The notes below the pieces were generated by a model. That model did not search any database and was not told the origin of the DNA. It saw only the letters and a list, made by a program, of their open reading frames with translations. Below are positions 1 to 64,000 of a stretch of DNA of 64,000 bases, piece after piece. Position 1 is the stretch's first letter. The number at the start of each line of letters is the position of its first letter. Position numbers and translations under genes: made by a program. Source of the stretch: the human T2T-CHM13v2.0 reference genome, Homo sapiens; NCBI RefSeq assembly GCF_009914755.1, contig NC_060933.1; one strand, 5' to 3'.

Positions 1-229
1 TGGAAATGCGGGGTTTGGGGGGAGGAGATGAGGGGAACGCTTTTTTAAAAAAGCTTTTGTCCAGGCCAAGTGATTCTAATGTGTAGACAGGGCAGAATAC
101 CGCTCCCTGTGCGGGGGAAAAAATCCCCAACATCTGAAATTCCTCAAATCCCTCAGATTCTCTCCAGAACTCTTCATTTCAGCACGTAGGGGTACCAACG
201 AACAATTTTCTGAGGTGTCTGAGGCTAGT

Positions 230-720
230 CATTTCCCCGGAGATTGACGGGACCGTCAGCCAATCGGCCGTCTGAACGAGTGATGGCAACCCCAATGACA
301 AGCAACAGAATGAGGAACTTTTTCCCCGCAGAAAGACCAGATCGCAGTAGCAAAGGTCAACAAGTCAACAAAAGCCAAGGGCTCTCCGTCAGGCATCAGC
401 GAGGCCCGAGTACTCTTAGAGGTCGTAGCTAGGAGAGGGTCCCGCGCTTGCCCAGCGTTGCTAGGGAGGCGGCGCTTGCTCAAGCTTCTCGTGCCCTCTC
501 CGTACGTCACTTCCGCCCGGCGGGGTCTCATAGTCCTATGGGCTGGGTTGAAGCCACTTCCTTTTTTCTTTCCCTTTTTCCTCTCCGTGGCCCCGCCTCC
601 CGGAAGTTCTGCCTTGTCTCCGCCGCGGGTCAGGGGTGAGAGCTGGAATCTCTGCACGGGCCTTGGTGAGTAACTGCTGCGAGTTCTGTTCCCGCGCGGC
701 GCCAGTTCAAAGAACTTAGG
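230..720. promoter_or_regulatory. CpG-island promoter of RNF20 (TATA-less, likely bidirectional)
   Basis: CpG-dense, GC-rich. CCAAT at 260-264, ETS-CRE composite ACGTCACTTCCGC at 504-516, ETS CACTTCC at 555-561, GC box GCCCCGCCTCC ~590-600, CCGGAAGT at 600-607. Confidence 0.85.
605..665 (+). other. RNF20: RNF20 exon 1 (non-coding 5'UTR; start approximate)
   Basis: Consensus donor TTG|GTGAGT at 665/666 inside the CpG island; no ATG in the exon. Confidence 0.75.
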
Positions 721-1655
721 TTAGATCACGCTTAGGGCCCAACAGGACTGTGCCAGGCCTCAGGAGTCTCCACCCTCTCCAGTTTTGGGGCCGTCAGTCT
801 CCTGGGCCTGCAATTATCCACGCTGAGGCTGAGGTCTTTGGCTTTTAGCGAGTTGGATTGCAGCCTTGTTCTGCTTCTGTGTCTTCTCTCTCCAGGCGAG
901 GTCCTACTGAGGTTGTTGCCAGCGATAGTCCTCTCCTGGAGCTTGAATTGGAAGCAGAGTAGTCTTGTTAGTCTCGGTGATGGCTGCGTTGTTTCCTGAA
1001 GTAGCCAAAGTGCTTTAGCATCCATTCCGCCTCCTTTGAGCACCCTGGGAGGTAGGCAGGGCAGACGAAAAATATATTCGTTAATATTGTGCAGTTGAGG
1101 AAACTGAAGCTCTTGGCGAATTCACTGTTTCAAAGCAACACGGCCTCTAACAGGCAGAACTGAAATTCGCACCCAGGTCTAACTAACGTAGGGTTGCATA
1201 AAACAGTGGAGAGAGCGTTTGGAAATAGGGAAAACACTGCAAACGTTAAAGAAGAGCTGGGGTTTCTGAGTGCTTACTTTGTGTTCGGCTTTGTGCCAAA
1301 TTCTTTCTATAATTATATCATCCATTTTATTTTATAATAAGCATAGGAAGTATATACTGTGGTTATTTATTCCTGGGTTAGGAAACTGAGGCTTAGAGAT
1401 GATAACTGACTTGTCTAGTACTAATGACTTTAGTAGGCATTTCACAGATCTCTTTCAGCTCTGTGATTCTTTCAACACTGTAGTATTAACTTCTGGCATA
1501 ATCAAACTGCCCTTTTCTGATTTTGGCATTACAGGAAGAGAGATTCCAGAACTTTATTTTTGGTCTCTTCACCCTTTGCCCATTGTCTCATTTCTTATCA
1601 CCATTCTTATCACCATCCTATTTAGAAATTTATAGTCATGTAAATTTAGCCTTGA

Positions 1656-1956
<301 letters not shown>

Positions 1957-2173
1957 CGCCTTGACTTTTACTCTACAATTTAATTTTTTTTTTTTTTCCT
2001 CAAAGAGAAATATGGAGATGGTTGTGGAATTAATGGATCCAGGTTAAAGGGTTGGCCAGAAAAGTTGCTAGTTTTTACTCTATTGTTTTACTCTATTGTT
2101 GCTTTGCTTACATATATTATGTCAGTTTCTGCCTTTTTTTCTATCAGGAAAACGACTGTCATCTTCTGCCAAA

Positions 2174-2302
2174 ATGTCAGGAATTGGAAATAAAAGAGCA
2201 GCTGGAGAACCTGGCACCTCCATGCCTCCTGAGAAGAAGGCAGCTGTTGAAGATTCAGGGACCACAGTGGAAACAATTAAGCTAGGAGGTGTCTCTTCAA
2301 CG
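2174..2302 (+). CDS. RNF20: RNF20 exon 2 coding part (exon starts 2148), MSGIGNKRAAGEPG...GVSST
   Basis: Pyrimidine tract + CAG acceptor at 2147, ATG at 2174 (aaaATG), GT donor at 2303; N-terminus of BRE1A. Confidence 0.97.
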
Positions 2303-3329
2303 GTATGAGGAAACAGTGCCATGAAAGTGTGCTTGTCTTCTGTCAGTTGCAACTTGAAACTAAAAATTCATGGAAGCTTTCTGGAGTATGGGGAAGCTAT
2401 TTGAAAAGAAGAGGGAAATAAAACAGGCTGAAAGTAGGTAAAATGATGTGGTAGTCAGTTCTAGAGGAGAGGTAGATTGATAGTTGTTCTTTGTTTTCAA
2501 GGTGTACTTATATTCTTTCGAGAATCTGGGAAGGTGGTGCCTGATACAACATTAACTATAGGTATTTAGCAGTGGGAAGATACACATTTATTTTTCATTC
2601 ACTGAAAAAGTCAGTACCAGATTCTAAGAGACAGTTTAGCAATCATTGAGAGTATGGTGAAGAGTGAGAGTCTGAGACCAGATTGCCTGGAGTTGACTCT
2701 GAGCTGTACCACTTCCTAGCTGGCTGACCTTGTGTTATCCTTCCTTTGCCTGTTTTCTTGTCTGTAAAATGTAATTAGAGTACCTGCTACATTAGATTTT
2801 TATGCATATAAAATAAGAGTCCCTGTTAAGGGCTAACACTTTGCATTTAATATAGTAAATAGTCAATAAATGGGAGGCATTCATAGCTAATATTGGGCTA
2901 GATAATATAATGGTGCATAACATAGATATTATCCTTGCTCTTATGGAGCTGACAAAATGAGTATTATATACCAAAATCTCATAGTAATGTTATATATCTG
3001 TTAGACATCAGAAGTTTACAGGTTTTGATCTACGTCAAGATTTTGCTTTTTTGAAAATCAGACATGGGGATGTGATATTAAAATGTTTTACATTTTGTAA
3101 AATGCTTTACATTTGTATGGCTTGCAAAACCACATCTATTGCTTATTTGATTTTGAGGCTGAGGTTTATTTTAGAGAGGCTGATTTTTTTTTTTGAGTCA
3201 GAATAATAGGAACATTCATAGTGAGTTGTTGATGAAGTGTCATTTCTGAGGCTGCCTGAGGTTCTGGTACTTAATATTGCTGGCAGGAAGTGATTTTTGT
3301 TTTAGCACTGCCTTGCATCATGCATTCCA

Positions 3330-6300
3330 AAGGCATTTATTCACTCAATATATAAATATTTGTTGAGTATTTGTTATTTGCCAGACACTATCCTTTACAC
3401 TGAAGACAGCCCCTAGACTTTAGTTTGTAGGGTAGCACTGACAAGGGAATAGACTGTTTAGAGTGGGGTATGTGCTGTTGACAGGGATAAGCACATACTT
3501 ATGGGAAGCACATAGCACACACCCCAGTGTGGACTTTATCCAGAGGCAATGAGGAGTTAGTGGATAGTCTTAAGTAGGAGACTAACATGCTCTGACTTGT
3601 GTTTGGAGACTATAGAAAAGCAAGGATTATAAACAAGAGTCCAGCTAGCAGACTTTTTTCTTTTCTCCTTCTTACTCTCTTTCGCTATAACTGCATCTCT
3701 CCAAAGGTGGGGATCTGAGGCATGTATCCACTGATCCCCGCTCCAATTGGTTGAAGGTTGCCATTGAAAGCAGTCCCTCCTGTGCATTTTGAGATTGCTG
3801 TTAGGAGCCAGCTGTGATTGCGGGACAGAAAAACTGAGTCTCCAAAGTGTGCTTGAAGTGGGAACAATGGCAGTGTAAATGGAGCTGTCCACCACAGCTG
3901 TGCTGAAATCTGGCAGGCTGACAGGACTTAGCACAGAGTTTTTGCTATAGGAGGCCTTTGCAGTAATCTTAATGAGAAATCATGGTGGCTTGGACCACTG
4001 TGGAGGTAGCATTGATAAGATCTGCTGATGGATTGGATAACTCACATGAAAGATAGGAGGGAGGATCATCCCAGGATTTTGAAAGTAATGGAATTTTTAC
4101 TTACTGAGCTAGAGAAGTGTATGAGAGGAGCAGATTTTTGGGAGTCATGGAGGATGAATTGAGTTTGGTTTGGTTTGGGACATATAAGTTTGAGATACTT
4201 ATTTGACCTCTGAATGGATAGGTAGTTAATAAGCTGGATACTAGAGAGAGGTCTGGGCTAAAGCTGTATATTTGGAATCGTCATTTTGTAAGTTGTGTTT
4301 ACATCTATGAGACTACAGACTCCTTTAATGAATAAGCATAAAGAGGTCTGCTGGGGCACTACAATATTTTCATGTCAAGGAATGAGAAAGGACTAATCAA
4401 AGATACAAACAAAGAGGGACCAATGAGGTAAGAGGATAGGAAGAGAGAATGGGTTCCCAGAAGCTCAATGAAGAAAGTATTTCAAGAAGGAGCTGATTAG
4501 GTGCTGCTGATGTGTTCTCATTCAGGTTTCAGTTGGAACAAGGGGAGTAAAGGGAGGACTGAGGTGTTATATTTAATAATAGTTCACTGGAGATACCAAA
4601 ACACCTTTGTTGGTGAAATAGTGGGGATGGCACCCTGTTTTCAGTGAGCTTAAGAGAATATGAGGGGAGAGGAATTAGGAAAAAGAGAGTAGAGACAATG
4701 CTTTATAAAGGAGTATCGCTGTAAAGTAGATGACTATATAATGACTGATCATGGAATTTAAGTTCAGTAAAGAAGGAGGTGAGAGAAGTGAAAGGTATAG
4801 GACCAATGGATTGTAGATCCTGGAGAGGTTAAAGAATTTTTGGAGTAAGGAAACTGGAGAGAGTGAGCTGGAAAAATAGTGGTAGTTGTGAAGAATGAGG
4901 TGTTTGAAATTGAGCTTATAGAGGACATGTAGGTACAAGTAAGACTAAATGTGGGAGTTGGTGGCTGAAGGAGGTAGAAGACAAGATCATTGGTGAAGAG
5001 GAGGTCAGTGACTTGATGATTCAAGTATAGGAAAGGTTATCTGTATGGGTATTGAAATCATTAAGAATGATGACAGGAAAAGTATTGGAGAGTGATAATA
5101 AGGTAGGTGCTAAGTCTTTGTGAAATGTGAGGAAACGACGTGGGCATTTACAGATGAATTCAACAGAGCATGGCGGCAGGTGGTATAGGCTAATGGCATG
5201 AGCTGCAGAGGTAGGAGGTTTTAGGGAGGAAGGTGGGGTAATGGCCTGGAAGTGGCAATGGAAAATAAGGAGGATATTCATCCCTCTCTGGCTTCAAGCG
5301 GTGTGGAAGAGAAACAGCCACCACTAGAGAAGCCTGCAGGGAAACAGTTTCTCATCCAAGTTTCAGTTAGAGCAAGAAGGGAAAGGCAATGTTCAGAGAA
5401 GAGTTTGAGGATATAGTTTATTAATAGTGTTAATAAACTGGTACAGTGGGAAAACTGTTGACTACTTTGGCATATTAGGAATGTTTTAATTAAAGTGGAA
5501 AAGAGAAAAATGAAACAAAAATTGGTGGTGTAATAAACAATTGTCACTTTAAAATAATGATTTCATTAATTCCTCAGAAAAGTAAGACTATTTTTCCACA
5601 TGCTGGTTCTTTGCTTGTTATATCCTCCAATCCCACCTCCCACCAACCCCTCCCTGGTTTGTCCTAGGGAAGGAGCTGGAGAGAGAAAAATATTGAGAGG
5701 GATGTGAAATTACTAATGGAGTGAGGGTTTTGTAGAGACAGAAGAGAACAGGATCCTGAGCACAAGCTGAGGTTTTAAGAATGTGTGCATAATTGTGTTA
5801 ATGGGTCAAAGAGATGGGGAATTGTTTTCCATCTGATGGCTTCTATTTTCTCATTAAAATAGGAAGTAAAGCCATCTGTTTTGTATGATGTAAAAGGGGG
5901 CAGGGTTTGGTAGAGGTTGATGTTGCCTTGCTGGAGAATGGGAAATAGCTCACTTGATAAAGAAATATTTCTGGGCAAATTATAAAATCTGTTTAGGCTA
6001 AGAATTCATTTTGTAAAGGCACCGGTTTCGGTGGTTTGATGAACTTCTCTAGAAGTCTCAGCATACTGGGTACAGGAATGGAATAGCCAGATAACTGGAT
6101 TAATTCAGATTGGGGTTTGTTGACAGAGATAGAATAAAAGGATTAAGGGCAGAGAACCAAGGAGGCTGTTAGGCAGGTGTTTGAAGGAATGTACTATATA
6201 GCATATGATTAAGATATGGAAGGTAGCAGAGATAGAAGGAGACCGAAAAGGAGAAAGAAAAGAATTCAACATTCTGGAGATCTTGATGAGGTAAAGGGAT

Positions 6301-6700
6301 TGGTATATTGGGTTAAGGGCATGAGATACCTGGAAAGACGTGGTGTTTTTCAGGGAATGGGAAGTTGGAATATAAGATTTCAGATGTGGTACAGTTCCAG
6401 ATAATGACAAAAGTCTGAGATGTGTCTTTTGAAGTGCATGGCTGAAGCACAGTGGAGGAGATAATGTTTGGAGTGAAGGAACTGGAAAAACTGACAGCCT
6501 AGATGCTAGAGGATTAGATGGTTTGTCCACATGTATGGTGAAGTCACCAGATATATTGGCAGGAACTGGGATAGACAGGGACCCAGGTGCTGAAGTCTTT
6601 AATGAAGGAAGGATGGTGCTTACGAGATAGATGACAGTGTTGATTGGAGTCGAGGGTGATCTAGCTGGATGGTGGCCTTAAAGCAGCATTACTTTGTAGA
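3330..6700 (-). mobile_element. Long fragmented LINE-2 (L2)
   Basis: L2 3'-end-like sequence near 3335-3390; purine-rich + strand; - strand ORF remnants LLALTETW and VIILNDFNTH resemble APE endonuclease motifs. Confidence 0.7.
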
Positions 6701-6951
6701 TGTTTATGTGACTAGAACAGCGAGATGGGTTGAGGTTCTGGTGTATTTGTGTGTATTATTCTTTCCTCACACCATCATATACCTGTTGTTTATCTCTTCT
6801 GCTTCTACTTCTTAATTACTTGTAAGATTTTTTAAAAGTCAATAGCTTTATTCATAGAAAATAACTAATGAATAATTGTGACCTTGTTGAGTTTAACGGC
6901 TCATTTTTCTTATTTCTTTGTGGAGACTAATACGATTGGTTTACTGGGCAG

Positions 6952-7119
6952 GAGGAACTAGACATTAGAACACTGCAAACCAAAAATCGCAAGCTGGCAG
7001 AAATGTTGGATCAGCGGCAGGCCATTGAAGATGAACTTCGTGAGCACATTGAAAAACTGGAACGACGACAGGCCACTGATGATGCCTCACTGTTGATTGT
7101 CAACCGATACTGGAGTCAG
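6952..7119 (+). CDS. RNF20: RNF20 exon 3 (168 nt), EELDIRTLQ...NRYWSQ
   Basis: CAG/GT flanks; in frame with exon 2. Confidence 0.97.
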
Positions 7120-7238
7120 GTAGCTAACTTGTTTATTTGTTCAGATTTTTATTTGACCAATTTAGTTCTCCTTACTGTTCTCTTCATTTCCAAAGTTGTG
7201 TCCTTTGTTTCTTCATAATTGTACCTACCCTTCTCCAG

Positions 7239-7386
7239 TTTGATGAAAACATCCGTATCATCCTTAAACGTTATGATCTGGAGCAGGGCTTGGGAGACCT
7301 ACTCACAGAACGAAAAGCCCTTGTTGTGCCTGAACCAGAACCAGACTCTGATAGCAATCAGGAGCGTAAAGATGACCGAGAGAGAG
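7239..7386 (+). CDS. RNF20: RNF20 exon 4 (148 nt), FDENIRII...DDRER; GC donor
   Basis: CAG acceptor; donor GAG|GCAAGT keeps frame with exon 5. Confidence 0.95.
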
Positions 7387-7541
7387 GCAAGTGTTCGTGA
7401 TGGATTCTATCACTGCATGCTATCTGGGTTTTTAAAGTAGAGCTCTGCTTTGAGGCTTTCCATTTGAGGGAAAAAAAATGGATTTTGTTATTTCCAGTTT
7501 ATAATTTTGGGGGGCTTCTTTTTTTCCCCCTGTGTCCTCAG

Positions 7542-7724
7542 GGGAAGGGCAAGAGCCAGCTTTCTCTTTCCTTGCTACTTTGGCCAGCAGTTCCAGTGAA
7601 GAGATGGAGTCTCAGCTGCAGGAACGTGTGGAGTCTTCCCGCCGAGCCGTGTCCCAGATTGTGACTGTTTATGATAAATTGCAAGAAAAAGTGGAGCTCT
7701 TATCCCGGAAGCTAAACAGTGGAG
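7542..7724 (+). CDS. RNF20: RNF20 exon 5 (183 nt), GEGQEPAF...KLNSG
   Basis: CAG / GTGAGG flanks; frame continuous. Confidence 0.96.
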
Positions 7725-7813
7725 GTGAGGCAAGACCCTGGAGGCCGGGAGTAGTGGAGGAGGAATAAGAATTCATTTTTGCATGCTAATTTGTAGTTTG
7801 CAAGCTTACATAT

Positions 7814-8116
7814 TTATTTTTATTTATTTATTATTTACTTTTTAAGAGATAAGGTTTCACTGTGTCACCCAGGCTGGAACACAGTGGCACCATCATAGCC
7901 CATTGAATCCTCGAACTCAAGCAATCTTTCTGCCTCAGCTTCCGAATAGCTAGGACTATAGGCACGTACTACCACACCTGGCTAATATTTTAACCTTTTT
8001 GTAGAGAGGAAGTCTTGCTATGTTGCCCAGGCTGGTCTCAAACTTGGCCTCAAGAGATCCTCTCTTCTGGCCTCCCAAAGTGTTAGGATTACAGGCATGA
8101 GCCACTGTGCCTGGAC
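7814..8116 (-). mobile_element. Alu (AluJ-like, diverged)
   Basis: (ATTT)-rich tail followed by antisense Alu body. Confidence 0.9.
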
Positions 8117-9726
8117 TATGTATTTTAATTAAATTTTTAGAAATTCTAACCTTCAGTGTTACTGGTAATGTCTTCATTATGGCATATTAATCTTTTATCA
8201 GTGCTTCTCATTTTGAGCCACATGACAGTCCTTTAATAAGCTGAGGAAAGAGTTTATCAGCTCTATACTGATATACTCTATTAATGACAGTTTTGTAAAT
8301 AGCAGAATTAACTTTATTATTTAATAAACAGCTCTAATATCTGGATCTGTTTATCATGTATGTAGGCTATTGATTTATAGTGATAATACTTTATTTTAAA
8401 TAACAACTATATTATTTAATTATTAGTTACAGAATTTTGACTTGAAAAAGTTAATTTTTACTTAACTTATTTTTCATTATCGCTAATGTTTTTAAAAAGA
8501 GTTGGTGCAGGTTTTAGAGTTGACAGATGATCTGTATGGTTAAAAGGATTATTAGAAAATATTCTATGGATGAAAGAGTATTTGAAATAAAATAATTATT
8601 TGGGATAATTGTGTTACTCAGAGTTAATGCAAAAATTTAAATTTGTACAGTAAAGTATTTGTGTAGCTAGGTTACATCTTTAGTCATTTGTGGCATAAAT
8701 ACCTTGCTCAAATGCAAAAAAAATGCCTTGATTTCATGTTTTCAATAATAATCATGGTCTAGTTGTAATATCTTAATTTCCCTGCTTATCATTAAGATGT
8801 TTAACCTTTCATTTCTGAAGGAAATAAGTTGAATGTAATGGAGGTTGAACCATTGGATGAGCATATAAGAATTGTATTATTCTGTAATTTTGCTTTTAAG
8901 GGTAATTGGGCTAAGTTGTCAACAGAATTAAGCAGCTTGTAGAAGGCCTGTGAAAATTTGGTCACGGGTTTCTTTTGCTTTTCCATTAGATTATGCATTT
9001 CTGTATTTTATTATAAGGAAAACAGATACTTGTTTAAAAATATACAAGTCAGAAATACAAATAAGTAGACTACAAAAGTTTCCCCATTCTCATTTCTCAA
9101 AAGATAACCATTCTAAACAATGTGTTTTATGTCCTCTCAGACTTTTGTACTTTTGTATTAATATCTTACATCTACTTGCATGTCCCCAGCTAAACTGTGT
9201 CTTGGTTCAGTAGTTTGGCTCACTCTTCTTTGTTTCTCTAGTTTCTAGCACTGCATCTGGCATCTAGCAGATGTTTAGTCAATGGGGAATGAATGGATGT
9301 GAACCTCCCTGTCACCTAATATAAAATAATGGTGCTTTGTGTGTGCACATATGCTTCTTTCTCCTTGGGCTCTAATTGAATAGTTAGAAGGTATTGTTAA
9401 ATTTTAGTAATATGGTAATTAATATGCCATGTGCATAGACTATGTTAAACTTGATTTCATAAATGAATATCAAGTGAAACAATTGTTTTATTTAAAAAGG
9501 GAATAAAATGAGTAGTATATCAAACGACTTTAAAATTACTATTTAATGGCATGCATTTTAAGGTCGGGTTTAAGTTAAAAAGTAGAAACATTACAAATAG
9601 CCATGCCATTATTTGTAACACAAAAGGCAATTGCCATTGGTAAGCTGAACTTTCTAAGAGATAAAGATGTATAAAGTATGAATTATAGCATCAGTTGTAA
9701 CTTGTTTGAAAGTTCATCCCCCTGAC

Positions 9727-9938
9727 TTAGACTGAAAATTGACATTCCTCAAATTCCTAGGACATCATCAATACAGTAGTTTCTACTTCCCCATTCCCTG
9801 TGGAATTTCTACCACGCCATTCCTCAATAACACTATACAGTCTTTTATATTTAGGGTAATTCATTATTTGGAGGTTTGGAGTTGTGTTGTGTTTTACAAA
9901 ATCCCCTATGATATGATAGGCCTTCTAGAGTAAGGTAA
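9727..9938 (+). repeat. Left arm of a perfect 212-bp inverted repeat (partner 11738-11949)
   Basis: Exact reverse complement of 11738-11949; identical 64-aa ORFs reported at 9739-9933(+) and 11743-11937(-). Confidence 0.97.
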
Positions 9939-9987
9939 GGCCTTCTAGAGCAAGTATAGGCCTTATAGAGTAAGGTCTATAAATTCA

Positions 9988-10415
9988 TCTAACCCTGCCA
10001 GAGCGGCACTGTCTAACCTGCCACGGCAGTACTGTCTAACCGTGCCAGGGCGGCACTGTCTAACCCTTCCAGGGCGGCACTGTCTAACCCTTCCAGGGCG
10101 GCACTGTCTAACCCTTCCAGGGCGGCACTGTCTAACCCTGCCAGGGCGGCACTGTCTAACCTGCCAGAGCGGCACTGTCTAACCTGCCAGAGCGGCACTG
10201 TCTAACTCTGCCAGGGCGGCACTGTCTAACCTGCCAAGGCAGCACTGTCTAACCCTGCCAGGGTGGCACTGTCTAACCCTGCCACTGCAGTACTGTCCAA
10301 CCCTGCCAGAGTGGAACTGTCTAACCTGCCAGGGCGGCACTGTCTAACCTGCCAGAGCGGCACTGTCTAACCCTGCCAGGGCGGCACTGTCTAACCTGCC
10401 AGGGCAGTACTGTCT
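9988..10415. repeat. Minisatellite, 18 units of 23-24 bp, consensus TCTAACC(C)TGCCAGGGCGGCACTG
   Basis: Units counted directly; gives the periodic ORFs RVRQCRPG and GLDSAALE. Confidence 0.97.
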
Positions 10416-11073
10416 GTTTGTTTGGTCTTTGATTCAAAAGAATTGCATTTATGGGCTTGTTTATAAATTCACTAAACATTTATTGAATTTTATTGTATTC
10501 TAGCCCTGTCCTCAGTGCTTAGGATATTGAGAGGACTAAAATTCAGTCTCTACTTCTTAACTCAGGTTATGAATCAGAATAACCTTGGGAGTTTTCTGAG
10601 CATATTCTTATTTTTGGCTTTGCCCATGGAGGTTCTTATTAAGTAGGTATGAGATAGGTCCTAGGGAAATGTCTATTTTAAAAGTTCCACAAGTGATTCT
10701 GATGGGCAAGCCTAGCTTGAAAACCATGAAAACCACCATATGACCAACCTGTTCTGTATTGATACTAAGAGTAATGCCAAGAGGTGATATGAGAAAGCAT
10801 ATTTTTCTTCCTGATAACTCTCTTTGATGGGTGGTATATATCCTGAGAGTATCTGGTTTCATTTAATTACATTTGGATTTCAGCTATAGTATTTGCAACT
10901 CTAATTTTAAACATACGAACTTGGTGTAATAAGTTCTATGGATTTACCTACCTGCTTTGTAAATAGTAGTGTACATTTTGGTTTTTAAGCTTCAGAAGTG
11001 CCCCTAACATAGTATTTCAGAATATATGATATGAGAATATGTGATAAGAGCATATGATTCTTGCTTTGTTATT

Positions 11074-11164
11074 CAGGCTGGTCTTGAACTCCTGGCCTCA
11101 AGTGATCGGCCTGCCTTGGCTTCCCAAGGTGCTAGGATTACAGCGTGAGCTGCTATACCTGGCC
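11074..11164 (-). mobile_element. Partial Alu left monomer/FLAM
   Basis: Reverse complement reads GGCCAGG...TGTAATCCTAGCACCTTGGGAAG...GAGTTCAAGACCAGCCTG. Confidence 0.85.
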
Positions 11165-11196
11165 AAGGATACACAGTTTTAAAATTTGACACTATA

Positions 11197-11494
11197 GGCC
11201 AGGCACGGTGGCTCACACCTGTAATCCCAGCACTTTGGGAGGCTGAGGTGGGTGGATCACCTGAGGTCAGGAGTTTGAGACCAGCCTGTCCGACATGGTG
11301 AAACCCCATCTCTACTAAAAATACAAAAATCATCCGGGTGTGGTGGCATGTGCCTGTAATCCCAGCTACTCTGGAGGCTGAGGCAGGAGAATCGGCTCGA
11401 ACCCTGGAGGCAGAGGTTGCAGTGAGCCGAGATCGCGCCACTGTACTCCAGCCTGGGCGATAGAGCAAGACTCCGTCTTAAAAAAAAAAAAAAA
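11197..11494 (+). mobile_element. Alu (AluSx-like)
   Basis: Full dimer with A tail; degenerate TSD aaaat(tt)gacact. Confidence 0.95.
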
Positions 11495-11538
11495 TGACAC
11501 TCTAGATGCTAAATTAAAGTATAGTTCTTCTTCCCCAG

Positions 11539-11657
11539 ATAATCTGATAGTGGAGGAAGCAGTGCAGGAGCTGAACTCTTTCCTCGCACAGGAGAATATG
11601 AGGCTACAGGAATTGACAGATCTTCTTCAGGAAAAGCATCGCACCATGTCTCAGGAG
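11539..11657 (+). CDS. RNF20: RNF20 exon 6 (119 nt), [10 protein letters not shown]...TMSQE
   Basis: ttccccag acceptor, GTACTT donor; cumulative CDS 747 nt, in frame. Confidence 0.96.
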
Positions 11658-11737
11658 GTACTTAACCAAAAAGGAGAGATGGCTGTGTCTAGTGGGCTGT
11701 GGCAGATGTTGACTTACAATTCTGAGCACCTCAAAGA

Positions 11738-11949
11738 TTACCTTACTCTAGAAGGCCTATCATATCATAGGGGATTTTGTAAAACACAACACAACTCCAA
11801 ACCTCCAAATAATGAATTACCCTAAATATAAAAGACTGTATAGTGTTATTGAGGAATGGCGTGGTAGAAATTCCACAGGGAATGGGGAAGTAGAAACTAC
11901 TGTATTGATGATGTCCTAGGAATTTGAGGAATGTCAATTTTCAGTCTAA
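11738..11949 (-). repeat. Right arm of the 212-bp inverted repeat
   Basis: Exact reverse complement of 9727-9938; begins 81 nt after the end of exon 6. Confidence 0.97.
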
Positions 11950-12559
11950 ACTTGGGTGCAAATAATGCCATGATTAAACCATGCCAAGATTTGGACATTT
12001 ATTTATTTACACAAAATGATCAAGATAAAGTGATGATAGGCCTTAAATGACTTTTCTGATACTTCTGATGATCATTTTGATTTAGTTCAAAATATATTCT
12101 ACTGGAATTTGCCCCACCTTAGTTTGGCCACTGAATTCTTATGCTAATTAGTAATTTAGTAGTTGCCATTTACTTAGTGCCTAGAATTTAAGCACTTTAT
12201 GAATGTTATCTCTAATGGCAAAACAACTCCCATTTTATTGCCAAAGAAACAAATTCAAAGAGGTTAGTGATTATTCTGAGGGCACATAGCTAGAAAGTGA
12301 TTGAGCTGTGTTGTGACTGTAGGTCTGTTTGACTTCAAAGCTCTTGTTCTTCATATGCCTTTGTTTACTAAACCCCAGTGTTAAGGTCCATGCTGGCCTG
12401 GTTGCATGAATATCATCTGGGGAATTTATTAATTCATATGGATTATCCTGGACCTTCAAAGGGGTTAGAATGTAGTAGCCCTTATAAATAAACTGGAGTC
12501 TAGTAAGAAAATAGAATATTTTTATCATGTTTTAAGACATTGACTAGGTGCTACCAAGA

Positions 12560-12965
12560 TGGAGAGGTCTTCCTTTTCTAGCCCTTTGACAAATCTCAGA
12601 TAGTATTACTAACCTGGAGGGCAGTTGTTTGCTAAACTGTGATGTCCTTGTTGGCTCTCATGGCTGGCTGTTGATGCTGCCTGTCAGCTGGGTTAATTGT
12701 CTACTGGGATACCTGCAGTTTGCCTCTCCATCATGGTAGTCTCAGGATGGTTGGAATTTTTACATGTTGGCTGACTTCTTCCAGTGAGCATCCCAAGATC
12801 ACCAGGTAGAACCTTCATGGCCTTTCTGATATAGCCTCAAAATTGTGTAGTGACATTTCCATTGGGTCTCTAAAGTTGACCCAGATTCAAGAGGAGGGAA
12901 CAAAGATCCCACCTCTTGTTCAGAGGACTTTCAAAGGATTTTTGTGTCATGTTTTAAAACCTAGC
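12560..12965 (-). mobile_element. Old MaLR LTR (MLT1-like) fragment
   Basis: Motifs typical of MLT1 (ccagattcaaggagg, atggccttttctga..tagcctca). Confidence 0.5.
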
Positions 12966-13591
12966 ACAAAGGGTATATATAGATTAATGTGAACTTGTAA
13001 TAGTTTAGTAGTTAAAATACTAAATAGTGTTAGCTGGTGTATAGCTCCTAAATAGAGTATCTGACTTTAGATTATAGTATAATCTATACTGTATTGTATC
13101 TGACTCTAGATTGCTCTGGGGTGAGCTTAAAAAAGAGTATGGAAGTTTTCTTTTGTTGTGAATGAATGGATTACCTTTTGTGGGACTGTGGAGAGAAATT
13201 TGGGGGTAAAAATGGTTTTTTTGAAAAAATATTTATCTTACAAAACAAAAGATACTATTTATTATCTCTTAAAAAATTACAAAATTTTTATGAGTTTGTG
13301 GTCTGTCCAGAGAAATGGTGCTTTTCAGAGGTAGAAAAATTGTTGAATCTTAGGTGGTCTTTTCTTTGTGTGAGAGTTCTTATAGACTTTAGACTTAAAG
13401 TTTGCATGATTATAACTGACACAGAATTGTTGGAGGAATCCGTGATTTCATTTTTGTAATCATGCATTGGGAAGAGGGTGAAGCATCTTCTATTTGCCTC
13501 TTTTCTATAATTACTCATAAGCAAGGGTTAATATTATGGAATTTGGTCTTTTTTTGCTATATGTTTCTGAATGTTTGTCTTTGGGATGTAG

Positions 13592-13738
13592 TTCTCCAAG
13601 TTGCAGAGTAAAGTGGAGACAGCCGAATCACGAGTGTCTGTCCTGGAGTCCATGATTGATGACCTGCAGTGGGATATTGACAAAATTCGAAAGAGGGAAC
13701 AGCGACTCAACCGACACTTAGCAGAAGTCCTAGAACGG
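13592..13738 (+). CDS. RNF20: RNF20 exon 7 (147 nt), FSKLQSKV...EVLER
   Basis: TAG / GTCAGT flanks. Confidence 0.96.
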
Positions 13739-13908
13739 GTCAGTGCTGTTTTATGGCTTGGAGACTAGAATCATTTTAAGGAGTGTTCTCAGGAAGACTC
13801 ACCTTGGGGCATGGTATTTGAGGAAAAAATCTCATCCTTTGAAGGTACATTGGTTATAGACTGAAATCTTAAGAGTCTCTCACTAAAGAATCTTTGTGTT
13901 CTCTGTAG

Positions 13909-13986
13909 GTGAATTCCAAAGGTTATAAGGTGTATGGAGCGGGGAGCAGTCTGTATGGCGGCACAATCACTATCAATGCTCGGAAG
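13909..13986 (+). CDS. RNF20: RNF20 exon 8 (78 nt), VNSKGYKV...INARK
   Basis: TAG / GTAAAA flanks. Confidence 0.96.
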
Positions 13987-14170
13987 GTAAAATCAGTGAC
14001 TCAGGACATGTTTTGGACTGTATGTCAGCTTTCATGCTTAGGTACTTAGGACTGTGTTCACAAGTGACATCATGGGGTTTTGCTGGAATAGCGAATCAGT
14101 GAAGAAAGGAAGCTTAGAAATGATTTAAGAAGAATACTTATTTATTCTCTATTTTTCTGCTTCTCTGCAG

Positions 14171-14290
14171 TTTGAGGAAATGAATGCAGAGCTTGAGGAG
14201 AACAAAGAGTTGGCTCAGAACCGTCTCTGTGAGCTGGAGAAACTTCGGCAAGACTTTGAGGAGGTCACTACACAAAATGAAAAGCTGAAG
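14171..14290 (+). CDS. RNF20: RNF20 exon 9 (120 nt), FEEMNAEL...NEKLK
   Basis: CAG / GTAGGA flanks. Confidence 0.96.
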
Positions 14291-14389
14291 GTAGGAACGC
14301 ATCCCTGAAGGGCAGTAAAATCAGACGTTCTGCTGATCAACTCACGTATATACATAGTTGTGAATCTGCGTATTCATGAGGGATAAGAA

Positions 14390-15412
14390 AAATGTAGACA
14401 AAATCCAACATCCTTTTATGATAAAACTCTTAACAAATTAGGTGTAAAGAAGTGTACCTCAACATAATAAAGGCCATATAAAACAAGCCCACAGCCAACA
14501 TTATACCCAATGGCGAAAAGTTGAAAGCTTTTCCTTTAAGATCAGGAACAGGATAAAGATGCTCGCTGTCATTACTTTTGTCCTAGCCAGAGTAATTAGG
14601 CAAGGATAAGAAATAAAGGCCTCTTAATCAGAAAGGAAGAGGTAAAGTTGTTTCTGTTTATAGATGACATGACTTTATATATAGAAAACCTTACAGGCTC
14701 CACGAAAAAACTGTTAGAACTATAAATGAATTCAGTAAAGTTGCAGGCTACAGAATCAACATACAAAAACAATTGTGTGTCTATATACCAACAACAAACT
14801 CTATAAAAAAGAAATTAAGAAAACAATCCCATTTACAATACCATTAAAAAAAATTGTGAATAACCTTAACCAGGGAGATGAAAGAACTGTACACTGAATG
14901 GATAAAGAAATGTGGTGTGTGTTTGTATGTGAGTGTGTGTGTGTATATGTGCAACAGCATGGATATATTTAGAGGACATTATGCTAACTGAAATAAACCA
15001 AGCACGGAAAGGCAAATACTGCATGATCTCACTTGTATGTGGGATCTAAAAAAGTCAAAATCTTGGAAGCAGAGTGTAGAATGGTGGTTACCAGGGTTGG
15101 GGAAATCGGAAGATGTTGGGGAAAAGGTACAAAGTTTTAGTTATGCAGGATGAATAAGTTCTGGTGATGTGTAGCATGGTGACTATAATTAATGCTGTAT
15201 TGTGTACTTGAAATATGCTAAGAGTAGATCTTAAATGTTCTTGCCACACACGAAAAGATAACTGTGAGGTGAAGGATTTGTTAATTAGGTGGATTGTGGT
15301 AATGATTTCACAGTGTATATGTATAGCAAAATGCCACATTGTATACCTTAAATATGTATAATTTTTATTTGTTGATTATACCTTAATAAAGCTGGGGGGA
15401 ACAAAGAAAAAA
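14390..15412 (+). mobile_element. L1 (L1M-type) ORF2 fragments and 3' end
   Basis: ORF2-like segments (gatgacatg..tatatagaaaac; aattcagtaaagttgcagg) and L1M 3'UTR ending in AATAAA and an A-rich tail. Confidence 0.85.
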
Positions 15413-15802
15413 TGTTAAGTTTTGTTGATATATCTACTTCTTTACTTACATATTTACTTATTATATGTACTCTGCCTTGCCCTGAAAAGGATTTAAAGCA
15501 ACATACAAAGATATGTAGACTAAATCAAGGTGCTGTAATGTAGGAGTTGTTGAGAAAAATGAGAAGTAGGGTAAACTAGGGTGAGGATCCAAAATGCATT
15601 AAAGTGGGGCTTGTATACAAGATGTTTGCAGGGGGCATATATATACTGTGGAAGGGAGGCCATTCACATGTCAGTGCTTACCGAAGTGATTCCACAGGTT
15701 TGGCTCTGCAGTTTTTTGCTACCAAAACAGAGAAAGAAACACGATTGGTGATCCTGTTGGTCTTCAAACCTGCCCAGAAGAATTTTCTTCTTAGGTTGTT
15801 AG

Positions 15803-16789
15803 TGTAGGGGCCAGCCCCACAGGGTCGGTGGGTCTCTCCCTGTGTGCGGAGACGAGAGAGTGTAGAAATAAAGACACAAGACAAAGAGATAAAAGAAAAG
15901 GCAGCTGGGCCTGGGGGACCACTACCACCAAGTTGCGGAGACCGGTAGTGGCCCCAAATGCCAGGCTGCACTGATATTTATTGGATACAAGACAAAGGGG
16001 CAGGATAAGGAGAGCAAGCCATCTCCAATCGTAGGTAAGGTCACGTGGGTCACATGTCCACTGGACAGGGGGCCCTTCCCTGCCTGGCAGCCGAGGCATA
16101 GAGAGAGAGGAGACAGAGAGAGAAACAGCTTATGCCATTATTTCTGATAATTAGAGACTTTTAATACTTTCACTAATTTGCTACTGCTATCTAGAAGGCA
16201 GAGTCAGGTGTACAGGATGGAACATGAAGGCGGCCTAGGAGCATGACCACTGAACAGGTTAGGCCTCCGGATAACGGCGGACGAGCCTGACTAATGTCAG
16301 GCCCTCCACAAGAGGTGGAGGAGTAGAGTCTTCTCTAAACTCCTCCCGGGAAAGGGAGACTCCCTTTCCTGGTCTGCTAAGTAGCAGGTGTTTTCCCTTG
16401 ACACTTACGCTACCGCTAGACCACGGTCCACCTGGTAACGGGCGTCTTCCCAGAAGCTGGCATTACCACTAGACCAAGGAGCCCTCTGGTGGCCCTGTCT
16501 GGGCATAACAGAAGGCTCGCACTCTTGTCTTCTGGTCACTTCTCACTGTGTCCCCTCAGCTCCTATCTCTGTATGGCCTGGTTTTTCCTAGGTTATGATT
16601 ATAGAGCGAGGATTATTATAATATTGGAATAAAGAGTAATTGCTACAAACTGATGATTAATGATATTCATATATAATCATATCTAAGATCTATATCTGGC
16701 ATAACTATTCTTGTTTTATATTTTATTATACTGGAACAGCTCGTGTCCTCGGTCTCTTGCCTCGGCACCTGGGTGGCTTGCCGCCCACA
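15803..16789 (-). mobile_element. Solo LTR13 (ERVK class), antisense to RNF20
   Basis: - strand starts TGTGGGCGGCAAGCCACCCAGGTGCCGAGG and ends ...CCCCTACA; 987 bp; near-perfect 6-bp TSD tgttag/tcttag. Confidence 0.85.
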
Positions 16790-17377
16790 TCTTAGGAGAA
16801 GAAAAGAGATTCTGGAAGTCTTTCTCACTCCTCTTTCGATCATAGTCATCTCTATTTTACAAGTTGTTTGTAGGTTAAATGATATGAATAAAGATGTTTG
16901 AACTGAAAAATAAAAAACAAAAACAACCTAAGTTAAATCAGTTAAAAGTGTTTGAGTAATTAAATCAGATAGTTGCTTAGGAGAGGCATAACTATTTTTG
17001 ATACCCTGTCAATTTTTTTCTCTGTCACTGTTATTAAAGAGAACAAGTTAGTGACTGGGGTCCTCAACTATGTTTTTAAAATAAGCATCCTGACAAATTT
17101 CACTCTTCTGGTGGCTCATTTGACACAGAATATAAAACACATATCAAAACAATTCTAGGAGGAAAGAATACAGTATATCCAGGTACCATCTCCTAGTTAG
17201 TCTAATTTAATTTTGGGGTAGATTTTACATAACTACAGCAATGGGTAGATAACTTAATAATCTTTATAAAATTGTCTCTCTTGTGTAGGACATCAGTGAG
17301 TTCAAAATTTTACTTCCTGTCTAGCGTCTGGGGCAATGCTAGATTCTGCTTCTGACTTTGCTTTGGGCCCTCCTAAG

Positions 17378-17557
17378 GTGGAATTGCGGAGTGCAGTGGA
17401 GCAAGTCGTTAAGGAAACTCCAGAATATCGCTGCATGCAGTCACAGTTCTCCGTCTTGTATAATGAGAGCCTACAGTTGAAAGCACACTTGGATGAGGCT
17501 CGGACCCTGCTTCATGGCACCAGAGGAACCCACCAGCACCAGGTTGAGCTTATTGAG
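17378..17557 (+). CDS. RNF20: RNF20 exon 10 (180 nt), VELRSAVE...VELIE
   Basis: AAG acceptor / GTAATA donor; matches ORF 17336-17605. Confidence 0.95.
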
Positions 17558-18455
17558 GTAATAGCCTTGCCTTGTCTTTTGTATGTAAGCTTTCTTGCCT
17601 CCTAAATTTTACAATTTTACTCCCTCATGTGCAATTAATCTCTCATTCATTCAGCTGTCATTCATAGAGTGGCAGTAGGTCTTTACTCTGGTAGGTACTG
17701 GGCATATAAAGATGAGATGACAAAATTCCTGCCCTCACAGATCTTGTAGTCTGCAGTAATGGGAGAATAGTATCCATTAGAATGCAATGTGGTACAATGG
17801 CAGCATAGCCAAAAGATGTGATACATGAGAAAAGAGTGTCTGATTTGACTGTGGAAGTTTCCTGATTCCACTTAAAAAAGTAAGGTATAAATATTAAGGA
17901 TAAATTATTGGTAGTTGAAAGTAGGAGAAGAAGAATTCCCGGCATGAGAACAGCACATATAAAGGTATGAGAGAGCATGAGAAATAGTTTAATATGGCTA
18001 GAGCTTACGTGTATGTGAGAAAATAGTGGGTAGAAGCTGCAAAATTACTTACATTTCTTAAACAAAAAGCATATAATGGCACCAGTAGATGATTTTTTTA
18101 AAAGATAGAAACTTTTATTCATATGTTCATTTCTGTATCTTCCATAGTTTTTAAGGTAATGGTTATAATAGTTGGTCTTTTAATATATGCCTGACAAATG
18201 AATTGAATACTATTTTACATATGTTTATATACTGTTTTATAGTTTAGTTCTCCAACTAAATTCTAATATTCTCAGAATTGGTGGCCATTTTCTTTATTTT
18301 TCAGTATCCTGTCAGTTTCCAAATTAGTCTTTTGTAGATATCTGGTTTCATTACGTATAGATTGAACTGGAAATTTTCAGAGTAATCCATAGAATATGAT
18401 GATATTTCTACATTTTAATAAGAATTTTTTTATTGGTTCCTTTATCTGTGTGTAG

Positions 18456-18591
18456 CGAGATGAGGTTAGTCTTCATAAGAAGCTGAGGACTGAAGTAATT
18501 CAGCTAGAAGATACATTGGCCCAGGTCCGCAAGGAGTATGAAATGCTGAGGATAGAATTTGAGCAGACCCTTGCTGCCAATGAACAAGCAG
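18456..18591 (+). CDS. RNF20: RNF20 exon 11 (136 nt), RDEVSLHK...ANEQA
   Basis: TAG / GTATAA flanks. Confidence 0.95.
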
Positions 18592-18912
18592 GTATAATGA
18601 TTCTCACTCCATGCTGTAGTTTGCTCTTAATACCTTCCTTGAAAGATACAACACAGACCCCAGGGTTTGTTAATGCTGACTTCAACTCAGAAGTCATAAG
18701 TACCTTAAATCCTATAATTCATTTTGGTTCACAGCCTGGATGTTTGTTTTTTAACTCAAGTTGACCAGTTTTGTTTTCATCTTCTGAGAAGGAATCTTTT
18801 ATTTGGTAATTCTCCCTATTTCTCAGTGCCTCCTGATGTGTTCTGTTCTTTCTCTCCTTGTGCCTTTGCCCTTACCACGGTTCCTCATAACATTGTTGTT
18901 CCTGTATTTAAG

Positions 18913-19034
18913 GCCCTATAAACAGGGAGATGCGCCACCTCATCAGTAGCCTCCAGAATCACAATCACCAGCTGAAAGGGGAGGTCCTGAGATATAAGCG
19001 GAAATTGAGAGAAGCCCAGTCTGACCTGAACAAG
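18913..19034 (+). CDS. RNF20: RNF20 exon 12 (122 nt), GPINREMR...SDLNK
   Basis: AAG acceptor / GTAACC donor; frame restored at c.1530. Confidence 0.95.
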
Positions 19035-19154
19035 GTAACCAGAGGGAATAGAATAAATATCATTTGCTATTAATGTCGTAAAGCTGCTTTTGAATGAGGT
19101 CGGCAATGTGGTTATCATAAGAGATGTGCATCTTTCTTTTCTTTATTCTCCCAG

Positions 19155-19525
19155 ACACGCCTGCGTAGTGGTAGTGCCCTCCTGCAGTCCCAGTCTAGTA
19201 CTGAGGACCCGAAGGATGAGCCTGCGGAGCTAAAACCAGATTCTGAGGACTTATCCTCCCAGTCCTCAGCTTCAAAGGCATCTCAGGAGGATGCCAATGA
19301 AATCAAGTCTAAACGGGATGAAGAAGAACGAGAACGAGAAAGGAGGGAGAAGGAGAGGGAACGAGAAAGAGAACGGGAGAAGGAGAAGGAGAGAGAACGA
19401 GAGAAGCAGAAGCTAAAAGAGTCAGAAAAAGAGAGAGATTCTGCTAAGGATAAAGAGAAAGGCAAACATGATGATGGACGGAAAAAGGAAGCAGAAATTA
19501 TCAAACAATTGAAGATTGAACTCAA
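19155..19525 (+). CDS. RNF20: RNF20 exon 13 (371 nt) with E/R/K-rich low-complexity segment
   Basis: CAG / GTAAGA flanks; TRLRSGSALL...EEERERERREKERE...LKIELK. Confidence 0.96.
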
Positions 19526-20759
19526 GTAAGAACCACATTTAGAGTAACAGTTTCGACTGAAAAGCTAAGATTAAGACATCATGCATGAAATGTTTGGTTG
19601 ATGGCATGGCTTGTCTGATCGTTTTAATGTTTTAGATTGTACAATTAATTTGGTTTCAAGTCGTGTTCAAGTGCACAGCCAAAATGGCTTGCATGGCTAT
19701 TTAGTACTTTGGTTCAGTGATCGAGTATCAGCAAACCGATGATGGTAGCCTTATTTTTATGAATCCAAATTAAGGAAAAGGATGTCATGATTGAGGTAAT
19801 ACTTCTGAGAATTATTGGGAATTAACTACTGCTCTTCACTGGATTTGAGCAGATTGCTGGCGTTAATTGTAATTTAAATGATATTAAGTGGAGTATTTAT
19901 ATATCACTGTAACTTGAACAATATCTGATCTATTTGCCTGAGAGTTAACTGGTTTGTGAATATGCCATATCTTTCTTAGGAGATTTACTCCTATACACAT
20001 TGACACACTAAGATAGACCTTTAACTTGTTGAATTTTTCTGTGTCATAACCTTATGCATTGGCCCTTCTCCTGTATAACCAATAACTTCTCTGGCAGAAC
20101 GGCTTACTTCTTGCTCCTTACTTTCTATGGTTGATCCTTTGTTGATGTTTGGACTTGAGAGACCACTGTGCTCAAAATGCTTGAACTCTTTTGGTATATA
20201 AAAGTATAGTTAAGAGGTTTAGTAATTTAATAAGAGGTGAAGTTTTAGTCTTTGGCTGATGGTTAATCACTCAGCTGTCAAATCTAGGATTAACAGTATA
20301 TCTCAGACTTTCAAATTTTTCCCTTTTATTTCTCCCTCTTGAACTCTTTAAGGCAATTTTTTTTTTTTCTGGTGTGGTATCAGAATCATCTGAGTGACTT
20401 GTTTAAATCACTTGTTTAAATTTTTGAACTCCATCCCCAGACCTACTGAATCTCAGTTACCCAGGGTTGGGGGCCACAGAAATTTGCCTATATAACAAGT
20501 ACACAAATGTCTGTTTTATAACTTTGTTAGAGGACTTTGAAGGGAGAAATGATTCATTTTTATACAGCTTACTTTTCTGTACTTTCTAAGCATATCCAAA
20601 AGTCTTTTGATAGTCTGTGCAAAATTTTATCTTTTAGGTGTGATATGAAATGTAAAATGAAACTGTTTTAAAATATTCTGCTCAATCAAAATTCCCTTGC
20701 TCTGATGACCTTTATTTTCTTATTACATTGTTCCCCTCCCTCTACTACGCCTGTCATAG

Positions 20760-20877
20760 GAAGGCACAGGAGAGCCAAAAGGAGATGAAACTATTGCTGG
20801 ATATGTACCGTTCTGCCCCAAAGGAACAGAGAGACAAAGTTCAGCTGATGGCAGCTGAGAAGAAGTCTAAGGCAGAG
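20760..20877 (+). CDS. RNF20: RNF20 exon 14 (118 nt), KAQESQKE...KSKAE
   Basis: TAG / GTATTC flanks. Confidence 0.96.
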
Positions 20878-21465
20878 GTATTCTAGTCTGCTATTACCTG
20901 TCCTTCTGGTTAAAATCTTCATTTGTGGGATTTTCCTTTATACTTGCCAACGATATAATTTCTTTCTTTATCTTTAAAATAAGTGTTTAAGTGCAACATT
21001 TTCTGCCTTTTCAAAGACCATCTGAAGTAGAGATTTTAAAACTCTCCATAGGATGGTAAAATATATCTGAATTACTGGGGTTATGAGTAGGCTTTCCAAA
21101 GTATGTATTCCTTGTTTTTCCTATGTAATTCATTGCTACAGGGATAATCTTTTTCATTACTTTTGGGAGGAATGTCTTATGCTCTTAAAATTTTGAGGCC
21201 TAAAAAAAAGGATGGGAACCACTATTCTAAAGAAAGTTACCTGTGCACTTCTCAAAAGTGTTGCTTATAGAAGCATGTCATAGTAGAATGGAGTGATGTT
21301 AAAACAGATGGTGTTATGTAATGTTTTAGTATATTATGTACCTTGTTCTATAATTCTGTAAAGACTCTTTTGGTATTATGAACCTTCTATCTTTGCACAG
21401 TATTAATTGATTTTTGAAAATGTGTTATAACTTTTTATTTTAGTGCAATTCCTTTCCTCTTATAG

Positions 21466-21615
21466 TTGGAAGATCTAAGGCAAAGACTCAAGGATCTGGA
21501 AGATAAAGAGAAGAAAGAGAACAAGAAAATGGCTGATGAGGATGCCTTGAGGAAGATCCGGGCAGTGGAGGAGCAGATAGAATACCTACAGAAGAAGCTA
21601 GCCATGGCCAAGCAG
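21466..21615 (+). CDS. RNF20: RNF20 exon 15 (150 nt), LEDLRQRL...AMAKQ
   Basis: TAG / GTGGAC flanks. Confidence 0.96.
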
Positions 21616-22401
21616 GTGGACTCACTTTCTTTATTTAATTGACTTTTTGAGTAAATGTTACTTGACAATAAGTTATTGCCAGTGAAATTTGCTTTTTTAT
21701 TTTGGTCTTTTTTTGATTGTTAATGTGTATTTTTCCTTTTTGTGTGTGTGTTTTAATTCTTACCTTCAAGTCTTTTATCTTTCTGTTATTTTGTTTTGTG
21801 TATTTGTGAGGCAAGAAATTTACTTTTATTTAAATGGACATTTATTGAAGATCTAGTCTTTCTCTGCTGTTGTTCAGACAGTTATTGAAGATCTAGTCTT
21901 TCTTTGCTGACCTGGAATTAAGGGTTATAGTGAATATAAAATGAAAAATAAGACATAAGATTTTATATACATTATGATTACAAATATATGAAACTAAGAA
22001 AACTATGCTTATAAATATATATCATTATATATTTCTATGTAGTACATATACTACACAGAAAAACTATGCTTATAAATATGTGATTTATATATAATAAGGA
22101 TATAATCTATTAACCAATATAATAACATTGATTAAGCAGTATGTTAACTATGGCTATTTTGGGGTCATAGAACTATAGAGATTGTTCTCCTCCTTATAAT
22201 GAATATGTATGTATTTTTAAATGCCAGGGAATTTTTATTAAAATTCAATAATAAAGATACTGAAAATGCTTGAAAAAACCATATATGTATTCTCTGTTAG
22301 TACACCTTCATTGTTTCTAAGAAATAGCAAAATAACAGTGAGATGGAGTAGGTTTAATGGTAAGTTGATCATGAAGTGCCTTGAAAAGAAGAACTTCATT
22401 A

Positions 22402-22743
<342 letters not shown>

Positions 22744-22989
22744 GTGTAATTTTGACTTTTCTTAAATCTGGTAAATGCCACTTTTTTTTTTCTTCCCTCT
22801 CTCTTAAGGTAATTATCAGGAAATTATACTATTATAGGTTCTAGAACAAGTAAAAAGAAAGACACTATGTTCTTGTATACGATGACTATCTTAAAAATGT
22901 TCAGTCTTTCTAAGTTTATGTATTAATATAATGTGATCTCATAAAAGTGCTTTTTTTAAGTTTTGCTTTTGTTTATTTTGGTACTAGAA

Positions 22990-23770
22990 GAACTGGTTTT
23001 AAAGTACATGTGGAGAAGTAAACAAGAGTAACAAGAGAAATTGAAAAAGAACAGCACTGGGGTCTCTTCCATATATTAAAACATAAAGTTTCTGTAGATG
23101 AAATAGCTTGGGACTACTAGACAGGCTATTAGAACTGAATAGAAACTTGAGAAGTAGTTGAAAGTACACATGATACTTATTATGTGCTAAATACATAGTT
23201 TTAAATCAGTGGGGAAAAGAAAAACTGTGACATGTGATGGGACAAAATTAAAAAAAATAATGTTAGAGAAAAGTTAGATACATACTTGAATACACTAGGA
23301 TGATTTCCAAATGGATCATAGATATGATATTTTAAAAAATGCATCCATCAAAAAGCTAGAAGAAAACCATTAAATTCCTTTATAATTTGGAGTGGAGACC
23401 TTTCTATGAATAAAAGGCTAGAAAACATGAACAAAAAATTGATAATTTTGAGTTATTTTTTAAAATGATGCAAAACTTCTACACTGCAAAAAACACTGTT
23501 AGCAAAGCCAAAAGATTAAATGACAAAAAGTAAAAAATATTTTTAACTTTTATTACAAAGAAGGCTTATCTGATACAAAAAAAACTCTCCAAAATAGGGA
23601 AAAAAACTCAAGAATCCAGTGGAAGAATAGGCAAAAGAAATGAGTTGGTTATGGAAAGAATACAAGTGGTCTTAACCATATGAAAAGATGCTCAGTCTCA
23701 CTTAAAATGAGATAGATATAAAGTAAAGCTATTATTAGATACCAGTCTTCACCTATCAGATTGTTACAAG
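22990..23770 (+). mobile_element. Old L1M(E)-like ORF2 fragment
   Basis: A-rich; motifs such as catatgaaaagatgctca.tctcact and aaaacttct.cactgcaaaa. Confidence 0.6.
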
Positions 23771-24155
23771 GCTTTAGATGTTTGCAACTGCTGGAAATCC
23801 TGTAGATCCAGTATTTTAATTGTGGAAAAGCATGAGAAAATGTGAGAGGTTATGATGGAAGTACTCTTAACCAATTGCTGCTTGATCCGTTTGTCTAGAT
23901 TAAGGTAAATACAATTATTGTCTAATTTAACTGACGTTGAGTACAGATCAACTAATAAGTATCAGACCAACAATTGGTGCCAGTGACTTCAGATAATAGA
24001 GCTTCTGTATGCCTAGTGACAAAACACAACTTCTTAAAACTCTGTCACTAAATTAATTTATATCTAAATGAACAGTGGGAAAATTTAGTTTCCTGTGCTC
24101 TTCCATTGAAGTTGGAAGATTCTTCTAAAATCAAATCTCTTCCTTCATCCTTTAG

Positions 24156-24368
24156 GAAGAAGAAGCACTCCTCTCTGAAATGGATGTCACAGGCCAGGCC
24201 TTTGAAGACATGCAGGAGCAAAATATCCGTTTGATGCAGCAATTGCGGGAGAAGGATGATGCAAATTTCAAGCTCATGTCAGAGCGTATCAAGTCCAATC
24301 AGATCCATAAGTTGCTTAAAGAAGAGAAGGAGGAGCTGGCAGACCAGGTGTTGACTCTGAAGACTCAG
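24156..24368 (+). CDS. RNF20: RNF20 exon 16 (213 nt), EEEALLSE...TLKTQ
   Basis: TAG / GTAATT flanks. Confidence 0.96.
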
Positions 24369-24778
24369 GTAATTAGGATGAGTAGAGCTTTCTATTCTGT
24401 TGAAATAGGGTGCTTTCTACATGATGATATAAGTAAAAGAATGATTATTGTGGCACATTTTTGTGATTGGAAAAAAATTTGAAAACTAAATGTTCATCAT
24501 TAGGGTATTGGTAAATAAATTATACATCTCTACTGTTATTCCTACAAAAGAGTACAGTGTACTTGTCAAATATGGATCTGCTAATATGGAAACATGTCTG
24601 AAATAAAATCAAGTGACGTGTTTTGTTATCCTTTTTGCGTTAAAGTATATGTTTACTTGTGTTCCTGTGCTGTATATTTTAAAAATTTCTGGAAGGCTGC
24701 ATGAGAAACTGTTAGAATTGTTACTTCTGTATATTGGGATGAGTTGTGGGTGAGGTTAGGAGGTATGTGTGATTTTAC

Positions 24779-27058
24779 TTTTTTTTTTTTTTTTTAAATT
24801 TCCATAGGTTTTGGGGAACATGTGGTGTTTGGTTACATGAATAAGTTCTTTAGTGGTGATACCAAGATTTTGGTGCACCCATAACCCAAGCAGTGTACAT
24901 TGTACCCAGTGTGTAGTCTGTTGTACCCAGTGTGTAGTCTGTTGTCCCTTGCCTCCCTCCGCCAAGTCACCAAAGTTTATTGTATCATTCTTATGCCTTT
25001 GCGTCCTCACAGCTTAGCTCCTACTTATGAGTGAGGACATACAATGTTTGGTTTTCCATTCCTGAGTTACTTCACTTAGAATATTGGTCTCCAATTCCAA
25101 TTCCATCCGGATTGCTGTGAATGCCATTATTTTGTTCCTTTTTATGGCTGAGTAGTATTCCATGGCGTGACTTTTCCTCTGGGTAGATACCCGGAAGTGG
25201 GATTGCGGAATCAAGTGGTAGGTCTACTTTTAGTTCATTAAGGACTCTCCATACTGTTTTCCATAGTGATTGTACTAGTTTACATTCCCACCAACAGTGT
25301 AAAAGTGTTCCCTTTTCATCACATCCATGCCAACACCTATTATTTTTTGATTTTTTGATTATGGCCATTCCTGCAAAGTGAGGTGGTGTTGCATTGAGGT
25401 TTTGATTTACATTTCCCTGATAATTAATGATGTTGAACATTTTTCTTATGTTCGTTGGCCATTTGTATATATTCTTTTGAGAATTGTATATTCATGTCCT
25501 TAGCCCACTTTTTGGTGGGATTGTTTGTTTTGTTCTTGCTGATTTGTTTGAGTTCCTTGTAGATTCTGGATATTAGTCCTTTGTTGGATGTATAGATTTT
25601 TTTCTCCCACTCTATGGGTTGTCTGTTTACCCTGATGATTATTTCTTTTGCTGTGCAGAAGCTTTTTCGTTTAATTAAGTTTCATCTATTTATCATTTCT
25701 TTTGTTGCATTTGCTTTTGGGTTCTTGGTCATGAAGTCTTTGCCTAAGCCATTGTCTAGAAGGATTTTTCCAATATTGCTTTCTAGAATTTTTATGGTTT
25801 CAGGTCTTAGATTTAAGTCTTTGATCCATCTTGAGTTGATTTTTGTATAGGGTGAGAGATGAGGATCTAGTTCCATTCTTCTACATGTGGCTTGCCAATT
25901 ATCCTACCACCATTTGTTGAATAGGGTGTCCCTTCCCACTTTATGTTTTTGTTTGGTTTGTCAAAGATCAGTTGACTACGTATTTGGCTTTATTTCTGGG
26001 TTCTCTATTCTGTTACATTGGTTTACATGCCTATTTTTATACCAGTACCATGCTGTTTTTGTGACTATGGCTTTATAGTATAGGTTGAAGTCAGGTAATG
26101 TGATGCCTCCAGATTTGTTCATTTTGCTTAGTCTTGCTTTGGCTATGTATGCTCTTTTTTGGTTCCATATGCGTTTTAGGATTGTTTGTTCTAGTTCCGT
26201 GAAGAATGATGTTGGTATTTTGATGGGAATTGCATTTCATTTGTAGATTGCTTTTGGCAGTATGGTCATTTTCACAATATTGATTCTACCCATCCACGAG
26301 CATGGGATGTGTTTCCATTTGTTTGTGTCATCTGTGATTTCTTTCAGCAGTGTTTTGTAATTTTTCTTGTCGAGGTCTTTCACGTTCTTGGTTAAGTATA
26401 TTCCTAAGTATTTTATTTTATTTTTTTTGCAGCTGTTGTCAAAGGGTTTGAGTTCTTGATATGATTCTCAGTTTGGTTGCTGTTGGTGTATAGCAGAGCT
26501 CTGATTTGTGTACATTAATTTTGTATAGTGAAGCTTTGCTGAATTCATTTACCAGTTCTAGCACCTTTCTGGATGAGTCTTTAGGGTTTTCTAGGTATAT
26601 GATAATGTAATCAGCAAACAGTGACAGTTTGACTTCCTCATTACCAATTTGGATGCCTTTTATTTCTTTCTCTTGTCTGATTGCTCTGGCTAGGACTTCC
26701 AGTGCCATGTTGAATGGAAGTGGTGAGAGTGGCATCTGTGTCTTGTTCCAGTTCTCAGGGGGAATGCTTTCAACTTTTCCTTGTTCAGTATAATGTTGGC
26801 TGTGGGATTGTCATAGATGGCTTTTATTACCTTAAGGTATGTCCCTTCTATGCTGATTTTGCTAGAGTTTTAATCATAAAAGGATGCTGGATTTTGTCAA
26901 ATGCTTTTTCTGCATCTATTGAGATGATCATGTGATTTTTTAAAAATTCTGTTTATATGGTGTATCAGATTTATTGACTTGTGGATGTCAAACCATCCCT
27001 GTATCCCTGGTGTGAGACCCACTTGATCATGGTGGACTATCTTTTTGATATGCTTTTT
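24779..27058 (-). mobile_element. 5'-truncated L1 (L1PB-like), ~2.3 kb
   Basis: Poly-T, L1PB-type 3'UTR, ORF2 remnants ([22 protein letters not shown]; [39 protein letters not shown]). Confidence 0.92.
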
Positions 27059-27571
27059 GAAGGCAGTGTGAGAAACTGTTAGAATGGTTACCTCTACATA
27101 TTGGGATGAGTTGTGGGTGAGGTTAGGAGGTGGGTGTTTGTGATTTTACTTTTTACACTTTAATATTGTTTGATTCTACTTTGTGCATTAATTTCAAAAA
27201 AGACTCTTTTAGAATGTCTAGCCATTCTGAAGGAAATACTCTTGGACTTTTGTTTGAGTTCTAATTTATATGTTATAGTATGAATTGCCAGGTTTTAAGC
27301 ATTAGCATGCATTCTCTATTTTTGGCAATTTGGAAAAGAATCTTTTCAGTCATTTTTCAGACTCTTACTGAATCTTCCACAATATTTTATATTAAAAGTA
27401 AAGCTTTCAGTTATCATAGTCTTGATGTATTTTGAAGGGTTCATGGGCAAAATCAGTAATAGTTTGAGATTTCTAACATACTGTATTTTGTGGGCTTATA
27501 GATTAACAGAATAGTTTTTTTTCTTTTTTTAATCTTTTCATTTGTGTTAAAATCTGATTTTCTGTTCAAAG

Positions 27572-27697
27572 GTTGATGCCCAGCTACAGGTAGTAAGGAA
27601 ACTGGAAGAGAAGGAGCATCTGTTACAGAGCAACATTGGCACAGGGGAGAAAGAGCTGGGTCTTAGGACCCAAGCCTTAGAGATGAATAAACGCAAG
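27572..27697 (+). CDS. RNF20: RNF20 exon 17 (126 nt), VDAQLQVV...MNKRK
   Basis: AAG acceptor / GTATGA donor. Confidence 0.96.
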
Positions 27698-27860
27698 GTA
27701 TGATTGATTAATCTAATGATGGTTAGTCTCAGTGGAACAAATAAGTATAACACTGTTGAGATTGTAAGTTCGCTTTATTCCTTCAACTTGGGCTAACATT
27801 TTGCCTCACTGGCAATAATAGGTGATACAATGGTGTCACTTATTTGTACATCCTACATAG

Positions 27861-28001
27861 GCAATGGAGGCAGCCCAGCTTGCAGATGACCTCAAAGCAC
27901 AACTGGAGTTGGCTCAGAAGAAGCTACATGATTTTCAGGATGAGATCGTGGAGAACAGTGTTACCAAAGAAAAGGACATGTTCAATTTCAAACGAGCCCA
28001 G
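27861..28001 (+). CDS. RNF20: RNF20 exon 18 (141 nt), AMEAAQLA...FKRAQ
   Basis: TAG / GTAAAA flanks. Confidence 0.96.
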
Positions 28002-28680
28002 GTAAAAGCAGTTGTCTTTTCTTGTCACCTTTTAGGTGTTTTCTGAGGTCGGAAGTGACCCATATCATGAAAGAATCATTAGTCCAATGTATGTCATTTC
28101 CTACTAGACTTGAGGAAGTTTGTTGAGGGAAGAGAGTAAGTCTGTTTTCTTCACTGCCATATCCTCAGACTCTTTTATGGTGCCTTGCACCTAGTAGGCA
28201 CAAAATAAATATTTGTTAAATTAATGAATTAGTAAATTGTTAAAGAAGTAACAGCATAGCAGCAGTAGAGGATTTTCAAGTTCTTGTATAATGTCTCTAT
28301 TTTTGTCATGCTAGCTGTTTCTCATGATGTCTTTCTGTCTTTATCCGTAAGTCTCTGAATTATTTTAAACCGTTCTACCTTCAGCTTAAAACTAATTACT
28401 ATAAAACAAAATAGACTGTCCTCTAAACTCTTAGATGTGTTTTCACAGGACTGAATTGGTAATAGATGCAATTCTAATTTGGGGATATAATTATGGTTGC
28501 CTCTTCTGAAACAAAAGAAAATATCCTGCCATTTGCAGTTCTCTACATTTCTACAAGATAATTGACCATAAAAGGATAGAAAGTCCCCTCTTTTCACAAC
28601 AGAAAACTCAAGTCTATTATTTTTCTCAAAAATGATAGATTTGGGTAAGTGTGTCTAATGGGTATGCTATCCTGCCACAG

Positions 28681-28782
28681 GAGGACATCTCTAGACTTCG
28701 CAGGAAGCTGGAGACCACAAAGAAACCAGACAATGTACCCAAGTGTGATGAGATTCTGATGGAAGAGATTAAGGATTACAAG
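28681..28782 (+). CDS. RNF20: RNF20 exon 19 (102 nt), EDISRLRR...IKDYK
   Basis: CAG / GTTAGA flanks. Confidence 0.96.
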
Positions 28783-29016
28783 GTTAGAAAAAATGCCTTA
28801 GTGATTAGTTTTTTGTCAAAGCTTTAAGTGGCCTAATAGACTGGGAGAATAATTTGCATGATAGTAACCAGAGAATGGTTTATTTTGGAGGTTGGGGGGA
28901 AATGATGCTCTTTTTTTAGTGCCTTGTGGGTTTTCTTCTTGGTTGTGTAGTATATGAGAGCCATTTGGATCATAAACTTTCATGGTTGTTCAAACTCTGA
29001 CATCTTTTCTTTTTAG

Positions 29017-29193
29017 GCACGCTTGACCTGTCCGTGCTGTAACATGCGTAAAAAGGATGCTGTTCTTACTAAGTGTTTTCATGTCTTCTGCTTTGAGTGT
29101 GTGAAGACACGCTATGACACCCGCCAGCGCAAATGTCCCAAGTGTAATGCTGCTTTTGGTGCCAATGATTTTCATCGCATCTACATTGGTTGA
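29017..29193 (+). CDS. RNF20: RNF20 exon 20 coding part: C3HC4 RING finger and stop
   Basis: [61 protein letters not shown] at 29191-29193; total spliced CDS 2928 nt. Confidence 0.98.
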
Positions 29194-30120
29194 TCTAAGT
29201 CAAGAGAAGAAGAGGAGCTGGCTAGTCAGGAACTTATTCATTAACCACCAAACCTCTACCTCTTCTCTCCTTGACTGTCACCTGTAGGACAGTTTATCAG
29301 TCAACTACCTTTCCTCCAGACTTTACTTCCAGGCTCTCCTCTTCAGTAGCTGGATGACTTTAGCAGAAAGGACTGGTAAATACAAGCCTTGGGTTTCAGA
29401 ATGAATTAGAAACAAATAACTCTTACTGTCTTCCCTCCCAGCTTTGTTTATTTTGTGCTTTTAGACTTTTCAGTGTTTTCTTTTTCCAGCCCACTGTATA
29501 AACTTGGATTGTCCATTCCTCCTGAAGAAATCAAGTTGGTATTTTTGATGTGGAAAAGGGAACAAAAGTGGAAACATGGCTACTTTTGGGGAGTGATATT
29601 TTAAAAAATAAGTTGTCTATGGGCACAAAGTTTTCTTCATTTGTGTAGCAAACTTCTTGTGAATGTGGATTACAAAATGGTATAATTGTGTTACTCTCCC
29701 CTGGGTGGTTTGCAGCCCTAATGAAATTATGTCTAGGATGATTCAGTCTATTTCCCATTTACTAGCAGAGTAACTTGTTAAGATCAGCTGGCTTTCTTGT
29801 TAAAGTTATTTAAGTTTTGAATGCTCTACTACTTCAAGTCTTTAAATTTCTTGAGACTAGAATAATTTTAAATAATATGACCCTTTGTCTTCTAATGAAA
29901 TAAAGATTGAAGAGGTTGAGTCAGGACTGAGCTGGTGAAGAAATCTTGTGGGTATTCTGGAAATTTGATACGGAGAGAACTTGGTGAGCTATGAATTACT
30001 CTCAGTCTCCTTTTTACAGGGTTGTTGTGATCCCTCTTTTCCAGAAAATTCTGTGGAATGTTTCTGTAGGACTTTGTTCTCCACAAGCTTGAATTAAAGC
30101 AGGATTCAGTTTGCATTTGT
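29194..30120 (+). terminator. RNF20: RNF20 3'UTR with candidate poly(A) signals
   Basis: AATAAA at 29899-29904; ATTAAA at 30093-30098 followed by a GU/U-rich tract (ttgtgtttatggttttt). End approximate. Confidence 0.7.
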
Positions 30121-30436
30121 GTTTATGGTTTTTCTTTGAAACTTTTGTCTTTATTATTACAAGTTGATTTTATATCTGCTGTTATAGAATTAAATTTTCT
30201 TGCATGGAAATAATCAGCTTAGGTTAAGAGGTTGGCCTTGTTTAGAGTATTTAGATCTTTGCTTAATTGAAGCACTTTTCTCCCAATTCTTTTATTGAGT
30301 CTATTCTATGGAGAAATTATACCTAAAAGATTAATTTATTTGACTACTCAGTTATCTTTCATAGTTCATTAGGTGGGGTAAGAGACTATAATTTGTTTTT
30401 TGGGGGAGCATATTGCTGCCTCTAGCTTTAGGGTGA

Positions 30437-30773
<337 letters not shown>

Positions 30774-31700
30774 TAATAACCAGCAAACCAGAGGTTTCAT
30801 AAATCTCTGGCAAGGGGTTGTGTAAAATGGATCCTTCTTGATCACCACCTGTCCTAGAAGACAGGTAAGAGCAAATTCTGTGTCTTTTTGTGGTCACCAG
30901 CTATAATCAGCAGGATTTGCACTGAATTCCACAAAGTCATGTGGTATGAATTAAGCAATGAGTCTAATTGAAGAATCTTACTAGGTCATCAAGAGAGGTC
31001 ATGGGTCCCTTGATCCCCCTGCTCAGCAAACACCCCCACCCCCACAGAACCATCATGACAGGATTAGCTCCTGCTTCTGGACACAGTGAGTTTTCATTTA
31101 GTAATAGGACACTTTCCCCTTGCTTCTTGCTCTTCTTATAGGGTAAGCTTGAGCATAACTTTGTTGGTTGGGTGCAGATATACTGCTTGGTCAACAGGTG
31201 GTTTGGGCTTGGCTGTTGGCTGTTTGTGACAATTGGCTGAGAAAGCCAGCTGCCCAGCACCAGGGGACCATAGGGCCTGTGGAATGTTGTGGAGGAAACC
31301 ACTAGCCCCATGGGAAGTTGGATTTAGAGGAAGTTCCTCTAGTTGAGATGAGCAGGGAGCCCCTGATCCCAACTGGCTTGAGGTCCTGGCAACACAAGTT
31401 GAGCTCTCACAGTCATTTTCAGATAACAACCAAAAATGATGGTGATTTTTTGGCAGTTGGCTTCTCTCACTACAGAAGAGGTCAATGAATGCGCTTTAGG
31501 AATACTCCCAAACTGCATACCAAATTTTATTTGTATTGTATGTACATTATTCATAGCTTTTTTGGATCCTAGTTAGCAATCACAGCCCTTGATCCATATG
31601 AACTTTAAAGGGTAATTTCTTTAAGGTAATGCTTATAAATGCCAATTTCAAAGATTATTATAGAAGTCCTAGAGGCTTCTCATTTCTTAAAAACACTTCA

Positions 31701-31997
31701 GGCTGGGTGCAGTAGCTCACGCCTATAATCCCAGCAGTTTGGGAGGCTGAGACAGGAGGATTGCTTGAGCCCAGGAGTTTGAGACCAGCCCAGGCAACAT
31801 AGGGAGACCCCGTCTCTACAAAAAATTTCGAAAATTAGCTGGCTGTGGTGGTGCACACCTGTAGTCCCAGCTACTTGGGAGACTGCAGCGGGAGGATAGC
31901 TTGAGCACCGGAGGTTAAGGCTGCTGTGAGCTGTGATTATGCCATGGACTCCAGCCTGGGTGACACAGTGAGACCCTGTCTCAAAAACAAACAACAA
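31701..31997 (+). mobile_element. Alu (AluJ-like)
   Basis: Diverged dimer with (AAC)-type tail. Confidence 0.9.
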
Positions 31998-34900
31998 CCA
32001 TTTCAGATTTTGTAGGGATGGTCTCTCTCTCTCTTTTTTCTTTCTTTCATTGTTACCTTGGAAATTTCTTAGTGACTTTGACCAAAGTCAGGTGTGCTCT
32101 GAGGCATGCATAACTACATGGCTTGGATCTTACCTTCTTACTTACTATAGGGATCTTTTTCAAAGGTATTGAGCTGTTTCTGCAATTGTTTTCTTACATG
32201 AATTTCCATTGCAATTCCTTTTCCTTTTTCTCTGTCCAGATCCGTAGGCTTCCTTGTTCTTCAAGGGCCGGAATTTGATGCACATAGTTTAATGTACATG
32301 CCACTAGAGTGATGACTGTGATTTGATTTTGTGAAGATTCTAGACAATAAATAATCATCAGTCTTCTAAACCTACTAGGATGGTGATGCTTACACTTGCC
32401 GGAAGCATATGCTACTCTCATCTTTATTCCCATTGTCATTTGCTAGGATGTGGAATGCCGTTACATATTGTTCTTTGAAGATTTATCTGAGGACTGCCAG
32501 ATAAACCCATGTCCCAGTGGATCTGCAGAAAAGTTTTGATTAGTCATTATTGCAGAAGTCTGCTTTTCTGATGTTAAGACAGATACACTGAGATTAGTAG
32601 AAAAATGGTGGATTATGTGTAGGTTGGATTGGGTTTGCACAATAGGAAACCCATGACATAGAAATACTTACAAATTTTCTAGATCTTAAAGTTTGGAAAT
32701 ACTTAAAAGTGGTCCTATCAGAAAGAATGAGCTTTACCTTCTGGGATTCCTGCCCATGTTTGGTCTGTTCCAAATGTTAGCTATTAAGGTCTTACTTATA
32801 GCCTACTTCACAATTACTAAAGGACATGAAAAGGACAATGTCTTAACAGTCTAATCCCTAATATCTAGCAGAGGCACATAGTAGTCAGTAAAGTTTTTCA
32901 TGATTAAATTAATTCTGCTTCATGGTTCTGCTGCCAGATCTTCCGAAGTCTGCTTTACTGGGCCAATGTGTGATTCAAACCTTATTACTCTTTCTTTTTT
33001 TCACCCCCTAAGTAGAAACAATCTTTCCCCATATATCGAAGTAACCCTTCAAATTTGTATTATCCAAAAATATATGACTACAGTTTTAATTTATTTTGTG
33101 GCAATAAAAGGAATTATTATGAATTCTAAAACTAACACTTCTGTAGTGGCAGCTCATGAGACTGCTGAGTCTCATGTAGCTGAGACTTCACTTACTGCAA
33201 GGCACACATGATAACCACTACGCTACGGAAACCTGCATAAAAGCTTCATTTATTGTAAGTTAACCTTTTTTTTTTTTTGAGGGAAGCTATGTTCACATTA
33301 ATATAATAATAATATGCTCTGAGGATATTAGAGCTGAAAGGGAACTCAGACCATGTCCTTATTTTAGAAGTGAGGAAATAGGTTCCAGGGCCACTCAGGT
33401 TAGCCACAGGATTGAAATGCTACTATGAGAACTCCATTGTTCTTTTATCCCAATCGGAGACCTGTACTAATAGAGTACATGTCATCAGGTAGACAATAAG
33501 TGAAAATACTTTCTGAGTCATTTTGAAGTCTTCTAAAGACTTACATATACCTACTATACTTATCCTTGATCATTCTAATCTAACTAGACTCTTTGCCAGG
33601 CCCTGGATTAGAACTACATTTTGTTTCTGAATTCACTGAGTTCCTTTAGCACCTTGTTGTAGAGTAGAATTGAATCAAGGGATCTTAGATTTCTTCCTGC
33701 TCTCCCAATCATATGCATTTGCTGAGTGCTTATTGTGATTCCAGGCATTGTGTTAAATATATTTCTCATGAAGTCCGACTTGCCTGCGTATGGTGCTGCT
33801 ACTTATTAGCAAGTTACTTCATGTCTCTATGCTTCAGTTTCTTCATCTATAAAATAATAACTACATCATAGGGTTATATGGAGGATGAAATGAATCATCA
33901 TACAGGAGACATTCAGCACAGCGCCTGGCACCTAGTAAATGCTCAGCAAATGCTAACTTTTATAATTGTTGAGCAAATAAAGAAATTGATAGATCAACTT
34001 TCGTTTCCACCTACATTTTCTTATTTCTAGGGAAAAAAACAAAACAAAACAAAACACTGACATCCTCCCTGAAATCTAAGACACACGTTTATCCATGTCT
34101 GTCTGTCTCTAGTCTGCCTGTCCTGGTAAATGATGTCATGGCCAACTCATTCCAAAACTTCAAAAAGTTAACTTTATCTGCTCACTGTCCTACAACTAAA
34201 ATGCATGTGAGTGACATCCAGCTCCACCTGGTGGTGAGGATCCTGTTCTTTTACTAGTTGTCTCTTCAGCTTAAAATCCTTTAGTGGTTCCTGTAGTCTT
34301 CAGGACACAAATCCAATTTAGCACAAGTGATCTTGCCTCTGCTTTTCTCTTTCCAGTTCATATAGTTTGTCATCCACCTTAAGCTGTGTGTTTCTATTAT
34401 ATTAAATGATTTGAAGGTCCCAGTTTCTTGATTGCCATGGTTTCCCTAATCTGGAATTTTGTACATGCTTTCTTTTAGTTTAGTTGCCTGTTACCCTCCA
34501 CTGAGTCTCTTCACCTCACACACCTGCACCCACATGCACACATACACACAGTGTTTTCTTCACTCCAATAGTACCCGTTGTGCATTTCCTTATTAGAGTA
34601 CACACCATAAAATGTCAGTTTGTGTCCTTTCATTACACTGAGCTCTATGGGATCAGAATCTGCTGTTTTTATCTGTCTATTTCCAGCAACTAGCCCCAAT
34701 GCCTGGGTACAAATAGGCATCCAAAATATGAATGATTGAGTAATGCAAAAACACCCTTAGGTAAGTAGGTAGTTGAATTAAGTTATAGTGGATTTACATT
34801 TTCATGAGATTTGATTGTTTCTATTCGGAAAGAATGTGTGTGAAGAAGGCAACAGGCTAGCAGATTCATGAAGGCAAATTTGCCTGCAGCTAAAACTGCT

Positions 34901-35456
34901 TGGGTTATCAGAAACTGCCCATATGTCTGGGACTGCAGGGCTGCTGCTGATTTGTAACTGTGTTTGCATCAGTTCTTGGTTGGGCTAGAAAGCAGAAAGA
35001 AAAGATGCTGAAATGCTATTTTTATGAGACATAGGTATTACAGTGTTGAGTTAAATGGACCAATGAAGGTGCAGTTACAATATCCGCTTCTCTCTCTGTT
35101 CTGTGGAGCTAGGGGCCAGGCCGAGGCATGGGAAAGAAGCAGTAAGGCAGAAAGACTAAAAGGGGATTCAAGGAAGAATAGAAAATTGTGAGGCAGTGAC
35201 CGGAATCCTGTATGGTTGTACAAATCTCTGTTACTATTACTAGTTCTGCAACCTTGGGCAAGTTACATAGTTTCTCTGACTCTTGTTTTTTTATCTGTAA
35301 ACTGGAGGTCTCATTTACCTACTTAAGACTACATCTATAGTGCCTATCTTGTGGGGTTGTTAAGATTAAATGAGATCATGGTTTATAATAAGTACCCAAT
35401 ATATGTTAGTTGTTACAGTATTACCTGTTTATAGGTTGTAAAAAGGTCAGATTGAG

Positions 35457-35786
<330 letters not shown>

Positions 35787-36119
35787 CTATCTTCTTCACT
35801 ATTGTGTCTCCAGCACTTGGCACGTACATGGAAGCTGTTTAGCAAATGTTTGTCGAATTACTGATGAGGGTGATCAGTACAGGATTTTAGAGACCTCTGA
35901 ACTTGTGCTTTTTCCTGGAATGTCTATCTCAGATGAAGCCATTTCAGTTCTACTTCATGATGCCTGAGCTCTGAGATTTCTCAGCATATCTTGTGTTTCT
36001 TCTTTGGACTATAGCAAGGAAATAAGCATAAATCATAGCATTAATGGGTCTCCTATTAAGAAGGAACTGGTATCATGTCAACATTTGAATCCCCAAAGAC
36101 AAAGCCAGCAGTACATCCA

Positions 36120-39100
36120 AAAGTGAAGTTTCTATCTGAACATTTATTCCACAGTCATAGAAACTGAAGATGGAAAAGACCTGAGGACATCTAATCCATC
36201 CATGTGGTTGTACAAGAAAAGTGGCTGGAGCAAAACAGCCCGTTCACTTCATGCTCACAAGACAGCATTTCCGTTCTTCCTGGAGCGGAGCGATTGCAAA
36301 CACATTAAAATGAAGACACAATGCAAATACTCTTCACAAACCTTAAGAAAATACTTATAAATACATTATTTTCATAAAATGATTAGTAACTAAAAAAAAA
36401 GAGTGAGGGAATCCTGGATTAGATGGATAGTTTAGGTGGGTAAAGAAAGGAATAACTAAACAGTATAGATAGTAAAGTAGTATTAATGCCTAGAAAGCAA
36501 TTTCTGAAGAACTGGATGGGTTTTCTGTTTTTCCTATCAAAAATATGAGTTGGGAGAAAAAGAGGCTCTAAAGTAGTTTCTTTCCCCTTTATTCTTTACC
36601 CACACCAAGGAAGTGCTTAACTTGCTCTAAGGCTCTAACAGACACAGCACCAACACTGAGAAGTCTGTTACCCAGATGATAAGGTCTGTTCTGCTTGGCA
36701 CTTGCTCCGCTTACCACTTTTCTGGCTGGAAGGGAAGCAGCAGCTCTTGATAGGGTTTGTGCAATAGCAAGATTCATGAATAGCAGAGAGTCATCTCCAG
36801 GCACATTAAAGACCTCGACTGCTTGGGTCCCTGTGGCTGCTTCACTTGGCTGTCCTGGTTATTCTTCCAATTTGTTTTTAAATTTTGGGAGATTCCCCTT
36901 TCTCCTCCACCTGGAAGCATACACACTCTGGGGCCTTGATTATTCTTATTTACACGAACCAGGTAGCTATATCTGTTCCAGCTCATCTGAGCATGCTTTA
37001 TCATGTGCTTCCTGTGCCAGAAAAGCAAGGTAGCGTCCCTTATCTCTTTCTTCTTTACCAGAATACCACCCTCTATCTGAAGGCTTCTGATCTTTGTGTT
37101 TTTTTTGAGCCTCAAAGGAGTTGAAAGAACAGAGGCAGAGCTGAACGGAAAGGAGGTTTCCAAGGACCCACCATTTCATGACATCATTTTACAAAACACA
37201 ATACACTGTTTCACAAATTGCAAAACACTGTTCAGTTACTACCAATAAAAATAACCATTGCTACTTAACATGAAGACTGCTTCGTTTCACCACAAGCAAT
37301 TATGGTTTTTCTTTATTCAGAACATAGAGGCATTTCAAGCAATGTTGATGGCAGTAAGCCTGCTGTCAGCCCCTGCTGCTGCTTGCTGCATCCTGGCCAG
37401 TGTTTTGGCCAGGTAGTTCCTCCAAAGATGTTTGAGGAGCGTGCATTGGTCATCTACTTTGTGGATAGGCAGGGCGATCTGGCATGTGATCACCACTGCT
37501 CAGAATGCCTCACTAGAGAAGCTTAAGGTAAACCCGATATACAAAAATGCAGACTTACAAAACAGATACATTAAGGGATAATTAATTGCATTACAAAAGG
37601 GTGCTTTACTTTACAAAAGAATTCACTTCTGGGTTCCCTTAAACAGCCAGCTTCTCAAATATAGTCAGAATATGAGCTGAGTTACAAAAATGTCCATGTA
37701 CATTAGGAGCATGGCTGTAATGTGGATTGAGGTACACCTGTACATCAGCCTTCCGGGCTGCACAGAGGTTCAGGGGCACGCAGAGCATGGTGGCAGAGTC
37801 TCCAGCATTCTTAGCTGGTACAAGTGGGTGGGGATGGCTAAGGGGCAAAATCTTCCAAAGGCAGTTGCAACCTTCTTCTGGGCCTGGGGTGAGAACGTGA
37901 GGGGATGGGGTGTTTCAACACAGAACTGTCCTTTTGTGTTTTCAGGGCTCACCTGTTTCCTCATTATTGAACTGTTTCATCTGTGGAGTTGGTGACCTCT
38001 AACTTTAGAGCCCTCCCACATCCATATCAGTATCTCTGAGCCTCCCTCCACTCCAGGGTTTTCTCAGCCAATTAATCACTAGGTGTTATCTAACTACAGC
38101 TTAAGTTGTTATTCCCTGGGTGACTGGGTAGATTTTGGTGGAAATGCAGACATTTCATCCAGTAGTAGAGGGAGAAGTTTTGTGACTGAGACACCTTTCC
38201 AGTGATCTCCAGCTGTAAAAGAGGAAAGTGCTTGGCACAGCTCCTGAACTTATTGTAGGCATTCAAATTGGTTGGGGGTGGAACAATGAGTCCTGAGAAG
38301 ATAAATCAAGTAATTGATAAATAAGGAAGTCTTGTCCTAAATGGTGCCCAGGGGTGGGGGTGAGGATGTTGAAGGAGAGTCAGCAGATGTGTGCTAAAAT
38401 TATTAAAAAGCAAAACAAAACAAAACAAAACTTCTCAAACAGGTTTTCTCTTCATGCTTCTCCTCCTGCCTGTGGGCAGCCAAACTTCCAGAATGGTGTT
38501 TCTAGAAAAGTAATTTTTAGACCACCTGTGTCAGTCACTTGGGGGTGTTGGTTAACAGTAGGTTTCTGAGCTCACCTCTAGACCTCCACCCCCAACCCCA
38601 TAATCTCTGGAGAAGGGTCTTGGCAATCCGCACTCTGATGAGTTCCCTACTAGATGACTCTTATCTACATTGACATTTGAGAACTGACCCATATTCCTTT
38701 CCCTTGCTGCCTAAACTTGATATGCTGAGAAAGTGACACCTAAGCAGAGGGGAGGTTACTTGTATCAGTCTTTGGGGGGCATTAGATGAGGCTGGAGGAT
38801 CATTAGAGGGACCAAAACCAGTTCATAGCTCCTCAGAGATGAGTGGGTGTGAGGATGGGGGATTGACTTGATTTTCTATACAGATATGCAAAGTGCAGGG
38901 CAGATTCCTGAATGGTCGAAGCTTATAGTGTTCCCGGGCTGGAGGTTTTGGGATTTCTATGCTAAGCGATGGGTGACTGCTGATCTGAAAATGGCCTAGT
39001 GTGTGGTGTGTAGAACATTTCACCCACAGTGTCACATATTCCATTATAGGCAATAAGGGATATTCCAGGTCCAACCTAAGGCCACAACCTTGCTTTGCCT

Positions 39101-39945
39101 TTTTCTCTCTTTTCCTTTATAAAAGGCACACACCATAGTGGAGATGCTTAGTTACATTAGAAGTAGTCTTATTCATTTTTTAGCCAAATTGCCTTTCTGG
39201 CCCAGAGCTTTTGTTCTGAAAGCATGGTATGCATTTTTAATGCCTCTGCTGCCTGTCTTCTGTTTCCGCTTACCACATCCCCTCCCCTTTTCACAGTAGG
39301 GTGTAAGCATGCTCTTACTAAACAGTCAGGATGGAGTCAGAGATCCAGAACCTTCTCAAAAACATGGCTCTTGCCTGGTCCAATCAATCCTTGACGTTTA
39401 TGATACTAATGAGTTAATTTTTAAATACCCCACCCCCAGTGGGAGGTGCTCTGCTCTTACCTGCTCCCCATTCAGAATGTAGGAATAAATCTAGATCGGG
39501 GAGTTGTATCAAAAGCTACAACCCTAGATAACCTCGTTCTGTGTTACGATGAAAACCAGCAACCCAGTAAGACATAAGTGTGAGTAACAATTTTATCTCT
39601 TGTTGGTAGTGCAGAGAAAGGGCTAAAAACCAGAAATATTACTGTGGCACCTGGTGAAAAGGTTAACGGCAGCTGGGGTTATCTGGTTATTCACAGATCT
39701 CTCGCACAGAGCTTACTCCTGACTAAGATTCTTGCTAGAAAAACACTCCTACCCTGGAGACCTAGAGAGTGAGCTTGAGAGGAGCTGCTGCTGCACTTTA
39801 GGCGAGGGAGAGCAGACTTGACCTTTAAGAAGACCTAGACCTCAGCTTCCCCACACCTTTGTCGATAGTTACAAAAGAGCATTACAAAGTGTCTCAAGGG
39901 CTCAGAGGAAGGTCAGGAACTGAGAAAGGGAAGCAGTGTGGTCAC
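36120..39945 (-). other. GRIN3A: GRIN3A 3'UTR (~3.8 kb); AATAAA on - strand at 36143-36148
   Basis: Follows the stop codon; TTTATT on + strand at 36143. End approximate. Confidence 0.7.
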
Positions 39946-40285
39946 CTAGGACTCACAAGTCCGACTTGTCCTTTGATACTCCTCCAGCTCCGTTTTCCTG
40001 CTCACAGCCAGCTGCAGCTCCTGACGGATCACCTGAATCTGCTTCTCGAGCTCTGAGAGTTCCTGCATCACTGAGATCCGAGATACATTTAGGGAGTCTG
40101 CTTTCCCATTGGTGGTCCGCAAGGCAGGGAGCTCTCTTCTCCTTGGAGGGAGGGGGATGTCCTGGTGGATCCGGATGCCTAGCTGGTTTTGTCCTTCCTC
40201 ATCACTAAAGATGTATTTCCGTCGGTTGTCATGACTCAGATTGGAAGTATTCCATACGGTAAGCTGACGGGGTCCCACATTAGAC
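39946..40285 (-). CDS. GRIN3A: GRIN3A last exon coding part (cytoplasmic C-terminus with coiled coil)
   Basis: ttctctgtttcctag acceptor; [12 protein letters not shown]...[39 protein letters not shown]-stop. Confidence 0.96.
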
Positions 40286-41419
40286 CTAGGAAACAGAGAA
40301 ATTTTAGATTTACTTTCCATTCTGCAGCTCTCAAGGTGCTGTCTTCATCTGTTAGCCATTTCCTGTGCAATAATATGGAGCTGGGTGTGCATTTAGAGAT
40401 GAAGTAACAAAGCCATGGACAGACTACCTGCTAGGGTGTCATGGGGCAATAAAGAGTCATGAACATACAAAAGTTCAAGTCCCATGCTGCTCTGAAACTG
40501 GAATTGGGTATCATTTGAAGGGATGATAGGATGGGGTATGGTGCATTTTTTTTTTTTTTTTTTTTTTTGCAAACAACCTCAGGTGGCTTTTAATTTCCTT
40601 TCTGCAAGGGAAGCTCAGAAACTAGCCACACCTTGAAACGTTTGATGATTTGAAAGATGATGCTTTAATAAAAGCAAAATCTATTTATTCACTTGTTGGG
40701 TTCTGAGCATCAACCTGCTGACAGATCTCATAACATGGCTCATCCTTAGTCCCACAGGACCATCCTGATGTTTACTACTTGATCTTGGGGAGAAAAAAAG
40801 CATATAAGCCACAGGTCTCAGCAAAGTGTTTCTTACTATAGGGATGATTTTTATGTGAGTTGAGAATGACAGGTCAGGTCCGATGCTTAAAAAAATCCCG
40901 AGAAAGCCCTCAGTTTCTTGCTGGGATAATGAAAGTCATATAGAAAGCAATTTGCAATCCTGTTTTAGGCTTGCATCGTATCACCTACTACCATCATGGA
41001 GAGATGGCTATAGACAGCATGAGAATTATTGCCAAATAGTCACAGGGGAAGGCTGATCCTGTTTCTGAAATACACTTTGATACTTATGAGATAAGGAGAG
41101 TTTCTCACTACAAGAATAGATTAGAGCCCTAAGCAGCATAGCTGCTGATTTTTTCCACCATAGGAGAAGAAGCAGGAGGAGGAGTAGGAGGGTTATGACA
41201 ACTTTTGCAATCTACCACAGGACAAAACTAAATAGAAACACCCTACCAAGCCATTGTGTTTTTGTTCCCATTCATGTAACTGAATTGACTTTTTTCCTGG
41301 ACTCTTACTTGCCAGGAGAAGGGGACAATCTGGAAGGAGAAGGGGAAAGAGAAGAATAATAAAGTCTTTATGTAAAAGTGGCCATAAACCTTCTTTTCTC
41401 CTTTCATTTATGCCCTCTG

Positions 41420-41890
41420 TAATGTGACTTTGCAGCTTGTACCTATGCTGAATCTGCTTTCCTCCCCGCTTCAGTTAGGAGTGTTCTCACAACTTGTTTT
41501 GGGCAACAGAAAGTGGCAGACATATCAGAGTGGCAGTTCCAAGCCTAAACTTTTAAGAAGTCTTGCACATTTCCACTCTCTTGGAACCCTGCTGCTGCAA
41601 TGTGAACAAGTCCAGAATGGCCTGCTGCATGATGGTAGACCATATGGAGAGAATCCTCAGGCTTCCCAGTTGACTAGCTGAGGCCATCATAGACCAGACA
41701 GCCCTTAGCTGCTTTCCCCATCCCCCAAAGTTGGCTACAGACATATGAGCAAACCCAGCCAAATTCAGCCAAGTCTGGCTCAGATCAGCAAACTGCACAG
41801 TTGATCCATGAATTAGTAAGCAACTTGCTGTTGTTTAAAACATTAAGTATTGGGATGATTTATCACATAGCAAAGACCAACTTATACATG
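41420..41890 (+). mobile_element. MaLR LTR (MLT1-like)
   Basis: tgtgactttgcagct... ending ...tattgggatgatttatcacatagcaa...aca. Confidence 0.55.
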
Positions 41891-44538
41891 ACCCAAGCCA
41901 TTGAAACACACACTCCAAACCACCCTGTGGTTCTTTAACATGCCTCATAGTCTAAGTTTTATATAAATGAGCAGAGGGTACCAGAGCTCAGTTTTCTTGT
42001 ATCCTGGGCTGCGTAAAAGTTCTGTAATGAACCCACTTATAGCTCCATTGGCTTTAGACCTGAGTCAGAGAGGAGATGTAATTTTTCTTCTAGCTTTATA
42101 ATTCCCTTTAATTTTTTTCTTCAAATCTTTTCCTATTGAATTTGAATAATCTTAAAGTAATCTTGGTTGTGCTGTTATGTAGTTTGTAATTTTTGTGTGT
42201 CTTGGGGTGAGAGGAAAGGGAAAACAGGGGTGGCATGTATTGATTGGGAACCCAGTGAGATGAAAGATAGACCAAAACCTTATGTGAAATCACATGTTGA
42301 ATAAACCCAGGGCTATATATAAATCATCTCCTGCAATATGTACCTTATTTTCTTTGCATTAAATGAGAAAGGGACAATACCTACTTCCATATCATGGCCC
42401 AAAATTTCTCCAAGCATTTCCTCAAACCCATGTTAATAATTCATTCATTTATCTATTTGCTCTTTTATTTGTTCAGTAAATATGGGGCACAGAGGAGGGA
42501 TGTCAAGTTGTAGCATGCATGAGCATTTGCATAGATATACTTCCAAGAGAAGAGAGGGAGAGCATTCTAATGCCCTACAATGGTTCATAGCAGGGAAAAC
42601 CTGAGAGTAGAGCATCTACACATTTTCTTCAACTGTCTAGACAGCCACAGTGATAAGGTAAGTAAAGATAGCTGGACTGGTCTTCTCCAGAGCTTTGTAT
42701 ATCTATCTGGTAATATAATATAGAAGAATAAACAAATGCTGGACTTTGTGCCAAATTCTAGTTGCTAGTATCACCAGGCATCTGATATTTGATATGGGTA
42801 CCTATGAGTGCAAGGTGACAAATGCTGAGTGTAAGACTCAGTGTCTACTTGGAAAAAATAACCCAAGGCTGGTGTTATACTCCTAGCCTCAGTAACATTT
42901 AGGCTTTGCTTTGATTCAAGCCTTCGTCAGTCTTAGAGTGTTACGTGACCAGTGAGTGAGCTGTATTTAACACTAAAAATGGGTAAAATAGGCTTCCCTG
43001 GAGCAATTATGTAACACTGAGGTTCAATACTCCACTGGACTATTCCAAAGAGACATGACGGCTATGGTACGCCAAACACTCATTGTGTTTGACAGGTTGC
43101 TAATGTTGGGTTGTATAGAGGTAGGCACAGGAAATGTGAGCCCAAGCTAAACCATGAACACCTGTTCTCCTTAGATCCTCAAAATAAGGGGTTCAGGAAG
43201 GGAATCTGCCAAGAAAACTGGGTAAGTTGCATCAAAAGACACAAATGGTTTTCAATTTATGTGAGAAAGATGTGAATATGAATCATATCACAGTTGGAGA
43301 TGGGATCATTGGGCTTCCTGTTTCTATTATAGCTGGAAAACAAATATTTTTTCATTGTAAGATGATACATTTGCTGCTATGTCTTCTTGTGTTACTGTTA
43401 TTAAAAATTTATGTTAAAAATAGAAAAAATAGATGTAACATGTCATGGAACAGCTGTGACTGGACTAGTATACAGCTTGTCACTAACAGACTTGCAATAT
43501 GATGCAGGAATACCACAGACTGAGAGGGGAGGGGAGAGTGCTCATTGACTGGAAAGAGATACTTCAAGAGATAAAGGAAATGATTCCAACAAGCTAGATG
43601 GAGACTGCATAGAAGGGGACTGCAGCAGTCCCAGAAAAGATACAAACAAAAAGAATCCTGTTTTCCATCCCTTTTTCTTCTGTTATGATGAGAGGTGTGC
43701 CCTCATCTGAGGCCTCTGGGTGTACAAAAGAATCAGTAGGGTTGCCTTAGGCAGCAGGCAGCAGAGACTAGCCAGGAACCAGACCCAAGTGCTTCTGACA
43801 TCTTTAGTCACCATGAAATAGGGAACAGTCATCCACAGCCTGGTGTGGTGAGAGTGAAGAGCTTCGATTTTCAGATGTCATTAATGCATTTAATGTTTGT
43901 TATTTCCTATTAATAAGATGCTCTTTGCTAGGGAGTTTGTAGAAAAGTGCCAGGAAATGAATTAGGCATGACATGTCTGTTTCATATTTCCAATACTCTG
44001 TTCCTAGGAATGCTAGAAAGGAGTAGGGAGTGGAAATATGCCAAAAAGACAGTAAAACATGGAATTAATTGCCTGCGGTATTCATTAATTCTTACATGTA
44101 TTTTGTACATAATAATAGCTAATATTTATTAGGCATTTCCTTTCATTCAGAGATGTACATGTATGATCTTATTTAATCTTTACAACAACTCTAGGAAATA
44201 GGTACTGTTTTTATCTCTACTTTACAAATGAGGAACTTGAGGTGCAGAGAGATTAAATAAGTGACTTACACAAAGTAACACATATCATAAGTCTTGGAGA
44301 CAGGATTTGGATCCAGAGGGTTGATCCTAGAGTCCATGACTACACTTCTAACCATGACAGTATATTGTGTACACTGCATTTTAGTGTCCATATACATTTT
44401 TTATTTTATGTTTTATTTCCCTCTATTTATACTGATTCTTTTGATAAATTGCCCTGATTTGATCTGAATAATTATACAGTTAGATCTCTAAAGATTATTT
44501 TACAAATATAAAGACAGTTGCCATTGGCCCCTTCTTAC

Positions 44539-44615
44539 CTCTTTTCCACACGTTTGGTCTTGAAATGCTGCTGCTTTTCCTCTATAAATGATGTATTTAT
44601 TGCTCTGTGTAATCT
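44539..44615 (-). CDS. GRIN3A: GRIN3A penultimate exon (77 nt), [25 protein letters not shown]
   Basis: CAG acceptor / GTAAGA donor on - strand; phase 2 joins the last exon in frame. Confidence 0.96.
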
Positions 44616-45966
44616 CTGATGGAGAAAACAGATTCACAGGTAGAAATTATGAGAAACACGTAGGTCAGGGAACAAAGAACCACTTGAGATGTAACAGTAT
44701 ATGTAGTCGTTACAAACCTTGGCCTCTTTAAACAAATTCCAGAAATGCCTAAAAATAGATCAACATTCAGCCTCAAATCTCAACAGAACAAAAATTCTAA
44801 TTAGAGGTTATTATTCCACCTGGAGAAACAAAAAAGTGTTCTGATGGAAAGCTCAGTATTATAAAACGGTATGTGATATAAGGAGGCACAATCATAACTA
44901 ATGTGTAGCAAAAGGCCTTCCATAATTGCTAAAGATGAGTAAAAAGTATATAATTAATTGACAACCAAAACAAAGAAGGGAAGGAGGACTCTTGAGAATT
45001 AAGTTAATCATATTAGCATACAATAAGGAAGATCTGTGGAGTTCTCCTAGAAGACCAAATACTTCCCAGGATAAAAGTAGGAAGAACAGGGTTCAACTGT
45101 AACCAAACCAATGATAGTAACCTATCTAGAAAAAAAAAAAGTGTTACCAAAGTGAGGAGTTTAGTATGAGGGTATATGAATACATGAATAGGGTAAATGC
45201 AGAAGTGACAGCCTCCCTGCTGGGAGGTAATCCATGGTACACTGGAGGGCAGGAGGTGGTCTCACCACAGGAGAGGCCAGGATGGCTCATCCAGCCTTGC
45301 TGTGGTCAAGTGAAACCACTCCCTTTGTTAGAGTTCTTCCATCATTATGAAGCCTTCTGACTATATTTTGGGTCTCCATGCCAATTTCATTCAGGGAGAG
45401 ATATGCAAACGAGTGTGCTTGAGTCACCAGTCTGCTTGACAGTTTCAGTTCTCCCTGTAAATCAGTGCGTTGATGTCTAGGTAACAGGAGAGAACTGCGG
45501 CCTTGTGAAGCTTGGCCTTGGCCCCAATGGGTCTCAAACCCCTCTGGACCAGGGAAAAAGCAGAGAGAACAGGGGCAAGTGGGGTCACTTAAAGGGGACC
45601 AGGGACTTTAAACTCACGTAATAGGTTTCAATTTTGGCAAGAAAAGAACCTAGGAAATAAATCTTTCACACCATCTTTTCAGACTGTCACTATTAAGTGA
45701 AACCTGGTTAAAAAAGTTCTATTTCTTCTATTATGAACAACAGTGGAGGGTTATAGGAAAGGAAGGAGCACTGTGGGATGCCTTAATTTAAGGGAAAAGT
45801 GAATTAATGGGATAGAGAGAATTCCTTCTGCTCTAATGAGAGTGCCTACCCCACCCTCGTTATTGTGGTAACATAACTTAGTAGTCTGACATAGGGCTCT
45901 GGATCCTCCCATCCCTAGGAATTGTACAGTTTAAGAATATTGGAGCAAGACACCTGTGGCACTCAC

Positions 45967-46131
45967 CTGGCTGGTGTGGAGCCAGTATTGCAGCTTGGAT
46001 TTGTTTTTGATTCGTGGTAGCAGCAGCCTGTATACTATGTGCTCACCAATGGTGGTCAAAATGGACAGACCAAATCCAATGCACAGCAGCACAAAGAGCC
46101 CAGAGAAGTGTTTGATGCCCATTTGCAAAGT
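45967..46131 (-). CDS. GRIN3A: GRIN3A exon encoding the M4 helix (165 nt), [31 protein letters not shown]...LHTSQ
   Basis: CAG / GTGAGT flanks on - strand; iGluR M4 transmembrane segment. Confidence 0.97.
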
Positions 46132-46352
46132 CTGTGACAGAATAGGAAAGAAAAGGCCATGAATACAATGATATACCTGGCCCAATGCTTGTGTACTCTT
46201 TGGTTTTCAGATGGATATTCATTTTTTCTGGACTCAAGGACAGCTGGAGACTATTTCTCCCTGTGTGTTCTGTGACCTTCATTATACATCATGAAAGAAA
46301 TTCAGCCAGGGTTGGACTGAGGGCTGCCGAGGAGCACCCAATGCCTAGAGGG

Positions 46353-47104
46353 TGAGAAATAAAAATAAAATTAAAAGCTCTCCAACCGACTGAACGAACT
46401 TTCTCTTGTCCATGGGGACCCCGAAGAAACCTTAAAAACTGAGTTCCTGGCCTTGATTGGATGGGAGGTCTGTCATGCCTCAGTTGTCCCTTCCTTATTA
46501 ACCTTTAGCCATAATTCATTCTTAAGAAGTAAGCAAAAGCTAGCTCTGGAAAACAAGAAACCGATAACTCATTGCTTTATCACCTTTAGCTAATCATCTA
46601 AGGCCATAACCAGATTCTCCCTCCCTCTTTGCAGTTTCAGTGTGACAGCTCACCAGTTTCCCAATGCACCCTTCCTAAAAAATGACCACAATCTCCAGAT
46701 GGTTTTGGCCAACTTGTGGGGGATGCATAGTGAGGGTTTTCATGTCCTCTGCTTCACATTTGGACATCAGAAGACCAAAATCTCCACCCTCGGGTCATGC
46801 TAACACCACCATTTTTTGAACATGGGCCCAGGAAGAGGCATGAAGCTCAACTGCACATGTGCATGTATCTCTTTTCATAAATATTTATGACTCCTCCTAT
46901 AGCTTACTCAATACGTATACTCAGCCACCCCACTCAGCATAAATTCCTGTTCCCTTTTACCCCTCCCTTGAAGTGCTTGCTCTCAGCTTCTGCTGAGGCT
47001 ATGCTTCCCATTCTGCAGGATGGCTGGCCTGCTGGCTGCAACCCTTTATGAGAACTAAAGATCTCCTGGCCAAATTTATGAAGCTCATGATTCTTCAGTT
47101 GACA
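46353..47104 (+). mobile_element. Solo LTR, ERV1/MER4-group-like
   Basis: TG...CA termini (TGAGAAATAAAAATAAAA ... TTCTTCAGTTGACA), ~750 bp; subfamily not determined. Confidence 0.65.
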
Positions 47105-48145
47105 GGCGCTATTCGTATGTTAATCCACTGTGCAAATGGCCCCTGGAGTTGTGCCAAGGCCCTGGGTCTGGACCACCTTATGGTCTCTTAGAGATTGAGA
47201 GAGATAGAGATAGAGAATTGAAACAATTTAATATACCTGGTAGCTGTCAAGGAAAGAACGTCCCTCAGGGAAGAGAATGAGTAGATTTAAGGGGAAAAAG
47301 ATGGTGAGTTCAGTAACTTTGGAATTTGGATCTGGTAGGGAACATGGAAATCATCTAGTTCATTTACAGAGGAGGAAAGTGAGACCAGAGAAGTGTAGTA
47401 AACCGAGCCAAGCCACAAAAAAGGCATAGAAGAGAAAGAGAAGGAACTTAATGATATTTATTGGTTGCTTACTTTCTGCCAAGTGTTTTACATTAAAATA
47501 GATATATAACGTCTATTTTATAACTAAGGAAAGTGGAGTTACTGCAACTTTTAAGTGGCAAAGTTGGTCTTTCAGTCCATTTCTGTTCAGCTCCAAAGCC
47601 TGGGCTCTTTCTGCTCTACTGCTATATACCAAAACAGCAGCAGTTATAGCAACAATAGTAGTTACAATAAATATCTGTGGCCAGCACTTTGCTAAGTGAT
47701 TTGTGTAGATTAAGAAAACCCTCACATGTACTCTAAAACAGCCATTATTTAGCCATTGACATCAATGACAAGAGTCAATCCCGTAGAAGTAAAAATACAT
47801 AATATATTGAGTTAATACTAGGTGCCAGGCACTCTTCTGCGTATCATGGGATAGAGATAGAAGGAAGTTATATCTTTCCTTTTAAACAGCTTGAGTCTAG
47901 GGAGAAAACAAACATATACCTCCATGATACATTTGATCCATGCTTCCTGGGATTTGTGGGGAAGCTGGTTCATGAGATAACATTTGAATAAGACAGGCAG
48001 GATGGGGAGGTTGGGTGGGGAAAGTGAACATACTAACCTGAGGGTAGCATAAACAAAGGAAAAAAGACATGACTTTCCTGGACAGTGGTATAGTGTTGTG
48101 AAACTGACTGCTGTGGCTGAAGGAAAAGTATACAAGGCATGAATA

Positions 48146-48512
48146 GTGCCATAGTTTGAATGTATATGTCCCTCTCAAACTCATATGTTTAAACCTAAAC
48201 TCCAAGGGTTGGTATTAAGAGCCCTTATGAAGGGATGAGTGCCCTTATAAAAGGGCTTGAGGAAGCTAGCTAGTCCCTTTTGTTGCCCTTCCAGCCTTTC
48301 ACCATGGGAGGACACATCATTTGTCCCCTGTGGAGGACAAGCAACAAGATGCCATCTTGGAAGCAGAGACTGGGCCCTTACTAAGACAATAAACTTGGTG
48401 GTGCTTTGATCTTGAACTTCCAGCCTCCAGAACTGTGGGGAATACACTTCTCTTCTTTATAAAGTACCCAGTCTCGGGTATTTTGTTATAATGGCACACA
48501 TGGACAAAGATA
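48146..48512 (+). mobile_element. MaLR solo LTR (MST/MLT1A-like)
   Basis: tgccatagtttgaatgt... gaacttccagcctccagaactgtg... cccagtctc.ggtattttgttata. Confidence 0.8.
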
Positions 48513-50627
48513 TGCAGTGAGAGAGAAACAGGGCCACACTAGGCAAATCCTCAGATGCCGTACTAAGGAGCCTGGGTGTTATCCCTTTGCTGGAAGCTTT
48601 TGGTCATCATTATCATTTATAATTATTTAGCATTGAATATGTGTAAGGCACAATTCTGAGCACTTTATCAATGTAGCAACTTGCCTTATCTTTATGACAA
48701 TTTATAAGGTAAATACTGGTATAATCTCCATTTTATAAGTGAAGAAACTGAGCAACAAAGAAGTTCAATAACTTGTCCAAGGTCACATAGCTCGTGAAGG
48801 TTAGAGCTGGGATTCAAACCCATGCCGTCTGTTTTCAGAGCCCACAGTCTTCACTGACTCATTTGTCTGATGTGAATGATCCTCCCATTCTCTTTAAAGG
48901 TTTTCCTTTCATTCTCCCCACCTCTCTCCACCTCTATTCTGGAGAAACAGCCGGCCAGGCATGATTCAGGCATAGGGTGCATAGGGAAGTCTATCTGGGG
49001 GTCAGGACTCAGAAGAAAAGGTCGGAGATTTCAGGCTGTGTTGGAGCCTAGCTCAGGAAATCTCTTTCCCTCCATGCCAGTACTGCAGGCTGTGAATCAA
49101 AGACTAGTGTTAGGGTCCCTAGAAAAGGAAAGACTAGAGCTGAGCAGGGGCTCGGAGACTGGCACAAGGCAGGAAAATTGGGCAGATGACTTGGGAATGC
49201 AGGCCGAAGCCCAGCCCTACGAAACAAGGAATGCTGGTCTGGGAAAGGGTTTGGTAGGGAAGCACGTTGGACCCCAAGGGCTTCAGAGGTACTAGGGATT
49301 TTCCTGGGACATCTCTGTGTGCAAATGGTGACTAGTTATGTAAACCTGACATGCAGAAAGTACATACAAATGTGTCTGAAAATAGTCCTTGACCTAGACC
49401 TATTTTAATGTGTACAGGATATGGCTATAATATGAAGGATTCAGTGAGTTATTGCTGTGGATTAAGAACAGACTGGGGGAATTTAGTTTGGACTGTAACA
49501 TCATCAAACATTCAGTTAAACTCTGAGCAGATGGGCCCTGCTTTTTTATAAGACACTGCCAAGATGAGGAGGAAAGATGTAACTTGCAGTGAGTCATCTT
49601 GCCTTTATGGACATGACTCCCTCTGTTTCCTTGTGCATAACAATGATTAGTCTTATTTTTCTCTTAGTACCTCAATAACAAATAGGCCGTATTGTTTATA
49701 TTATACATTTTTTTCTTTAAACTTCTGCTGTTTATACCCACATGCTGATAGACTAACAGAAGTAGTTATTGTTTTTAAATTTGGCATTTAATACATATGC
49801 CAGATACAATATACCTGTATTATGATCTTATAATTACCCTGTAAGTTAAGTGTTATTATCCTTATTTCACATTTGAGAAAGCAGAGGTTTATAGGGGTTA
49901 ATAACCTTACTTACCCAAGATCATGCAAGCTACTAAGTCGGGATCCAGGCTGCGGATCCAGGACTGTCTGATGCCAAAGCCTGCAATGCTTCTCAAACAA
50001 TCGCCATTTATAGGTATCCTTTTCTAGTTGAATCTTCACTATTCGCTATAACAACTATCACAATTTTTTATTTAAAACTCACATTGGAATGGAAAATCCA
50101 CTATCATCTGCCTGTGAACACCAGAGAAAATGTTTCAATTGTGTCTGAGTCTGAGTGACAAGACATACAGCTGCCTTTGTAATTCAGCGGTTCCTCCCCT
50201 AGGATCACATTGTTTAAATGTGCTGTGCATATGTGCATCTTCCCCATATTATCAAGTGAAAACTTTCTTTCTAGTAAAAAACTGCTCAACTTGATACTCA
50301 TTATTGGTCAGAGGAAGAAAAGAAGGAGTTATGAATATTCAATATCAAATATTTAAAATACACTCAGGTGATGCAGACAAAATGATAATTGCAGCTGCAA
50401 GTGACTTGAGTGGTAGCACATTCAGAAATGCAAGCAGAAGTCCAGTCTCATGCTGTCAAGGGCCATGTAAATGAATGCAAAAAGAATGCAAACAAACATA
50501 TGTTTTGAGGTGGTTGTTTTTTCCCCCTTTATCCCATTGCTTCAGCTGCAGCTTCATTTGCTAGCTCATAGCCACACACTTCCAGAGACTCAAGGGCCAG
50601 GGAGAGAAGGCTGTCACAGGATTGATT

Positions 50628-50922
<295 letters not shown>

Positions 50923-51799
50923 AGTCCCAGGATTGAGCCAGGGACAAATCTCAGGCATTTATTGCTCCAGTTGGTCCTTCACAAACTTACTCTAGCCCAC
51001 CCCATCTCACTTAGGCAACTCTTTAACTAGTAAGTAATCATTCAAAAAATTGCCTTGCTCATGTATTTCATTTTTCTAAAGGTTATTTATATTCATTATG
51101 TTTCTTTAGCATTTTATTGTTAATTTACATTAGTATATATTTACTACACTGTGAAGAAAAAACATAGTTTGTATCTGATACTGTACTCTGCATGTTGCAT
51201 GGAGGAATACCAACAAATTATGCACTATACAACTAATGTTTTAAATGCTTTATGTTATGCAGAAATTCTTGGTAGATTGTCACATATCCATGCATTGTGC
51301 ATTAGATATTAAATGTCTACAGGTGTCTAAGAGTGTTTTAGCGAATTTAGGGAAACTGCTTGAGATTTTTGGATGAAATAGGAATACTTTATTATTTTTT
51401 CCATTTGAAATAATGGAAAGGGCTTCCACCATCTATAAATTTACTAGCCAACACATTTCTAGGAATGGACCAAATTCAGATAAAAGGAGATGTTTGTACT
51501 ATCACAGGTGTGGTCTCTGACCAGATCAGTAACATGTATAGGATAAGATTATAAACTTTGTTGTTGCCCAAACCCTGCTTTGTATTTTGTTCAGATGTCG
51601 TCACTTGAAACATCTGACAGCTGGCTCGAGTAGTGACTAGTTCTCAAGTCTCCAGCAAGAAATGCAGATAAAGTGTTTCACTCATCATTTGTTTTTGATG
51701 TTACTAATCAAGATCTATGCAGCTAATCCTTCCTTGTGCCCATTCCACACCTCCCAGCACATAGCAACCACCTGATTTCTCTGGTTTTCTAGAGTGTTG

Positions 51800-53150
51800 T
51801 CTATACTCATTGCTTCTAATTCCTTTTCTCCCATTCTCCCTTAGACCCTCTTCAATCAGACTTTTGTCCCCTCCCATCACCTGTCAAACAATTCCTGTAA
51901 AAGTAAAAAATGGCCTCCATATTGCCAAATCTAACGGTCAGTTTTCACCTTATTCATGTATCGGCAGCTTGGACGCCATTGATTACTCCATCTTCTTTGG
52001 TATAGTTTCTTAACTTTGTTTTTGTGATACTTCTTTCTCTTTGTTGTACCTTAGTCTCTTTTGCTTTTCTTCTTCATCTTTCTGACTGTAAACATAGGCA
52101 TGCTTTCAGTTTTTCAGCTACACTCATGTTCTCATTCAGAGTCAGCTTTAAATACCACCCAGATGTCAATGACTCCCAAGAGTTGGGGGCTTTTCTGTCC
52201 TAACTTCCTACTCTGCCTCTTTACTTAGGTAATGAACGGACATTTCAAAGATAACACATTAAAAGCAAACTCCTAATTTTCCCTCTGAAACCTGCTGCTT
52301 ACACAGTCTTTCTCATCACAATGAACCTCCATCCTTGCCATGACACAGGGAAAAAAACCTTAGAACCACCTTTGATTCCTGTCTTTCTCTAGCATCCCAT
52401 TACCCTGTGTATCTGCAAATATGGTGGAACCGACCTTCAAAGTATATCCAGAATTCAACATCCCACCACCTCCACCAACCACCCTGATCCAAGCCACCAT
52501 CCCCTCTCACCTCACCTAGATTATTGAGACAGCCTCCTAGTTGTTTTCCCTAACCCCTTCTGTCTTCTTCACAGCAGTGAGAATGACTGTCATGTCACTC
52601 CTGTGCTCAATGCCTGGTCATGGTTTTCTGTCTCTTGCAGAGTAAATTCAGAGTCCTTGCAATGGGCTATGAGGCCTCACAAGATCTATTTCCTCATATC
52701 CTTCTTCTCTCTCGCTGGTTGACTTTGCTCAGCCATTTGGGCTTCCTTATTGTTCCTTAAATCTATTGAGCAACTTGCCACTTGAGGGTATTTTCATTTT
52801 CTGTTCGTGCCTGTAAACTCTTCTGCCAGGAATCAATATTGCTCCTTCCCTCACTTTCTTTAGGTTTCTTCTCAAATGTCACCTATCCATGAAGTTTACC
52901 CTAATCACTGTGCTTAAAAAGGCAAATTCTTTTCCCCCTTCCATCCTCTTTCAGATACAATCTATCTCTCTTACTTTGCTTTATTTCTCTCTTGACATAG
53001 TATGTGTTTATTTGTTTATTGCCTATTTCCCCAGCAAAGTAGAATGTAAGCTACAGGAGGGCAGCACTTTTGTCCATTTTGCTCGATACATACTCTTGTT
53101 TAGAACAGTGCCCAGCACGGTGAATATTTTTTAAATGAATGAATGAAAGC
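51800..53150 (+). mobile_element. LINE-2 3' portion
   Basis: Pyrimidine-rich + strand ending agaatgtaagct...tagaacagtgcccagcac...tgaatgaatgaa (L2 terminus). Confidence 0.8.
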
Positions 53151-53799
53151 ATATGAAAACTAGGATTTTTTGTATAAAATAAATTTGCATAATTTCCCCC
53201 ACCCCCGATCCCAAACAGTCTCATTATATCACAGAAGCTTCCTAGAACAGTTGTTTAAGAGAGAAGGGTGGAGATGGACATTCTCAATTAAAAGGAGAGG
53301 AAACAAGGCCCAGTTTTGCTAGCCTGACCTGATCATGCTAATATTCACCAATCTAGGGATCTACTGTTGAAACTGGGACAAAAAATTTTTTAAATTACTG
53401 AAGTAAAACACTGGAAACTGAATGCAAAAATTTCAGGAGGAATGTATTGATTTTGTTTTCTTAGGATCCTTTCTTTGGGGAACTGCCCTCTTCCTGCTTC
53501 ATGTGGTTTTGGTGTATCTACCAATCACAGACTCCCTGCTCCCTGTTCACCAGGCAAAGCATGAGACTCAAGGCCAGTCAATGTGAATCTGAAACAGAAA
53601 CACTGGATATCAAAGGTGTTTGGAGATGAGTCATTTCCAATGTCAGTGCCCCAAAGACATAGTCCCCTAGTTCCTGCACTAGCATCCTTGGAGTGCTGTG
53701 GTTTGAGGCTTCATCTGTCACTCTCTTTCTTACTTCAAAACATTGAGCTTTCCCGTTATTCTTTTGATAGGTTTTGCTTAAGTTTAAAAATCTGTTGCA

Positions 53800-54218
<419 letters not shown>

Positions 54219-55688
54219 TCAGAAATGAACGGGTGGAGCCTGTTTTAGGAAGTCTTCTCTGACAGGGTAAGGCTGTGTTGCTTTTGCCTGTCTCCAGCAG
54301 CCTAGTATATAGTAAGTTCAATAAAAAATAAAAAGCACATGTCTGAAAAGTAACTTAATTACATTTACTCTGACATTCCCTATTAAATATTTTTCCCCAG
54401 AGCAAAATGACTGCAAGAACCTGGGAAAATAATTGTATTTTTCAGTGACCTAATGCACTAAGCTTTGTATCATCTCCTCTCTGGATCTGCACAGCCAAAT
54501 GCGATGTTCAAGAATTTTTTTCCTTAATAAGAGAGCTGGTGGCAGGGGGAGAAATAATGATTTTAATGAGAGGTAAGGAAAAGAAAAAGGCTGTGGTGCT
54601 TCTGAAATATGGATGACTCATAGATGCTTGGAAGCAGGACAAGGAAGAAGCAAATGCTATTTCTAATTTTGAAGACCTGGTATCTATTTTATTTATTTAT
54701 TTATTTATTTATTGCCTCCTGATTATTTTGCCCAGAAGAATAGTTAGTTGCTCAAAAGAACTTGGCAGATTCATTGCTGTGTCTATACATATGGCCCCTT
54801 GTTGGGGAGAAGTAGGAGAATGATATCCACATGAAATGTGGGCTCCAGATGTACCAAAGACAGAGTTTCCCAGGTGAGAGAGTCTGGTTGAAGAGAGTTA
54901 GGTAAGATTGTGCGGTGCAATCATTTGGAATTAAAACATATATATTTAACAAGAATCATGAAGAGGGAGAAAAAAGATTCATTCAGAGAACCTGGAAGTT
55001 TCTCATTAACCAAGACATAGTGAAAGATCACACTTAACAAAAGAAACAGAAGAGGAGATAATTTATTAACACAAAATCCAGGGAGACACTGCATGAGCCT
55101 GAGTAGTGCTCACACATTTGGATAAACAAGGATTTTGACAGCACTCTCTGCATTCCTCTAACCTGGAAACTGCTTAGTGGCTCATCAACATGGCACTGCC
55201 CATGTTGCTGTGAAGATGCTTCTCTCTCCCTGTTTCTTGGGATTCTTGAGCCCCCATTTCTTTTAAGCTTGGGCGACCATCTTTTAGGGTTGAAATTGTA
55301 CTTAATTTGCCACATTAGCTCTGTTGTGCAGTTTTTTGAAAAATTTATTATTAAAACGACTCAGAAAAATATTTTTAAAAACTAAATGTGAGATTACCCA
55401 TAATCCTTGTACTATAAAACAATTACTTTCAATGCTCCATTTTCTCTTCTGAACAATGACCATATGCACACATATTCTTCAGAGTTCTAAACATAGGATA
55501 TAACAAGTTTGCATTATGCTTTTAAAAGAACTTATTTTCTAACAAACTATTTTAATATTTCTAAAAATATTATTTTCTAAATATTTTATTTATTAACTTT
55601 AGTTGCCTAATACTATCACCTATTGTTTTTGTTATAATTGACTTGACTACTCCCAAACTGTGGTTGTTTAATTTTTTAAATATTATAA

Positions 55689-56040
<352 letters not shown>

Positions 56041-56993
56041 ATGTATAGCATTTTAAAATATTTTTATTTCTTTGAGATATACATTGCAATGAGTGAAATT
56101 ACCTGGTCAAAGGATACAACTGTTCTGATGACTTGTGATGTGTAAAATGACCCATAAAAAGGGTGAAAGCCATTCCCAATGCCACCAAAGATACTGCAAT
56201 GCCTAGAAGGCTTCTATTTTTGCCAACTGTTTTATAATTATTCATTTTTCCTGTTTTAAATATTGTAATTTGTATTTATTGAATTAGCAAGCCTATTTTT
56301 CCATGTTTGTTTTACCTATCTCCTTTTGAATGAATCATATAATGACTTTTTTGCATATTTATTTATGCATATCAGACACAATGAAGCTTTTTTTTGAAAA
56401 ACTGCTAACCCTTTTGCTAACATGTTATGTTTCTCCCTTTTTATGTTTTCTTTGTTTTGTTATATTTTATTATATAAAAGTTTGAAGTTTTACACAGCTA
56501 TACTTATTTTGATTATTGTACATTTTTCTACTGTTTCAGGCATTAGAACATATTGATTATGGGGATAAATATTTTGTGTCCAGTGTTATATCTTTAAAAA
56601 ATAGTGAACCCTTCAGTCCATTTTGAACTTCTGTGCCAAAGAGTGTAACTATGTTAATTTTTCTTCACTGAAACTCTTAATTTCATCTCAATATTTCAGA
56701 GACTCCTTAGTCAATAAAAAGCTACCTCCATATTAGAGTGACCTGCATTTCTTTGTAGTAATTTAGGTTTTTATTTAAAATCTTTAAAGGTTTTATTTAA
56801 AATATTGGTAATTTTTAAAAAACATTGTGAGAACAAACACCATGTAAAACCAGTAACAACGAAAGCAAACATTTGTAGGTCAGAGTTAGCCTGTGAGTAG
56901 TCAGACTGTCTTCTGATCTACACAGCTTTACTGCTACTACGGTGACCCTTCAGTGTTAGAATTTTTCATTATGAATCAGCTAATTCCTGATGA

Positions 56994-57431
<438 letters not shown>

Positions 57432-58169
57432 AACACTCTTTTTAAAAACATCCGAGCCTCCTCCTGTTCAAAGTATTCAAAATAGATATAACACCATAGC
57501 AGACTAACTACCTACTCTATCTCTTAACAGAAAGAAAGAGTCAGTACTATAAGTAGAGAATGGAATTTATACTTTTTTTAAATAAAAAATTGTCTTCATT
57601 TAAAAAATTCATACTGTTCCTCAGACAGTGGCTTAGGAATTTGTAATTAACAAAAATGTCTGGAAGATATTTTTTCCTTGAGAATGTTTCTAAAGCATGA
57701 GAGAATATACACCAAAGCTAAATTGAATTTGCTGAGGCCATATTTTTTTCTCTGTTTCAAAAAGAGTGTCTAGTGGTCTGGGGATTGCAACATATGGTAC
57801 AGAGCAGACATAATCCAATTAACATAGGATTCATAACAACATATTGTGACTGATCTCTATAGCCTCAGAGCATATTGGTTTGCGTTATCGGTTTAATCTA
57901 AATATTGTCACCTGTTTCTCAAGATGAGCCAAAGGTGGAACATGGCTTAAAACTGTCTCGTCTAACATATCTGTTTCATTGCAATGCATAGAACCAAAGA
58001 GGTGGAGGCTGCTTGTTCTTTGACAAGCAATTTACCTCTTTGGGCTTCAGTTTCATCATTTATGAAAACTGAGGCTTGATTTGATGACATGGTTAAGACT
58101 ATAATAAATAATTTGTAACAGGTAGATATAGGAGCTATAAAAATAAGATAAATGCAGAGAGGTAGAAAT

Positions 58170-58395
58170 AAAGCTCAGGATTTGGGGTCAGAAAGCCTGG
58201 TTCAAATCCATGCTTTGCCACTTACCAGCTGGGCGACTTTGGAGAAGATGCTAGATCTCTACATGGCATCATCTGTAATGCTGAAATAATGGCACCAGAC
58301 TCACAGTGTTGTTATGATGATTAAATGATATGTATAACAAAGGTTATATCAAAAGTTATGGGACAATTGCTCAATAAATGTTTATTATCATCATC
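58170..58395 (+). mobile_element. MIR
   Basis: ggttcaaatcc..gccacttaccagctg.gcgactttgg.. catctgtaa.. gctcaataaatg. Further MIRs are seen near 1270-1480, 2640-2880, 33780-33960, 44120-44370 and 48620-48850. Confidence 0.75.
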
Positions 58396-61160
58396 CCAAG
58401 AAACTGTATAGAACTAGATTTGTTGGCAACTGGCAATTAACTGACAGGAAAAACAAAGCATTCCGATTTGGGAATAAATGTGATTCTTTTAACCCAAATA
58501 TCCAGTTAGATCTTTCAAGTGCTAAATCCAGATACAGGCTCTCAGTTCAAGGTCATTGCCACAAAGCCTTAGGTAACTATCTTGAGTAGATTTATTGAAC
58601 AATTAGCTTGTAAATTCCAGCCACTCCAGAAACTGAAACACATTTCCTCTCTTTGTTAAATGTGAGCATGTAATCCAATATGTTTCAAGCCCTTGGTCAT
58701 AATTTTAAAATTTCCATATTTTAATGTGCACATTGCAGGGTGTATAAATAATGCCTCTCTTTAATGACAATAATGTCCTCTTGGCTAGCATGACATGTGC
58801 TCACTTCCTCCATGTAAAATTCCTCCACAAAAAGTTAAATAGGTTGGGCTGGAATGAGAGATTTTGTTTTAAAAATTCTCCAGTTCTCAGGTCAGAAAGT
58901 CTGTTGTCCCCTCTGCAAATGAAGGAGTGGTGAGGACCTTGAAATTGTTCCCATTGTTTTCTCTCTGGGCTTGGACATGGGCTGTACACTAATGTCCAGT
59001 TAATTTTAGAGTGGGTGTAGCTAAGAACTAAGTAAGTGTTCAAAAGCAACCAGTAAGCCTCATGTCTCCTTTACATATTGATCTTGTAGAAGGGGAAGAA
59101 GGGGGAAGGGAAGGGAATTAGTTGAATGAAAGTGGAATTGTGCTCCAGGTGTGTTGCATGCCTTTTTGAATCCTCAAAATAACCCTGGGGTGGATCCTCT
59201 TTAATTAGGTGGAAAGACACAGAGAGGCTAAGTAAATTATTCATGCTCACACAGCTAAAAAGAAGTGAGTGTGATAACAACCCAGTTGCAACTGAATCCA
59301 AACCCAGGTGTGTCTGAATCTTTGAACATTACATAACCCTGATCACCACAGGGTTGGGAGCGTTTATCACAGTTTTTAGGGTTGAACAGGAATTGAAGGG
59401 GTAAGGATTCCTATTTTTGTGGTTTCTAAGTAATCTATTAAATACAAAAGTATATGGTAGGGTACCTTGATAGATGGGTTCCCTACAAGTGATTAAATTT
59501 GTGGACTTTTTTTTTTTTTTTCTATTTTGGTCAAGACCAGTTGCCAGCTTCTTCCAAATAAAATAGCAGTAAATCTCCTTGAAACAGATCTTCCATGTCC
59601 TGAAAAAAGTTACCTGAGTGGTATCTCTTGGCTAAGCAAGTGTAGGGAGAGTATGTTTCATTGTTCTGCTGTTTTGAGAGCCTTAAGCATCTTATATGGG
59701 AAGTGGTTCTCTGTGAGAAAGAGGATTGGTATGGAGGCACAGATGCTGGGACAAGTCCTAGCCCTGCTCTTCTGAGGACAGTTCATGCTCTGAGAACTCA
59801 CAATAGTATGTGGGACACCTCAGGGAGCTGGTAACATTTGGGGTACAGGCAGTGATGTATTTACTGGTAAACAAATTCTCCAAAACAAAACAAAAACAAC
59901 TAAAAGCTTTTGTTCTTTTCTCACCATGGCTGATCTAAAGCTACCAACATGACATAAATGCGTGGGAAGAGACACATGCATTCTGGATCTCCCCTGGAAC
60001 CACAGGCTCCGGCTCACCCAATGGTGGAGATCTGTTAGTGTGTGAGGACTTCTGCACTGAATGTTCCACTAGGGAAAAGGCTTCCTGGAATGAGAGAGCT
60101 CTCAGTTTCTCTTCTAGGCCTCAGATCTGATTTTCAAAATCAGCATAGCTGGTGTAGCTAGCATCCACCTCTGCTGTGGAGACACAATTGTCAGTCTCTG
60201 CATCTGTGAGCAACAGACATAATGCCACTTTGGCATCCTAGGGAGATTCCACTGCAGCCTGACTCTACTGCCTCTCCTCCGTAGGACAACTAACTAAATG
60301 TCTCATTGTCTCCACCTGGGGGTAGGGACCAGTGTCGGAGGTGAGAGCACTTTCTGGGAGAACACTTTGCTTGCCCTATTTAGCTGGAGGTCCCCTTCAT
60401 TGAAATTAATGCTGGTGTGGGCTGCCAACCCTGGAAACCCACTGCTAATGAGGATGATGGCTGAGCTGGGCACTTAGTCCAGGCTTAGCATTTCCTATAA
60501 GAGCCCTGAAGCTAGTTTCTGTTCAGGAGCTGGAGCAACAAGTCAGGAGGAGGCCAAATGAACTCCTACCCCTCAAACATGCACAGCGATTTCTGGATGC
60601 ATTGTGGGGAATGGGGCTGCAATCTGCCGAAGGAAAAGATGGGATTCTGTCCCCTAAGAAAAGTGATTACGAGATGCCCAGCAAAGACAAATATATTTGT
60701 CCCTGTTGCTACAATAGGAAGTTAACAATCTGGCAAGATATCTGAACACAAGCAAATGAAAACAGTTCACCTAACACCCATGCAAATTATAAATTTCCTC
60801 CCATATACAAAATGATGAGAAATAACAGCAAAAATGTATACTTTCTTATTTTTGAACTTTTAAAGTTCTAGTTTGGTCTTTGAATCAAAACAAAGTAAAA
60901 GATGTTTATAAAAGCCATTTCCTTTTCTTTCCCCACTATGCTCATTTGACTTGCTCTTCCCCCTATAGGGTACCCTGAGTCATTCAGAGAAGGAGAATTA
61001 ATAGCACTGAGTTGGTGATGAAGCTCCTGTTAGGACATATGGCTTCACAAAAAGAAATACTTCCAGATAAGTCAGAGAGACAGTTGGACGTCTTGAGCAA
61101 ATCTTGAAAGAGATAGGGAAGAAAGCAGAAGTTGTTGGGTGGTGCTTGTAAGAAAAAGGC

Positions 61161-61673
61161 TCATACGATGAGGACCAGCTTCTTGTGGATCTCCAGGTCT
61201 CTGACCACAGCACTGAATTCCTCAAAGGATATCTTCCCATCGCCATCCTTGTCCAGGATGATGATGGTTTTGTCGACCAGCTGCTGGAGCTGCCAGTCCG
61301 TCAGGTTGTTGCCCACCATCATCTTCAGCACCTGGAAGAGCTCCCCGTTGGAAATGTAGCCATCTTTATCCATGTCGTAAATGCTGAACGCAAACCTCAA
61401 CTTCTGCTCCTCGTCGCCCTTGACGCTGAACTGGGAGGTCCCCAGGATGAATTCCTTGAAGTCCACTTCTCCATCACCGTCGGTGTCGAAGACGTCGATC
61501 ACTCGCCGCACCAACGGGTTGTGGCGCAGCTCCGGCAGGGACATGAACTCCTCCACGCTCAGAGACCCTGATTTGTCCAAGTCCAACTTCTTAAACCTCC
61601 TGCCCAGCCTTTTAATTTCATCATTGTCAAAGTGGGAGCACATCTCCGCCGGGTAACTGGCCTCGTTTCCCAT
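61161..61673 (-). CDS. PPP3R2: Calcineurin subunit B type 2 (170 aa; 173 aa from upstream ATG at 61682), intronless retrogene
   Basis: [39 protein letters not shown]...; four EF-hands ([48 protein letters not shown]); N-myristoylation Gly2; no introns. Confidence 0.97.
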
Positions 61674-61990
61674 TGTGGACATCTGGCAACGGCCACGGCT
61701 CAAAGGGTCGGAGAGGGGAGCAGGGGCGGTGAGCTCGGGCGGGGCTCGTGCCCGGACGGTTGGGCCATGGGGTGGGGGTAGAGGGCTCCCGGGGGCCCTG
61801 GTCGAGCAAAAGGGCAGGGGAGCGGAGGGAGGGGCGGCAGGTCAGAGAGGGAGCGGAGAGAGGAGGGAAAGAAGGAGGGAAAAGGGGGCGGAAGGGGAGG
61901 TGGGTGCTGTCTGGGCAGGAGTATAGGGAGGAGAGAATGGAGCCTGGGGGTGCCCGGGAGAGGCAGAGGTGGAAAGCTGGGCTGCCCCTT
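61400..61990 (-). promoter_or_regulatory. CpG-rich island over the PPP3R2 5' end/promoter
   Basis: High CpG/GC content with GGGGCGG boxes in otherwise AT-rich intron sequence. Confidence 0.75.
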
Positions 61991-64000
61991 CTCTTTTTCC
62001 TTCTCTCAAACTCCTTGTACCTTTCCATGATAACCCCAATTTCCCTGGCAATTATTTTATCTACTTATTTCTTTTTTTTTTTTTCTCTGAGAAAGTAAAC
62101 CCCAAAGGAGAAGGGATCGCACCTGTGTTATTCGCTGCAGTATCCCAGAAGCACAGTGCTTCACAGGCAATATGTGCTTAATAAATATACGCCGAATGAC
62201 TGAACTGCAACCAAGGACACTGTATACTTGCTTTACAGACCTAGTGTAAGGATGAAACAAGGTGACACATCAAGGCATTGATATAGTATGTTTTCCACGA
62301 TTCCCTGGGAGGGGAAGCCGGGATTGACATCCTTCTGTACCTTTTTCAGGACGTAGGATTCAGAGTGTTTGTAAGAGACCAGGCAGATACCGCGCAGAAT
62401 TTCTTACATGGATCACCTACAGGCACTAACATATTCCCGAGGAATATAAACAATGCTGAATTCAGGGCGTTTTTCAAGATGACACAGGTCTCAAGAACAC
62501 AACCTCTGTTACTCTGTTCCCTCTTATCCATCATCTCATGCCCGAGTCACATCTTTGTTGTTGGTGCCTGGCGGCTATTCTGCAGAATACCTTGGGGGAA
62601 GGTCTGCAATGTGCCCAAAGAAGCCTTTTGTGTGTGTTGAGAGTGACAGTCGCCTCTGGATGATCTCACTTTTCTCCTTTTGTTTCAACTAGATTTGTTC
62701 TTTCTGTTGAAGACTAATCTCACATGCTCCCTCTTATTCCTTCTTCCTTTCGGAGCGCATCAATTACTCCAAATGCATAAGAAACAAATGTGGTTCAAGA
62801 GCAAACAGTTCAAAGGGACTTGGGGGAACCTCAGGCCACTACATCAAACTGAAAGATGCAAACACTCCTTCGCTTTAAAAAATGTTGGCAAGTTCTGTGT
62901 TCTATAGTTCAGCCAAAATATCAGTCTAAAGATAACCATGCTGGAACTAGCAAAACTAAGCCACTGATCACCTTATCATTAAGTCTGGCCATTTTACTTT
63001 CCTCTATAAACAAATGATAATCCATGGATATGTTTTAAAGCTGATTATGGGCATTACACAAATGAAACCCCCTTTCCCAATTAGACTGTTATATTGGAAT
63101 GTTTTTTTTGTTTCATTTATTTGCTTGCTTTTCAGTTATTCAGAGAAATGAGCATGGTACAGTTTGCATATAAGCCTATTGAATTTGCAATATTAAGGAT
63201 ACCACCTTAAATTATATTACAAGATGCCTAAAATCAGTGTTGGTCTCTAAATGATACCAACCACTATAGCCTGTGTTCTTTCTAAAGCACAAAGACCTTT
63301 CTGGACTCTCTGGGGGAAATATCCAGGCCCTGCAGGTGCAGTTCTGAAAAAATCAGAAACCTCAGGGGCAAGGACAGAACTCTATCTTTTGGGCATGCAC
63401 TGGGGCTGGGAGCCTCTAGAATTGTGTTATTTCTCTCATCTTGTGTCTTTGACCACAGTGTAGTCCAGTTTCTTGGCTGCAAGTAAAAGAATCTACCTCT
63501 AAGAAGCTTAACATGAAAGATAATTTGTTGGAAGAATCTCACATAATCTAAAGAAGAGCTGAATGATTCAGTCTTAGGAAGGGTGAGGATCCCACTGGGT
63601 TTAAGGAAATATTGGAACCAACGCCTCAGGACCAGTTATGTAATTTGCAGTGTCCTTTGTTTGAAAATGATTGAGAGCTTCAAGATGGCCACAGCAGAAC
63701 ATTAAACCAAGTACGGGACCTTATGAGACTGCATGGGCCACATGCCCATGAAGCTGGCCCTGCAAGGAGTTGGGCCCATTGACCTCTCTGTGCCTTTCAC
63801 CTCTGCTTCTCTTTCCTTCACTCTCTCCTATGGTAAAGCAATTCTTCCACATTGCAGAGGACACAACCACTGACAGATTCCAAGTTAAGACTTTGGGGAT
63901 TTTATCATCAGAAAAGACGGACTTTTCCCTGTTCTAGTTAGATGCCCATAAATCCCATGAACAGGCTCTGATTGGTCTCACTTGGGTTGGGTTCCCACCT

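What the first reader, a model, noticed from the sequence alone, without database searches (positions are those of the whole stretch)
9727..11949. Perfect 212-bp non-transposon inverted repeat brackets the frame-shifting RNF20 exon 6
Seen: 9727-9938 is the exact reverse complement of 11738-11949 (no mismatch found by eye; coordinates sum to 21676), and neither arm looks like a known TE. The 1799-nt loop contains exon 6 (119 nt, not a multiple of 3), and the right arm begins only 81 nt after the exon end. Established: intronic complementary sequences promote exon looping/skipping, back-splicing and ADAR editing, and inverted repeats can mediate inversions. Inference: the pre-mRNA can form a 212-bp perfect duplex, longer and cleaner than any Alu-Alu pair here. 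This could tune RNF20 dosage through exon-6 skipping and NMD, generate circRNA, or predispose to a 1.8-kb inversion that would null the gene. Perfect identity implies a very recent, possibly human/hominid-specific, origin or ongoing gene conversion.
Basis: partly seen in the sequence, partly recalled or inferred. Interest (0 to 1): 0.85.

Follow-up and report, generated by a model that had tools for sequence, protein, structure and literature searches.

The report
Perfect inverted repeat around RNF20 exon 6
Two identical 212-base stretches in opposite orientation sit in the introns on either side of exon 6 of the human RNF20 gene; they are real, unique in the genome and could pair in the RNA, but nothing available here shows that they change how the gene is spliced.

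Summary
Window 9727-9938 is the exact reverse complement of 11738-11949: 212 of 212 bases, with 1799 bases between the arms. Homology stops dead at all four arm ends. These are the only two copies found in T2T-CHM13. There is no target-site duplication and no Rfam family in the arms. The loop holds the 119-nt exon 6. Skipping it gives a stop codon after six out-of-frame codons in exon 7.

In a 2.9-kb RNA fold all 212 pairs form in register, worth about -327 kcal/mol. None of the 35 other inverted pairs in 264 kb has a perfect run above 39 nt.

- The repeat is not "longer than any Alu pair". One Alu pair spans 320 nt at 84% identity and has a more negative duplex energy.
- Zero differences only bounds the age at about 12-14 million years, so it need not be human-specific.

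Best reading: a young local inverted duplication, most likely from a replication template switch. It creates an intronic double-stranded RNA of a known kind. Exon skipping, circular RNA, editing and inversion are all untested. No annotated transcript skips exon 6, and the known circRNF20 comes from exons 3-5.

The parts
9727..9938 (+). Left arm of the inverted repeat, in RNF20 intron 5. It lies 2002 nt after exon 5 and 1600 nt before exon 6.
   Evidence: exact reverse complement of 11738-11949; no other copy in the genome.
11738..11949 (+). Right arm of the inverted repeat, in RNF20 intron 6. It lies 80 nt after the exon-6 donor site and 1642 nt before exon 7.
9939..11737 (+). The 1799-nt spacer (the loop in the RNA). 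It holds the tandem arrays, an Alu pair and exon 6 with both of its splice sites.
11539..11657 (+). RNF20 exon 6, 119 nt, coding nt 629-747. Its donor site GAG|gtactt lacks the consensus bases at +4 and +5 (consensus recalled).
   Evidence: Annotation supplied with the finding; (frame, stop codon after skipping, splice-site letters).
9916..9976 (+). Three-unit tandem array of about 20 nt. Unit 1 is the inner end of the left arm; units 2 and 3 lie just outside it. The arm ends 2 nt into unit 2.
   Evidence: TRF: period 20, 3.0 copies, 83% matches; 4 differences in 42 columns against 0 in 212 for the arms, Fisher p = 6.6e-4.
9988..10415 (+). 24-nt minisatellite, 18 units, 50 nt from the left arm. 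It is probably context rather than part of the repeat.
   Evidence: only one other locus in the genome (chr13).
11067..11515 (+). Antisense Alu fragment (11067-11150) followed by a full sense Alu (11194-11515) inside the loop. These are competing pairing partners for other Alus in introns 1 and 5.

Best explanation
This is a genuine, single-locus inverted duplication of 212 bases of unique intronic sequence. It is not a mobile element. One arm was copied in reverse orientation to a site 1.8 kb away, on the other side of exon 6. The most likely cause is a DNA-replication or repair template switch, in which a nascent strand jumps to the opposite strand nearby and jumps back. The event happened within roughly the last 12-14 million years, unless gene conversion has kept the arms identical. 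Both arms lie in the same RNF20 pre-mRNA. The right arm emerges only about 200 nt after the exon-6 acceptor, so intron 5 is almost certainly still unspliced when a partner becomes available. A 212-bp perfect RNA duplex can therefore form with exon 6 looped out. I infer that in most transcripts this duplex is an ordinary nuclear, intron-confined double-stranded RNA. It would be bound and probably edited by ADAR, unwound by helicases, and discarded with the introns. Its effect on splicing would be small: at most a low level of exon-6 skipping, followed by decay of that product. Shown: existence, uniqueness, sharp edges, absence of transposon hallmarks, thermodynamic pairing and the frameshift consequence. 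Inferred: the mechanism of origin, which arm is the copy, the age, formation of the duplex in cells, editing and near-neutrality.
For: The repeat is exact. Only two copies exist in the genome. Homology ends abruptly: Smith-Waterman scores of the flanks are no better than shuffles (inner flanks 133 of 300 shuffles reach the observed score, outer flanks 71 of 300). The arms have no target-site duplication and no A-tail (flank letters). No Rfam family lies in the arms. All 212 pairs form in register in the minimum-energy fold of 9400-12300, which is 327 kcal/mol better than with the left arm held single-stranded; each arm alone folds to only -34 and -38.5 kcal/mol. Of 35 other inverted pairs in 264 kb (27 in 20 sampled 10-kb stretches, 8 in the window), the longest perfect run is 39 nt. 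A complex junction, the 3-unit 20-nt array that starts within 2 nt of the arm end, is the kind of stutter seen at template-switch junctions (that link is recalled knowledge). Template switching as a source of inverted copies and RNA hairpins in great-ape genomes is published (PMC7954356, abstract start and one passage; PMC8794818, search listing only). For near-neutrality: all 3 RefSeq RNF20 transcripts include exon 6, and long nearly perfect duplexes are far less depleted from pre-mRNA than from mRNA (PMC7006430, passages).
Against: No outgroup or second human assembly could be consulted. The ancestral state, the direction of copying and the age are therefore all inferred. The published short-range template switches were sought within 100 nt of the mutation; this event is 212 nt long and 1.8 kb away, outside that studied range. 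No microhomology is evident at the junctions. The tandem 20-nt units are significantly more diverged than the arms (p = 6.6e-4). That means either an error-prone event or an array older than the duplication, and I could not decide between them. The idea that the neighbouring minisatellite stalls forks through hairpins has no support: its single-stranded DNA fold is no better than shuffles (z = +1.84). Near-neutrality is an argument from silence. RefSeq does not list decay-targeted isoforms systematically, exon 6 has a weak-looking donor site, and no expression, editing or junction data were available.
Confidence: 0.6

Rival explanations
1. The duplex is a working regulator. By looping out exon 6 it promotes exon-6 skipping. 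The frameshifted product is destroyed by nonsense-mediated decay, so the strength of pairing sets the RNF20 dose, and ADAR editing or helicases can tune that pairing.
For: The full duplex is predicted to form. Exon 6 is 119 nt, and skipping it gives a stop after six out-of-frame codons, 127 nt before the exon 7-8 junction. The exon-6 donor site departs from consensus at +4 and +5 (consensus recalled). Inverted intronic Alus have been shown experimentally to shift a flanking exon from constitutive to alternative (PMC2533698, abstract).
Against: No annotated transcript skips exon 6 (0 of 3). A search for RNF20 + 'exon 6' + skipping found 1 paper, whose title concerns mutations in the MRE11-RAD50-NBS1 complex (listing only). 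With the stem closed the path from exon 5 to exon 7 is still about 3.6 kb (2002 + 1642 nt), not shorter than the normal exon 5-6 and 6-7 steps. Both exon-6 splice sites stay in the open loop.
Confidence: 0.1
2. The repeat drives back-splicing of exon 6 into a 119-nt circular RNA.
For: Complementary sequences of only 30-40 nt in flanking introns are sufficient for circularisation (PMC4201285, abstract). Here there are 212 perfect pairs bracketing one exon.
Against: The same paper reports that ZKSCAN1 exons of 400 nt or less circularised poorly or not at all, and that a more stable hairpin can inhibit circular RNA production. The circRNF20 described in print, hsa_circ_0087784, is 499 nt from exons 3-5 (PMC7039970, retracted, passages). 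That matches 168+148+183 nt in the window and does not use this repeat. The left arm is 1600 nt from the acceptor.
Confidence: 0.06
3. The inverted repeat is old (primate-wide or older), and its arms are kept identical by gene conversion between them, as happens in large palindromes.
For: Perfect identity by itself cannot tell youth from conversion. The adjoining tandem 20-nt units are much more diverged than the arms (4 of 42 against 0 of 212, p = 6.6e-4), as expected if only the arms are being homogenised.
Against: There is no trace of decayed homology beyond either arm end. Arms of 212 bp are near the lower limit for efficient homologous recombination in mammalian cells (recalled). Crossovers between the arms would invert exon 6 and destroy an essential gene.
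Confidence: 0.15
4. One arm is an assembly artefact of T2T-CHM13, or a rare variant private to that genome.
For: Reads and other assemblies were not available, so this could not be tested directly.
Against: The whole structure is 2.2 kb, far shorter than the long reads behind this assembly (recalled), and it has unique flanks. The RNF20 gene spans 29,512 bases here (604-30115). My unverified recollection of its span in GRCh38 is about 29,492 bases. That leaves no room for a missing 212-base arm.
Confidence: 0.04
5. The arms are the terminal inverted repeats of a DNA transposon.
For: The geometry fits in form only: two inverted terminal blocks.
Against: No other copy in 3.1 Gb. No target-site duplication. 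The 'interior' contains a coding exon of the host gene in the correct orientation, plus Alus.
Confidence: 0.01

Closest known systems
Intronic reverse-complementary matches (usually inverted Alu pairs) flanking exons, which promote back-splicing or exon skipping
   Same: The two complementary blocks lie in the introns on either side of an exon, in one pre-mRNA, and are predicted to pair and loop the exon out (PMC4201285; PMC2533698).
   Different: The arms are unique sequence, not Alu. The pairing is perfect over 212 bp, whereas the other 35 inverted pairs examined have perfect runs of 39 nt or less. No circular or skipped product is known for this exon.
Template-switch mutations that create inverted copies and hairpins (short-range template switching in great apes; larger replication-based rearrangements of the FoSTeS/MMBIR type)
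   Same: An inverted copy of nearby sequence with sharp ends and no transposition hallmarks, plus a stuttered junction.
   Different: The published short-range events were sought within 100 nt (PMC7954356). This one is 212 nt long and copied across 1.8 kb, an intermediate scale. The ancestral state was not seen.
Long, highly paired endogenous double-stranded RNAs catalogued genome-wide (dsRNAscan; Barak et al. 2020)
   Same: It falls in the rare 'highly paired' class. Only 31,017 of 5,134,754 predicted dsRNAs are more than 96% paired, and more than 90% of predictions involve repeats (PMC11838218). It is intronic, like nearly all genic ones.
   Different: It is below the 300-bp length those studies use for candidate MDA5 ligands. 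It is non-repetitive and lies within a gene, whereas 88% of the long, highly paired set are intergenic and most are inverted LINEs. Whether this locus is in their tables could not be checked, because supplements are closed.
Large near-identical palindromes of the X and Y chromosomes kept alike by gene conversion (recalled)
   Same: Inverted arms of near-perfect identity around a unique spacer.
   Different: Those arms are kilobases to megabases long and carry genes. Here the arms are 212 bp of intron.

Membership tests
Exon-flanking intronic complementary pair (RCM) | Reverse-complementary sequences in the upstream and downstream introns of the same transcript | tested here: met
   Arms in introns 5 and 6 of RNF20, same strand, 212 of 212 complementary.
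Exon-flanking intronic complementary pair (RCM) | Pairing is thermodynamically favoured over local alternatives | tested here: met
   All 212 pairs are in the minimum-energy fold of a 2.9-kb context, a 327 kcal/mol gain. Each arm alone folds to -34 / -38.5 kcal/mol.
Exon-flanking intronic complementary pair (RCM) | A back-spliced or exon-skipped product of the bracketed exon is observed | not testable with these tools
   No RNA-seq or circRNA database available. 0 of 3 RefSeq transcripts skip exon 6. The known circRNF20 is exons 3-5.
Template-switch inverted duplication | Inverted copy of nearby unique sequence with abrupt ends | tested here: met
Template-switch inverted duplication | Microhomology or complex (stuttered, error-prone) junctions | tested here: inconclusive
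   No microhomology at the four junctions. A diverged 3-unit 20-nt array begins within 2 nt of the inner end of the left arm.
Template-switch inverted duplication | Ancestral allele lacks one arm | not testable with these tools
DNA transposon / MITE with terminal inverted repeats | Multiple dispersed copies in the genome | tested here: not met
   Only the two arms match in 3.1 Gb.
DNA transposon / MITE with terminal inverted repeats | Target-site duplication flanking the outer ends | tested here: not met
   The outer flanks differ; only a 2-base match is shared.
ADAR-edited dsRNA (editing-enriched region) | Clusters of A-to-G mismatches in RNA on both arms | not testable with these tools
   No reads or editing tables available. 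Literature searches for RNF20 with editing terms found 0 papers.
Candidate MDA5 ligand (long, highly paired dsRNA) | More than 300 bp and more than 96% paired, present in a cytoplasmic transcript | tested here: not met
   212 bp, and the two arms lie in different introns. Criterion taken from PMC11838218.
Known RNA family (Rfam) | Match to a curated covariance model | tested here: not met
   At E <= 1 no Rfam match overlaps either arm: 9 of the 10 matches lie inside the loop at or next to its Alu sequence, and the tenth (E = 0.25) lies just upstream of the left arm.

The most novel reading that the evidence does not exclude
A hominid- or human-specific, perfectly paired 212-bp intronic RNA duplex acts as a tunable switch on an essential chromatin gene. 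When the duplex holds, exon 6 with its weak donor site is skipped and the message decays. When ADAR editing or helicases open it, the full message is made. RNF20 dose, and hence histone H2B ubiquitination, would thereby be coupled to the cell's double-stranded-RNA-handling state. At the DNA level, the same repeat would make rare germline or somatic inversions of exon 6 a recurrent way of inactivating this tumour-suppressor candidate.
Probability: 0.06. Interest if true: 0.7.

Novelty: new member of a known kind. Interest (0 to 1): 0.35.

Why it matters
Perfect duplexes of this length made from unique, non-repeat sequence inside an expressed, essential gene are rare. In one genome-wide catalogue only 0.6% of predicted dsRNAs are more than 96% paired, and over 90% of predictions involve repeats. 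This one gives a clean natural test case, free of the cross-pairing ambiguity of Alus, for three questions:
- How much does a strong exon-bracketing duplex actually perturb splicing in vivo?
- How heavily is such a duplex edited?
- How do such structures arise by template switching at the kilobase scale?

If one arm proves absent in other apes, it would also be a dated, lineage-specific structural change in RNF20. As things stand it is a well-defined curiosity with no demonstrated consequence.

Tried and rejected
- Transposon origin: rejected. Only two copies exist, there is no target-site duplication, and a host exon sits inside.
- Known RNA family in the arms: none found.
- Longer decayed repeat with a perfect core: rejected. 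The flanks align no better than shuffles, and blastn with 7-base words finds nothing beyond the arms.
- Minisatellite hairpins stalling replication next to the left arm: not supported (z = +1.84; 98 of 100 shuffles fold at least as well).
- Link between the chr13 copy of the minisatellite and the repeat: none. Only the array itself and Alu sequence match.
- Deciding which arm is the copy: the internal evidence points both ways. The arm end coincides with the tandem-unit boundary, but the units are older-looking than the arms. This is left open.
- Finding hg19 coordinates of RNF20 circRNAs or exons in papers, to compare intron lengths between assemblies: 10 papers held RNF20 plus a number starting 10430. 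None looked relevant from the listing, so I dropped it.
- Literature on this repeat:
  - RNF20 + 'inverted repeat' + intron: 3 papers, two general circRNA reviews and one review of histone marks and circRNAs in sperm (listing only).
  - RNF20 + A-to-I + dsRNA + intronic: 0 papers.
  - RNF20 + 'editing sites' + ADAR1 + intron: 0 papers.
  - RNF20 + 'exon 6' + skipping: 1 paper, whose title concerns an unrelated protein complex.
  - Two circRNF20 papers (PMC9135067, PMC12087435) gave no exon information in the passages seen.
- Supplementary tables were closed and may list this locus. This applies to dsRNAscan Table S5 and its web resource, to the tables of Barak et al., and to circRNA and editing databases.
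- A wider background scan was cut short. I asked for 20 stretches of 20 kb and received 10 kb each, so the background is 200 kb plus the 64-kb window, not the megabase scale I intended.
Full report
**1. The observation**

The repeat finder reports one inverted pair in 9000-12800: arms 9727-9938 and 11738-11949, 212 nt, 100% complementary, 1799 nt apart. A direct string comparison confirms exact reverse complementarity. Blastn of the region against the window gives E = 3e-108. Each arm has a single CpG and is A+T-rich: 136 of 212 bases.

The annotated exon 6 (11539-11657, 119 nt) lies in the spacer.
- Left arm: 2002 nt after exon 5 and 1600 nt before the exon-6 acceptor.
- Right arm: begins 80 nt past the exon-6 donor and ends 1642 nt before exon 7.

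**2. What the arms are**

A search of the whole T2T-CHM13 genome with one arm finds exactly two places, the two arms, both at 100%. Wider queries that include the flanks, run at E <= 10, add nothing that overlaps the arms.
- 9200-9990: 2 matches, itself and the other arm.
- 11658-12500: 3 matches, the third a 77% match of 12245-12340 to chr15, outside the arm.

Neither arm is in the masked-repeat list. Within 8000-14000 that list holds only two Alu-sized blocks, 7912-8149 and 11169-11503. It did not mask the local minisatellite either, so it is probably word-frequency based and cannot exclude an ancient, decayed repeat.

At E <= 1, no Rfam match overlaps either arm. Nine of the 10 matches lie inside the loop, at or next to its Alu sequence. 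The tenth, a nematode snoRNA model at 9656-9722 with E = 0.25, lies just upstream of the left arm.

The outer flanks carry no target-site duplication, and there is no A-tail. The 'interior' holds a host coding exon in the correct orientation. The structure is therefore not a transposon but a local inverted duplication of unique intronic sequence.

**3. Edges and neighbours**

Homology stops dead at all four ends. Blastn with 7-base words finds nothing beyond the arms. Smith-Waterman scores of the flanks are ordinary against shuffles:
- inner flanks: 133 of 300 shuffles reach the observed score;
- outer flanks: 71 of 300.

So this is not the well-preserved core of a longer decayed repeat.

The inner end of the left arm runs into a three-unit tandem array of about 20 nt (9916-9976; TRF period 20, 83% matches). 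Unit 1 is inside the arm and is mirrored perfectly in the right arm. Units 2 and 3 are outside, and the arm ends 2 nt into unit 2. Units 2 and 3 differ from unit 1 at 3 and 1 of 21 columns. That is 4 of 42, against 0 of 212 for the arms (Fisher p = 6.6e-4).

Fifty bases further on lies a 24-nt minisatellite of 18 units (9988-10415). Its unit occurs at only one other place in the genome, on chr13, with unrelated flanks.

**4. Which arm is the copy, and how old is it**

No other primate or human assembly was available, so neither question can be settled here.

Internal evidence on direction points both ways:
- The arm end coincides with the start of the tandem array. This fits a copy landing at the left site with a stuttered, error-prone junction.
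- The tandem units are more diverged than the arms. This fits an array that pre-dates the duplication, in which case the left arm would be the source and the right arm, 80 nt from the exon, the newcomer.

On age, zero differences in 212 nt gives a 95% upper bound of 14.1 My at 0.5e-9 per site per year, or 11.8 My at 0.6e-9. The probability of no difference is still 0.19-0.25 at 6.5 My and 0.02-0.04 at 15 My. The data therefore say 'great-ape age or younger, unless gene conversion is acting', not 'human-specific'.

I recall, without having checked it here, that RNF20 spans about 29,492 bases in GRCh38. It spans 29,512 here. If my memory is right, both arms are also in GRCh38.

**5. RNA pairing**

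In a minimum-energy fold of 9400-12300 (2901 nt) all 212 left-arm bases pair with the right arm in register. Forbidding the left arm from pairing costs 327 kcal/mol. Each arm alone folds to only -34.1 and -38.5 kcal/mol.

Within the RNF20 gene, blastn finds 7 inverted pairs at E <= 1e-10.
- The 212-bp repeat has by far the shortest spacer (1.8 kb) and the only perfect pairing.
- It is neither the longest nor, by nearest-neighbour energy, the most stable. An Alu pair (1643-1956 x 11197-11515) spans 320 aligned nt at 84% identity with -533 kcal/mol, against -389 kcal/mol, though it sits across 9.2 kb.
- Two further pairs also have more negative energies (-491 and -398 kcal/mol).

As a background, I scanned 20 stretches of 10 kb sampled from chr9:113.30-113.69 Mb and found 27 inverted pairs. 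Their longest perfect run is 31 nt, and the highest identity among the 22 pairs of 100 nt or more is 87.5%. The 8 other pairs in the window with spacers of 10 kb or less reach 39 nt. A 212-nt perfect run is thus more than five times the next best among 36 pairs in 264 kb.

**6. Consequences for the message**

The annotated coding exons translate to 975 residues with a single terminal stop. Exon 6 encodes coding nt 629-747. Removing it shifts the frame and gives a stop after six out-of-frame codons, ending at window 13611 in exon 7. That stop lies 127 nt before the next exon junction, and there are many junctions downstream. By the usual rule (recalled) this makes the product a target of nonsense-mediated decay.

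The exon-6 donor is GAG|gtactt. It lacks the consensus bases at +4 and +5 (consensus recalled), so the exon could be sensitive to perturbation.

Against any strong effect:
- All 3 RefSeq transcripts of RNF20 include exon 6.
- Both exon-6 splice sites sit in the open 1.8-kb loop.
- With the stem closed, the exon 5 to exon 7 path is still about 3.6 kb.

**7. Circular RNA**

The circRNF20 of the literature (hsa_circ_0087784) is described as a 499-nt circle of exons 3, 4 and 5 (PMC7039970, a retracted paper, passages seen). That equals 168+148+183 nt in this window. It does not involve exon 6 and is not bracketed by this repeat.

Liang and Wilusz showed that 30-40 nt of intronic complementarity is enough for circularisation. 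They also found that a more stable hairpin can inhibit it, and that ZKSCAN1 exons of 400 nt or less circularised poorly or not at all (PMC4201285, abstract and passages). A 119-nt single-exon circle is therefore possible but not favoured.

**8. Context in the dsRNA literature**

A genome-wide prediction (PMC11838218, preprint, passages) reports the following:
- 5,134,754 candidate dsRNAs were predicted, and over 90% involve repeats.
- Only 31,017 are more than 96% paired.
- Only 2,018 are both longer than 300 bp and more than 96% paired. Most of these are inverted LINEs, and 88% are intergenic.

Barak et al. (PMC7006430, passages) report that long nearly perfect duplexes are almost absent from mRNAs and depleted, more weakly, from pre-mRNAs. 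They also report that the few expressed ones are often heavily edited.

The RNF20 duplex belongs to the rare highly paired class. It is unusual in being non-repetitive and inside an expressed gene. However, it is under 300 bp, and its arms leave with two different introns, so it should not reach cytoplasmic sensors. Neither paper's main text mentions RNF20 (0 occurrences).

**9. Mechanism of origin**

Sharp ends, inverted orientation, closeness of the two copies, lack of transposition hallmarks and a stuttered junction all fit a template switch during replication or repair. Such switches are documented as a source of inverted copies and hairpins in great-ape genomes (PMC7954356, abstract start and one passage; PMC8794818, listing only). 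Those studies looked within 100 nt. This event, 212 nt across 1.8 kb, sits between that scale and the kilobase-to-megabase rearrangements.

I tested one specific idea, that the adjacent minisatellite forms hairpins that stall forks. It found no support (z = +1.84).

**10. DNA-level risk**

Recombination between the arms would invert exon 6 and inactivate the gene. From recalled knowledge, 212 bp of uninterrupted identity is near the lower limit for efficient homologous recombination in mammalian cells. Rare events are therefore conceivable, but nothing here measures them.

**11. Verdict**

The feature is real, sharply defined and unusual in quality. Its kind is known: an exon-bracketing intronic complementary pair, probably born by template switching.

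It is best described as a new member of a known kind and is of moderate interest. What would raise that interest most is evidence that one arm is missing in other apes, or that exon-6 skipping depends on the arms.

Noticed in passing
window 9988-10415; L003 2035-2252 (chr13:106039534-106039751): A 24-nt minisatellite of 18 units in RNF20 intron 5 has exactly one other home in the genome. That is an array of about 9 units on chr13, on the opposite strand, next to LINE-like sequence (identified by eye), with flanks that do not match. At up to 2 mismatches, all 13 unit matches found lie in these two loci: 9 on chr9 and 4 on chr13.
   Followed up: partly
window 7386-7392: RNF20 exon 4 ends at a GC rather than a GT donor site (GAG|gcaagt). 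It is the only non-GT donor among the 18 coding-exon donors listed.
   Followed up: no
window 11067-11515: An antisense Alu fragment abuts a full sense Alu inside intron 5. The Alu's A-tail ends 44 nt before the exon-6 acceptor. The junction of the two gives sub-threshold Rfam matches to Alu-derived microRNA families (mir-1972 at 41 bits against a gathering score of 90).
   Followed up: no
L022 7911-9997 (chr9:113667911-113669997): A stretch of about 2.1 kb that aligns to its own reverse complement at 76% identity turned up in the background scan. It may be low-complexity or palindromic sequence.
   Followed up: no
window 2303-11538: No inverted pair at E <= 1e-10 links intron 2 with intron 5, the introns flanking the published exon 3-5 circle circRNF20. 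The Alu in intron 5 (11194-11515) pairs instead with Alus in intron 1 (1643-1956) and within intron 5 itself (7826-8119).
   Followed up: no
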